Source of the DNA: a virus
DNA length: 30,578 bases
Strand: one strand, 5' to 3'
IMG/VR virus record: IMGVR_UViG_3300045988_171550
Location: 1 to 30,578 of that record
Positions 1-30,578 of the stretch are shown here, piece after piece; positions within the stretch are counted from its first letter, which is position 1, and each line of letters begins with the position of its first letter. The position numbers were made by a program, and so were the translations under genes. The notes beneath the pieces are model-generated. The model did no database searches, had not been told where the DNA came from, and worked only from the letters and a program-made list of their open reading frames with translations.

Positions 1-55
1 TCATATTTATATAAAAAATGGAATAGTTCTTAAAAGTGTTACGCAAATACTAAAA
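1..55. repeat. Terminal direct repeat identical to 30524..30578. Either a circular-assembly overlap or genuine terminal redundancy. The unique genome length is about 30523 bp.
   Basis: Bases 1-55 match bases 30524-30578 exactly, and an ORF reads through the junction in frame. Confidence 0.9.
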
Positions 56-541
56 GAACTATTCCCAAATAAATATGAAAATATACCAGATAAAATACTA
101 ACTTCAAAATCAGAATACGGAACTAAACTTCATAAATGCATTGAAATAATAGAAAAAAAGAAACCTAAAAGACCTATAAGTTATTGTAAAAGATATATAG
201 GAATTGATATATATCAAGAGCAAAGTTTAAAGGATTATTTAGAAATAAAAAAACAGTACAATATAGAAGTTTTAGAAAGTGAAAAGATAGTTAGTTATAA
301 TTATGATTATGCTGGAACACTTGATATGATAGCATTAGTAAATGGCAAGAAATCCATAATAGATATAAAAACAACATATGAATTTGATGAAATATATGTA
401 AGTTATCAAAATAGTTTATATGAACTTGCAAATGGTAAAGTAGATAAGTTATATTGTTTATGGCTACCTAAAAGAAAAATAGGTAAGTTAATAGAAGTTA
501 AAAGAATAAATAAGGGCATATTATTAGAAATAATAAAATAA
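2..541 (+). CDS. PD-(D/E)XK-superfamily nuclease (phage recombination exonuclease or Cas4-like), 3' part. The N-terminus is encoded at 30501..30578 across the circular junction.
   Basis: Frame 2 is open from position 2 and continues the ORF that starts at 30501, giving 187 aa in total. Motifs GTLDMIALV and IIDIKTT match the D...D/E-x-K arrangement of PD-(D/E)XK nucleases. The gene sits between an ERF-like annealing protein and SSB. Confidence 0.6.
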   Translation, partial: HIYIKNGIVLKSVTQILKELFPNKYENIPDKILTSKSEYGTKLHKCIEIIEKKKPKRPISYCKRYIGIDIYQEQSLKDYLEIKKQYNIEVLESEKIVSYNYDYAGTLDMIALVNGKKSIIDIKTTYEFDEIYVSYQNSLYELANGKVDKLYCLWLPKRKIGKLIEVKRINKGILLEIIK

Positions 542-558
542 AAAAGGAAGGAAAAAAA

Positions 559-984
559 ATGAATAGATGTGAATTTATTGGTAGACCAGTTAAAGCACTT
601 GAATTAAAAAAGACTTCAAATGGCAATAATATATTAACATTTACATTAGCAGTTAGAAGAGAATATAAAAATGTTAATGGAGAATATGATAGTGATTTTA
701 TTAGATTAAAAGCATTTAAGAATAGTGCTAACTTCATAAGCACTTATGTAAAAGTAGGAGATTTAATTTATATTGAAGCAACATATGTAAGTAGCACATA
801 TGATAAAGATGGACAAAAATTATATAGTCAAGATTTAATTGTTACTAAAGTAAAATGTTTAAGTGCTTCAAAATCAAAAAAAGAAGATAAAAAAGAAGAA
901 ACACCAACAACTCAAAATGAAGTAGACCCATATAAACAATTTGCAGATGAAACTGAAATAAATGAAAATGACTTTCCATTTTAA
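559..984 (+). CDS. ssb: Single-stranded DNA-binding protein with an acidic C-terminal tail (…NDFPF)
   Basis: OB-fold-like N-terminal region, a low-complexity linker, and a C-terminal D-F-P-F motif typical of SSB. A strong RBS (AAGGAAGGAAAAAAAATG) precedes the start. Confidence 0.8.
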   Translation: MNRCEFIGRPVKALELKKTSNGNNILTFTLAVRREYKNVNGEYDSDFIRLKAFKNSANFISTYVKVGDLIYIEATYVSSTYDKDGQKLYSQDLIVTKVKCLSASKSKKEDKKEETPTTQNEVDPYKQFADETEINENDFPF

Positions 985-992
985 GAGGTAAT

Positions 993-1328
993 ATGGATTT
1001 ATTAAATGAATTACAAAGTTTAAATAAACAACTTGAAATGTCAGTTAAAAGTTTAAGAATAAACGGAATAAAATATGCAGAGGCTGAAAGAGATTATAAA
1101 ATAGCAGTTAATAAAAAAGTATTAGAATTAAAAGATAATAAAATGGCAGTAGGTTTAATTAATCTTACAATATATGGTTATCAAGAAATAGCAACATTAA
1201 GATTTATGAGAGATAGTGCAGAGGTTATATATAATGCAAATCAAGAGGCAATTAATTCAATAAAACTTCGTATGAGATTAATAGAAAGTCAAATAAGTAG
1301 AGAATTTGGTTTAGGAGAAAATAAATGA
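993..1328 (+). CDS. hypothetical protein (111 aa)
   Basis: Long ORF with an RBS (GAGGTAATATG). Its stop overlaps the next start (ATGA), suggesting translational coupling. Confidence 0.5.
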   Translation: MDLLNELQSLNKQLEMSVKSLRINGIKYAEAERDYKIAVNKKVLELKDNKMAVGLINLTIYGYQEIATLRFMRDSAEVIYNANQEAINSIKLRMRLIESQISREFGLGENK

Positions 1329-1855
1329 GTATTAGAAGTAAATTTTGTGATTTTGACAAAGCAACTAGAAAATATATAAAAAAAAGAGATGGAGAAAAAT
1401 GTATTATATGTCATAGTAAAGGGGCATTACAAATAATGCATATATTCTTATCTAGAGCAAAAGGTGGAAAAGGTTGCAAAGAAAATGGATGTTTAGGTTG
1501 TGTAAAATGTCATAAAATAATAGATAATCCAATAGGACAAATTCAAAATGAAACCTCAAAAAGATATTTAAAATATTGTAAAGAATATTTAATACAAAAA
1601 GAAAATATATTAGAAAATTATGGTAGTGAAACAAATTTAATCAACAACCTATTAAAATTCAAGAATAAACCTATTGAATTAAAGAGTTTTGATTTAAACA
1701 GTATAAATATACTAGAAAAGAAAAAACAATGCCGAAAATGTATTTATTGTATTAAAAAAAGCAATAAATATAATTCATTACCAACATATTATTGCAGATT
1801 AAAACATAAAAGAGTTAATAAAAATAATATATGTGAAAATTATAAGGAGATATAA
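1325..1855 (+). CDS. HNH-family endonuclease-like protein with an additional C-terminal Cys cluster
   Basis: CIIC…MHIF…ENG…CVKCH fits the CxxC…H…N…CxxCH spacing of HNH zinc-finger nucleases. The C-terminus has a second cluster, CRKCIYC…C…C. Confidence 0.55.
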   Translation: MSIRSKFCDFDKATRKYIKKRDGEKCIICHSKGALQIMHIFLSRAKGGKGCKENGCLGCVKCHKIIDNPIGQIQNETSKRYLKYCKEYLIQKENILENYGSETNLINNLLKFKNKPIELKSFDLNSINILEKKKQCRKCIYCIKKSNKYNSLPTYYCRLKHKRVNKNNICENYKEI

Positions 1856-2049
1856 TGAACTTAAAAAGAAAAGTTGAAAGAAATAAAGAAAAAATAAAAC
1901 AAAAAGAAATAAGAGAAACATATGGAAAAAAACCAAAATCAATATGTCCAAGATGTCATAAACATAGTTTATTTATGACTAATCAAAATGGGGAAGTATA
2001 TTGTATCAGATGTGATAGACTTGTAGCATTAGACAAGAATAAAAAATAA
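1855..2049 (+). CDS. small zinc-ribbon protein (64 aa)
   Basis: CPRCH…(17)…CIRCD gives two CxxC pairs. The start overlaps the upstream stop (TAATG). Confidence 0.45.
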   Translation: MNLKRKVERNKEKIKQKEIRETYGKKPKSICPRCHKHSLFMTNQNGEVYCIRCDRLVALDKNKK

Positions 2050-2258
2050 TGATATAATAAAATTGCATAATATATATGCACACGGCACACCCCCTTTCAT
2101 TAAAAATCACTGATAGTGCTAGTATTATTTAGACATTCACATTGATTTTGTTTCGTTACAAAATCTCCTTTCTTGATTAAATGTGAAATCGACTATATTC
2201 TTATATTAAAACATCCTAAAACTTGTTTTAGTTCTATGTGAGTTTGCAAGTGATTAGT

Positions 2259-2287
2259 TTGACATAGAATTTATAAAATGATAAAAT
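2259..2287 (+). promoter_or_regulatory. sigma-70-like promoter candidate (TTGACA-N17-TAAAAT)
   Basis: The -35 TTGACA at 2259-2264 and the -10 TAAAAT at 2282-2287 are separated by a 17-nt spacer. The site lies in a 265-bp non-coding stretch upstream of a gene block. Confidence 0.4.
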
Positions 2288-2313
2288 AAAGAATATAAGG
2301 AGATAGGTACTTT

Positions 2314-2475
2314 ATGAAAGAATTAATAATAAAAATAATAGCAATCATAATATTAATAATAAATGTGTTATTTGTTTATGGTTGTTTTTTATTGCAAAAA
2401 ATAAAGTATCAACTCAAAATGAAAGAGAGGTGGAAAAATGAAAAAGTACGAATTCAAGAAGATAACATTAGATGA
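2314..2475 (+). CDS. small hydrophobic (single-TM) protein, 53 aa, below the 60-aa ORF cutoff
   Basis: ATG at 2314 follows AAGGAGATAGG by 7 nt. The product MKELIIKIIAIIILIINVLFVYGCFLLQK… contains a predicted TM helix. The ORF overlaps the next ORF by 38 nt in another frame. Confidence 0.3.
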   Translation: MKELIIKIIAIIILIINVLFVYGCFLLQKIKYQLKMKERWKNEKVRIQEDNIR

Positions 2476-2908
2476 ATATAAACTTGTAATTGAAAATAAA
2501 GAATACCCTTTTAAAAGAACAATTGAAATGGGAGAAAAAGTACAAGGAATAACAGCAAGTGCTAGAATTAAGATGTTAAAAGAACTTACCAAAATGGGTT
2601 TAACTAAAAATGACCTTATAATTAAAAAAGATTTGGGTAATGGTAAAATAACTTATGATGAAACTAATTATCAAGAATTTGAAAAGAAATTTATTGAAGA
2701 AGAAACATTACAAGTTGCAAATGATTTAATCGAAAGTTGTTTTAAAATGACAACAACTAAACTTTTTGAAGAACTAGGAATAAATGTTAATAGTGAAATC
2801 AACGAAGATGAAGCAAATGGAATTATGATGTTTACTCAAAAATTTATTACTATAATATCAAAAGGGGAAGAAGATACACCCAGTGATGGAAGTCCAGAAC
2901 AGTTATAA
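2438..2908 (+). CDS. hypothetical protein (156 aa)
   Basis: ORF with an RBS (AGAGAGGTGGAAAAATG). Confidence 0.5.
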   Translation: MKKYEFKKITLDEYKLVIENKEYPFKRTIEMGEKVQGITASARIKMLKELTKMGLTKNDLIIKKDLGNGKITYDETNYQEFEKKFIEEETLQVANDLIESCFKMTTTKLFEELGINVNSEINEDEANGIMMFTQKFITIISKGEEDTPSDGSPEQL

Positions 2909-3251
2909 AAATAGAGGTAGAAATAAAACTATATTTTGTTTTGCATATAAAGAAGATTTAGACCAAGCATATGCATTTTATTGTAGTAGATATGAAAATA
3001 TAAGTTATGAAGATTTCTTACAATTAGGTTTTTTTGAATTTAAGAAAAAACTTAATTCAATACCTAAAAGTGAACCACTTTATGATATAATTAAGTCAAG
3101 AACAATAAATATATCTTCAATTAAAGATAAAGAAGAAAAAAAATATTGGCAAAGTTTAAAAAGAATAAATGCAATACCTCAAATATTTATAAGTACGGAT
3201 GAAATATTTAAAAATTTAAAAGAACAAATGAAAGAAACAAGTCATATATGA
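2883..3251 (+). CDS. hypothetical protein (122 aa; the real start may be internal)
   Basis: Open frame. It overlaps the upstream ORF and its start is uncertain. Confidence 0.4.
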   Translation: MMEVQNSYKNRGRNKTIFCFAYKEDLDQAYAFYCSRYENISYEDFLQLGFFEFKKKLNSIPKSEPLYDIIKSRTINISSIKDKEEKKYWQSLKRINAIPQIFISTDEIFKNLKEQMKETSHI

Positions 3252-3382
3252 CAATAAATGAAGAATACGAAATAAAAATAAAAAAAGCCGTAAAAGAAGG
3301 CAATTTAAGACTAGCCTTTGATTTATATAATGAATGGTTAGACAAAGTTAATGAATTAAAAAAAGAAAGGAAGAAAAAATAA
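3248..3382 (+). CDS. small basic protein (44 aa), coupled to its neighbours by ATGA and TAATG overlaps
   Basis: The ATG at 3248 overlaps the upstream stop, and the stop at 3380-3382 overlaps the next ATG. The ORF is below the 60-aa track cutoff. Confidence 0.3.
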   Translation: MTINEEYEIKIKKAVKEGNLRLAFDLYNEWLDKVNELKKERKKK

Positions 3383-3798
3383 TGGAAAAAGATTTAATAT
3401 TATTTAATGATAAAATAAGCAAATTAACAAAAGAAATAGTAAAATATGAGGATGAAAAAGGAAACTTATTATTAATACCAACTGGAAATTTAATGTGTAA
3501 GGTAGAATATTTAGAACTTGATGAAATAGGTATGAAAAAGGCTCTATATGAAAATATAGTTGATAAAAACGAGACTTATAACAAAATTAAAGTAAATAGA
3601 GTTATTGATAAGAGTTCAAAGACTGGAAATAAAAAAGATGCTGGAATACTAATTGACAGTGAAGTAGAAGTTAGCCAAGTATGGGTAGTAACTAATGGTT
3701 TAGGATTAAATAAATCATTTAAAGATAAGGAAAAAGCCCTTAATCTTGCAATGACATTAAATAATAAATATTTAGAAATGGCAGAACTATGCAAATAA
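3382..3798 (+). CDS. hypothetical protein (138 aa)
   Basis: ORF with an RBS (AAGGAAGAAAAAATAATG). Confidence 0.5.
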   Translation: MEKDLILFNDKISKLTKEIVKYEDEKGNLLLIPTGNLMCKVEYLELDEIGMKKALYENIVDKNETYNKIKVNRVIDKSSKTGNKKDAGILIDSEVEVSQVWVVTNGLGLNKSFKDKEKALNLAMTLNNKYLEMAELCK

Positions 3799-4280
3799 TT
3801 TATAAAAGCATAGAAGAAATTAAACCTTATGAAAACAACCCTAGAATAAATGATGAAGCAGTTGAATATGTAGCAAATAGTATAAAGGAATTTGGTTTTA
3901 GAAGTCCGATTATATTAGATAAAAATAATGTAATTATATGTGGTCATACAAGATTACTTGCAAGTAAAGAATTAAAACTTAAAGAAGTACCTTGTATAAT
4001 TGCTGATGACTTAAATGATGAACAAGTAAAAGCATTAAGACTTGCAGATAATAAAGTTGCTGAAAAATCAATGTGGGATTATTCTAAATTAGATGAAGAA
4101 TTAGAAGATATTTTAAATATAGATATGAGTAAATTTGATTTCATTAATAATGACATAGACTGGGAAAATGTAGAAGAATTAGAAGATAGTAACTATGAAG
4201 AACCAGAACATAATATGTTAGAATGTCCAAAATGTCATCATATAGATAGAGATATACATTTTAAGAAAGTTGGAGTATAA
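3789..4280 (+). CDS. ParB/Srx-fold (ParB N-terminal domain) nuclease-like protein with a C-terminal CxxC…HH zinc motif. Possibly a minimal DpdB-like partner of the adjacent DpdA.
   Basis: YENNPRIND (the PxNPR box), FGFRSPIIL and IICGHTRLLA (GxxR box) are the ParB N-terminal-domain signature. A C-terminal CPKCHH is present. The gene lies 24 nt upstream of the DpdA-like gene. Confidence 0.7.
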   Translation: MQIIYKSIEEIKPYENNPRINDEAVEYVANSIKEFGFRSPIILDKNNVIICGHTRLLASKELKLKEVPCIIADDLNDEQVKALRLADNKVAEKSMWDYSKLDEELEDILNIDMSKFDFINNDIDWENVEELEDSNYEEPEHNMLECPKCHHIDRDIHFKKVGV

Positions 4281-4304
4281 GATGAAAATTAAAACTTTTT
4301 CTAA

Positions 4305-5090
4305 ATGAAAATATTTCTTAGTTCATTAGAAAATGGGCAATGTTCATTAATTAATGAGAAAAATGGCAAAAGACAAGAAAGTGCTATATATATGTATAAT
4401 CAAGGCGTAAGATACAAATGGAATTTAATGAGTTTTTATTACATAAAAAGCAAAAAAGAATTAGCAATATATATAAGAGATAGAAGTGAATTAATTGAAA
4501 TTGATAGTGGAGCACACAGTTTTCAAAAAGGAAAAAAAGTAGATTGGGTAGAATATACCAAACAATATGCTGAATTTATAAAAGAATTTGATAGACCGAA
4601 TGTTGTAGGTTATTTTGAAATGGATGTTGATAATATAATTGGCTATGATAAAGTATTAGAATTAAGAAAGATATTAGAAAGCGTTTCAAATAAAATAATA
4701 CCAGTATGGCACAAAAATAGTGGTATAGAAGAATATAAAAAAATGTGTAAGGATTATGCTGGAAAGATAATAGCAATAACAGGTTTTAAAAATGAAGATA
4801 TAAAAGACGAACAATATTTAATGTTTTTGAAATATGCTAAAAAATTTAATTGTAAAGTGCATTGTTTAGGTATGACAAGAAAAAAAATTTTAGATAAAGT
4901 TCCTTTTGATTTCGTAGATAGTAGTTCTTGGAAACAAAGTGGTATATTTGGTAGAATAGATGGCAAAGGTAAAGTCACAAAAAAATTCAGCAAAGAAAAA
5001 CGAGAAATAGTTTTTATGGAAAATTATAAAGTAGGAATAAAAATGCAATACCATTATTATGAGAAATGGAAAAAAGAATGTAAAGATTAG
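4305..5090 (+). CDS. dpdA: tRNA-guanine-transglycosylase (TGT) superfamily protein, DpdA-like DNA 7-deazaguanine transglycosylase
   Basis: EIDSGAHSFQ aligns to the TGT catalytic DSGGFQ box. KVHCLGMT aligns to the TGT YLMGVG box. VPFDFVDSSSWKQSGIFG aligns to TGT GIDMFDCVLPTRSGRNGQAF, which holds the nucleophile Asp. A protein of this kind in a phage, next to a ParB-like gene and a YhhQ transporter, points to DpdA. Confidence 0.65.
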   Translation: MKIFLSSLENGQCSLINEKNGKRQESAIYMYNQGVRYKWNLMSFYYIKSKKELAIYIRDRSELIEIDSGAHSFQKGKKVDWVEYTKQYAEFIKEFDRPNVVGYFEMDVDNIIGYDKVLELRKILESVSNKIIPVWHKNSGIEEYKKMCKDYAGKIIAITGFKNEDIKDEQYLMFLKYAKKFNCKVHCLGMTRKKILDKVPFDFVDSSSWKQSGIFGRIDGKGKVTKKFSKEKREIVFMENYKVGIKMQYHYYEKWKKECKD

Positions 5091-5126
5091 TAGTTAACCA
5101 AAACCTACTTAAAAAAAATTAAGGAG
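5089..5126 (+). promoter_or_regulatory. preQ1-I-riboswitch-like leader, a translational element that overlaps the Shine-Dalgarno of the YhhQ-like transporter gene
   Basis: AGUAG-UUAACCAAAAC-CUACU-UAAAAAAAAUUAAGGAG has a 5-bp P1, an 11-nt loop ending in C, an A-rich tail and UUAAGG. Length and layout match the B. subtilis queC aptamer AGAGG-UUCUAGCUACAC-CCUCU-AUAAAAAACUAAGG. A loop UUAA can pair with the tail UUAA as a P2 pseudoknot that would sequester the SD. Confidence 0.45.
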
Positions 5127-5134
5127 ATGATGAT

Positions 5135-5794
5135 ATGAATATATTATTAGGAATTACAGGAATAATATTATGTTTTAGTATAGAAATTTTGATAGAAAAG
5201 ATATTTAAAAAAGAAGGATTATATGTATGGGTAAGTGTTGCATTAATAACGGCGAATATATTAGTTGCTAAAAATATTAATGTATTAAATTTACAGGCTA
5301 CACTTGGAAATATATTATTTGCAAGTACATTTCTTGCAACTGACATATTAAGTGAGAAATATAGTTCTAAAGATAGCAAGAAAGCAGTTAATATGGGTAT
5401 TATAGCAGTTATATTATTTACAATTGCTACACAATTTAGTTTATTGTTTAAACCAAATGAATTAGATATGGTAAATAACAGTTTAAAGACAATATTTACT
5501 TTCAATTTAAGAATAAGCATATCAAGTATCATAATGTGCTATTTAAGTAATATGCTAGACATAATGTTGTTTGAAAAAATAAAGAAAAAAATACCAAATA
5601 AAATGTGGGTAAGAAATAATATAGCAACAATAATAAGCAATTGTTTAGAAAATTATTTATTCACATTATTTGCATTTATTGGTATTTATGATATAGGAAC
5701 GATATTATCAATTGCTACAACAACAACTATATTAGAAATTATGATAGCAATATGTGATACACCGTTTTTATATTTAAGCAAGAAATTAAAATAA
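5135..5794 (+). CDS. yhhQ: YhhQ/QueT-family queuosine-precursor (preQ0/preQ1) transporter, a polytopic membrane protein
   Basis: 219 aa with about 6 predicted TM segments. The FLATD motif (GNILFASTFLATDIL) aligns with E. coli YhhQ (FIFLATDLTV). The gene is adjacent to the DpdA-like gene. Confidence 0.65.
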   Translation: MNILLGITGIILCFSIEILIEKIFKKEGLYVWVSVALITANILVAKNINVLNLQATLGNILFASTFLATDILSEKYSSKDSKKAVNMGIIAVILFTIATQFSLLFKPNELDMVNNSLKTIFTFNLRISISSIIMCYLSNMLDIMLFEKIKKKIPNKMWVRNNIATIISNCLENYLFTLFAFIGIYDIGTILSIATTTTILEIMIAICDTPFLYLSKKLK

Positions 5795-5810
5795 AAAAGG
5801 AAGTGATATT

Positions 5811-6200
5811 ATGGTAAAAGGAGATACACCGGCACAGAATAAAATTAAAAAAGATGAATTTGAAAAATTATGTAGTTTACAATGTACTTATAATGAAATA
5901 TGTGATTGGTTTGATATTGATGATAAAACACTTAACGAATGGTGCAGGTCAACATATGGGACTACATTTTCCGAGGTATTCAAGATAAAAAGAGGTACAG
6001 GACAAATATCACTTCGAAGAACTCAATGGAAGTTAGCGGAGAAGAGTGCCGCAATGGCAATATTTCTAGGTAAACAATATTTAGGTCAAACTGATAAAGT
6101 AGAAACAAGTGGAAATGTATCTATAACACCTCAAATAGATATTAATGTTGTAGATAATAGTGAACTTGAAAGTATATTATATGAAAGTGATAAGAAATAA
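5811..6200 (+). CDS. terS: terminase small subunit (HTH-containing, P27-like)
   Basis: 129 aa, located upstream of the large terminase. The N-terminal HTH-like segment (EICDWFDIDDKTLNEW) and the conserved AAMAIFLGKQYLGQTDK block resemble small terminases of Firmicutes phages. Confidence 0.55.
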   Translation: MVKGDTPAQNKIKKDEFEKLCSLQCTYNEICDWFDIDDKTLNEWCRSTYGTTFSEVFKIKRGTGQISLRRTQWKLAEKSAAMAIFLGKQYLGQTDKVETSGNVSITPQIDINVVDNSELESILYESDKK

Positions 6201-6211
6201 GGAGGAAAAAT

Positions 6212-6436
6212 ATGGCAAGAAAGAAAAAAGTAGACATTATTAGTATGAATAATAAACCAGTTAATAAGAGTGTTCAAAATGAACCTGTAAAAGTTTCTGA
6301 CAAGTTCGTTAAAGAAATGAAACCAAGAGTTATTGGTAAAGTTAAGACATTACTTGTTAAAAACGGAAGAGTATATAAAGAAATAGGTAATGGTTATGGA
6401 ATATATGCTGATAGTGGAGAAATATTTAAAATATAA
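6212..6436 (+). CDS. hypothetical lysine-rich protein (74 aa)
   Basis: ORF with a strong RBS (AGGAGGAAAAATATG). Confidence 0.45.
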   Translation: MARKKKVDIISMNNKPVNKSVQNEPVKVSDKFVKEMKPRVIGKVKTLLVKNGRVYKEIGNGYGIYADSGEIFKI

Positions 6437-6445
6437 GGAGGCATT

Positions 6446-6679
6446 ATGGAATTTATTAAATTAAATAAAAATAGATATTTAATCAAAGATAGTAATAACC
6501 TAGTAGTTAGTGAAGAAGAAATGTTAAAACTTCAAAAGAAAGAACTAATTATAAAAGATATTCAAAGTAATGAGTGCCAAGGTAAAACTACTCAAAAAAT
6601 AATGGAAATAAATGAGAAATTAAATGAACAAAGTTCTAAACCTACAACTGTCAAAAAAACAAAAAAACCTATTAAATGA
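6446..6679 (+). CDS. hypothetical protein (77 aa). Its 3' end overlaps the terL start by 56 nt.
   Basis: ORF with a strong RBS (TAAGGAGGCATTATG). Confidence 0.45.
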   Translation: MEFIKLNKNRYLIKDSNNLVVSEEEMLKLQKKELIIKDIQSNECQGKTTQKIMEINEKLNEQSSKPTTVKKTKKPIK

Positions 6680-8523
6680 TATTATATCTCCAAATAAAAA
6701 AGAGATATATGTATTAGGTAGCACTCAAAGTGGAAAGACCTTTGATATATGTTTAGCGTGTATCTTATATGCACAAGCAGTATATGCTTATAGTCCTAAA
6801 GAAAAATACTTTGGCTCAATAACTGGTTGGAGTCTTGAAACCTTAAAAGGAAATATACTTGAACCTATAAAGAAATTTTTAGATGATATGGGTTTAAGAA
6901 AAAGTAAAGACTACATATTAAAATGGCAAACAGATGAGAAGTATTTAGAAATATATAACATAAGATATTATTTCTTTGGATTTAATAATGTACTAGCATT
7001 TAATAAGATACTAGGTAAACCATTATTATTTGAGTGGATAGATGAAAGTGCAAGAATATATTCACAATTAAATTTAAGAGAACCATTTAATGAATTTCCA
7101 GGTAGACAGGTGAGTTACGCTAATCACCCTTATTTAAAAACAATTCATTCATTCAATGTTGAGGGTGGAGAAAATCATCCTTACAAAATTGATTATATAG
7201 ACAAAAAACCAAAAGCAATACATTATACATTCTTCCCTTATGATAATCCAAAGATCAATACAAAGGAAGCAATGCAAAATGTAGTAGAAATGTTCCCACC
7301 TGGAAATTTAAGAGAACAAAAGATATTTAACAAATGGGTATTATCAACTGGTCGTGTATTTACTAAAATAAATAAAATAAATAGTCTAGATAATTATGCA
7401 TTTAGAGAAATAGGAGTAGGTATAGACTATGGTTCAGTTCACTCAACTGCATTTGTACCAATAGCACTTGCTTATGATAAAATAAATAAAAAATGGGTAT
7501 TAATAAGACTTGAAGTCTACTATCATAATCCAAAAGAAGAACAAGATAATCCTACAACGGAATATTTTAGTAAGCAATTAAGATTATTTTTATTATATTT
7601 AAAAAATGAATATGGACAAGTACCAATAACTACAATAGTGCTTGATAGTGCAGCCTCACATTTTCATAATAGGTTAATAGCAGATAATATACCTCATACA
7701 TTAATTAATAAAAGTCTTGATACAGTAGTAGAAGGTGTACAATATATGCAGTCATTATTCTATAAAGATTATTTACTTATTTATGAACAAAAATCAATTA
7801 AACATATAACTGATAATGGAGAAGTGATATATTGTGGTAAAGATGAGGGAATACTTGAACTTGAAACATATAGATATGATACAAATGCAAGTGCAAAGTC
7901 TGGAAAAGAATGCTATGTTAAAGAATTTGATGACCATATAGATTCTTGCTTAACAGGAGATACTATTATTGCAACAGATAGAGGTAATTTCAAAATAATT
8001 GATTTAGTTGGAAAAAGTGGAAATGTTAAATGCTTTGATGGTAATAGATTTATATATAAAAATTTTAAAGATGTAAGGCTTACAAAAAGAAAACAAGACA
8101 TATATAAGTTAAAATTATCAAATGGTTATGAATTAAAAGGAACATACGAACATCCTGTATTAACTATAAAAGGCTATAAGAAATTAGGAGAATTAACTGA
8201 AAAAGATAAAGTAATTTGCAATGGGAGAAATAAATTTTGTTCTAATAAATGTAAAAGTGCTTATAGAAGAAAATTAGGAGTGGATAATATTGAAAAAAAA
8301 TGTATCAGGTGTGGAAAAAAATTTGAAGTCAACAAATATTCAAAAAGAGAGCAATGTTACAATTGCTACCCCTGTAGAAATAAAAAAACTTCCAAATAAA
8401 GAAGATGTTTACAATATGGAGGTAGAAGAAGTTCACAATTTTGTTGCTAATGGAATTGTAGTTCATAATTGTAGATATATTATTATGGAATTTAAAGAAA
8501 CTGATAGAGCACCAGTAGTATAG
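6624..8523 (+). CDS. terL: terminase large subunit interrupted by a mini-intein. The reading frame as given has a +1 discontinuity at the A7 run at 8382-8388, so the ORF track splits it into 6624..8399 and 8290..8523.
   Basis: Walker A GSTQSGKT and Walker B LLFEWIDES are present, followed by a nuclease domain. The intein N-terminal splice block is CLTGDTII, block B is GYELKGTYEHPVLT, and the C-terminal block is VYNMEVEEVHNFVANGIVVHN|C. Joining the exteins gives …EFDDHIDS|CRYIIMEF…, which restores the terminase DDxxD-x-RY motif. Confidence 0.75.
7947..8469 (+). other. Hint-domain mini-intein inside terL. It carries an internal zinc-ribbon (Cys-rich) insert and has no homing-endonuclease domain. 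It is 523 nt long, so it contains a 1-nt frame break.
   Basis: It starts at Cys (TGC at 7947) in DS|CLTGDT and ends at HN (8464-8469) before the +1 Cys (8470). A Cys-rich segment CNGRNKFCSNKC…CIRCG…CYNCYPC is read in frame 3 up to the A7 run, and the block F/G sequence is read in frame 1 after it. Confidence 0.7.
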
Positions 8524-8534
8524 GAGGAATAAAA

Positions 8535-8750
8535 TTGGAATTAAGGTGTAAGGCAAGTAAGAGATTTCTATTTGATATAAATATAGAAGAATATTATAAT
8601 AATTTAAAAAAAATGGGTATAGAAATAAAAACTCCTATACTTATTAAAATACCTTGTGGTAAATGTAAATTAATAGAGGAATATGAAATATATCCTACAC
8701 ATTACATTCATATTAGAAGTTATAAAAGGGAATTTGACAAAAGAGATTAA
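8535..8750 (+). CDS. hypothetical small Cys-containing protein (71 aa, TTG start)
   Basis: RBS TAGGAGGAATAAAATTG, and a CxxC motif (PCGKCK). Confidence 0.4.
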   Translation: MELRCKASKRFLFDINIEEYYNNLKKMGIEIKTPILIKIPCGKCKLIEEYEIYPTHYIHIRSYKREFDKRD

Positions 8751-8809
8751 AAGTGATATTATAATTATGATATAAAAGTGCAAAAAATGTGTCGAAAAAG
8801 CATAAGAAG

Positions 8810-8840
8810 CATACATTAAGAAATTGGTGTATGTTTTTTT
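8810..8840 (+). terminator. weak rho-independent terminator candidate
   Basis: The stem CATACA/TGTATG (8810-8815 and 8828-8833) with a 12-nt loop is followed by T7 (8834-8840). Confidence 0.35.
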
Positions 8841-8859
8841 ATTGTAAAGGAGGCATAAA

Positions 8860-9201
8860 ATGAAAGAAATTATTAATAAATTTGTGAAAAAAATACAAAA
8901 AATAAAAGAAATTATTAATAAATTTGTGAAAAAAATACAAAAAATAAAAAAATATTATAAAACTAGATGGAAATTATATTTATATTATAAAAATCAATGT
9001 ATAGGTAAAAGATATATAGATGCAGATTTTGCACCTATGGGTAAAGAATATATGGTTAAAATTAAACATATGAAACATTTAGTAGGTGGTAATAATGTTC
9101 AAATGATAGTTACTGCCTATAAATATAAATATAGTAGTGAAAAGACTAGAGAAGTGCATATAGAGGTAATACCTTATGAGGGGGTGACAATAAATGAATA
9201 A
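8860..9201 (+). CDS. hypothetical protein (113 aa) with a duplicated N-terminal 14-aa segment
   Basis: RBS AAGGAGGCATAAAATG. A perfect 42-bp tandem duplication encodes KEIINKFVKKIQKI twice. Confidence 0.45.
   Translation: MKEIINKFVKKIQKIKEIINKFVKKIQKIKKYYKTRWKLYLYYKNQCIGKRYIDADFAPMGKEYMVKIKHMKHLVGGNNVQMIVTAYKYKYSSEKTREVHIEVIPYEGVTINE
8863..8946 (+). repeat. perfect 42-bp tandem duplication (2 copies), in frame within a CDS
   Basis: Bases 8863-8904 equal bases 8905-8946 (aaagaaattattaataaatttgtgaaaaaaatacaaaaaata). Confidence 0.9.
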
Positions 9202-10558
9202 TCAAATAAGATTAAAATCAGCATATGATTATTTACAAGCACCATTTATAAGAGTTGAAGCAACAGTTACACAACCAGGTATAACAAATGGAAAACCAAA
9301 CATAATGAAGTCTTATGACTATATAATTGCACCAAGTGGAAAAAAGATATCTACATATATAGTAAATCAAATATTTGGTAGTGATTTAGTAACACAAACG
9401 CAAGGACTTTCAATAAACTGGCTAATGCCAACATTAAAAAAGTCTTTAGAACTTGCTGTATATGAAGAAGAAAGTTTTATATTAATAAATAAATATGATG
9501 GAAAAATCTATCTTGAATGTATTAAAAAAAGTGATATTCACGATTTAGTACAAAAATATGACAAAATAATAAGTGGTACGATAATACAAATATATGAAAC
9601 TAATGGAGATACCTATGAACTACATAGAGAAATAAAACTTGAAAATGGAATAACATTTATGTTTATGAAACCATATAAAGTAGATGCTAAAGGAAAATTA
9701 ACACCAATAGATATAAATATATTCAATAAATATACAGGTAGTGATTATATTAGCAAATATGTATTACCTTATGAGAATTTAATCAATATTGATATTGGGG
9801 AAAACTTCTTCAAAGATAGTAAAAAATTCTTAAATGAAGAAATGGAAATATTTAATACAATTGCTGATGAAATTGAAAAGACAAAAACAAGAATAGCAAC
9901 ATCACAACATTATCAAAGTGGAGATATTGTAAGTAATTGGCAACCTGGCTCAAATCATTATAAAGTAGATACTATAACAGTAGGTAAATTAGCAGATTAT
10001 TTTACATTATTACCTGGAGATAAAGACCATCAATTATTTCAATTCTTACAAGGAGATATAAGAATAGATAAATACATAACTACATTCAAGTTTTGCGATT
10101 ATCAAGTAATTCAAATGGCAGGTTTAAGCCCAGTTTCATTCGGTTATGAAAAAGATGAGTATCAAAATAAAGATAGTGTTGATTTAAGTAAAAATAATAG
10201 TGATATGACAATAGAGGCTATTAAGACACAAATAGAACCTCAAATAAATAAATTAATAGAAAATATTGTTAAAGCACAACAAAGTAATAACATTACAATT
10301 AATGCAATACCAAATGAATTAAACTGGAATTATGGAGCAAACGAAAAATTTGATGATATGAAAAAACTTCAAGTTTTAGGCAAAATTCAAAGTGTAGGAA
10401 GTATTCCATATAGTGTTAAAGCAAAAATCATTATGCCGATATTAAATAAACTAATTGATGAGGATTATTCAGAAAAAAATAAAAAATTAATAGAAGATTT
10501 AATAAAAGCAAATGAGGAAGAAGAAAAAGCATTAAGAATTGAATACGGAGAGGTATAA
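9194..10558 (+). CDS. portal protein (SPP1 gp6-like, assigned by position)
   Basis: A 454-aa ORF immediately after terL and before the MuF-like gene. The size and gene order fit SPP1-type portals. No sharp motif was recognised. Confidence 0.55.
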   Translation: MNNQIRLKSAYDYLQAPFIRVEATVTQPGITNGKPNIMKSYDYIIAPSGKKISTYIVNQIFGSDLVTQTQGLSINWLMPTLKKSLELAVYEEESFILINKYDGKIYLECIKKSDIHDLVQKYDKIISGTIIQIYETNGDTYELHREIKLENGITFMFMKPYKVDAKGKLTPIDINIFNKYTGSDYISKYVLPYENLINIDIGENFFKDSKKFLNEEMEIFNTIADEIEKTKTRIATSQHYQSGDIVSNWQPGSNHYKVDTITVGKLADYFTLLPGDKDHQLFQFLQGDIRIDKYITTFKFCDYQVIQMAGLSPVSFGYEKDEYQNKDSVDLSKNNSDMTIEAIKTQIEPQINKLIENIVKAQQSNNITINAIPNELNWNYGANEKFDDMKKLQVLGKIQSVGSIPYSVKAKIIMPILNKLIDEDYSEKNKKLIEDLIKANEEEEKALRIEYGEV

Positions 10559-10560
10559 AA

Positions 10561-11532
10561 ATGAATGATGAAATATCAAAATTAATAAGTGAAAGAGTTC
10601 AAAAATATAAAGAAGAAACAGAAGATTATTTAGATATGGTTAAATGGCTAGTATTTATTTACTTAATAGAAAAAAAAGAAAGTAAATTATTTAATACAGC
10701 ATTTAACAAAATAACTGAAGAATATATCTTTAAAATAAATAGAACTTCAAAAACAAGTAATTCACTTATAAAAGATAAAGTAATCAAGTTAGATATTACC
10801 TCAAATCAACCTAGAATAGATTTTACAATTGACAACCTTAATAAATTGCTATTTAAAATCGATTATAAGGAACAAAAGAGTTCACTCGATAAATATACCA
10901 AGATAATAAAAAACTTTTACCATAACACGGAAAAAGTAGTAAAAAAAGGGTATGTAGGAATTGACAAGTATTTAAGTAGTAAAGTTAGCACATTTGATAA
11001 AGTTGAAAAGGTAGTTGCTTATTATAACAAAGATGGAACAATAAGAGCATATTATGATATAGCAAGTTACAATTCAATGATAGAAAATACTAACTTAACA
11101 AGTAGAAGTTGGAATGGTGTTATAGAAAATTGTCAAAGTAAAGGTTATGATTTAGTTTATGTAGTACCTCACGCATTTAGTTGCCCATTATGTCAAGAAT
11201 ATCAAGGCAAGACATTTAGTTTAACAGGATTATCTTACATGTATCCTAGTATTGATATAGCACTTGAGGGAGGGTTAAAACATCCAAATTGTAAACACGA
11301 AATAGTACCTTATCAAGGGCAATATGAAAATAATAAATATTCTAGTGAAAAATGGGTTGAAAGATATGAGGCTAAAGAAAAAAAACAAGCATTAGAGTTA
11401 AAGAAAAAAAGATTAAACACTGATAAAGAAATATTTAAGAAATTAAATAATTATGAGGAGGTTGATAAAATAACTCAAAAGATAAAAAAAATTAATGAAC
11501 AAATTAAAGTTCAAGCAAATTTAATGAAGTAA
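10561..11532 (+). CDS. head morphogenesis protein, Phage_Mu_F / SPP1 gp7 family
   Basis: The HPNCKHEIVPY motif is the family's HPNCRC signature. It follows the portal gene, and the C-terminus is predicted coiled-coil. Confidence 0.65.
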   Translation: MNDEISKLISERVQKYKEETEDYLDMVKWLVFIYLIEKKESKLFNTAFNKITEEYIFKINRTSKTSNSLIKDKVIKLDITSNQPRIDFTIDNLNKLLFKIDYKEQKSSLDKYTKIIKNFYHNTEKVVKKGYVGIDKYLSSKVSTFDKVEKVVAYYNKDGTIRAYYDIASYNSMIENTNLTSRSWNGVIENCQSKGYDLVYVVPHAFSCPLCQEYQGKTFSLTGLSYMYPSIDIALEGGLKHPNCKHEIVPYQGQYENNKYSSEKWVERYEAKEKKQALELKKKRLNTDKEIFKKLNNYEEVDKITQKIKKINEQIKVQANLMK

Positions 11533-11633
11533 TTACTCGGTTAGTGATATGGCACACCGAAAAAAAGGCAATATATCAGTCGCGACACACTTTGCACTTT
11601 ATCTTAATTAAAAAGAAAGGTAAAGGAGAAAAA

Positions 11634-12173
11634 ATGAATATTGATTTAAGTAAATATCTAAAGAACAAAGATATTAAAATCACAAACGAAGATTTTGACT
11701 TGGAGGCTATGAGTAAAGACTTGTATAAAGACTATACAAAAACTAGCGAAATTAAAAAGGCTGATTATTCAGGATATGTAAAAAAGGAAGATTTTGACAA
11801 ATTACAAACTGATTATTCTACTTTAGAAACTAATTACAATAATACTATTACAAAATTAAATGATACAAATAGCAAAATGGCTAGGGTATCACTTGAAAGT
11901 AAAATGGTAAGAAAAGGTTTTAAAGAAGAAAATTTTGATGAAATTGCAAAACTTCGTTCAAGTTTATATGCTGATGAAAAAGATGACCAAAAGGCTATTG
12001 ATAGCATAGCAGAAAAATTTAAAAATACATATTTTGAAAGCAGTCAAAAAGTACCATTTACACCAGCACCTAATGAAAGTGGAGTAAGTGGAAATAATGG
12101 AAGTAATGCAAAAGAAATTAAAATAACTCGTGATACTTCTATTAAAGATTTATTTATACCTGTAACTAAATAA
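11634..12173 (+). CDS. capsid scaffolding protein (acidic, coiled-coil)
   Basis: The ATG at 11634 follows AAAGGTAAAGGAGAAAAAATG. The upstream extension shown in the ORF track (11544) has no RBS. The gene lies directly upstream of the major capsid gene. Confidence 0.5.
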   Translation: MNIDLSKYLKNKDIKITNEDFDLEAMSKDLYKDYTKTSEIKKADYSGYVKKEDFDKLQTDYSTLETNYNNTITKLNDTNSKMARVSLESKMVRKGFKEENFDEIAKLRSSLYADEKDDQKAIDSIAEKFKNTYFESSQKVPFTPAPNESGVSGNNGSNAKEIKITRDTSIKDLFIPVTK

Positions 12174-12214
12174 TTTTTAGTTAAATAAAAAAAGGAAAAA
12201 GGAGGGATAAAATT

Positions 12215-13375
12215 ATGAATTTTACAGGAGTAAATTTAGACCTACAAGGTTTAATGAAAAGAACTTATGCTAATTTACTTTACAATTCTCAATTTTATAA
12301 ACTACTAAGTAGAAGATTTTTCGAAGTTGGTAGAACTGGAACACCTATTATTGAAGTTGTAAAACAATTAGACACTACATTAAATAGAAGAGATAATGTA
12401 GAAATCGCTCAAGGAGGTATTACAAACGAACTTGCTAAATATAGTTCAGTTAAAGTTGATTTAACAGAACTTGCTATGGATTATTCATTTAGAATTAGTC
12501 CTATTGTAATGGGTTCAGGTATTGAAAGAGCAATTGAAGGGCAAATTGAATTAAAAGAAAGTCAAATTTCTAAACAAATTGATGTTTACGGATTTGGTAA
12601 ATTAAATTCAAAAATTATAGGTCCTCAAGATGGTTCAATGGCATATACTGATGGACAATGTACTAAATATGCACCTGCCACTGGAACTGAAGTAATCGAG
12701 GCATTAAATGACCTTAAAGCAAAACTATTCGATAGAGATATCTATGATGGTTACTTACTAGGTTTAAGAAGTGATGCATATTCTTATTTCATTTCAGCAT
12801 TAACATCTATTCTTAAATATGAAACTAGAGCAGGTGTTGAAGGTGTTGATATGGGGAAAGTTGCTGAGGCTTATGGAATTTCAACATTCCAAATTAATGC
12901 AAATGTAATTGGTAAGAATGAAGAAAAAGCAGATACTAATGTAGTTGGTTACTTTGCTAATGAAGTTGGTACAGTTGGAGATACATTCTGGTCATCATTT
13001 GCTCAATATAATGGAAACTTCCCAGGCTACCCAGGTTACTTTGTAGTTGAAGGTAATGTAATGTTCGGTGCTGAAGTTGTTAGACCAGAAGCAGTTATTA
13101 AACTTGTTGAAAGTCTACCTACAGTAACAGCAGGTTCATTTGATGCTGGTAAAGTAGGAGAAGAATACACTCATACAACACCATTTAGTGGAACTGAAGT
13201 TGCAAAATATGAAGCAGGCGGACTTCCTACTGGATTAAGTTTAAATGCTACAAGTGGAGCAATTACTGGTACACCAACAGTAGCAGGATCATATAATGTA
13301 TCTATTTATGGTGTAGATAAATTCGGTAACTATTCAAATGCTTATAGTGGCACAATTGAAATTGCCGAAGCATAA
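12215..13375 (+). CDS. major capsid protein with a C-terminal Ig-like (Big/He_PIG-type) decoration domain
   Basis: 386 aa, with a strong RBS (GGAAAAAGGAGGGATAAAATTATG). The C-terminal TGLSLNATSGAITGTPTVAGSYNVSIYGVD is a typical Ig-like repeat. Confidence 0.6.
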   Translation: MNFTGVNLDLQGLMKRTYANLLYNSQFYKLLSRRFFEVGRTGTPIIEVVKQLDTTLNRRDNVEIAQGGITNELAKYSSVKVDLTELAMDYSFRISPIVMGSGIERAIEGQIELKESQISKQIDVYGFGKLNSKIIGPQDGSMAYTDGQCTKYAPATGTEVIEALNDLKAKLFDRDIYDGYLLGLRSDAYSYFISALTSILKYETRAGVEGVDMGKVAEAYGISTFQINANVIGKNEEKADTNVVGYFANEVGTVGDTFWSSFAQYNGNFPGYPGYFVVEGNVMFGAEVVRPEAVIKLVESLPTVTAGSFDAGKVGEEYTHTTPFSGTEVAKYEAGGLPTGLSLNATSGAITGTPTVAGSYNVSIYGVDKFGNYSNAYSGTIEIAEA

Positions 13376-13398
13376 TTAAAAGAAAAGGAAGTGAGAAT

Positions 13399-13776
13399 AT
13401 GAAGGTTTTTACAATAGAAGAATTTACAAAGGCTTGTCCAGAGTATGCTAGTGCAAATATAACTTCTTACCAAATTATGGCGGTAAGTGAGATGATATTC
13501 TCACAAGTAGGCTTACGATATAGGGACACGAGTTGGGATGAAACAAATGTCCCTTTGCCTATAAAAAATGCAAGTATAGAGCAAATGAGATTTATGTTAG
13601 AACACGATATCCCATTTGTTGACTATGATAAAACGGTTAAGGCAGGAAATATGAGTGCTAATATTAAAACTGATTATTCTACTCTAGCATTAAGAATACT
13701 TGCTAATGCAGGTTATATATATAGAGGAAGTAGAATGAGTGATAATATGGCTTTAACTATTCCTTTTGGAGAGTGA
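13399..13776 (+). CDS. head-tail connector (adaptor) protein, assigned by position
   Basis: A 125-aa ORF after the major capsid gene with an RBS (AAAGGAAGTGAGAATATG). Confidence 0.4.
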   Translation: MKVFTIEEFTKACPEYASANITSYQIMAVSEMIFSQVGLRYRDTSWDETNVPLPIKNASIEQMRFMLEHDIPFVDYDKTVKAGNMSANIKTDYSTLALRILANAGYIYRGSRMSDNMALTIPFGE

Positions 13777-14110
13777 TATTATGTTTTTAATTAATGGTAT
13801 GAAAGCCAAATTAAGATTATTTAATAGAACTAATAATGAAGAAGTATTTGATGACCAAAATTTTCAAGATGTCTTTATTAAGTGCTGTCCTTATAATGCC
13901 GACCAAGGTATTAACTTTGGAATTTATACAATACCAGAGGCAACAGGTTATTATCAAGTACCTAGATGGGTAAATGTTAAACCTGGAGACCAAATTACCT
14001 TTTTAGGTAAAACTGGAGAAGTTATAGATGAACAAGTTCATACTATTTTAAAGGTATATGATGAGTGGTATTTTAATAGAGTTGAAAATAAAATACTTGT
14101 GATAAAATGA
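13766..14110 (+). CDS. head closure / head-tail joining protein, assigned by position
   Basis: A 114-aa ORF overlapping its neighbours, as is typical of connector gene strings. Confidence 0.35.
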   Translation: MESDIMFLINGMKAKLRLFNRTNNEEVFDDQNFQDVFIKCCPYNADQGINFGIYTIPEATGYYQVPRWVNVKPGDQITFLGKTGEVIDEQVHTILKVYDEWYFNRVENKILVIK

Positions 14111-14460
14111 TAGAAACAAGTGTAGAGGTTAAATGGATACCAAGTGCCAAAAAAAAGGTATTAGAAGCACCTGATAAAATGCTTTATGGAATTGCATATG
14201 AAACATTACATAGAACTTTACCAAGTATTCCGAAAGACACAGGCTATATGAGAAAAACCTCATTAAATGGTGGTGTTAAAGGTAGTAGCGGAGATTATTA
14301 TATTGGTTCATATACAAATTATGCCTCTTATGTATGGGTAATGGGTAAAGATACCAATTGGACTACACCTAATACTTTTGGTAAATGGTATAAAGAAGTT
14401 TATAAAACTCAAGGTTATTCAATACAGACTTCAGTAGTAGAAAGGAATAAATTGAAATGA
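14107..14460 (+). CDS. tail completion / neck protein, assigned by position
   Basis: A 117-aa ORF whose start overlaps the upstream stop (ATGA). Confidence 0.35.
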   Translation: MIETSVEVKWIPSAKKKVLEAPDKMLYGIAYETLHRTLPSIPKDTGYMRKTSLNGGVKGSSGDYYIGSYTNYASYVWVMGKDTNWTTPNTFGKWYKEVYKTQGYSIQTSVVERNKLK

Positions 14461-14924
14461 CACAAAATGATGTTGAAAGAAAACAATTAGTTTTAATAGA
14501 ATACTTGCAAGAGATTATTAATGAATACATAAAAGGTCAAATTGATGAATATAGAAAACCGATAAAATGGAAAGTTAAGGCTGAATATTCTACTAATGAC
14601 AATGATAAAAGAGTTGTTACAGTACAAGAACAAAGCGGTCTTAAAACTGTATTTTATGGAAATTGCACTCCTATAAATAATTATTATATGATAGATATTT
14701 ATGGTTTATCAATTAAAGAATGTAAAAATTTATCACTACTTATTGGTTCATTAATAGGTCAAAATATTAAAAGAGATACCACTTTTAATGGTAAAAAAGA
14801 AAAGTGGCAAATAATATTTACACAGTGGGTAAATCCACAAGCAATAGAATATTTAGATATTCGTAGAGTAGGTTATAATTCTACTTTAAAATGTATTGTT
14901 AATAAATATTATGAAGAAAAATAA
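14457..14924 (+). CDS. tail terminator-like protein, assigned by position
   Basis: A 155-aa ORF whose start overlaps the upstream stop (ATGA). Confidence 0.35.
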   Translation: MTQNDVERKQLVLIEYLQEIINEYIKGQIDEYRKPIKWKVKAEYSTNDNDKRVVTVQEQSGLKTVFYGNCTPINNYYMIDIYGLSIKECKNLSLLIGSLIGQNIKRDTTFNGKKEKWQIIFTQWVNPQAIEYLDIRRVGYNSTLKCIVNKYYEEK

Positions 14925-14951
14925 AGTTACAGAAAAGGAGGGAATAAAAGT

Positions 14952-15422
14952 ATGGAATTTTATGTAACAAATAGGGAAATAATCAAAAACCTTGCATTTA
15001 ATACAGGAACAAGTGCAGCACCTGAATTTACACCTGCTTGTACTACCAGTGAAGTAACAGTTGCTCCAAATCTAGAACAGCAAGATTTCTATGTATTTTG
15101 TGATGCTATTCAAAGAAGTATCATAACAGGTGCTTCATTATCAATTGATACAACAGTTAAAATTGATATGAATAATGCTGCAATAGTTGGTATTATTGGA
15201 AACCTACACGCACTTATTAAAGATGGCAGTATTGCACAATTTAATAATCAGTTAATTCAATTTGAATTACTTACAGGTGTAGAAACTGGAGCATTAACAT
15301 ATACAAAATACAAAGTTCCTTGTATATTAAATTTTGGAGAAACTGGTGGTTCTGCAGAAGATAGTGGAGAATTCTCATTAACTATTAAAATCACTGGTAA
15401 AGGCGAAGTTGTAACTGGTTAG
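14952..15422 (+). CDS. major tail protein, assigned by position
   Basis: A 156-aa Gly/Thr-rich protein with a strong RBS (AAAGGAGGGAATAAAAGTATG). It precedes the tape measure gene and is followed by a terminator-like hairpin. Confidence 0.45.
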   Translation: MEFYVTNREIIKNLAFNTGTSAAPEFTPACTTSEVTVAPNLEQQDFYVFCDAIQRSIITGASLSIDTTVKIDMNNAAIVGIIGNLHALIKDGSIAQFNNQLIQFELLTGVETGALTYTKYKVPCILNFGETGGSAEDSGEFSLTIKITGKGEVVTG

Positions 15423-15432
15423 TTTAAACCTA

Positions 15433-15475
15433 TAAAGGGTAAGGGGTATAACACCCTTTACCTTATTTTTATTTT
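15433..15475 (+). terminator. rho-independent terminator or attenuator candidate between the major tail and tape measure genes
   Basis: An 8-bp stem TAAAGGGT/ACCCTTTA with a 12-nt loop, followed by CCTTATTTTTATTTT. Confidence 0.4.
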
Positions 15476-15497
15476 AAAAAAGAAAGGAAGTGAAAAT

Positions 15498-17549
15498 ATG
15501 AATGGTGGAAATGTAATCTTTCATTTTAAGGGAGAAACAAAAGAACTAGAAAAATCTACATTATCAGTTGGAGATATTATAAAAGGTTCTTTAGCCTCTA
15601 AAGCAATTGTTAAAGGCTTGCAAGCAGTAAATGAAAATTTAGATGGTGCTATAAAAAGAGTAGATATTATGAATAACTTTCCTAATATTATGGGTAATTT
15701 AGGAATAGGTGCAGATGAAAGTGCTAGAGTTATTCAAAAGTTAAGTGATAAATTAACAGGACTTCCAACTGCATTAGATAGTGCAGTAGGAGCAGTTACT
15801 AGATTTACAACTAAAAATAGTGATTTATCAAAATCTGCTAAAATGTTTCTTGCTGTTAATAACGCAATTCTTGCTGGTGGTGCATCTACTGAAATACAGG
15901 CTAGTGCATTAGAACAGTTATCTCAAGCCTATGCGAAAAGTAAACCAGATATGATGGAATGGAGAAGTCTACTTACAGCAATGCCAGCACAATTAAATCA
16001 AGTTGCTAAAGCAATGGGAATGACTACTGATGCACTTGGAGAAGGATTAAGAGATGGTAGTATTTCAATGGATGATTTTATTGATACTATTATGAAACTT
16101 AATACCGAAGGTGTTGATGGATTAGCAAATTTTGAAGAGCAAGCAAGAAGTGCAACAGGTGGAATAAGAACTTCACTTACTAACCTTAAAACAGCAATTG
16201 TAAGAGGTATTGCAAATACAATTAATACAATAAATACTTCACTTCAAAATGCAGGATTACCTACTATTTCAGAAATAATACAAAATATAAGTAAAAAGAT
16301 AAATGTATTATTTGCAAATATTCAAAAACTTGTACCTTTACTTGTAAAATTATCTCCATTAATAATGGGAGTAGTAAGTGCAATTGCTACATATAAAATT
16401 GTATCTGGAGGTTTAAAGATATTAGCACTTGCTAAAAATATAGGTAAAGCAAGTATTGCATTTATACAGTTAGTTAAATCTATAAAAAGTGTTAGAGATG
16501 CAATGTTATTATTAAATGTTGCATTTAGTGTAAACCCAATAGTTTTAATTGTAGCCGCTATAATAGGATTAGTTACAGCATTTGTTATTCTTTGGAAAAA
16601 AAGTGAAAAATTTAGAAACTTTTGGATTGGTTTATGGGAAGGAATAAAAAATGTATTTAGCAAAGTATGGAAAACAATTACAGGTTTCTTTACTAATACA
16701 ATTCCAACTGCATTTAACAATTTTATATCATTTTTAAGAAGTATTCCAACAAAGATTAGTGAATTTGTAGAAACAGTTATTTCTCACATAAAGAAAATAC
16801 CATATTATTTAGGCTATGCACTTGGTTATATGGCTGGTCTTATTGCTAAAGCAGTAGTTAAGTCTTGGAATTTTATAACAAAAACATTACCTGAAATGTT
16901 AAGAAGTTTTGGAGAGGCAGTTATTAATTTCTTTGCTTCATTACCTGGAAAAATTTGGAATGGACTTGTATTATGTTATAATAAAATTAAAGAATTTGGT
17001 ATAAATGTTTGGAATTGGCTTGTAAATGCATTTAATTCAGTAATTAATTGGATTATTAATTTAAAATATAGTATTAGAGATGGCGTTATTAATATCATAA
17101 ATACGATTATAGAGTGGTTTAAGAAGTTACCAAGCAATATGTATAACATAGGTTCAAATATTGTTAAAGGGCTATGGAAGGGCATTAAAAATAGTGTTCA
17201 ATGGTTAAACAATAAAATAAAAGAATTTTCAAGTGGAGTTGTAAAAGGCTTTAAAAAAGCATTTGGAATAAAATCACCATCAAAAGAATTTGCTATAATT
17301 GGTAAATTTAATATGCTAGGTCTTGAAAAAGGTATGGAAGATATGCAACCAGAAATTCAAAGGTCAATTGATGGTATGTTTGATTTATCTCCTAGTCTAT
17401 ATGGTAATACAAGTGCAAATTTAAGTCCTATTGTTAATGTAACAACTAATGTTGATATAGAACAAGATAATTTTGGACAATTTGTTAAAAAAATTAAAAC
17501 ATATAGCGGTGGAAGTAAAAATGATTACAATTATGGTATGGGAGTGTAG
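15498..17549 (+). CDS. tail tape measure protein
   Basis: 683 aa with an Ala/Gly-rich N-terminal part, central hydrophobic helices and Trp/Phe-periodic repeats (NFWIGLWEGIKNVFSKVWKTITGFF). It is the largest ORF after the tail tube gene. Confidence 0.75.
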   Translation: MNGGNVIFHFKGETKELEKSTLSVGDIIKGSLASKAIVKGLQAVNENLDGAIKRVDIMNNFPNIMGNLGIGADESARVIQKLSDKLTGLPTALDSAVGAVTRFTTKNSDLSKSAKMFLAVNNAILAGGASTEIQASALEQLSQAYAKSKPDMMEWRSLLTAMPAQLNQVAKAMGMTTDALGEGLRDGSISMDDFIDTIMKLNTEGVDGLANFEEQARSATGGIRTSLTNLKTAIVRGIANTINTINTSLQNAGLPTISEIIQNISKKINVLFANIQKLVPLLVKLSPLIMGVVSAIATYKIVSGGLKILALAKNIGKASIAFIQLVKSIKSVRDAMLLLNVAFSVNPIVLIVAAIIGLVTAFVILWKKSEKFRNFWIGLWEGIKNVFSKVWKTITGFFTNTIPTAFNNFISFLRSIPTKISEFVETVISHIKKIPYYLGYALGYMAGLIAKAVVKSWNFITKTLPEMLRSFGEAVINFFASLPGKIWNGLVLCYNKIKEFGINVWNWLVNAFNSVINWIINLKYSIRDGVINIINTIIEWFKKLPSNMYNIGSNIVKGLWKGIKNSVQWLNNKIKEFSSGVVKGFKKAFGIKSPSKEFAIIGKFNMLGLEKGMEDMQPEIQRSIDGMFDLSPSLYGNTSANLSPIVNVTTNVDIEQDNFGQFVKKIKTYSGGSKNDYNYGMGV

Positions 17550-17552
17550 AAT

Positions 17553-19031
17553 ATGATTAAAATGTTAATAAATAAAGAAGAAGTATTAAGTGATAGAGAA
17601 TTTACAATAAATGAGGAAATGCTTGCTACTTCTTCAACTATCTTAAATAATTGTTATCCTAAAAGTTGGGAAAACGATAAAGATTATACTTCTAGATTTT
17701 ATTATCCTAAAGACTATTCATTATGTGAAATACTAGATGATGATAAATTAGCCTTTGCTGGTGTTGTAAAAAATAGTGCAAATATAAGTATAAATCCTAG
17801 ATACCCACATTTTGGTTCATTTGAAATACTTGGCTTTAAAACATTTTTAAGTGAATGTGATACACTTGATTTTGTAATAAGTGATAAAACTATAAGTGAA
17901 GCAATAGAGATGGTAGTTGATGCAATTAAAGAATATGGATTTATAGTTGGAAATATAAATATTCACGGTGCTGATAATAAAATAGGGGCTTATTCAACTC
18001 TTAATAAAGCACCATATGAAGTATTTCAATATTTAGCAGATATTACACAAAGTAAGTGGTACACAAGACTTCTTGATGATGAAAAAGTGGCAATAGATTT
18101 TTATGACCCTACATTAATGCCTAGAGCAGAGAATATTGAATATACTACCGAATATTTTGAAGATAAAAAAATAATTGATATGTCATTAAGTTATGGTTCT
18201 TATGATTATAGAAATAAACAAATTATGATTAGTAATGAAGTTTATGGAAATATTGATTATACAAATAATATTGTTGCTGATGGTTATTCAAAAATATTTA
18301 CAACTGAAGCAAATATTGGAGAAATAAAAAGTATAACAGTTGCAGGAGCATCAAAAAGTTTTGCAACAAAAGAAGATAAAGATTTAGGAATAAGTGCAGA
18401 TTTTTATTATACAGTTGGAAAAAATCAGTTAGAAACTGATGAAAATATAACAAATGGTACTTCAATAGTAGTTGTATACACACCAATTATTAAAGGTAGA
18501 CAAGTTGTTACAAATGAGGATGAAATACAAAGAATAGCAACACAACTTGGTAGAAAAGGTGTAATTACTAGATATGAAACTAGAAATGATGTACTTGATA
18601 GTGATGAACTTAATAAAATTGGACAGTCTTATATTAGATATAAAGGCACACCTGAAGTTGTAATTACAATTCAAACTGAAGATGTCGATATATTAAATAT
18701 AGGTCAAATAGTTTATTTTGATGCTCCTATTAATGATTTAAAACAAGATTATATGGTAAAAAAGAAACAAACAAAAATAATGCCTATTGCAAATAAAATA
18801 TTCTATACTTATGAAATAAATTCTAATTTTAATAGTGAAAGTGATATAAATTATTTTGATAATCAAAGAAGTAAAGCAAGTGGTAATATTGAAAAAGGAG
18901 ATTTCATAGATAGAAATATTGATATAAATACAGAGGCAAATATTATATTTAGTGGTCTTACAATAAGTGAAGTAAGTATAAATGGAAATAATGTACTAGA
19001 TAGTATATTAGATAGTCCATTTGTAGAATAA
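17553..19031 (+). CDS. distal tail protein (Dit-like), assigned by position
   Basis: A 492-aa ORF immediately after the tape measure gene. Confidence 0.45.
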   Translation: MIKMLINKEEVLSDREFTINEEMLATSSTILNNCYPKSWENDKDYTSRFYYPKDYSLCEILDDDKLAFAGVVKNSANISINPRYPHFGSFEILGFKTFLSECDTLDFVISDKTISEAIEMVVDAIKEYGFIVGNINIHGADNKIGAYSTLNKAPYEVFQYLADITQSKWYTRLLDDEKVAIDFYDPTLMPRAENIEYTTEYFEDKKIIDMSLSYGSYDYRNKQIMISNEVYGNIDYTNNIVADGYSKIFTTEANIGEIKSITVAGASKSFATKEDKDLGISADFYYTVGKNQLETDENITNGTSIVVVYTPIIKGRQVVTNEDEIQRIATQLGRKGVITRYETRNDVLDSDELNKIGQSYIRYKGTPEVVITIQTEDVDILNIGQIVYFDAPINDLKQDYMVKKKQTKIMPIANKIFYTYEINSNFNSESDINYFDNQRSKASGNIEKGDFIDRNIDINTEANIIFSGLTISEVSINGNNVLDSILDSPFVE

Positions 19032-19041
19032 TGGAGGAAAT

Positions 19042-20949
19042 ATGACAAATGATTATAAATCTAATTTATTAAAATGGTTAGTAGGTAAATATTCTACACA
19101 AAATAAAGTAGATGTACCTCAATTTAGTAGTGATTATAAAAAAACAAATAATTTGCAAAATGAATTACACCACGCATTTCCAAATGGTTATTTTATAAAT
19201 GGTTCATTTCAAGGACAAGATACTAATAATAATGGAATAGGTTATTCAGTTATATTTGGTTCTTATGCAGTAGATAGTAGTGCAAGTGCATATAAGGGAT
19301 TTATAATATCTTTAAATCAAGAGTTTAACATTTTACAAATATTTAAAACTTATGCAAGTGGAACAGAACTTGGAGAAATAAATGCTTTAAATGTTGGAGA
19401 TGATGGACAGTTCTTTTTAATAGAAACTCAAAGTAGTGGTGTAAAAAGATTTGTAATGGTAAATAACTTCTTAATAAAGAAACCTACTGATGCAGAATAT
19501 TCTTTAACACTTCGTAAATCATATAATTTACAAGGTAATGCGAACCTAATTCAAAGTTATAGTAATATAATTAAATCTCCTGGTCAAAGTCATTATTTAA
19601 TTGTAGGAATTTATTTACAACCAAATACACAAATGCCAATGGCAACTGACCTTGAAATAAAGGTCGGAGAACCAAATGTATGGACTGATTATACTACACC
19701 TAGTGGAGTTGTAAATAATTATTCAATAGGAGATACATTTGCAAATTGGGATAGTGATGGAAATATTAATTTTAAAGTAGCAACATTTGCAATACTTGAT
19801 AATACTACAATAAGATTTAGTGAACTTGTAGGTAATTCAAAAACTGAACCTGGTGTATTAAATCCAGTTAATTATGGAGCATTTATTTATAATGCAAGTT
19901 CATATAGTGTTAAAATAATAGACTTTTATACCTCATATTATAGTGTTGTTTTTTTAGATGAAGTTTCAACAACAAGTGAATATCATAAAGTTGTAAGTAG
20001 TGGAAGTGATATAGATGATACTTTATTAATAAGTTACCCAATATCTACAAATTATAAATTAGAAGCAAGTTTATATAAAATAAATAAAGAAGTATTTTAT
20101 TTTCAATATAATTTAGCACAAAATGAAAATTGGGATAGTTTCTTCTATGTTGGAAGAATAACACCGGAGAGCATATATGAAGCAAGTTATTTTGAAGAAA
20201 TAGATACAAGTGGATTTAATTTATTCATACCTCAAAAGCAATATAATTTATATAACTTTTATGCACAAATAGGAAATACATTACATCAAGTTCAACAATT
20301 ATATAATGAAAATGATTATAATGGTAATGCATATATTGATTATAATAGTATGGTTGGTAAGATGGGAGTATTATATGATGATAATCTTGTAATATTTGCT
20401 AGAAATTTGTATAATAAATATGTAAATAATAATACTACTTTAAATGTACTTGAAGTACCAAATACATTTATAAATGATTTAACAATTAAAAATCAAAAAT
20501 TATTATCACAAGCAAATAATATTATGCTAGAAAATGCAAGTAATTTAACAAAAAATATTTATGAAACATTATACTTAAACTTTTATAACAAGTTATTAAT
20601 AAGTAATGAAAATGATACTTCTAATGTAATAATTAATCAAAATGCTTCAAATTATTTAAACAGTAATATTGATGGAGGGGCAGAAACAAATTATCAAAAT
20701 TCAAAAGCAATAAAATTAAAAATAAATTATGAAGATAATACAAGTAAAATCAGAGTATTAAGTAATAGTGAGATAGAAGTAAGTACTGATACAACAGCAA
20801 TGTATGATTTAACTTTATATATTAATAAAAAAATGAAGAGTATAGAAATAATTAGCAATGATGAAATAATTAGTTATCAAGCAATAGATGTGACTAATTT
20901 AGAAGTTGGTAAATATTATAATATAATACAAATGGTAGAGGTTATTTAA
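19042..20949 (+). CDS. tail-associated / receptor-binding protein (Tal or tail fiber), assigned by position
   Basis: A 635-aa Asn/Tyr/Ser-rich protein after the Dit-like gene. Confidence 0.45.
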   Translation: MTNDYKSNLLKWLVGKYSTQNKVDVPQFSSDYKKTNNLQNELHHAFPNGYFINGSFQGQDTNNNGIGYSVIFGSYAVDSSASAYKGFIISLNQEFNILQIFKTYASGTELGEINALNVGDDGQFFLIETQSSGVKRFVMVNNFLIKKPTDAEYSLTLRKSYNLQGNANLIQSYSNIIKSPGQSHYLIVGIYLQPNTQMPMATDLEIKVGEPNVWTDYTTPSGVVNNYSIGDTFANWDSDGNINFKVATFAILDNTTIRFSELVGNSKTEPGVLNPVNYGAFIYNASSYSVKIIDFYTSYYSVVFLDEVSTTSEYHKVVSSGSDIDDTLLISYPISTNYKLEASLYKINKEVFYFQYNLAQNENWDSFFYVGRITPESIYEASYFEEIDTSGFNLFIPQKQYNLYNFYAQIGNTLHQVQQLYNENDYNGNAYIDYNSMVGKMGVLYDDNLVIFARNLYNKYVNNNTTLNVLEVPNTFINDLTIKNQKLLSQANNIMLENASNLTKNIYETLYLNFYNKLLISNENDTSNVIINQNASNYLNSNIDGGAETNYQNSKAIKLKINYEDNTSKIRVLSNSEIEVSTDTTAMYDLTLYINKKMKSIEIISNDEIISYQAIDVTNLEVGKYYNIIQMVEVI

Positions 20950-20964
20950 GGAGAGTGATGAAAA

Positions 20965-21516
20965 ATGGCAAAAGTAACATTTGAAAATAAAGTAACATTA
21001 AATGAAAATGCTGATATACCAAATATAAATAAATGTATGGCAAGTGATTTAAATGAATTAAAAGCAAGTATTAATGCTTTATACGATGATAGAAATATTA
21101 TGATGATAAATTTAGATAGTGCACAAAAGATTACAACAACCACAGAAACCAAAGTTTTATTTAATAACAAGATATTTCAATTAGGGGATAAACTAACTTT
21201 TGAAAATAATGGAATAAAGATTGGTGCTGGTGTATCAAAAGTAAGGATAGATTTAACATTATGGTTAGAAGGGCATGCTACTGATACTTATGGAGCATTC
21301 TTTATAGTAAATAGTAGAACAGGTGTTTTAACTTACAACTTAGAACAATATGAGAAAACAATTATTTGGAATACTGCAAATTCTTATATATATGCTGATG
21401 TTCAAGAAGGAGATATTATTTTTGCAAATGTAAGATTTAGTGTAGCAGGAAATAATAATGTAGTCGCTGGAAACTATAAAAATGCGTGTTTATTAGCAGT
21501 AGAAACAATTGAGTAG
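20965..21516 (+). CDS. putative tail fiber / host-specificity accessory protein
   Basis: A 183-aa ORF with an RBS (AAGGAGAGTGATGAAAAATG), between the tail genes and the lysis genes. Confidence 0.35.
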   Translation: MAKVTFENKVTLNENADIPNINKCMASDLNELKASINALYDDRNIMMINLDSAQKITTTTETKVLFNNKIFQLGDKLTFENNGIKIGAGVSKVRIDLTLWLEGHATDTYGAFFIVNSRTGVLTYNLEQYEKTIIWNTANSYIYADVQEGDIIFANVRFSVAGNNNVVAGNYKNACLLAVETIE

Positions 21517-21736
21517 GTGGATTATGAATGACACAATAATAGTTGCAATTATATCATTTGTAGGAACTTGTTTAGGTTCATTTGCAGGAATAAATTTAAT
21601 AAAATATAGAATTGAACAATTAGAAAAAAAAGTTGAAAAACATAATTCAGTTATGGAAAGAACATTTATTTTAGAAGAAGATGTAAAGTACATAAAAGAA
21701 GATATAAATATGTTGAAAGGAAGTGTAGTAAAATGA
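21509..21736 (+). CDS. small N-terminal-TM / coiled-coil protein (lysis-associated?)
   Basis: 75 aa with one predicted N-terminal TM helix (IIVAIISFVGTCLGSFAGINLI) and then a coiled coil. It lies upstream of the holin gene. Confidence 0.4.
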   Translation: MSRWIMNDTIIVAIISFVGTCLGSFAGINLIKYRIEQLEKKVEKHNSVMERTFILEEDVKYIKEDINMLKGSVVK

Positions 21737-21865
21737 TGAAAACAAGAGAAATGAACGATAAAATTATTAGAAAGTGGTTTTAATGGAGAATTATTCTTAA
21801 ATAAACTATTAGATGAGTATAAGAAGAAATTGCAATAAATACATTCTTGAATTAATTATCAAATT

Positions 21866-21889
21866 AATACCATTTATTGGTATTTTTTT
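21866..21889 (+). terminator. rho-independent terminator
   Basis: The stem AATACCA/TGGTATT with loop TTTAT is followed by T5. Confidence 0.55.
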
Positions 21890-21940
21890 GTGATATTTAA
21901 AAGTTATGTTATAATTACTATAGAAAAGGAGGAATAGCAA

Positions 21941-22144
21941 ATGAAAATGAGTAACAAAGTATATAACAAATTAAAATATTTCCTAATGATATTTTATCCA
22001 GCATTAACATTACTAATAAGTACATTAGGAACTATTTATGATTTTAATGTAGAAAAACTATTACTAACAATAAGTGCAATTGTTACATTTATTGGTACTA
22101 TTACTGGAATTTCAAATGTAAATTACAACAAAAATAACAAATAG
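21941..22144 (+). CDS. holin (two predicted TM helices)
   Basis: A 67-aa protein with two hydrophobic helices and a charged C-terminus, a strong RBS (AAAAGGAGGAATAGCAAATG), and a position immediately upstream of the endolysin. Confidence 0.6.
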   Translation: MKMSNKVYNKLKYFLMIFYPALTLLISTLGTIYDFNVEKLLLTISAIVTFIGTITGISNVNYNKNNK

Positions 22145-22174
22145 TGTTATAATAAAACAAAGGAGGAATATATT

Positions 22175-22897
22175 ATGATGAAAGTAAATGAGTTTATTGA
22201 CAAGTTAGAATTAGCCTTAAAAGAACCATCTAAATACCAAAGCGGAGGCTGGGGTAAATGGGATGGCAAGTATTGGAATTGGGATTGTATCTGTCTAATT
22301 AAAGGTATTCTATGGGGCTGGGAGGCTGATAAAAACAAACCTCGTGGCGGTGGAGCAATATACACTTCAAACGGTGTTCCAGATATTGGGGAAAACTCAA
22401 TGATTAATCAATGTAAAAATGTATCATCAGATTTTACTAATATTAAAAAAGGTGAAATGCTTTGGATGGATGGACATGCTGGTGTTTATGTTGGTGATGG
22501 TAATGTAATCGAAGCAACAGCAGGTTGGGATACTTGGAAAGTTATCAAATCTCAAATTGGTAAAAATGGTGAGAGAACTTACAATGGTAAAGTTGGAAGT
22601 AGAAATTGGGAAAAACATGGTTTCTTAACTTATGTAGATTATACTGAAAATGAAATTGTTGAGCCTGTTGAACCAAAAGAAGAAGAACCTATTGAAGAAC
22701 CAAAATTTGTAGTAGGAGATAAAGTTAAACCTTTAAAACTTGTTAATTACAATGGTACACCACTTGTTCAATATGATGAAACATATACTATTATGGAAAT
22801 CAATGGTGATAGAGTAGTTTTAGGTGCTCCTAGAGGTTCAAAAGGTACATTAGAAATCTGGGCTTCAATGAATATTAATGATATAGAAAAAATATAA
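22175..22897 (+). CDS. endolysin: N-terminal NlpC/P60-type cysteine peptidase plus C-terminal SH3b-like cell-wall-binding domain
   Basis: WDCICLIKG holds the catalytic Cys (the DCSGL box). NKPRGG and MDGHAGVYVGDGNVIEA hold the His box. The C-terminal 65 aa (VGDKVKPLKLVNYNGTPLV…) are SH3b-like. RBS AAAGGAGGAATATATTATG. Confidence 0.7.
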   Translation: MMKVNEFIDKLELALKEPSKYQSGGWGKWDGKYWNWDCICLIKGILWGWEADKNKPRGGGAIYTSNGVPDIGENSMINQCKNVSSDFTNIKKGEMLWMDGHAGVYVGDGNVIEATAGWDTWKVIKSQIGKNGERTYNGKVGSRNWEKHGFLTYVDYTENEIVEPVEPKEEEPIEEPKFVVGDKVKPLKLVNYNGTPLVQYDETYTIMEINGDRVVLGAPRGSKGTLEIWASMNINDIEKI

Positions 22898-23073
22898 TAA
22901 AAATGGCTATTTTTAGCCACACACACAAACTTTCTTTAAAAATTAAGCAATTATATTAACACAAGTAATAGGTATTTATCATAGCCTGTTCTATGAGGCT
23001 AGTTATATAAATCAGTAGAACTTTGGGAAAATATAACTCATATCTATTACAATAACAACTATATTTATTGCAC

Positions 23074-23103
23074 AAAAAAATAACCTTAATTGGTTATTTT
23101 TTT
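23074..23103. terminator. bidirectional rho-independent terminator (A-run, stem, T-run)
   Basis: AAAAAAA-AATAACC-TTAATT-GGTTATT-TTTTT. A perfect 7-bp stem is flanked by an A7 run and a T5 run. Confidence 0.55.
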
Positions 23104-23275
23104 CTTTATCTACCCAAAATAGATAAAATCAGTGATATATGGGAACATATCAACAATAATATTATATCATATAAGTAAATATATTACTAGCACCCTAAAC
23201 CACACTAGGCATCGGTTCTTTAAGACTTTATATATTTACTATACTAATTATATCATATTAATTTATTTATTTAAA

Positions 23276-23480
23276 ATAAAAAAACATCCAGTAAAGGATG
23301 TAATCAAATAGACATAACCCCGTTTTAGATTAAAAATTTTATGCATATAAATCTTTAATCCCATAAAGCATTACCCGTGCATAGCAATTGTAATCAAGGT
23401 TCTTTACTTACCTTCAACAACTCCTCGTTCCCTATGCAGTTATTCGCCATCTATTCTAAATTACCAATCAATGATAACCT
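23276..23480 (-). ncRNA. candidate minus-strand non-coding RNA of about 200 nt with its own promoter and intrinsic terminator. Function unknown.
   Basis: A minus-strand promoter at 23515..23487 and a minus-strand terminator at 23301..23276 bracket a segment with higher GC than its surroundings. The segment has no ORF longer than 18 aa and no SD. It is the only minus-strand transcription signal found in a genome whose genes are all on the + strand. Confidence 0.4.
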
Positions 23481-23486
23481 AGATTA

Positions 23487-23515
23487 AGTATATCATAATT
23501 ATTTATGAATGTAAA
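23487..23515 (-). promoter_or_regulatory. minus-strand sigma-70 promoter with extended -10 (TTTACA-N17-TGaTATACT)
   Basis: The reverse complement of 23510-23515 is TTTACA, the spacer is 17 nt, and the reverse complement of 23487-23492 is TATACT, preceded by TGa. Confidence 0.45.
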
Positions 23516-23641
23516 TTATAAAAATTAATAAAATATATTCAAAAAAAACAAATTTTCTGCAAAAAATGACTTTAAAATAAGCATTTTTGATTATTTTTAA
23601 TAAAAAAGTGTAATTTTTCTAAAAAAAATGTAACAAAAGTG

Positions 23642-23670
23642 TTGACTTTCTATAATAACTATTATATAAT
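23642..23670 (+). promoter_or_regulatory. consensus sigma-70 promoter (TTGACT-N17-TATAAT) driving the early-gene block
   Basis: The -35 is at 23642-23647 and the -10 at 23665-23670, about 35 nt upstream of the first early ORF. Confidence 0.6.
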
Positions 23671-23703
23671 AGTAGTGTAATTAAAGAAAGGAAGGAGATT
23701 ACA

Positions 23704-23988
23704 ATGAAAAGTTTAGAAGAACTAAAAAAAATGGTAAAAGAAGCAACAAATTGTTGTGGAGAGGAGGAAGCGAAATTTTTATCTTACAATGTTAAAGAAA
23801 ATAAGGCAACGTTACATCCAGAATATGTTGATGCTAAAAGATTTGCAGAAGAAGGTGGTCAAGTATTAGTACTTGGTACTGATAAGGTTTATACTTATTC
23901 AATTAAGAACGAAGAAGAATATATGAATTATTTAAGAAATGAAATTAAACAAGAAAATTATGCAACTATGAACAGATGTGGATTATAA
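23704..23988 (+). CDS. hypothetical early protein (94 aa)
   Basis: RBS GGAAGGAGATTACAATG. It is the first gene after the strong promoter. Confidence 0.5.
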   Translation: MKSLEELKKMVKEATNCCGEEEAKFLSYNVKENKATLHPEYVDAKRFAEEGGQVLVLGTDKVYTYSIKNEEEYMNYLRNEIKQENYATMNRCGL

Positions 23989-24025
23989 AATAAAGGAAGA
24001 TTAAAAATGAAAGGAGATAATTAAA

Positions 24026-24250
24026 ATGTATATTAGAAAAGAAGATTACAAAGAACTTTTAGAAAGGGTTAAAAAAATTACTTCAATTGATTATTCATAT
24101 GAAGAAGATAAATCATTAATAGAAGTTGATAATTTATTTGCTATAATTGATGATTTAATTTATGAATATGATAAAAAAGTAGAAGAAATTGATGAACTTA
24201 ATGGTTGGAAAGAAGAAGAACCACCAATGAGTGAAAGAGAATTTCATTAA
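24026..24250 (+). CDS. hypothetical acidic early protein (74 aa)
   Basis: RBS AAAGGAGATAATTAAAATG. Confidence 0.5.
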   Translation: MYIRKEDYKELLERVKKITSIDYSYEEDKSLIEVDNLFAIIDDLIYEYDKKVEEIDELNGWKEEEPPMSEREFH

Positions 24251-24269
24251 TAAGAAAGGAGAATTAAAA

Positions 24270-24494
24270 ATGAAAGAATTAAAACTAAAATTAGTAGAAT
24301 TAGAATATGAAAAAGAAAACAACGCAAGAACAATGATTAATATTAAAGAATTAATTGCAGATTTAAAAGAAGCGAAAAAAAATTATGAAAAATATTTTGT
24401 AGCATATTTAGATTACAAAGAAAAAAACAAAGATATTGATAGAAAAATGTACATCATAAGTGAAGCAATTAAAATAATGAAAGGAGAGAATTAA
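24270..24494 (+). CDS. hypothetical coiled-coil early protein (about 75 aa)
   Basis: The ATG at 24270 follows AAAGGAGAATTAAAAATG. The longer ORF shown in the track (24231) has no RBS. Confidence 0.45.
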   Translation: MKELKLKLVELEYEKENNARTMINIKELIADLKEAKKNYEKYFVAYLDYKEKNKDIDRKMYIISEAIKIMKGEN

Positions 24495-24495
24495 A

Positions 24496-24678
24496 ATGAG
24501 CGAGAATAAATTAAAATTAATTGAATGGTGTTGGAACAATTTACAATTTCATAATTGTCCTGATACTTGGGAAGATACTTATATTGTTGATATTCTAAAT
24601 GGTTGTACAGGCTTCTGCCACGATTATAATGGCAAAGCATACAAGTTTAGTGATATAAGATTTATGTTTGGAATTTAA
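24496..24678 (+). CDS. hypothetical Cys/His-containing early protein (60 aa)
   Basis: RBS AAAGGAGAGAATTAAAATG. Candidate metal ligands are C-x8-C…C-x3-CH. Confidence 0.45.
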   Translation: MSENKLKLIEWCWNNLQFHNCPDTWEDTYIVDILNGCTGFCHDYNGKAYKFSDIRFMFGI

Positions 24679-24696
24679 GAAAGGAGGGAGGTAAAA

Positions 24697-25005
24697 ATGA
24701 TGAATACAGTAATGCTAGTTGGGCATTTAACTCAAGACCCACATTCTATAACAATTGATGGAAAGACTAAAATAGTTGCATCTATTGCAGTAAGAAGAAA
24801 TTATAAGAATTCAGATGGAGAATATGTAGAAGATTTTATTCCAGTTACAATATGGCAAGGTGTTGATTCACAAATTTGTGAATTATGTAAAAAGGGAGAC
24901 ACAATTGCAATTAAAGGAATAGTTCGTTATGATAATGAATTAGAAATTGTTGCTGAAAAAGTTTCATTCTTATCAAGGAGTAAAAATGAAAAAGAAGAAA
25001 AATAA
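24697..25005 (+). CDS. SSB-like OB-fold protein lacking the acidic C-terminal tail. It is a paralog of the SSB at 559..984.
   Basis: AVRRNYKNSDGEYVEDFI aligns with AVRREYKNVNGEYDSDFI of the SSB at 559..984. The protein ends in a Lys/Glu-rich segment with no DFPF. RBS AAGGAGGGAGGTAAAAATG. Confidence 0.65.
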   Translation: MMNTVMLVGHLTQDPHSITIDGKTKIVASIAVRRNYKNSDGEYVEDFIPVTIWQGVDSQICELCKKGDTIAIKGIVRYDNELEIVAEKVSFLSRSKNEKEEK

Positions 25006-25264
25006 AAATAATAAAAAAACAATATTATGTATATTAATTGGAATTATAATAATAATATCACTTGCAATATTTAATGAGAAATATCAAAAACAAAAAGAAC
25101 AAGATTTAATGCAAAGTTATATTACTTGTTTAGAAAACACATTTTATCAAAGAGACTATTGCGCTAAAGAATTAGGTAGTGATTATCATTATTTAGATTT
25201 ATTATTAGAAAAATATAATTATACATATAAACAAGTAAATAAAGATATTTATTTACAACATTAA
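24986..25264 (+). CDS. small membrane-anchored protein (poly-Lys N-terminus, then one TM helix)
   Basis: The ATG at 24986 follows TCAAGGAGTAAAAATG. The product is MKKKKNKNNKKTILCILIGIIIIISLAIF…. Confidence 0.45.
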   Translation: MKKKKNKNNKKTILCILIGIIIIISLAIFNEKYQKQKEQDLMQSYITCLENTFYQRDYCAKELGSDYHYLDLLLEKYNYTYKQVNKDIYLQH

Positions 25265-25280
25265 AAAATATACCTATAAC

Positions 25281-25329
25281 AAGAGTTTTATCAAATACGA
25301 TAATTTATATTAGAAAAGATAAAACTCTT
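25281..25329. promoter_or_regulatory. perfect 12-bp inverted repeat (AAGAGTTTTATC-N25-GATAAAACTCTT), a candidate operator upstream of the HTH regulator gene. Two tandem copies of TAGGTAAAAA follow at 25338-25357.
   Basis: The inverted repeat spans 25281-25292 and 25318-25329. The direct repeats span 25338-25347 and 25348-25357. Confidence 0.5.
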
Positions 25330-25387
25330 TAAATACATAGGTAAAAATAGGTAAAAATGATATGTTTAGTAAAAGGAGGAAGATAAA

Positions 25388-25603
25388 ATGCTAAAATTAT
25401 ATGAAAATCAAAAAAATACTATTTATAAATTACAAAAAATATTAGGATTACCACCTACAACACTTTATCATTATGCAAAGGGAAGAAGAAATATTGATAA
25501 CATTCCAGCATTTTGGTTAATACAAATATCACAAATTGAAGGTGTAGAAGTAAATAAATTATTTAAAGAAATGAAAAAATATCAAGGGAGATTAAAAAAA
25601 TGA
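25388..25603 (+). CDS. small helix-turn-helix transcriptional regulator (Cro/XRE-like)
   Basis: 71 aa. TIYKLQKILGLPPTTLYHYAKGRRNI has the pattern of an HTH DNA-binding motif. RBS AAAAGGAGGAAGATAAAATG. Confidence 0.55.
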   Translation: MLKLYENQKNTIYKLQKILGLPPTTLYHYAKGRRNIDNIPAFWLIQISQIEGVEVNKLFKEMKKYQGRLKK

Positions 25604-25890
25604 CACAAGAAGAATTTATAAAATATACTGAAAGAATGAATAAAAATATAGCAAGTTTATTAAAAGGTAATGAGGAGGAATTAGCATTTTATTCTCAATT
25701 AGTAGAAAGTTTTAATAGAATTTGTGATGAAAAATATAAAATGGAAGATAAAATTAATAAAGCAATAAATATTATAGAAGAAAATATGTATTCTTATTAT
25801 GATAACAATGGCGAAAAATGTATTGAAGAAACCGTATTTGAAAGAAGTGCAAACCCTAAAGAATTACTGAATATATTAAAGGAGAAATAA
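25600..25890 (+). CDS. hypothetical protein (96 aa)
   Basis: ATGA overlap with the upstream gene. Its C-terminus (…ERSANPKELLNILKEK) resembles that of the next ORF. Confidence 0.45.
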   Translation: MTQEEFIKYTERMNKNIASLLKGNEEELAFYSQLVESFNRICDEKYKMEDKINKAINIIEENMYSYYDNNGEKCIEETVFERSANPKELLNILKEK

Positions 25891-25895
25891 GAATA

Positions 25896-26186
25896 ATGGA
25901 TAAAGAATTAGAAAATTTATTAGATAATTATGAAAATGCAATTTATGGAAAAGTATTTCCAATAACCCCATCAATGCATCAATTACATTTACTATTAGAT
26001 TATATTGCAAATTTAGAACAACAATGTAAAAAGCAAAAAGAAGTTATTGATAGAGCAATAGAATATGTAGAAGAACATAGAATAAAAAACCCATATCATT
26101 ATGAATATAATTGTTTTATGGTAAATGCAAGGGCTAGTGATTTACTAGAAATATTAAAAGAGGTGGTTATAGTTGGAGGTTTGTAA
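25896..26186 (+). CDS. hypothetical protein (96 aa), a probable paralog of the ORF at 25600..25890
   Basis: Same length, and the C-terminus …NARASDLLEILKEV is similar. RBS AAGGAGAAATAAGAATAATG. Confidence 0.45.
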   Translation: MDKELENLLDNYENAIYGKVFPITPSMHQLHLLLDYIANLEQQCKKQKEVIDRAIEYVEEHRIKNPYHYEYNCFMVNARASDLLEILKEVVIVGGL

Positions 26187-26522
26187 ATGAATAAAATAAA
26201 AGTTATTGACTTACTTAATATGATTAGCAAAGGTGAAAAAGCACCTAAAAAAATAAAAATAAATAATGTTATATATGAATATAGAGGCTGTATGTATTGT
26301 ACTGAAAAAGCAAATTATCAAGATATAGAAGATTATTTATTTGGGAAATGGAATTTTAATATATTAAATAAAGAAGTAGAAATACTAGATGAACAAAAGA
26401 AGATAGAAAAAATGGAATGTAGTATTGAAAGTTGGTTTAGCCCAAGTCAAGCAGATATTGAAATAATAAAAAAAATAAATGAACTAATAGATGAAATTAA
26501 CAATTTAAAGGAGAATGATTAA
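26187..26522 (+). CDS. hypothetical protein (111 aa)
   Basis: RBS GGAGGTTTGTAAATG. Confidence 0.45.
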   Translation: MNKIKVIDLLNMISKGEKAPKKIKINNVIYEYRGCMYCTEKANYQDIEDYLFGKWNFNILNKEVEILDEQKKIEKMECSIESWFSPSQADIEIIKKINELIDEINNLKEND

Positions 26523-26525
26523 AAT

Positions 26526-26867
26526 ATGAAAAGTGCTAGAGAGTTATTTGAAGAACTAGGATATGAACAACGAGTTAATAATGATGAACAAATATACTAT
26601 TATTTAAAAAAAGAAACTTATACTAGAGGCATTGAATTTAGAAAGTTTGCAAAAGATTTTTGCATAAATGGTAAGGAATGGCTACCAAATGATAGTAATG
26701 AATGGCATACAATGAGTGAAAATAACCTATTTAGAGATGAATTTGATAAATATTGTTGCAAATATGGTCATTGGGTAAGTAATCACTTTAATTATATTGA
26801 TGCAAAATTATTACAAGCAATAAACCAACAGGTAAATGAATTAGGATGGAATAAGGAGGATAAATAA
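26526..26867 (+). CDS. hypothetical protein (113 aa)
   Basis: RBS AAGGAGAATGATTAAAATATG. Confidence 0.45.
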   Translation: MKSARELFEELGYEQRVNNDEQIYYYLKKETYTRGIEFRKFAKDFCINGKEWLPNDSNEWHTMSENNLFRDEFDKYCCKYGHWVSNHFNYIDAKLLQAINQQVNELGWNKEDK

Positions 26868-26877
26868 TAACAAAAAG

Positions 26878-26906
26878 TTTAAAAAATATTAAAAATATGT
26901 TATAAT
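26878..26906 (+). promoter_or_regulatory. promoter candidate with extended -10 (TTTAAA-N17-TGtTATAAT) for the replication block
   Basis: A perfect -10 at 26901-26906 is preceded by TGt, with a weak -35 at 26878-26883. Confidence 0.4.
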
Positions 26907-26912
26907 TAATAT

Positions 26913-26986
26913 AGGTACTGATATTAAAGTCATTTATTGATGGGTAGGGCTATCAGTACCTTAAAAAACCTATTCATCAATAAGTG
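26913..26986. promoter_or_regulatory. two interleaved inverted repeats in the leader of the replication operon (candidate operator, attenuator or origin-associated structure)
   Basis: IR-A is AGGTACTGATA (26913-26923) paired with TATCAGTACCT (26951-26961). IR-B is TCATTTATTGATG (26931-26942) paired with CATCAATAAGTG (26975-26986, one mismatch). The two hairpins are mutually exclusive. Confidence 0.45.
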
Positions 26987-27019
26987 GCTTTTTTAGAAGT
27001 ATCAAGAAAGGGAAAAAAT

Positions 27020-27424
27020 ATGAAAAATGTAGAACAAAAAGAAAATAAAGAAAGGATTATTGAAAATAAGAATTATAGGGAATTATTTAAAGAATATTAT
27101 CATATTGAATTTAGCAGTAATTACGATATACACCATATTGATTTAAATCACAATAATAATGATATTGATAATTTAATGATTTTACCAAAAAAATTGCATC
27201 AACAGTATCACAATTTATTAAATTCCATTAATTATGAAGAAGATATTTTTTTAAAAAAATTCAGTGCAAGAATTAATGGTAATTCAGTTAATTCAAATAA
27301 TTATAATATATCAATGATAGAAGAATTTATACCTGTATTTCAAAAATGCAATATGTGGTTTGATTATAAGATGTATTTAAATGGAATACTTCCAAATATT
27401 CATAATTTTAAATTGGAGGATTAA
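27020..27424 (+). CDS. HNH endonuclease (homing-endonuclease-like)
   Basis: DIHHIDLNHNNNDIDNLMILPKKLHQQYH has the H-N-H arrangement. The ATG at 27020 is in frame with the GTG shown in the track and has a weak RBS AAAGGGAAAAAATATG. Confidence 0.55.
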   Translation: MKNVEQKENKERIIENKNYRELFKEYYHIEFSSNYDIHHIDLNHNNNDIDNLMILPKKLHQQYHNLLNSINYEEDIFLKKFSARINGNSVNSNNYNISMIEEFIPVFQKCNMWFDYKMYLNGILPNIHNFKLED

Positions 27425-27425
27425 A

Positions 27426-28145
27426 ATGGCTGTAATAAGGGTTAATAAGACAAAAGATTATACTATTATGTGTAATTATCATTTAAAAGAAAAGGAGATG
27501 AGTTTAAAAGCAAAAGGGTTATTAAGTGTAATGTTATCATTACCAGATGATTGGGATTATTCAATAACTGGTTTAGTCAAAATATGTAAAGAAAATGAAA
27601 GTGCAATTAAAACTACATTATCCGAACTAAAACAATTTGGTTATCTAAAAATAACAAAAATAATGCCAAATGAAAGCAATTCAGGAAGAATTGAATACAT
27701 ATATGATATATATGAATTTCCAAAACAAGAGGGTAAAAAACAAGGGGTAGAAAATCAACCTCTTGAAATTCAACCTCTAGAAAATCAAGGACAATTAAAT
27801 ACTAATATATTAAATACTAAAGAAAAAGAATTAAATAATATATATATAAAAGAAAGTAAGAAAGAAAATGCCGATTACGATAAAATTATAAATTCCTATA
27901 CTTCTAATGAAGATACAAAGCAATTACTTTATGAGTGGCTAAAGGTTAGGAAGATGAAAAAGGCTTTACCAACAAATAAAGCACTTGAGTTAAATCTTAA
28001 AAGGTTAGAGGACTATGCAAAGCAAAGTAAGTTAGATATTAATAAGTATCTTGAGGAAGTTATAATTCGTGGGTGGCTTGCATTTTACCCAATAGAGAAT
28101 AAAACCAAACAAGAACCTGTAAGAGAAGAAAGACCGTGGCTATGA
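27426..28145 (+). CDS. replication initiation / replisome organizer protein (winged-helix N-terminal domain plus DnaD-like C-terminal domain)
   Basis: The N-terminal segment CNYHLKEKEMSLKAKGLLSVMLSLPDDWDYSITGLVKICKENESAIKTTLSELKQFGYLKI resembles phage replisome-organizer N-terminal domains, and the C-terminal …IIRGWLAFYP resembles DnaD-like domains. It sits upstream of the DnaB-like helicase. RBS TTGGAGGATTAAAATG. Confidence 0.5.
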   Translation: MAVIRVNKTKDYTIMCNYHLKEKEMSLKAKGLLSVMLSLPDDWDYSITGLVKICKENESAIKTTLSELKQFGYLKITKIMPNESNSGRIEYIYDIYEFPKQEGKKQGVENQPLEIQPLENQGQLNTNILNTKEKELNNIYIKESKKENADYDKIINSYTSNEDTKQLLYEWLKVRKMKKALPTNKALELNLKRLEDYAKQSKLDINKYLEEVIIRGWLAFYPIENKTKQEPVREERPWL

Positions 28146-29458
28146 TAAATGATGTAAGTGAATATTTTGATAACGGATTAGTTTATGATATAAACCAAGA
28201 TAATATTGAAGATTTAGAAATACAGTTTTTAAGCACCATAGTTAATTACCAAAACTTTAGTTTTGATTATTTACAACTAGAACCAAAGCACTTAACTAAA
28301 CCAATACATAAAGAATTATTAAAGTATATGATAGATAATTATAGTAAATATGGAGTTACTGATTATTATTTAATACTTATTGATTTTATAAAATTAAAAG
28401 ATAATGAAAAAGATAGAAATGAACTATATAAAATTGTGTATACTGATTTAAGCCCAGTGCATAATAAAAACCAATATTTTATGGCAATGCAAAGTATTTT
28501 GTTTGATAATTATAAAAAAAGAGCAATATTATATTTTAGTAATAAATTACAAAACAGAGAAATAAGTGTTACACAGTATTTATCAAATATGAATTTAATT
28601 AATGATATGAATTTAAAAATAAAAAGCACTTTAATTACTGTAAAAGAACTTGAAGATAATATAAATAGCAACAACACATTGATAGAATTAAAACACTTCA
28701 AAAAATTAAATGAAGTATTAAAATTATCACAAGGGGATTATTTAACAATAGGTGCTGGAACTGGTGCAGGTAAAAGTGGATTATTATTAAATCTTATGAA
28801 TGATTTAATGGACAGGTATCAATGTATTTATTTCAATATGGAAATGAATAAATCAACAATATATCAAAGAATAGTATCTATTGCTAGTGATATACCAATT
28901 AATTATGTAGTTAGACCAGAAACTGAATATCAAGAGCAAAGCATAAGTGCTACAATGAAGTATATCGAAGATAATAATATAATAGTAGAACATAATGCTA
29001 CAACATTAAATGAAATTAGAAGTATAATTGCAAAGTATAAAAATACTGATAAACATACAATAATATTTTTAGACCATATAGGATTAATTAGGTCAAATGA
29101 AAAGAAATCTTTATATGAACAAACAACTGAAATTGCAAAGTCATTAAGACAAATATGTTTAAAATATAATTGCACAATAATAGCAGCATCACAATTAAAT
29201 AGAACAAGTTATAATTCAGATGAACCAAGTATCTCAATGTTAAAAGATAGTGGAGAACTTGAAAATAGTTCAAGTAAAGTTATAATGCTATATAAGGATA
29301 AAAATCAAGATACAAGAAATGATTTATATACAAATGATATGATAATTGATATTGTTAAAAATAGAAATGGTTTATGTGGAAGAATACCATTAAAGTATTA
29401 TAAAGCAAAACAAATATTCAAAGAAAAAGAAAATTATGAAGGGGGTACAAATGAATAA
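28136..29458 (+). CDS. dnaB: replicative DNA helicase (DnaB-like)
   Basis: Walker A GAGTGAGKSG and a Walker B-like IIFLDHIGLI are present, and RecA-fold helicase motifs follow (AASQLNRTS…). The gene sits next to the initiator gene. Confidence 0.8.
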   Translation: MAMINDVSEYFDNGLVYDINQDNIEDLEIQFLSTIVNYQNFSFDYLQLEPKHLTKPIHKELLKYMIDNYSKYGVTDYYLILIDFIKLKDNEKDRNELYKIVYTDLSPVHNKNQYFMAMQSILFDNYKKRAILYFSNKLQNREISVTQYLSNMNLINDMNLKIKSTLITVKELEDNINSNNTLIELKHFKKLNEVLKLSQGDYLTIGAGTGAGKSGLLLNLMNDLMDRYQCIYFNMEMNKSTIYQRIVSIASDIPINYVVRPETEYQEQSISATMKYIEDNNIIVEHNATTLNEIRSIIAKYKNTDKHTIIFLDHIGLIRSNEKKSLYEQTTEIAKSLRQICLKYNCTIIAASQLNRTSYNSDEPSISMLKDSGELENSSSKVIMLYKDKNQDTRNDLYTNDMIIDIVKNRNGLCGRIPLKYYKAKQIFKEKENYEGGTNE

Positions 29459-29629
29459 TATAAGACTTAAAATTTTAAGATATAGAATTGAAAAAGAGAA
29501 AGATTACGATAAGCAATTAAAACTTGCTACAAAATATTTAAAAATAAAAAGAAAACAGTTAGAAAATGCTTGATTTTATAATCAAAATATTATATAATAT
29601 TAATATATTAAAGAAAGGAGATGTATAAT

Positions 29630-30178
29630 ATGGAAGAAGTAAAAGAAAAGACTACTTTGAAGAAAAATCAAAAGGCTGATATTCCAACAAAAAATGGAGG
29701 TAGTTATAGTTACCAGTATATAGATATTGCACAAATACACGAATATTTAGAAAGTATAAATGCAAAATATATACAACAAATCAGAAGAATTTGTGATGAT
29801 GATTATATAATGACAAAAAGGTGCTTTGATAATAAATGGGAAGATGAGTGGTTACAAGGTTCCAGAGTTGTACAAGCAACATTAGTTGGAAATAATAACC
29901 CAGCGCAAGAACAAGGTAGTGCATTAACTTATGCAAGAAGATATTCACTATTAATGGCATTTGGACTTGCAACAGAAGATGATGATGCAAATTTACTTAA
30001 TAAAACTAAAGAAGAAACCAAAGCAACTGAAAAACAAATAGCAGTTTTAAAAAATAGTTTTAATGAAGAACAAATAAAACAAATGCTTGAAAAAAATGGC
30101 ATAAGTTCAATTGAAGAATTATCTTCAAGAAAAGCAAGTGAATATATTAAAAAGATTTATGAAAGAAAGGAAAATTAA
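29630..30178 (+). CDS. single-strand annealing protein, ERF-like (tentative)
   Basis: GSALTYARRYSLLMAFGL resembles the conserved Gly…YARRY block of ERF-family annealing proteins. It is followed by a PD-(D/E)XK nuclease and SSB. The ATG at 29630 lies 9 nt after AAGGAG. The ATG shown in the track (29621) abuts the SD. Confidence 0.45.
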   Translation: MEEVKEKTTLKKNQKADIPTKNGGSYSYQYIDIAQIHEYLESINAKYIQQIRRICDDDYIMTKRCFDNKWEDEWLQGSRVVQATLVGNNNPAQEQGSALTYARRYSLLMAFGLATEDDDANLLNKTKEETKATEKQIAVLKNSFNEEQIKQMLEKNGISSIEELSSRKASEYIKKIYERKEN

Positions 30179-30180
30179 AA

Positions 30181-30501
30181 ATGGAAGAAAACAAATTAAT
30201 TAATGTTAATGAAAATCAAATAGAATTAACAAATGAAGGAATTAAATTTATAAAAAAAATACAAAAAGCAAAATTAGAACTTGAAAGAATGGAAAGTGAA
30301 TTAAAAGCACAATTCCTAGATAAAATGGAAACTAACGGAATTAAGAATTTTGTTAGTAATGATGGAACATTTAAAGTTACTTATGTTGCCGAAACAACTT
30401 CAAAGAAAATTGATAGTAAAAGATTTAAAGAAGAACAACCAGATTTATATAATAAATATTTAAAAGAAAGTACAACAAAATCTTATGTAAGATTTAACTA
30501 A
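30181..30501 (+). CDS. hypothetical protein (106 aa) within the recombination module
   Basis: ORF with a TAATG overlap onto the nuclease gene start. Confidence 0.45.
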   Translation: MEENKLINVNENQIELTNEGIKFIKKIQKAKLELERMESELKAQFLDKMETNGIKNFVSNDGTFKVTYVAETTSKKIDSKRFKEEQPDLYNKYLKESTTKSYVRFN

Positions 30502-30578
30502 TGATAGAATTTGATGAAAAAAATCATATTTATATAAAAAATGGAATAGTTCTTAAAAGTGTTACGCAAATACTAAAA
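30501..30578 (+). CDS. 5' part of the PD-(D/E)XK nuclease gene, continuing across the circular junction into 2..541
   Basis: The ATG at 30501 is open to the window end and is identical to the reading frame at 2..541 through the 55-bp terminal repeat. Confidence 0.6.
   Translation, partial: MIEFDEKNHIYIKNGIVLKSVTQILK
30524..30578. repeat. terminal direct repeat, the copy of 1..55
   Basis: Exact 55-bp identity with the window start. Confidence 0.9.

Follow-up and report, generated by a model that had tools for sequence, protein, structure and literature searches.

Class I preQ1 (preQ1-I) riboswitches are divided into several types, for which we follow the definitions given in two reviews (PMC11625349 and PMC10622847), and yhhQ is a known target of these RNAs (PMC10622847, PMC11625349). 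Type III (RF00522), for instance, is found in the yhhQ leaders of Escherichia coli and Shigella (PDB 8fza; PMC11625349). In the available class I structures, the ligand is contacted (alpha mode) by a specificity cytosine, by U6, by an adenine of L3 and by the G-C pair that forms the floor of the pocket (PMC11625349). In phages, DpdA, YhhQ and preQ0-synthesis genes have been described (Hutinet 2019, PMC6884629; Kot 2020, PMC7544227), and the word riboswitch does not occur in either of these two papers.

Here, we describe the yhhQ leader of a viral DNA of 30,578 nucleotides (IMG/VR record IMGVR_UViG_3300045988_171550; hereafter, the window), whose G+C content is ~25%. Positions 5089-5126 (+ strand) read AGUAG-UUAACCAAAAC-CUACU-UAAAAAAAAUUAAGGAG and contain an aptamer-like element of 36 nt, very probably a divergent riboswitch of preQ1 class I that escapes standard Rfam annotation (Table 1). 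The layout put forward in the original prediction, with a 5-bp P1, a loop, an A-rich tail and UUAAGG, can be read directly from the sequence, as can the overlap with the dpdA stop, as the last two bases of the TAG (5088-5090) are the first two of P1.

Table 1. Features of the dpdA-yhhQ junction, in window coordinates.
Feature	Positions	Strand	Remarks
DpdA-like ORF, 261 aa	4305..5090	+	Phage queuine/7-deazaguanine transglycosylase family; TAG stop 5088-5090
P1 5′ arm AGUAG, aptamer nt 1-5	5089..5093	+	Pairs with 5105-5109; G5 (5093) is the predicted pocket-floor guanine
Loop UUAACCAAAAC, 11 nt	5094..5104	+	AC at the 3′ end; read from sequence
L1 UUAA, nt 6-9	5094..5097	+	U6, U7 ("UU motif") and A8 invariant in alignments; any of the four bases at position 9
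Proposed P2 5′ strand CCAA, nt 10-13	5098..5101	+	Candidate anti-Shine-Dalgarno, from pairing in 22 sequences
L2 AA, nt 14-15, and predicted specificity cytosine C16 (5104)	5102..5104	+	"AC" signature of types II and III
P1 3′ arm CUACU, nt 17-21	5105..5109	+	P1 covariation; hairpin fold
Tail: U, eight A and UUAAGGAG	5110..5126	+	Read from sequence
L3, A-rich (U and eight A), nt 22-30, 9 nt	5110..5118	+	A30 (5118) is the predicted minor-groove-edge ligand contact
Proposed P2 3′ strand UUAAGG, nt 31-36	5119..5124	+	U31/U32 with A13/A12; G35/G36 with C11/C10
Shine-Dalgarno AAGGAG of yhhQ	5121..5126	+	8 nt ahead of the ATG; GG inside the proposed P2
yhhQ, queuosine-precursor (preQ0/preQ1) transporter, 219 aa	5135..5794	+	Pfam Vut_1, TIGR00697

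The upstream ORF matches phrog_887, annotated as queuine tRNA-ribosyltransferase (E 1.2e-32), and, in BLASTP, a phiFN37 protein with the same annotation (34% identity, E 8e-25) and gp07 of Dp-1 (25% identity, E 5e-7), and it gave no match in Pfam, NCBIfam or PDB sequence searches. The element was claimed to lie directly upstream of a phage yhhQ, and this is where it lies: the downstream ORF, whose ATG is found 8 nt after position 5126, matches Pfam Vut_1 (E 1.5e-34) and the NCBIfam equivalog TIGR00697 (146 bits, with a cutoff of 51). Its homologues in cultured phages are only distant (23-34% identity in tblastn), and no match to 4305-5794 was found among GenBank phages with blastn. The order parB-dpdA-yhhQ is found in 64 related loci, and promoter-like sites between dpdA and yhhQ are no commoner than in shuffled sequences.

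The family named in the original prediction, RF00522 (PreQ1), ranked first among 4227 Rfam families on positions 5040-5180, with a match covering the full length of the model. The score, on the other hand, was 18.2 bits (E 0.093 on 141 nt), less than half of the gathering score of 39 bits, and the match was seen only in a permissive scan; at the gathering threshold, nothing was returned for the whole window. Down to about 17.6 bits, the match at the yhhQ leader is the only one to RF00522 on both strands of positions 1-10000. Similarly, a covariance model built from relatives recognizes exactly one copy in the window, with 68.7 bits (the next match has 14.6), and no second copy elsewhere in it, such as before other genes. 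When orthologous yhhQ leaders are considered, RF00522 scores rise above 39 in three bacterial MAGs (49, 48.4 and 45.1) and in an IMG/VR phage contig, L043 (41.2), and then descend through 36, 31.1, 28.3, 25.5 and 21.7 to the 18.2 of the window itself, with no other match above roughly 20 bits in the ~135 kb of these loci. The window element is, consequently, joined by a continuous series to accepted RF00522 members that occupy the same genomic position.

The P1 stem provides additional comparative evidence. Among the aligned sequences, 98.3% of the P1 cells are paired, compensatory changes are found at four of the five pairs (47 cells) and the fifth, G5-C17, does not change across 46 distinct sequences. 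None of 500 shuffles reached the observed score, and sliding the register reduced pairing to 28-64%. The P1 hairpin is also the minimum-energy fold of the isolated 38-mer, although it is weak (-1.7 kcal/mol, while canonical examples have about -4 to -6). In a 57-nt context (5084-5140), P1 is absent from the minimum-energy fold, whose energy is no better than that of shuffles (z = 0.2); folding of this single sequence is uninformative.

It could be argued that a random short hairpin, a poly-A run and a Shine-Dalgarno have simply met by chance in an AT-rich genome, an idea with which the low G+C content, the E value obtained in Rfam from a single sequence and the unremarkable fold energy would all agree. 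Chance, however, would not explain an element that is conserved, with a covarying P1, across dozens of independent contigs and always at the same gene junction, nor its continuity with RF00522 matches that are above threshold, nor the lack of any comparable match elsewhere in the window. We find this explanation scarcely conceivable, and the conservation at the gene junction, together with the covariation of P1, effectively refutes it. The identity of the element as a preQ1-I-like RNA is supported by independent comparative evidence (the series of scores, the covariation of P1 and the invariant contacts discussed below) and not by the Rfam cutoff.

One doubt expressed with the original prediction was that the ligand-binding positions might be incompatible with the preQ1-I consensus. 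In fact, every ligand contact of the class I structures (the floor pair, U6, the specificity C and the adenine of L3) is present and invariant. G5, U6, U7, C16, C17 and A24-A30 do not vary in 22 distinct sequences of the subtype, and the C16 column contains a C in all 46 distinct phage sequences and in the bacterial relatives aligned.

The P2 helix, by contrast, required revision. It was claimed to form between the UUAA of the loop and the UUAA of the tail, a register that would leave no L1 linker. This pairing is unsupported because position 9 of the loop varies freely among the four bases, and positions 9 and 31 fail to pair in 10 of the 22 distinct sequences. An alternative register, C10-G36, C11-G35, A12-U32 and A13-U31, is 100% paired in the same 22 sequences; in it, the GG of the Shine-Dalgarno would be covered, so that this part of the claim is retained with a different register. 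The 13-31 pair switches from AU to UA in three of the 22 sequences, on two different P1 backgrounds, and this is the only loop-tail covariation seen, while 11-35 changes once from CG to UG. A metagenome scan that placed no constraint on positions 12, 13, 31 and 32 retrieved about 80 instances, all of them with A13/U31 or U13/A31, and no P2 variant beyond these two known states. As G35 and G36 never vary, most pairs are not informative, and support for P2 is thin: there is one covarying pair, which may reflect one or two evolutionary events, and the two Gs are also constrained as part of the Shine-Dalgarno. With these limits, we infer a P2 formed by C10-G36, C11-G35, A12-U32 and A13-U31 that would bury the Shine-Dalgarno GG, with A33 and A34 of the tail proposed to be unpaired or engaged in non-canonical contacts. 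Pairing of N9 with the tail C or U, as in G11-C31 of Bacillus subtilis (Bsu), was also considered; it was rejected because, in the present subtype, U31 is fixed and any of the four bases is found at N9.

The distribution of the element was analyzed in 80 yhhQ loci, gathered through the protein alone and then scanned with a covariance model of the phage elements. The model matched 49 of these loci, and all these phage matches, as well as all 20 bacterial ones, are immediately upstream of yhhQ. Among 27 phage loci, the mean identity of the 36-nt element is ~90%, a value inflated by pattern-based selection, versus ~67% in the flanking dpdA and yhhQ coding DNA. The same aptamer core is present in chromosomal loci of uncultured Clostridia, flanked by yhhQ and a short-chain dehydrogenase (SDR) gene, adjoining lytB and with no dpdA nearby, and the phage probably took the element and yhhQ as a cassette from a Clostridia host. 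Some related phages lack the element (for instance, a deletion fuses dpdA to yhhQ in L003/L038, and there is no intergenic space in L082 and L084) and, therefore, it is dispensable. In L010/L077, the stop codon of dpdA is naturally located 30 nt further upstream. In CDKM15, phiFN37 and Roos, which are three of the four distinct cultured phages that match the window YhhQ, yhhQ directly abuts the upstream gene in every case, unlike in the window, where the leader element stands between them. The record of Streptococcus phage Dp-1 has no annotated preQ1 riboswitch, and no RF00522 match was reported in bases 1-5000.

That some relatives manage without the element would be expected if it were a decayed relic that no longer senses a ligand, that is, a hairpin and an A-rich leader with a strong Shine-Dalgarno that were inherited with yhhQ and now act in translation initiation, in mRNA stability or in translational coupling after the dpdA stop. 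Its Rfam score below threshold and the weakness of P1 could be read in the same way, and A-rich plus Shine-Dalgarno regions alone reach 10-15 bits with the family model. Nevertheless, the 11-nt loop, the specificity C, U6 and the exact length and composition of L3 have been kept while P1 compensates and the flanks diverge to ~67% DNA identity. In an ordinary hairpin, the loop would have no reason to be conserved, and covariation between loop and tail at 13-31 would serve no purpose. Decay is, consequently, a very unlikely explanation.

The explanation that we favor, and consider likely, is a functional though divergent preQ1-I riboswitch that would act as a translational OFF switch for yhhQ in a polycistronic parB-dpdA-yhhQ message. 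As to the identity and binding of the ligand, the register of P2, the direction of regulation and the physiological logic, we infer the following scheme. The weak 5-bp P1 hairpin (5089-5093 with 5105-5109) would form, and a 7-deazaguanine (preQ1 and/or preQ0) would stack on the G5-C17 floor pair. C16 would read the ligand by Watson-Crick pairing, U6 and A30 would read its other edge and the A-rich L3 would sit in the minor groove of P1. The bound ligand may then stabilize an H-type pseudoknot, in which C10-C11-A12-A13 would pair with U31-U32 and G35-G36, burying the GG of AAGGAG and producing less yhhQ translation. If the pool fell, for instance because the DpdA-like enzyme consumed it during phage DNA replication, P2 would open and the transporter would be made. 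With such a riboswitch ahead of yhhQ, the phage appears to tune the import of its DNA-modification precursor by means of a metabolite-sensing RNA.

When compared with the described types, the element agrees with type III in several respects and departs from it in others. The presumed target is yhhQ, as in type III, and the control predicted for the window element would likewise be translational only. UU follows the 5′ arm of P1, AC precedes its 3′ arm, L3 is A-rich and the tail ends in AAGG, whose GG can pair with two cytosines of the loop and, in the pairing proposed for the window, would sequester the Shine-Dalgarno. In addition, L2 would have 2 nt, as in the E. coli (Eco) aptamer. However, the loop of the window, UUANCCAAAAC, has 11 nt and is purine-rich, whereas that of type III is short and pyrimidine-rich. 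Because the base after CC is A and not U, Eco U11-A28 has no equivalent in the window, where we propose two A-U pairs (A12-U32 and A13-U31) and an AA bulge in its place. Moreover, P1 contains two G-C pairs, while type III conserves three, and the element is found in Firmicutes-type phages and Clostridia, not in gamma-proteobacteria, with 18 bits versus the family model.

Likeness to the B. subtilis queC aptamer, a type II member, was also claimed, but the detail differs, as UU, AC and AAGG are the signature of type III and the loop is purine-rich. With type II (Thermoanaerobacter tengcongensis, Tte, and B. subtilis queC) the element shares the 5-bp P1, the AC signature and a single predicted ligand site. 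L3 of the Tte aptamer has 9 nt, as does that of the window and, in the P2 that we propose, the Shine-Dalgarno would be partly buried as in Tte, with non-canonical or bulged positions. Many sister phage leaders, with the loop UAUGCAAUAAC and the tail CUAAGG, are of the type II kind. By contrast, Bsu uses transcription termination, whereas there is neither a terminator between the aptamer and the ATG of the window nor room for one. The ceiling pair G11-C30/31 of types I and II is also replaced in the window, where position 9 is free and the tail has U31. Of the type I features, only the UU motif is present: AC takes the place of UC, and the tail C is replaced by U31. The loop is, in fact, unlike that of every described type: it is purine-rich, with UUAN as L1, and the tail has a U where types I and II conserve a C. 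Judged by its sequence, then, the element is a distinct subtype, characterized by UU, AC, AAGG and a purine-rich loop.

These differences bear on the identity of the ligand. The specificity C and the floor G are kept while the ceiling nucleotides differ from those of all three described types, and the altered CCAAAA loop, U31 and the re-registered P2 could be ceiling adaptations around the 7-substituent of another ligand, with the same fold sensing preQ0, or another 7-deazaguanine that is put into the phage DNA, rather than preQ1. YhhQ imports preQ0 preferentially, and class I types differ in their discrimination between preQ0 and preQ1 (PMC10622847); furthermore, yhhQ is accompanied by a gene for a DpdA-like DNA transglycosylase and not by one of a tRNA pathway. 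However, the subtype is not phage-specific, since the same core precedes chromosomal bacterial yhhQ genes without a nearby dpdA, and known class I aptamers already bind both preQ1 and preQ0. We regard a shifted ligand as decidedly unlikely, and continue to prefer a divergent preQ1-I switch.

A bolder version, which on balance seems unlikely to us, would combine an unclassified preQ1-I subtype, with its re-registered P2 and a pocket tuned to the precursor inserted by DpdA (preQ0 or a relative), with a functional role for the overlap between the aptamer and the dpdA stop codon. If this were true, P1 would be unfolded, and the sensor reset, whenever a ribosome terminated on dpdA, and yhhQ translation would integrate dpdA expression and the 7-deazaguanine pool in a phage-specific feedback on DNA hypermodification.

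Whichever its ligand, the element belongs to a coherent group of aptamers that lies below the curated threshold of Rfam and includes dozens of rumen and gut phage contigs, as well as the yhhQ leaders of chromosomal Clostridia and Bacilli. As this group is invisible at that threshold, current counts of riboswitches in phages and uncultured Firmicutes are underestimates. Signatures of all three types are mixed in this subtype, whose P2 register also appears to be a different one, and it offers a useful natural test of how features of the pocket ceiling affect affinity and the discrimination between preQ0 and preQ1.

The genes of the locus also have known counterparts. As in the 7-deazaguanine modules of phages 9g, CAjan and Dp-1 (DpdA with or without YhhQ), a DpdA-like transglycosylase adjoins a YhhQ transporter. 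No preQ0-synthesis gene (queC, queD, queE or folE) was found among the window ORFs tested, a set that does not include every small ORF, and in this the phage resembles the "DpdA-only" group, which relies on host or imported precursor. If the element is a riboswitch, precursor import in this phage is regulated by a sensor of small molecules, and the supply side of DNA hypermodification becomes accessible to experiment. The class of mechanism is a well-known one, and the element would, consequently, extend existing knowledge of preQ1-I riboswitches rather than break with it.

The element (AGUAG UUAACCAAAAC CUACU UAAAAAAAAUUAAGGAG) consists of a 5-bp hairpin (P1) with an 11-nt loop that has AC at its end, followed by a U-A8 run and then by UUAAGGAG, and it ends 8 nt before the ATG of a 219-aa ORF. 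As originally predicted, this ORF is yhhQ, a queuosine-precursor transporter (Pfam Vut_1, E 1.5e-34; TIGR00697, 146 bits vs. a cutoff of 51), and the gene upstream is DpdA-like. The upstream ORF has no match in Pfam, NCBIfam or PDB sequences, and was assigned because it matches phrog_887 (“queuine tRNA-ribosyltransferase”, E 1.2e-32) and aligns with a homologue from Fusobacterium phage phiFN37 (34% identity, E 8e-25) and with gp07 of Streptococcus phage Dp-1. The gene order is ParB-like, DpdA-like, element, yhhQ, small terminase and large terminase, with SSB, ERF and DnaB genes at the ends of the window. The phage is small, AT-rich and tailed, and none of the window ORFs tested was a preQ0-synthesis gene. 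Within the large terminase ORF (591 aa) there is a C-terminal insertion with a sub-threshold intein-splicing match (PF14890, 28.7 bits vs. 35.8) and an HNH-endonuclease PHROG match at residues 533-579, and this may be an intein or homing-endonuclease insertion.

A scan of the whole window at Rfam gathering thresholds gave zero matches. In a permissive scan of 5040-5180, RF00522 (PreQ1) was the best of 4227 families and matched the element over the full model, although the score (18.2 bits, E 0.093) was well below the cutoff of 39. On both strands of window 1-10000, no other RF00522 match reached about 17.6 bits. As this score is sub-threshold and single-sequence folding of the region was uninformative, the decision rests on comparative data. 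Two other sub-threshold Rfam matches, to the Spy392987 antisense RNA (27.5 bits vs. 47, E 0.14) and the rhtB sRNA (22 bits), are probably due to chance in AT-rich sequence.

DNA similar to the element locus was not found in GenBank phages; many IMG/VR contigs share the dpdA-yhhQ junction, and tblastn recovered parB-dpdA-yhhQ(-terS) synteny in 64 fetched loci. A covariance model built from 22 leaders (R1) detects a single copy in the window (68.7 bits), and the runner-up (14.6 bits) is at the background level for A-rich plus SD (Shine-Dalgarno) regions. R1 also matches 49 of 80 phage loci, which had been ascertained through the YhhQ protein only, and 20 of 80 bacterial yhhQ loci, in every case immediately upstream of yhhQ. 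RF00522 itself exceeds its gathering score at the yhhQ leaders of three bacterial MAGs (L144, 49 bits; L150, 48.4; L152, 45.1) and of phage contig L043 (41.2), and scores below it at five further loci (L076, 36; L159, 31.1; L071, 28.3; L042, 25.5; L073, 21.7), with no match above roughly 20 bits outside yhhQ leaders in about 135 kb of these loci. In L042, P1 is identical to that of the window (AGUAG/CUACU), and the loop and tail alone differ. This score series and the shared P1 indicate that the window element lies at the bottom of a score range among homologues and is not an isolated look-alike. In two bacterial loci and one phage locus, tRNA genes (60-70 bits in Rfam) lie just 3′ of yhhQ.

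The P1 cells of 46 distinct phage sequences are 98.3% paired, the top G-C pair is invariant, and the other four of the five pairs show compensatory changes (e.g., UA/CG/AU at pair 3 and AU/GC/UA at pair 4); zero shuffles equalled the observed covariation score, and slid controls collapsed. Within the window subtype (22 distinct sequences), the invariant positions are G5, U6, U7, A8, C10, A12, A14, A15, C16, C17, A24-A30, U32, A33, A34, G35 and G36. Structures of class I aptamers show four ligand-reading elements, namely the C adjacent to the P1 3′ arm on its 5′ side, U6, the 3′-most adenine of L3 and the guanine in the P1 closing pair (PMC11625349). Putative counterparts of all four are present and fixed in the window subtype. 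Taken with the RF00522 series and P1 covariation, they support the preQ1-I-like leader proposed directly upstream of yhhQ.

The pseudoknot (P2) of the original prediction, UUAA with UUAA (U6-A34, U7-A33, A8-U32, A9-U31), is not supported, as loop position 9 may be A, G, U or C across the subtype and 10 of 22 sequences cannot form pair 9-31; this register also leaves zero L1 and uses up U6. An alternative P2 (C10-G36, C11-G35, A12-U32 and A13-U31, with A33 and A34 unpaired) is 100% paired and accounts for the sole loop-tail covariation in the data, CCAAAAC occurring with UUAAGG and CCAUAAC with AUAAGG, plus one C-G to U-G change. When positions 12, 13, 31 and 32 were left free in a metagenome scan, the roughly 80 instances recovered showed those two states only, spread over two P1 sequence backgrounds. 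The resulting linkers (L1 4 nt, L2 2 nt, L3 9 nt) resemble the geometry of the Eco type III and Tte aptamers. This proposed P2, which would bury the GG of the SD, is inferred from one covarying pair; the Gs are under constraint in any case.

The 3′ end of the aptamer falls within the SD, and there is neither a terminator after the aptamer nor a distinct promoter before it; consequently, control is expected to be translational and internal to the dpdA-yhhQ transcript. Feedback is the likeliest logic: high preQ1 or preQ0 would stabilise P2 and reduce importer synthesis, and ligand depletion, plausibly by DpdA activity in phage DNA synthesis, would open the SD. Speculatively, P1 would be covered and unfolded by ribosomes that finish dpdA at its stop codon, and this may reset the sensor; some relatives (L010/L077) have this stop as much as about 28 nt further upstream. 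A mini-ORF in another frame (AUG AUG AUA UGA) begins 1 nt past the SD and overlaps the start codon of yhhQ. The UUAAGGAGAUGAU at this site is kept in many relatives and resembles UAAGGAGGUGAU, an extended complement of the anti-SD at the 16S 3′ end; most probably, this is no more than an extended SD.

The aptamer core AGUAG UUAACCAAAAC CUACU also precedes yhhQ in three uncultured Clostridia MAGs (L120, L126, L129), where it lies between a short-chain dehydrogenase (SDR) gene and yhhQ, beside lytB, in a chromosomal context with no dpdA nearby. The simplest history is that the phage lineage captured a host riboswitch-yhhQ cassette. The element is not universal among relatives. For instance, in one contig (L003/L038) a deletion has taken out the 3′ end of dpdA, all of the element and a few initial codons of yhhQ, so that dpdA appears to run straight into yhhQ; L082 and L084 have zero intergenic space before yhhQ, and in three cultured phages (CDKM15, phiFN37, Roos) yhhQ directly adjoins the gene before it.

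Other conserved leaders were observed. One, directly 5′ of yhhQ, reads YUCC-C(C/G)GAAACUGCAAUG-(variable hairpin)-CACAAAACGAAA(A)-GGAG; its 5′ YUCC can pair with the SD (one compensatory C-G to U-A change), its inner hairpin covaries, and its six phage loci match no Rfam family at about 20 bits or more, preQ1-I, II and III included. It may be an undescribed 7-deazaguanine-responsive RNA. Many bacterial yhhQ loci (Clostridia, Bacilli and Tenericutes MAGs) share ACUAG UUA(A/G)(C/U)CUAC(A/G)C(A/C)NC CUAGU AUAAAAAAGG(G)AAGGAG, in several cases after the stop codon of an SDR gene. By eye this is similar to Bsu-type preQ1-I (CUACAC loop, A-tail), and it looks like another subtype that Rfam misses, with no RF00522 match at E ≤ 10 (roughly 20 bits) in L118, L121, L127 and L130. 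Additionally, the 5′ leader of the Dp-1 7-deazaguanine operon (AGCAG-UUUUGUAAACCUGACAUC-CUGCU-AAAUAAAAAUAAAGGAGG) forms a preQ1-I-like hairpin with an 18-nt loop that has UC at its end; it scores 23 bits with R1 (E 3.7e-4 in 5 kb), has no reported RF00522 match and carries no annotation in its GenBank record.

Coordinates of the element and of other features in the window and in related loci
Feature	Sequence	Positions
preQ1-I-like element	window	5089-5126
RF00522 match	window	5084-5128
yhhQ ATG	window	5135
Mini-ORF	window	5127-5138
Large terminase ORF	window	6624-8399
Spy392987 and rhtB matches	window, minus strand	4-81
Deletion	L003/L038	2980-3020
YUCC-type leader	L088 (IMG/VR phage)	1441-1500
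YUCC-type leader	L091 (IMG/VR phage)	1444-1498
YUCC-type leader	L093 (IMG/VR phage)	1444-1498
YUCC-type leader	L097 (IMG/VR phage)	1441-1495
YUCC-type leader	L098 (IMG/VR phage)	1415-1486
YUCC-type leader	L100 (IMG/VR phage)	718-774
YUCC-type leader	L158 (Clostridia MAG)	1431-1496
ACUAG-type leader	L116-L143 (bacterial MAGs)	about 1440-1500
Operon 5′ leader	Dp-1 (NC_015274, L199)	73-126
tRNA genes	L144 (bacterial)	2240-2400
tRNA genes	L150 (bacterial)	3559-3630
tRNA genes	L069 (phage)	2690-2760

Full-text literature searches yielded no account of a preQ1 riboswitch upstream of yhhQ in a phage, and the word “riboswitch” is absent from two papers on phage 7-deazaguanines (PMC6884629, PMC7544227). 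Homology and the predicted pocket anatomy support membership of the class and a mode of action like that of translational preQ1-I riboswitches, and we consider it quite likely that the element is a functional sensor of 7-deazaguanines. None of the three described preQ1-I types fits it cleanly, and it falls below the Rfam threshold. Type I is marked by UC ahead of the P1 3′ arm and by a tail C, whereas the element has AC and U31; as both type I-specific features are absent, a single ligand site is expected. With type III it shares the UU, the AC, the AAGG and the predicted yhhQ target, but its loop is longer and purine-rich, its P1 is weaker (-1.7 kcal/mol) and its host range is Firmicutes or phage.

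Follow-up and report, generated by a model that had tools for sequence, protein, structure and literature searches.

The gene for the large terminase subunit (terL) of the window, as the whole analysed stretch of 30,578 nt is called here, is distributed over two open reading frames on the + strand (Table 1). The frame-3 ORF 6624..8399 (591 aa) encodes TerL up to ...DDHIDS and continues with CLTGDTII...GTYEHPVLT...KDKVICN and GRNKFCSNKC...CYNCYPCRNKKTSK to its stop codon, and the frame-1 ORF 8290..8523 translates to ...PVEIKKLPNKEDVYNMEVEEVHNFVANGIVVHN followed by CRYIIMEFKETDRAPVV and a stop codon. The intein, with its N-terminal half IntN and its C-terminal half IntC, spans 523 nt (7947..8469). 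Outside terL, the window consists of densely packed, intact + strand ORFs.

Table 1. Features of the terL locus, with positions as counted in the window.
Feature	Position	Strand	Description
terL N-extein	6624..7946	+	441 codons; Walker A GSTQSGKT; C-terminal end ...DDHIDS (ORF list, PHROG, tblastn)
N-intein half (IntN)	7947..8222	+	92 codons; Cys1 block A CLTGDTII, block B GTYEHPVLT, end ...KDKVICN
Deletion junction	8214..8222		496 nt lost; microhomology of 8-9 nt, ATTTG(C/T)AAT
HNH_3 endonuclease gene, 3' remnant	8223..8399	+	58 codons and TAA, in frame with IntN
AGGAG, putative ribosome-binding site of the IntC ORF	8276..8280	+	9 nt upstream of TTG 8290
C-intein half (IntC)	8290..8469	+	frame 1; at most 60 codons from TTG 8290; blocks F/G DVYNMEVEEVHNFVANGIVVHN
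A7 run	8382..8388	+	inside the 110-nt overlap; K-K in both frames (HNH ...NKKT..., IntC ...IKKL...)
terL C-extein	8470..8523	+	CRYIIMEFKETDRAPVV and stop; agrees with the C-termini of intein-free homologues (LRYIIIEFKETDRAPVV in L012)

The identity of the host protein rests on the spliced extein, which matches phrog_2 (terminase large subunit; E=1e-19) and three further terL PHROGs, while no Pfam terminase family was found on the extein at E<=0.1. A megablast search for near-identical annotated phages gave no hit, so that tblastn was required to match annotated phage terL genes; the ATPase motif Walker A (GSTQSGKT) and the C-terminal nuclease motif (DDHID...RY), as expected for a large terminase subunit, are present in the window. 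The original prediction of a large terminase with an intein at 7947..8469 is borne out by phrog_2 together with the Pfam Intein_splicing matches of both halves. It had further proposed that splicing restores DDHIDS-CRYIIMEF, in agreement with three intein-free TerL homologues (L012, 85% identical, L013 and L014), which are colinear across the junction. As L012 reads ...DDHIDA-LRYIIIEFKETDRAPVV-stop without interruption, these intein-free alleles confirm, at the sequence level, the position of the predicted splice junction, downstream of which the C-extein comprises 17 aa.

The two intein halves are complementary in their coverage of the Pfam Intein_splicing profile, with IntN at profile positions 4-96 and IntC at positions 111-155 (36.2 bits; cut-off 35.8). 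The catalytic residues of a class-1 intein are all intact, namely Cys1 and TxxH in the N-terminal half, and the terminal HN of blocks F/G directly followed by the +1 Cys (8401-8472) in the C-terminal half. Against inteins of solved structure, IntN and IntC give alignments that cover the entire HINT domain (E=6e-11 to 1e-4), and the alignment of IntN with the mini-inteins of Spl DnaX and DnaB runs from one end to the other. Conserved are blocks A, B, F and G, as in Spl DnaX (7cfv), DnaB (4o1r), Mtu RecA, NrdJ-1 (8ubs) and Npu DnaE (4kl5), but in contrast to these inteins the coding sequences of the halves lie in different frames that overlap, and a foreign tail of 58 aa is attached to IntN. No single ORF of the window connects block A with block G, as frame 3 is closed by the stop at 8397-8399 and blocks F/G lie in frame 1. 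An interruption by a group I or group II intron is unsupported, as Rfam gave no match at the gathering threshold in the window, in L002 or in the Exiguobacterium locus L017.

The arrangement becomes comprehensible by comparison with 13 related loci (L002-L005, L023-L031; at least eight distinct variants from different metagenomes), which together with the window form a clade. None of the 14 clade loci possesses a continuous intein ORF. In 13 of 13 related loci the ORF with the N-intein ends in a stop codon, a TGA directly after ...ICN, and the proteins P0001 and P0002 accordingly terminate with ...KDKIICN; the window lacks this stop and its ORF runs on through 58 endonuclease codons. A full-length HNH ORF is kept in the related loci except the recombinant L024; L002, L004 and L005 are examples of relatives with the intact gene (208 aa, with a ribosome-binding site of its own, TAGGAGATGATTATATG). 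In these intact relatives the IntN ORF ends before the HNH gene and sits in yet another frame, and throughout the related loci the 3' end of the endonuclease gene is shared, in the +1 frame, by the ORF for C-intein and C-extein. Identity to L002 amounts to 90-100% in the intein island as compared with 75-82% in the backbone, which indicates that the element was recently mobile. IntN displays a pN/pS of 0.24-0.34 (versus L002 and L005).

Alignment of the window with L002, L003, L004 and L005 gives two BLAST blocks that overlap at window positions 8213-8222, with L002 3955..4450 missing from the window. 'ICN' is encoded twice in the relatives, at the end of IntN and inside the HNH gene, and these two sites are the microhomology copies. 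Judged from these alignments, the real lesion in the window is this clean 496-nt deletion and not the A-run, and it is the only departure of the window from the layout of the relatives; lost with it were the stop of IntN, the spacer, and endonuclease codons 1-150 with the HNH catalytic core. What had been predicted to be a zinc ribbon in the place of a homing endonuclease domain is instead a leftover of the endonuclease: the Cys-rich stretch corresponds, with 95% identity, to residues 151-208 of P0003, one of two 208-aa HNH_3 proteins (with P0004), shares with it the TSK-stop end and matches the PHROG HNH endonuclease families phrog_15471 and phrog_1271. The Cys-rich frame therefore proved to be coding. 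Only these residues are retained; the HNH_3 core (PF13392, P0003 residues 36-80) is absent from the window and, beyond the 58 3' codons, so is a free-standing homing endonuclease gene between the halves. As this remnant contrasts with the intact gene of the relatives, the window can be classified by sequence as a derived, endonuclease-deleted member of the fractured genes. The Cys-rich tail, treble-clef or zinc-ribbon-like, presumably binds DNA; a sequence search for solved-structure relatives of the HNH protein found none.

The exact 591-aa protein of the deletion allele is present on four contigs, with the window and L006 among those listed. L006 is 100% identical to the window over 7.8 kb, for which reason it is not counted as independent evidence, has a coverage of approximately 4x according to its record name and could derive from the same sample. 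Support for the deletion allele comes from the window and L006 only, so that its propagation is hypothetical.

The layout of three parts recurs in Lactobacillus phage CL2, which forms plaques, as well as in L008, L010 and L011; these have different TerL families and lack an A7 run. IntC is in the +1 frame relative to HNH in every related locus, these four included. On the other hand, the A-run is restricted: A7 is present in 14 of 14 clade loci, L010 has A6, and L008, L011 and CL2 have no run. The +1 offset is universal, but A7 as a slippery motif is a feature of the window clade only. Of the frame change that the original prediction placed at the A7 run, the offset itself stands, but a break, mutation or homopolymer error does not. 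Rather, the apparent frameshift is, by comparison of the sequences, an inherited overlap of the endonuclease 3' end with a presumably separately translated IntC ORF.

How IntC may be translated can be deduced in part from the signals upstream. The IntC ORF 8290..8523 overlaps the endonuclease 3' end by 110 nt, a separate ORF as is characteristic of a fractured gene. AGGAG occurs 45 times on the + strand of the window and 8 times on the - strand, and 25 of the 45 + strand sites precede a start codon that opens an ORF of at least 50 aa; the site at 8276..8280 is the only such site located out of frame within another gene. The neighbouring gene (TTG 8535) shows the same arrangement of AGGAG and TTG, and AGGAG is kept in L002, L004, L005, L008 and L010. 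As AGGAG and TTG fall in conserved endonuclease codons (L-G-V...I-E), their conservation is confounded. Alternative starts are GTG 8311 and TTG 8323. In CL2 and L011 a stop codon blocks the equivalent of TTG 8290, so that these two have to use other IntC starts; GTG 8311 is the sole start present in all lineages, is created by endonuclease Cys-Gly codons and has a poor ribosome-binding site. In the window, initiation most likely occurs from AGGAG-N9-TTG 8290. The non-overlapping part of IntC together with the C-extein has accumulated 11-12 synonymous versus 2 non-synonymous changes in its own frame, and the IntC ORF is under strong purifying selection (pN/pS of approximately 0.04).

Several alternative readings of the locus have to be weighed. 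A sequencing or assembly error in the homopolymer would mean a true A6 and an uninterrupted mini-intein of 174 aa that contains a zinc-ribbon insert. Removal of one A indeed yields the predicted continuous 174-aa ORF, which scores 61.4 bits with Intein_splicing (cut-off 35.8), and coverage is low, as the L006 record name indicates. The A6 that had been proposed as the sign of an artefact was, however, not encountered in the clade, as A7 recurs throughout its variants from separate metagenomes and assemblers, including all nine new loci of a variable-gap scan, which practically rules out an error; moreover, the frame-3 stretch stops where the known endonuclease protein natively stops, the same +1 offset exists in lineages without an A-run, and with A6 the intact relatives would have a shortened or changed endonuclease, with IntN as unconnected to IntC as before. 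The chance that an error explains the locus is therefore negligible. A recoding event, either ribosomal +1 or transcriptional slippage at A7, could produce a contiguous cis-splicing precursor from which most of the TerL, or a considerable share of it, would arise. This allele is the only one with IntN and the endonuclease tail in one frame, frame 1 is exactly +1 and tRNA-Lys would re-pair perfectly one base downstream within AAT-AAA-AAA-ACT. Such a route is nevertheless very improbable, as the fusion was made by a recent deletion that left no time for a programmed signal, as the A-run, which is not conserved in L008, L010, L011 and CL2, merely codes for K-K in both frames, and as a ribosome-binding site and start are at hand for IntC. 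A run of seven A is also short for efficient slippage. As the native mechanism, programmed slippage can be rejected: in the intact relatives IntN has an ORF of its own, and this lies in a third frame, so that the ancestors must already have expressed IntC independently. A shift at the A-run would be unable to bring the halves of these relatives together, so that neither a broken nor a slippage-decoded contiguous intein is supported. Likewise, the notion of a 1-nt shift that breaks a contiguous mini-intein was not confirmed: the offset is the same in the 13 other clade loci, and the lesion maps to 8214-8222.

The allele could also be dead, with the tail of IntN blocking the association of the halves or read-through occluding the IntC start, and the genome consequently defective or helper-dependent. 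This possibility is unlikely, although the allele has been found in the window and one identical low-coverage contig only and the 496-nt deletion is absent from all 12 other clade loci. Elsewhere in the window the ORFs are intact and closely packed, no catalytic residue of the intein is affected, and loss of the endonuclease is an outcome that is expected for fractured genes and has been seen before. Furthermore, the contiguous TerL proteins of phages phiCDHM19, TJE1 and Highwayman carry an insert of more than 200 residues at the same loop between the halves and are presumably spliced. Still, a 58-aa tail on IntN, or ribosomes that pass the IntC start, could lower splicing or IntC expression.

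Taken together, we consider it probable that terL of this gut phage of approximately 30.5 kb is a fractured gene with a naturally split class-1 intein and that TerL is produced by trans-splicing. In the proposed ancestral state, which close relatives have preserved, a first ORF with the TerL N-extein and IntN would have been closed by a stop, a second ORF, provided with a ribosome-binding site of its own, would have been the free-standing gene of an HNH_3 homing endonuclease, and a third ORF with IntC and the 17-aa C-extein would have started inside the endonuclease 3' end in the +1 frame. Deletion between the two ATTTG(C/T)AAT copies would then have joined the last 58 endonuclease codons with their native stop (8397-8399) to IntN. 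IntC would be made separately, most likely from AGGAG-N9-TTG 8290, and IntN and IntC would associate, with protein trans-splicing to a 458-aa TerL as the most likely outcome (predicted ligated junction peptide ...EFDDHIDSCRYIIMEFK). The element is predicted to be unable to home, because the nuclease core is gone. That CL2 with its three-part layout forms plaques may, by analogy, lend indirect support to splicing.

Fractured genes, in which a split intein is combined with a free-standing homing endonuclease gene, are already known (Dassa, London, Stoddard, Schueler-Furman & Pietrokovski 2009, NAR, PMC2677866), and this locus would be a further case, seen during endonuclease loss, which has been predicted and observed for fractured genes (steps III and IIIa; PMC2677866). 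In common with those genes are the ORF with N-extein and IntN, the endonuclease gene with its own signals, the IntC-C-extein ORF overlapping its 3' end, the break at the canonical endonuclease-insertion loop, the phage origin and the endonuclease loss. Differences concern the endonuclease, which is HNH_3 here and GIY-YIG or Vsr-like there; the split of terL at the canonical point, whereas the single gp17-like terminase of that study is split at an unusual point; the overlap of approximately 74-110 nt as compared with 6-69 bp (PMC2677866); and the partial deletion of the window endonuclease, the tail of which is in frame with IntN. For PolB of phage MIJ3, a free-standing endonuclease gene of the HNH type has been reported that separates the two parts of an essential gene, one with IntN and the other with IntC (PMC6892783); that case is likened by HNH type and not by homology. 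Its host protein and intein are different and its endonuclease is intact.

Homing endonucleases, endonuclease VII-like, that are encoded in another frame than the contiguous intein ORF around them have recently been reported (Gosselin, Arsenault & Gogarten 2025 preprint, 10.1101/2025.01.02.630785). The TerL inteins of phiCDHM19, TJE1 and Acinetobacter phage Highwayman resemble these, as the same HNH family as in the window is overprinted in the -1 frame inside a contiguous intein, with IntC +1 relative to HNH as in the window. In the window clade, on the other hand, the endonuclease is of the HNH_3 type and the intein frame is closed by stops with the halves in different frames, that is, split.

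Within the fractured-gene interpretation, there is a slim chance that the window represents a split intein in the process of re-fusion (step IIIa of Dassa et al.), possibly with trans- and cis-splicing in parallel. If so, the deletion has already placed the Zn-binding tail of the endonuclease in frame with IntN, and a low level of +1 slippage at A7 or a later change from A7 to A6 would create a contiguous cis-splicing intein with a new DNA-binding insert.

With respect to annotation, CL2, L002 and L006 have been annotated with a terminase large subunit and an HNH endonuclease, and the small ORF for IntC and C-extein has been missed. The terminase then looks frameshifted or truncated, and recognition of fractured genes avoids false calls of pseudogenes or sequencing errors in phages. 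The loci compared here form a natural series at one catalytic motif of terL, from the empty site via the contiguous mini-intein (P0005, endonuclease-free and at the same TerL motif) and the contiguous intein with overprinted HNH to the split intein with a free-standing HNH gene and the endonuclease-deleted split intein of the window, which makes the cycle of endonuclease gain and loss and the origin of split inteins directly comparable. IntN of 92 aa and IntC of at most 60 aa, together with their relatives from CL2, a cultured phage, are candidates for new split inteins that are orthogonal and of use in protein engineering. In CL2, the ligated junction would span ...AHDH-CMDATRYFVMQVIK.

The terminase part of the 591-aa ORF carries the Walker A motif GSTQSGKT, matches PHROG phrog_2 (E=1e-19) and matches annotated terL genes by tblastn. 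From Cys 7947 onward, the ORF encodes intein blocks A (CLTGDTII) and B (GTYEHPVLT) of the N-terminal intein half (IntN) and, past ...KDKVICN, a Cys-rich stretch ending in CYPCRNKKTSK and a stop; the 77-aa ORF encodes blocks F/G (DVYNMEVEEVHNFVANGIVVHN) of the C-terminal half (IntC), followed by CRYIIMEFKETDRAPVV and a stop. Both halves are matched by Pfam Intein_splicing, which scores a version lacking one A at 61.4 bits. The catalytic residues Cys1, TxxH, HN and the +1 Cys are intact; once joined, the two halves can be aligned over their whole length with the Spl DnaX and DnaB mini-inteins and, less closely, with NrdJ-1 and Npu DnaE. PHROG, Pfam and empty-site homologues agree with the original prediction of a large terminase with an intein at these boundaries; its description of the sequence letters (ORFs, blocks, A7 run and 523-nt span) is accurate, and a single base is indeed all that separates the window from a contiguous ORF.

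Coordinates and layout of terminase, intein and endonuclease features in the window and in related loci
Sequence	Feature	Coordinates	Remarks
Window	ORF, 591 aa	6624..8399	frame 3
Window	ORF, 77 aa	8290..8523	frame 1, TTG start
Window	intein span, 523 nt	7947..8469	
Window	A7 run	8382-8388	
Window	deletion junction, ATTTGCAAT	8214-8222	
Window	AGGAG	8276-8280	9 nt upstream of TTG 8290
Clade contigs L002-L005	TerL-N + IntN ORF, 533 aa		first in gene order, TGA end
Clade contigs L002-L005	spacer, 43 nt		between IntN ORF and HNH, RBS (TAGGAGATGATTATATG)
Clade contigs L002-L005	HNH gene		3' of spacer
Clade contigs L002-L005	IntC + C-extein ORF		third frame, overlaps HNH 3' end
Lactobacillus phage CL2 (NC_028835)	terL	506..1954	stop after IntN; TerL about 29% identical
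Lactobacillus phage CL2 (NC_028835)	HNH	1967..2590	
Lactobacillus phage CL2 (NC_028835)	IntC/C-extein ORF	2487..2774	+1 frame, end ...FIVHN-CMDATRYF (hyphen, splice point)
L008	TerL of Terminase_6N/3 type		layout as in CL2
L010	different TerL lineage		layout as in CL2
L011	640-aa TerL-IntN ORF		layout as in CL2
L011	IntC ORF	3560..3904	picked up by gene caller
Clostridium phage phiCDHM19 (L015)	terL	443..2842	
Tetrasphaera phage TJE1 (L016)	terL	1053..3239	
Acinetobacter phage Highwayman (L018)	terL	960..3242	
Exiguobacterium phage vB_EauM-23 (MH844558; L017)	locus	1059..3243	

Searched against a database, the repaired intein retrieved two kinds of close relatives, TerL fragments ending in ...KDKIICN and a stop (P0001, P0002) and 208-aa PF13392 (HNH_3) proteins (P0003, P0004). 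The Cys-rich stretch, previously taken for a zinc-ribbon insert, is 95% identical to the last 58 residues of the latter and shares their TSK stop; it is the tail of a homing-endonuclease (HNH) gene. The HNH_3 catalytic core of P0003 comprises residues 36-80, and only residues 151-208 are left in the window. Window 7800-8222 aligns with 3532-3954 of the clade contig L002 and window 8213-8798 with 4441-5031, so that L002 3955..4450 is absent, a deletion of 496 nt. Copies of the junction sequence stand in L002 at the IntN end (ATTTGCAAT) and within the HNH gene (ATTTGTAAT), both encoding I-C-N. Lost with it are the stop of IntN, the spacer and HNH codons 1-150, and it is chance that the remaining 58 HNH codons are joined to IntN in frame. 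As the nuclease core is deleted, the window copy of the intein should no longer be able to home.

Both the A7 run and the offset between frames, which had been wrongly read as a frameshift breaking the intein, are inherited, and the true lesion is the 496-nt deletion, not a 1-nt shift. L002, L004 and L005 run from the HNH tail through IntC, A7 included, exactly as in the window. An A-run scan of public collections with conserved flanks and a variable gap (N{4,10}) returned five metagenome and four IMG/VR loci, all with AAAAAAA, which together with the earlier loci make 14 loci with at least eight distinct variants. Except for the window and its identical twin L006, every clade locus has the IntN stop and lacks the deletion. 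With A7 in all 14 loci, and with IntN, HNH and IntC in three different frames in relatives with intact HNH, a homopolymer error is excluded for practical purposes; nor can slippage be the native route to IntC, since in these relatives no shift at the A-run could bring the two intein halves together.

HNH is full-length in all non-deleted clade loci but L024 (OGOB01007077.1, reverse strand), where about 160 nt stand in place of the middle of the HNH tail and cut the HNH ORF short (...RRKIGVDHKFLI and a stop). By eye, this replacement resembles an XRE-type HTH fragment (ISNLEKGKRNFSLNQLEKICEFFNVEMSYF); it leaves the IntC frame open and takes out the counterpart of TTG 8290. Recombination thus readily remodels the junction region.

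Several observations argue for the IntC ORF as a real, separately expressed gene. Past the overlap, at 8401-8520, the window differs from L002 or L005 by 11-12 synonymous and 2 non-synonymous changes (pN/pS about 0.04), so both IntC and the C-extein are under selection. The + strand of the window has 45 copies of AGGAG and the - strand 8, 25 of the 45 preceding the start codon of an ORF of at least 50 aa, and the site ahead of TTG 8290 is the only such site that lies out of frame within another gene; AGGAG plus TTG signals the next gene (TTG 8535) as well. TTG 8290 is probably the IntC start, GTG 8311 and TTG 8323 being alternatives. In CL2 and L011 stops close the equivalent of 8290, so these must use other starts, and as the IntC RBS lies within conserved endonuclease codons, its conservation is confounded. 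The small TTG-initiated ORF 8535..8750 (71 aa, C...CxxC), between terL and the portal-side genes, is kept in all relatives, including the intein-free L012, L013 and L014.

The most likely mechanism is trans-splicing. The N-precursor would have 591 aa (441 aa N-extein, 92 aa IntN and 58 aa tail) and the C-precursor up to 77 (up to 60 aa of IntC plus a 17-aa C-extein); the two would associate via the intein halves and yield a 458-aa TerL. CL2, with the split layout, is a plaque-forming phage (PMC6563197), so the split arrangement should yield a working terminase. By analogy the 58-aa tail on IntN should be tolerated, as in phiCDHM19, TJE1 and Highwayman the same loop holds over 200 residues separating the intein halves of a contiguous TerL ORF. 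That the deletion allele is defective has a low probability, although L006, which matches the window without a single difference over 7,776 nt, gives little support for a propagating lineage. It is likewise improbable that A7 allows some +1 slippage and with it a contiguous precursor besides the two that would be trans-spliced.

The layout is conserved far outside the window's clade. In all these lineages, IntC is always +1 relative to HNH, while the IntN-to-HNH spacer and frame are variable. In L010 the A-run is A6, and L008, L011 and CL2 have none; it simply codes for K-K in either frame (IntC ...IKKL...). Insertion points within one TerL nuclease motif differ slightly, being DHxxD(S/A)-intein-CRY in the window (7947) and L008, DH-intein-(C/S)xDATRY in CL2, L010 and P0005, and DHG-intein-CDCLRY in L011; the inteins of the window, CL2, L010, P0005 and L011 are thus not all allelic in the strict sense. 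At this motif P0005 has a contiguous mini-intein that lacks an endonuclease. The site is empty in L012 (Bacilli MAG, TerL 85% identical; ...DDHIDA-LRYIIIEFKETDRAPVV and a stop) and likewise in L013 and L014. Compared with L002, the backbone is 75-82% identical and the segment from 7947 to about 8520 90-100%, the left boundary falling abruptly at the first codon of the intein. Such an identity island is what recent horizontal spread of an intein together with its endonuclease usually leaves behind.

The arrangement is the 'fractured gene' of Dassa et al. (2009; PMC2677866), in which split-intein halves flank a free-standing endonuclease gene whose 3' end overlaps the IntC ORF by 6-69 bp. In their model the upstream stop and downstream start come from the invading element; in step III, observed at gp41-7, the endonuclease is lost, and in step IIIa the halves re-fuse as its flanks are lost too (PMC2677866). 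The endonucleases described were GIY-YIG or Vsr-like, HNH types being predicted as capable too (PMC2677866), and a later HNH case is PolB of phage MIJ3 (PMC6892783). Our literature search found no paper on a fractured arrangement in terL with the HNH family of the window, and GenBank annotations give only 'terminase large subunit' and 'HNH endonuclease'. Unlike the known fractured genes, the window is a partial-deletion intermediate with the endonuclease tail fused in frame to IntN; it thus adds to this kind, set apart by the partial endonuclease deletion.

Around terL, this HNH family is found in four settings. It stands alone next to an uninterrupted terL in PAE1, BP10 and Shemara; it overprints a contiguous intein in the -1 frame in phiCDHM19, TJE1 and Highwayman; it separates the split-intein halves of the window's clade, CL2, L008, L010 and L011; and in EauM-23 it lies between two pieces of terL in which intein blocks are not visible. 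In phiCDHM19, TJE1 and Highwayman, terL is one long annotated ORF (728-799 aa), and what it encodes in frame from one intein half to the other shows no features; the -1 frame holds a complete HNH_3 ORF of the family of the window remnant, an endonuclease gene overprinted within a contiguous intein, with IntC +1 relative to HNH exactly like in the split forms. The terL of EauM-23 is broken at the DHxxDAxRY motif, as in split inteins, and ends in ...EDKNNHSMAA and a stop; after a gap of about 210 nt follows an HNH gene of the window's family (45% identical), and another frame encodes ...NNQCDATRYAMEMDMRPTAQALKF and a stop immediately upstream of the portal gene. No intein blocks were seen and no Rfam intron was found at this locus, which may represent a fractured terL that lacks an intein, or else an intron that escaped recognition.

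Elsewhere in the window, genes for a ParB_N-domain protein and a Vut_1 (PF02592) protein (3789..4280 and 5135..5794), labelled from precomputed Pfam matches on gene calls of the identical contig L006, lie just upstream of the packaging module. A 42-nt tandem repeat at 8857..8961 (2.6 copies, 93% matches) lies at the 5' end of ORF 8860..9201 and gives an in-frame duplication of the peptide EIINKFVKKIQKIK.

What the first reader, a model, noticed from the sequence alone, without database searches (positions are those of the whole stretch)
23276..23515. Orphan minus-strand ncRNA with its own extended -10 promoter and terminator, in an otherwise strictly + strand genome
The signals on the minus strand are TTTACA-N17-TGaTATACT at 23515..23487 and the hairpin ACAUCC-UUUACU-GGAUGU followed by U7 at 23301..23276. 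The roughly 200-nt segment between them has clearly higher GC than its flanks, no ORF longer than 18 aa and no SD. It shows the direct repeat TTGATTACA twice and a long-range GCAUAG/CUAUGC pairing. It is the only antisense transcription unit detectable and it sits in the 800-bp gap between the lysis and early genes. Possible roles include a regulatory sRNA, an anti-defence RNA (for example a decoy), a remnant attP core or an origin-associated RNA. None of these can be decided from the sequence alone.
Basis: seen in the sequence. Interest (0 to 1): 0.6.

Follow-up and report, generated by a model that had tools for sequence, protein, structure and literature searches.

The report
Candidate leftward small RNA gene in phage
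An uncultured, AT-rich gut phage carries, between its lysis and early genes, a compact backwards-facing unit (promoter, about 200 non-coding bases, terminator) that is most likely a small RNA gene of an undescribed family, but neither its expression nor its function could be shown.

Summary
The sequence features are real. On the minus strand, TTTACA-17-TGaTATACT lies at 23515..23487. A 6-bp hairpin plus U7 lies at 23301..23276. Between them is a relatively GC-rich stretch of about 204 nt with no credible ORF. The unit is present, with promoter and terminator essentially invariant, in three further variants from other metagenomes. Both small ORFs fail conservation tests.

It matches no Rfam family, tRNA, GenBank phage or PLSDB plasmid. 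Exact-seed scans of IMG/VR, JGI metagenomes and GTDB genomes found nothing real.

The four variants are 92-99% identical and show no compensatory changes, so the predicted three-way-junction fold is unproven. The RNA body is no better conserved than its flanks. No target complementarity exceeded shuffled controls.

- It is not the only antisense unit. A second leftward promoter-to-terminator unit follows, and that one is conserved more widely among relatives.
- A 33-aa ORF exists, although it runs past the terminator.
- The TTGATTACA repeat is not conserved.

Best reading: an orphan, stand-alone phage small RNA sitting where temperate relatives keep lysogeny genes. Function is unknown. It is a new member of a known kind and of modest interest.

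The parts
23487..23515 (-). Promoter P1: -35 TTTACA (23515..23510), 17-nt spacer ending in TG, -10 TATACT (23492..23487). The predicted start is A23480.
   Evidence: It is invariant in the window, L007, L078 and L070. The 46 nt around it are 78% identical to the region of the second leftward promoter (D1).
23277..23480 (-). Predicted RNA-A, about 204 nt and non-coding.
   Evidence: Minus-sense MFE is -49.5 kcal/mol, z = -3.1. There is no Rfam family and no tRNA. Four variants are 92-99% identical. A covariance model finds it only in those loci.
23458..23480 (-). 5'-terminal hairpin (9 bp, loop UUGAU) that begins at the predicted +1.
   Evidence: Two one-sided changes in L070 keep the pairs (U-G to C-G, C-G to U-G). 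The one broken pair lies upstream of the predicted start.
23306..23456 (-). Predicted three-way junction: closing stem 23456..23449 with 23313..23306, arm 2 at 23438..23378 (includes UGCAUAG/CUAUGCA), arm 3 at 23374..23314.
   Evidence: The closing stem, the arm-2 base and the outer arm-3 helix never vary, so they say nothing for or against the fold.
23386..23421 (-). Variable sub-hairpin of arm 2. By my count it holds 6 of the 17 variable columns of the RNA body (23393, 23394, 23414, 23416, 23417, 23421).
   Evidence: L070 changes on both strands lengthen the helix (UUGUAG/CUACAA). L078 changes break one pair and create an alternative GUAAG/CUUAC hairpin.
23276..23301 (-). Intrinsic terminator T1: ACAUCC-UUUACU-GGAUGU followed by U7.
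   Evidence: The stem-loop is invariant in all variants. L070 has one U fewer.
23247..23275 (-). Second leftward promoter P2: TTTAAA-17-TGaTATAAT. It starts 1 nt after the T1 U-tract.
   Evidence: It is homologous to the leftward promoter of relatives that lack RNA-A.
23174..23240 (-). 67-bp element with 11-bp terminal inverted repeats. It forms the first part of the second leftward transcript (RNA-B).
   Evidence: I17. It recurs at 96-98% identity in three otherwise unrelated viral contigs.
23074..23110 (.). Bidirectional terminator T2 (12-bp stem AAAAAAATAACC/GGTTATTTTTTT). It ends the late operon on the + strand and RNA-B on the - strand.
   Evidence: (I15). It is conserved in L003, L004 and L096-L106. 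The loop is inverted in L007 and L004.
22903..22920 (-). Hairpin T3. It has a T-run only on the minus strand and lies just before the endolysin stop codon.
   Evidence: On the + strand it is followed by CACACAC rather than a T-run.
23642..23670 (+). Rightward early promoter TTGACT-17-TATAAT (11/12). It diverges from P1 across a 126-bp stretch of 12-17% GC.
   Evidence: The promoter region is also kept upstream of the 94-aa gene in prophage-like contexts that lack RNA-A.

Best explanation
Positions 23480..23277 of the minus strand are a stand-alone small RNA gene. A housekeeping-sigma promoter with an extended -10 (P1) starts transcription at about A23480. The transcript begins with a 9-bp 5' hairpin, folds into a roughly 150-nt three-armed core, and ends at a canonical intrinsic terminator, giving a non-coding RNA of about 204 nt.

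It occupies the leftward side of a divergent promoter pair, facing away from the early promoter. This is the position where temperate relatives carry lysogeny genes. It travels with the early-gene module that starts with the 94-aa ORF.

It overlaps no gene, and nothing is encoded downstream of it. I therefore infer that it acts in trans, as a regulator or decoy that binds a host or phage RNA or protein. It probably works alongside a second leftward small transcript, RNA-B (about 23240..23072), that follows it.

Shown: the signals, their conservation, non-coding status, and restriction to one phage lineage. Inferred: transcription, the fold, and action in trans. The target is unknown.
For: - Promoter and terminator sit on the same strand about 204 nt apart.
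- Only 9 sites in the whole window reach at least 10/12 with TG. I count 7 of them in intergenic DNA and 2 in this gap.
- The signals are invariant across four variants while the body varies: 1/55 against 17/179, p = 0.046.
- The 18-aa ORF is interrupted in L070. By my reading the 33-aa ORF has 1 synonymous and 4 non-synonymous changes, and it runs past the terminator.
- There is no Pfam signal in any frame.
- Minus-sense MFE is -49.5 kcal/mol (z = -3.1), against -27.4 for the plus sense.
- The region is G-rich on the minus strand, opposite to the skew of the + strand genes.
- 9 of 11 substitutions in predicted stems keep a pair.
- The hairpin starts exactly at the predicted +1.
- Relatives without RNA-A still keep a leftward promoter, a short RNA body and terminator T2. 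Leftward small transcription is therefore a conserved feature of this phage group.
- A minus-only terminator, T3, shields the endolysin gene.
Against: - There are no expression data.
- There is no compensatory change. The shuffle control equals the observed value.
- All 11 stem substitutions are transitions, and the fraction that keeps pairing is what transitions alone would give (my analysis).
- The RNA body (9.5% variable columns) is no better conserved than the neighbouring AT-rich spacer (11.9%) or the flanking genes at 88-96% identity. Selection on the RNA itself is therefore not shown.
- Promoter-like hexamer pairs are abundant by chance in 26% GC DNA.
- No homologue was found outside one narrow lineage.
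- No complementarity to phage translation-initiation regions or the adjacent UTRs exceeds shuffled controls.
Confidence: 0.4

Rival explanations
1. It is a non-functional relic. The leftward promoter cassette was duplicated, and a piece of foreign or decayed DNA was trapped between promoter and terminator when a lysogeny module was lost or replaced. The region may be transcribed, but the RNA does nothing.
For: - The body is no more conserved than its flanks.
- There is no covariation.
- It has a narrow distribution and is absent from the closest other lineage, which has only 407-422 bp here.
- The P1 and P2 regions look like duplicates, 78% identical over 46 nt.
- The gap is a patchwork of indels and inserted elements.
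Against: - The unit is intact in four variants from independent samples, with signals more conserved than the body.
- There is no trace of a decayed ORF.
- It is more GC-rich and more stably folding than typical AT-rich filler.
Confidence: 0.25
2. It is a cis-acting transcriptional device. Leftward transcription from P1 and P2 collides with, or pairs with, + strand read-through from the late operon. This insulates the early genes from late transcription on circular or concatemeric DNA. The act of transcription matters, not the RNA sequence.
For: - All genes are on the + strand of a circular map.
- Three leftward terminators (T1, T2, T3) and two leftward promoters are packed between the late and early genes.
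- A leftward promoter is conserved in relatives even though the transcribed body varies.
Against: - T2 is already a strong + strand terminator upstream of RNA-A (12-bp stem plus T7), so little read-through should reach it.
- This model does not explain the higher GC content or the stable fold of RNA-A.
Confidence: 0.15
3. It is a DNA-level element such as a replication origin, a packaging site or an attP remnant, and the promoter and terminator resemblances are incidental.
For: - It is a long non-coding gap with an extremely AT-rich stretch next to it.
- Contig ends of several assemblies fall at 23555-23662.
- The neighbouring 67-bp element is shared by unrelated phages.
Against: - There is no tRNA and no genome match.
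- No integrase was recognised in the window. No ORF scanned matched one, and every ORF over 300 aa looks like a structural, packaging or DnaB-type gene.
- The terminase small subunit lies at 5811 and the replication genes at 27381-29458, both far away.
- The contig breakpoints are scattered over the 12-17% GC stretch, as expected from poor coverage, and they lie outside RNA-A.
- There are no iterons inside RNA-A.
Confidence: 0.07
4. It encodes a small protein, the 33-aa ORF at 23364..23263 (MGLKIYMHKIFNLKRGYVYLITSFTGCFFILNK). This could be, for example, a type I toxin-like membrane peptide.
For: - It is an ATG ORF with a hydrophobic C-terminal half.
- The reading frame is open in all variants.
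Against: - The stop codon lies after the terminator U-tract, so a terminated RNA would lack it.
- The upstream G-run varies (GGG, GG or CCGG), so there is no conserved Shine-Dalgarno sequence.
- By my reading there are 4 non-synonymous changes to 1 synonymous change.
- There is no partner antisense RNA or toxin-antitoxin layout.
Confidence: 0.03

Closest known systems
Stand-alone phage or prophage small RNAs with their own promoter and intrinsic terminator (for example DicF of Qin, IpeX of DLP12, AgvB/AsxR of EHEC prophages; named from my own knowledge)
   Same: It is a short non-coding unit in an accessory or intergenic position of a phage genome. It is bounded by a sigma-70-type promoter and a rho-independent terminator, and it overlaps no gene, so it is presumably trans-acting.
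   Different: There is no sequence or structure match to any of them. Rfam 15 gave nothing above E = 1.9 in the unit, and the only AgvB hit (14 bits, E = 9.7) lies over T2 outside it. At about 204 nt with a predicted three-way junction, it is longer and more structured than typical seed-type sRNAs. The host is Gram-positive-like and unknown. No target was found.
Lambda OOP RNA and P22 sar RNA (cis-antisense phage RNAs; from my own knowledge)
   Same: It is a small RNA made from its own promoter, opposite to the main direction of transcription, near the lysis-lysogeny control region.
   Different: OOP and sar overlap a protein-coding gene and act by perfect complementarity. RNA-A overlaps no ORF on the + strand.
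P4 CI RNA and P1/P7 c4 RNA (RNA immunity factors; from my own knowledge)
   Same: An RNA, rather than a protein, occupies the regulatory side of the early control region in a phage with no recognisable repressor gene at that place. There is a variable sub-hairpin that could set specificity.
   Different: Those RNAs are processed from the operon they control and have defined complementary target sites in it. No complementary site for RNA-A was found in the early leader or at any translation-initiation region.
RNA anti-CRISPRs (solitary CRISPR-repeat mimics; from my own knowledge)
   Same: It is an orphan promoter-to-terminator RNA unit in a variable phage region.
   Different: No CRISPR-repeat-like sequence was recognised. 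The only hit is CRISPR-DR46 at 18.3 bits against a gathering score of 50, on the + strand over the terminator hairpin. The host's repeats are unknown.
Lysogeny-replacement regions of virulent Sfi21-like Streptococcus thermophilus phages (from my own knowledge of comparative genomics of dairy phages)
   Same: The genes all run in one direction, and a short non-coding or remnant segment lies between the lysin and the early genes, where temperate relatives carry a leftward lysogeny module.
   Different: Those segments contain recognisable gene remnants. Here no coding remnant is detectable, and complete transcription signals are present.

Membership tests
Any Rfam 15 family (4227 models, including riboswitches, 6S, SRP, tmRNA, phi29 pRNA, ribozymes, DicF, IpeX, AgvB, CRISPR repeats) | Covariance-model score at or above the family's gathering threshold | tested here: not met
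   There were 0 matches at gathering score in the whole window. At E <= 10, only two chance-level + strand hits overlap the unit, at 18.3 and 14.7 bits.
Bacterial-type stand-alone sRNA gene (generic kind) | A promoter and an intrinsic terminator on the same strand, flanking a short ORF-free segment | tested here: met
   The signals are conserved in four variants.
Bacterial-type stand-alone sRNA gene (generic kind) | A discrete transcript is detected | not testable with these tools
   No transcriptome data are available. The host is uncultured and unidentified.
Structured RNA family (conserved fold) | Statistically supported covariation in predicted helices | tested here: inconclusive
   Four sequences at 92-99% identity give 0 double-sided changes. 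The shuffle control equals the observed value.
Cis-antisense RNA (OOP or sar type) | Overlaps a gene on the opposite strand | tested here: not met
   No + strand gene lies between 22897 and 23704.
Type I toxin-antitoxin locus | A conserved small hydrophobic toxin ORF with a ribosome-binding site, overlapped or flanked by the antisense RNA | tested here: not met
   The 33-aa ORF lacks a conserved Shine-Dalgarno sequence, runs past the terminator, and by my reading has 4 non-synonymous to 1 synonymous changes. The + strand ORFs (59 and 36 aa) use GTG starts without a Shine-Dalgarno sequence and are disrupted by indels in L070.
attP core or tRNA-derived remnant | Identity to a host tRNA or gene 3' end, with an integrase nearby | tested here: not met
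   ARAGORN found 0 genes. An invariant 23-mer is absent from 185,579 species genomes. No integrase was recognised among the ORFs scanned or listed. Only exact-seed searches were possible, so a diverged match is not excluded.
RNA anti-CRISPR (repeat mimic) | Contains a sequence matching the CRISPR repeat of the host's system | tested here: inconclusive
   There is no credible match to Rfam CRISPR-DR models. The host and its repeats are unknown.
Riboswitch or 5' leader | A regulated ORF downstream on the same strand | tested here: not met
   Downstream on the minus strand lie only P2, the 67-bp element, T2, T3 and the convergent endolysin gene.

The most novel reading that the evidence does not exclude
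The space after the lysis genes in this group of gut phages is a dedicated leftward small-RNA slot. A conserved promoter and terminator scaffold expresses interchangeable RNA cargo. That cargo includes three different short RNA-B bodies, a mobile 67-nt hairpin element and the 204-nt RNA-A. RNA-A would then be a new structured RNA class that replaces a protein-based lysogeny or immunity module, or acts as an anti-defence decoy.
Probability: 0.1. Interest if true: 0.65.

Novelty: new member of a known kind. Interest (0 to 1): 0.3.

Why it matters
If RNA-A is transcribed and functional, it adds an undescribed family to the small set of phage-encoded RNAs known from Gram-positive-type, AT-rich gut phages. 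It also points to a locus where RNA cargo appears to be swapped under constant expression signals. That would give a concrete place to look for RNA-based regulation or counter-defence in uncultured phages.

As it stands, it is an annotation-level candidate. It has a narrow distribution, no known host, no target and no statistical support for its fold. It neither overturns anything nor makes an open question directly testable.

Tried and rejected
1. Known RNA families. Rfam was run at gathering score on the window and at E <= 10 on 901 nt and 239 nt, and ARAGORN was run. Nothing was found.

2. Similar DNA. blastn found no match in GenBank phages or PLSDB plasmids. Five exact or gapped seeds from RNA-A in IMG/VR gave only chance hits, checked by blastn. 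One 18-mer in JGI metagenomes gave five hits, all in contigs of 51-68% GC and confined to the seed. An invariant 23-mer in GTDB genomes gave none.

3. Covariance model R1, run on 33 sources (the window and 32 loci). It finds only the known copies. Two weak L093 hits are local hairpin resemblances with the core deleted.

4. More diverged copies through synteny. All 94-aa-protein clusters and four endolysin clusters were looked up. RNA-A occurs only with the 94-aa early module. The L003-type relatives lack it.

5. Base-pairing targets. The best duplex with the 48 phage translation-initiation regions is -24.0 kcal/mol, weaker than the minimum of 29 of 30 shuffles. The late 3' UTR and the early 5' leader are not better than shuffles. 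RNA-B was beaten or equalled by 5 of 100 shuffles, but duplexes of this length are uninformative. A full-genome scan timed out.

6. Mimicry of the early gene's ribosome-binding region (I9, 71% over 24 nt). Rejected because the shared GAUUACAAU is not kept in L070 or L078.

7. TTGATTACA direct repeat as a binding site. Rejected for the same reason.

8. Pseudogene remnant. Six-frame Pfam scans found nothing.

9. CsrA-type GGA sponge or Shine-Dalgarno mimic (AGGGAACGAGGAG). This was only an impression from reading the sequence and was not tested.

10. Host identification. No close cultured phage exists. The 94-aa protein is absent from GTDB species genomes. Cluster members carry no organism names.

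Full report
Context. The window is a circularly closed contig: its last 55 bases repeat its first 55. GC is 25.7%, and every credible gene lies on the + strand.
- Recognisable genes include terminase small and large subunits, a Dp-1-type holin (21941-22144), an endolysin (22175-22897), two SSB genes, an ERF recombinase, a DnaB helicase and an HTH replication protein.
- There is also a DpdA-like transglycosylase next to a YhhQ/Vut_1 transporter.
- No integrase or repressor was recognised.
- There is no near relative among GenBank phages. The best terminase match is 29% identical.
- Identical or related contigs come from ENA and Logan metagenome assemblies.

Checking the observation. On the minus strand, TTTACA (23515..23510), a 17-nt spacer ending in TG, and TATACT (23492..23487) are present. 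So is the hairpin ACATCC-TTTACT-GGATGT (23301..23284) followed by seven T.
- GC rises to 30-39% between them, against 12-22% in the surrounding intergenic DNA. GC skew is negative on the + strand there, opposite to the genes.
- Loose promoter-like sites are no more frequent than in shuffled sequence: 228 against about 242.
- The strict class, at least 10/12 with an extended -10, has only nine members in the window. I count seven in intergenic DNA, and two of them are minus-strand sites inside this 806-bp gap.
- The terminator is the only clean minus-strand one apart from the endolysin-proximal hairpin.
  - A 33-aa ATG ORF exists at 23364..23263.
  - The unit is not the only antisense one (see below).
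  - The first TTGATTACA copy is not conserved.

Relatives. Look-ups through the 94-aa protein encoded at 23704-23988 recovered several copies.
- The same phage again (L005, L006).
- A near-identical variant, L007, with two differences.
- Two further variants, L078 and the L070 group (L070, L071, L074, L075, L076), each about 92-95% identical across the whole gap.
- In all of them the -35, the TG, the -10 and the terminator stem-loop are unchanged. A 29-nt block just 5' of the terminator (23302-23330) is also invariant.
- One of 55 signal positions varies, against 17 of 179 in the RNA body (one-sided Fisher p = 0.046).
- The body (9.5% variable columns) is no better conserved than the AT-rich spacer (11.9%) or the neighbouring genes at 88-96% nucleotide identity. 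Conservation alone therefore does not single out the RNA.

Coding or not.
- The 18-aa ORF (ATGGCGAAT...) acquires an in-frame TAG in L070.
- By my reading of the alignment, the 33-aa ORF has one synonymous and four non-synonymous differences, and the G-run upstream of it varies. Its stop codon lies beyond the U-tract.
- Six-frame translations of 23111-23660 hit no Pfam family at E <= 1.
- The unit is best read as non-coding.

Structure.
- The minus sense folds to -49.5 kcal/mol (z = -3.1, with 1 of 200 shuffles as good). The plus sense folds to -27.4 (z = -2.5).
- With the start at A23480, the RNA begins with a 9-bp hairpin (23480..23458).
- A closing stem (23456..23449 with 23313..23306) then carries two arms, 23438..23378 and 23374..23314, before the terminator.
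- Across the four variants, nine substitutions in predicted stems keep a pair through G-U and two break one. None is compensatory.
- The shuffle control equals the observed value.
- All eleven stem changes are transitions, so the proportion that keeps pairing is about what transitions alone give. The fold is compatible with the data but unproven.
- Six of the 17 variable body columns fall in one sub-hairpin (23421..23386). There L070 gains two extra pairs, and L078 switches to an alternative hairpin.

Identity. No Rfam family matches, and there is no tRNA or tmRNA.
- No similar DNA was found in GenBank phages or PLSDB plasmids.
- No real hit came from five seeds in IMG/VR, one in JGI metagenomes and one in GTDB genomes.
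- A covariance model built from the four variants finds only those copies in the window and 32 fetched loci.
- The RNA therefore belongs to no described family and is confined, as far as these searches reach, to one phage lineage.

Surroundings.
- Relatives that share the endolysin C-terminus and the first about 235 bp of the gap have a gap of only 407-422 bp and lack RNA-A. These are L003, L004, L096-L101, L105 and L106. Their first early gene is different, a 57-aa ORF.
- They nevertheless keep a leftward promoter (TTGAAA-17-TGATATAAT) followed by a 30-40-nt body. The body comes in different versions: L003-like (also carried by L070), L096-like, and the one shared by the window, L007 and L078.
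- After the body come a conserved hairpin (UUUAUCUAUUUUGGGUAGAUAAAG) and the bidirectional terminator equivalent to window 23103..23074.
- In the window this second unit (RNA-B) starts from TTTAAA-17-TGaTATAAT at 23275..23247, one base after the RNA-A U-tract. The two promoter regions are 78% alike over 46 nt.
- A third hairpin, at 22920..22903, has a T-run only on the minus strand and lies just before the endolysin stop.
- Leftward small transcription after the lysis genes thus looks like a conserved trait of the group. RNA-A is an extra cassette that came with the 94-aa early module.
- In prophage-like contexts the 94-aa gene keeps its own promoter but follows an integrase or a LysM/CAP gene, without RNA-A.

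Function. No base-pairing target was found.
- The best duplex with any of the 48 translation-initiation regions (-24.0 kcal/mol) is weaker than the minimum of 29 of 30 shuffled RNAs.
- The late 3' UTR and the early leader are unremarkable.
- A 24-nt resemblance to the early gene's ribosome-binding region is not conserved.

I therefore commit to the following explanation, with about 0.4 confidence. RNA-A is a stand-alone, trans-acting small RNA made from the leftward side of the divergent early control region. The main rival is a transcribed but functionless relic (0.25). Next come a cis-acting insulator (0.15), a DNA element (0.07) and a small protein (0.03).

Verdict. The features are real and conserved within a narrow lineage, and the non-coding RNA reading is reasonable. 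Expression, fold and function remain untested. It is a new member of a known kind (phage small RNA genes). Interest is 0.3.

Noticed in passing
window 23174-23240; L093 8479-8552; L094 2946-3029; L095 999-1065: A 67-bp element with perfect 11-bp terminal inverted repeats (AGTAAATATAT/ATATATTTACT). In the window it interrupts the ancestral leftward promoter, and the 11 bp TTATATCATAT are present on both sides (23163-73 and 23249-59). L003 and L004 lack it at the same spot. It recurs at 96-98% identity in three otherwise unrelated IMG/VR contigs of metagenome 3300045988. There it lies 400-760 bp upstream of terS-terL or 63 nt upstream of a 126-aa ORF, always pointing towards the downstream genes. 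It could be a mobile MITE-like element or a shared 5' RNA module. It is not in Rfam.
   Followed up: partly
window 23072-23275 (-); L003 4400-4560; L096-L106: A second leftward unit (RNA-B). The promoter, the hairpin UUUAUCUAUUUUGGGUAGAUAAAG and the bidirectional terminator are conserved across the wider phage group, but the 30-40-nt body between promoter and hairpin comes in different versions. This pattern suggests exchangeable RNA cargo under fixed signals.
   Followed up: partly
window 23074-23103; L007; L004: The 6-nt loop of the bidirectional terminator is inverted in L007 and L004 (TTAATT against AATTAA) while the stem is unchanged. This is a hairpin-loop inversion between close relatives.
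   Followed up: no
window 22898-23073: The stretch after the endolysin stop is shared at about 84% with more distant relatives (L003, L004) and contains a hairpin TAGCCT-GTTCTATG-AGGCTA. The window lacks a 41-bp segment at 22963/22964 that all relatives have, and L078 lacks about 56 bp further on. The hairpin at 22903-22920 has a T-run only on the minus strand, so on the + strand the late operon seems to end only at 23074-23110.
   Followed up: partly
window 23516-23641: A 126-bp spacer of 12-17% GC lies between the divergent promoters, with imperfect AT-rich inverted repeats (70-73%). Contig ends of several independent assemblies fall at 23555, 23605, 23651 and 23662. This is probably an assembly or coverage effect of the extreme AT content rather than physical genome ends.
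   Followed up: partly
window 4305-5090 and 5135-5794: A DpdA-like queuine tRNA-ribosyltransferase homologue (phrog_887, E = 1.2e-32) sits next to a YhhQ/Vut_1 precursor transporter (PF02592, E = 1.5e-34). This suggests 7-deazaguanine modification of the phage DNA.
   Followed up: no
window 559-984 and 24697-25005: There are two separate SSB genes (PF00436), one in the early block and one near the recombination and replication genes.
   Followed up: no
window 8860-9201: The ORF begins with an exact tandem duplication of 14 residues (KEIINKFVKKIQKI twice). It follows a 460-bp gap after the large terminase that holds a strong + strand promoter at 8734-8762.
   Followed up: no
L079-L088 (for example L080 3001-6285): A 77%-identical homologue of the 94-aa early protein sits, with its own promoter, between a LysM/CAP-domain gene and a lactate permease-LDH pair. 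The contigs are repeatedly about 44-46 kb long. This is either a prophage edge next to host genes or a larger phage carrying metabolic genes.
   Followed up: no
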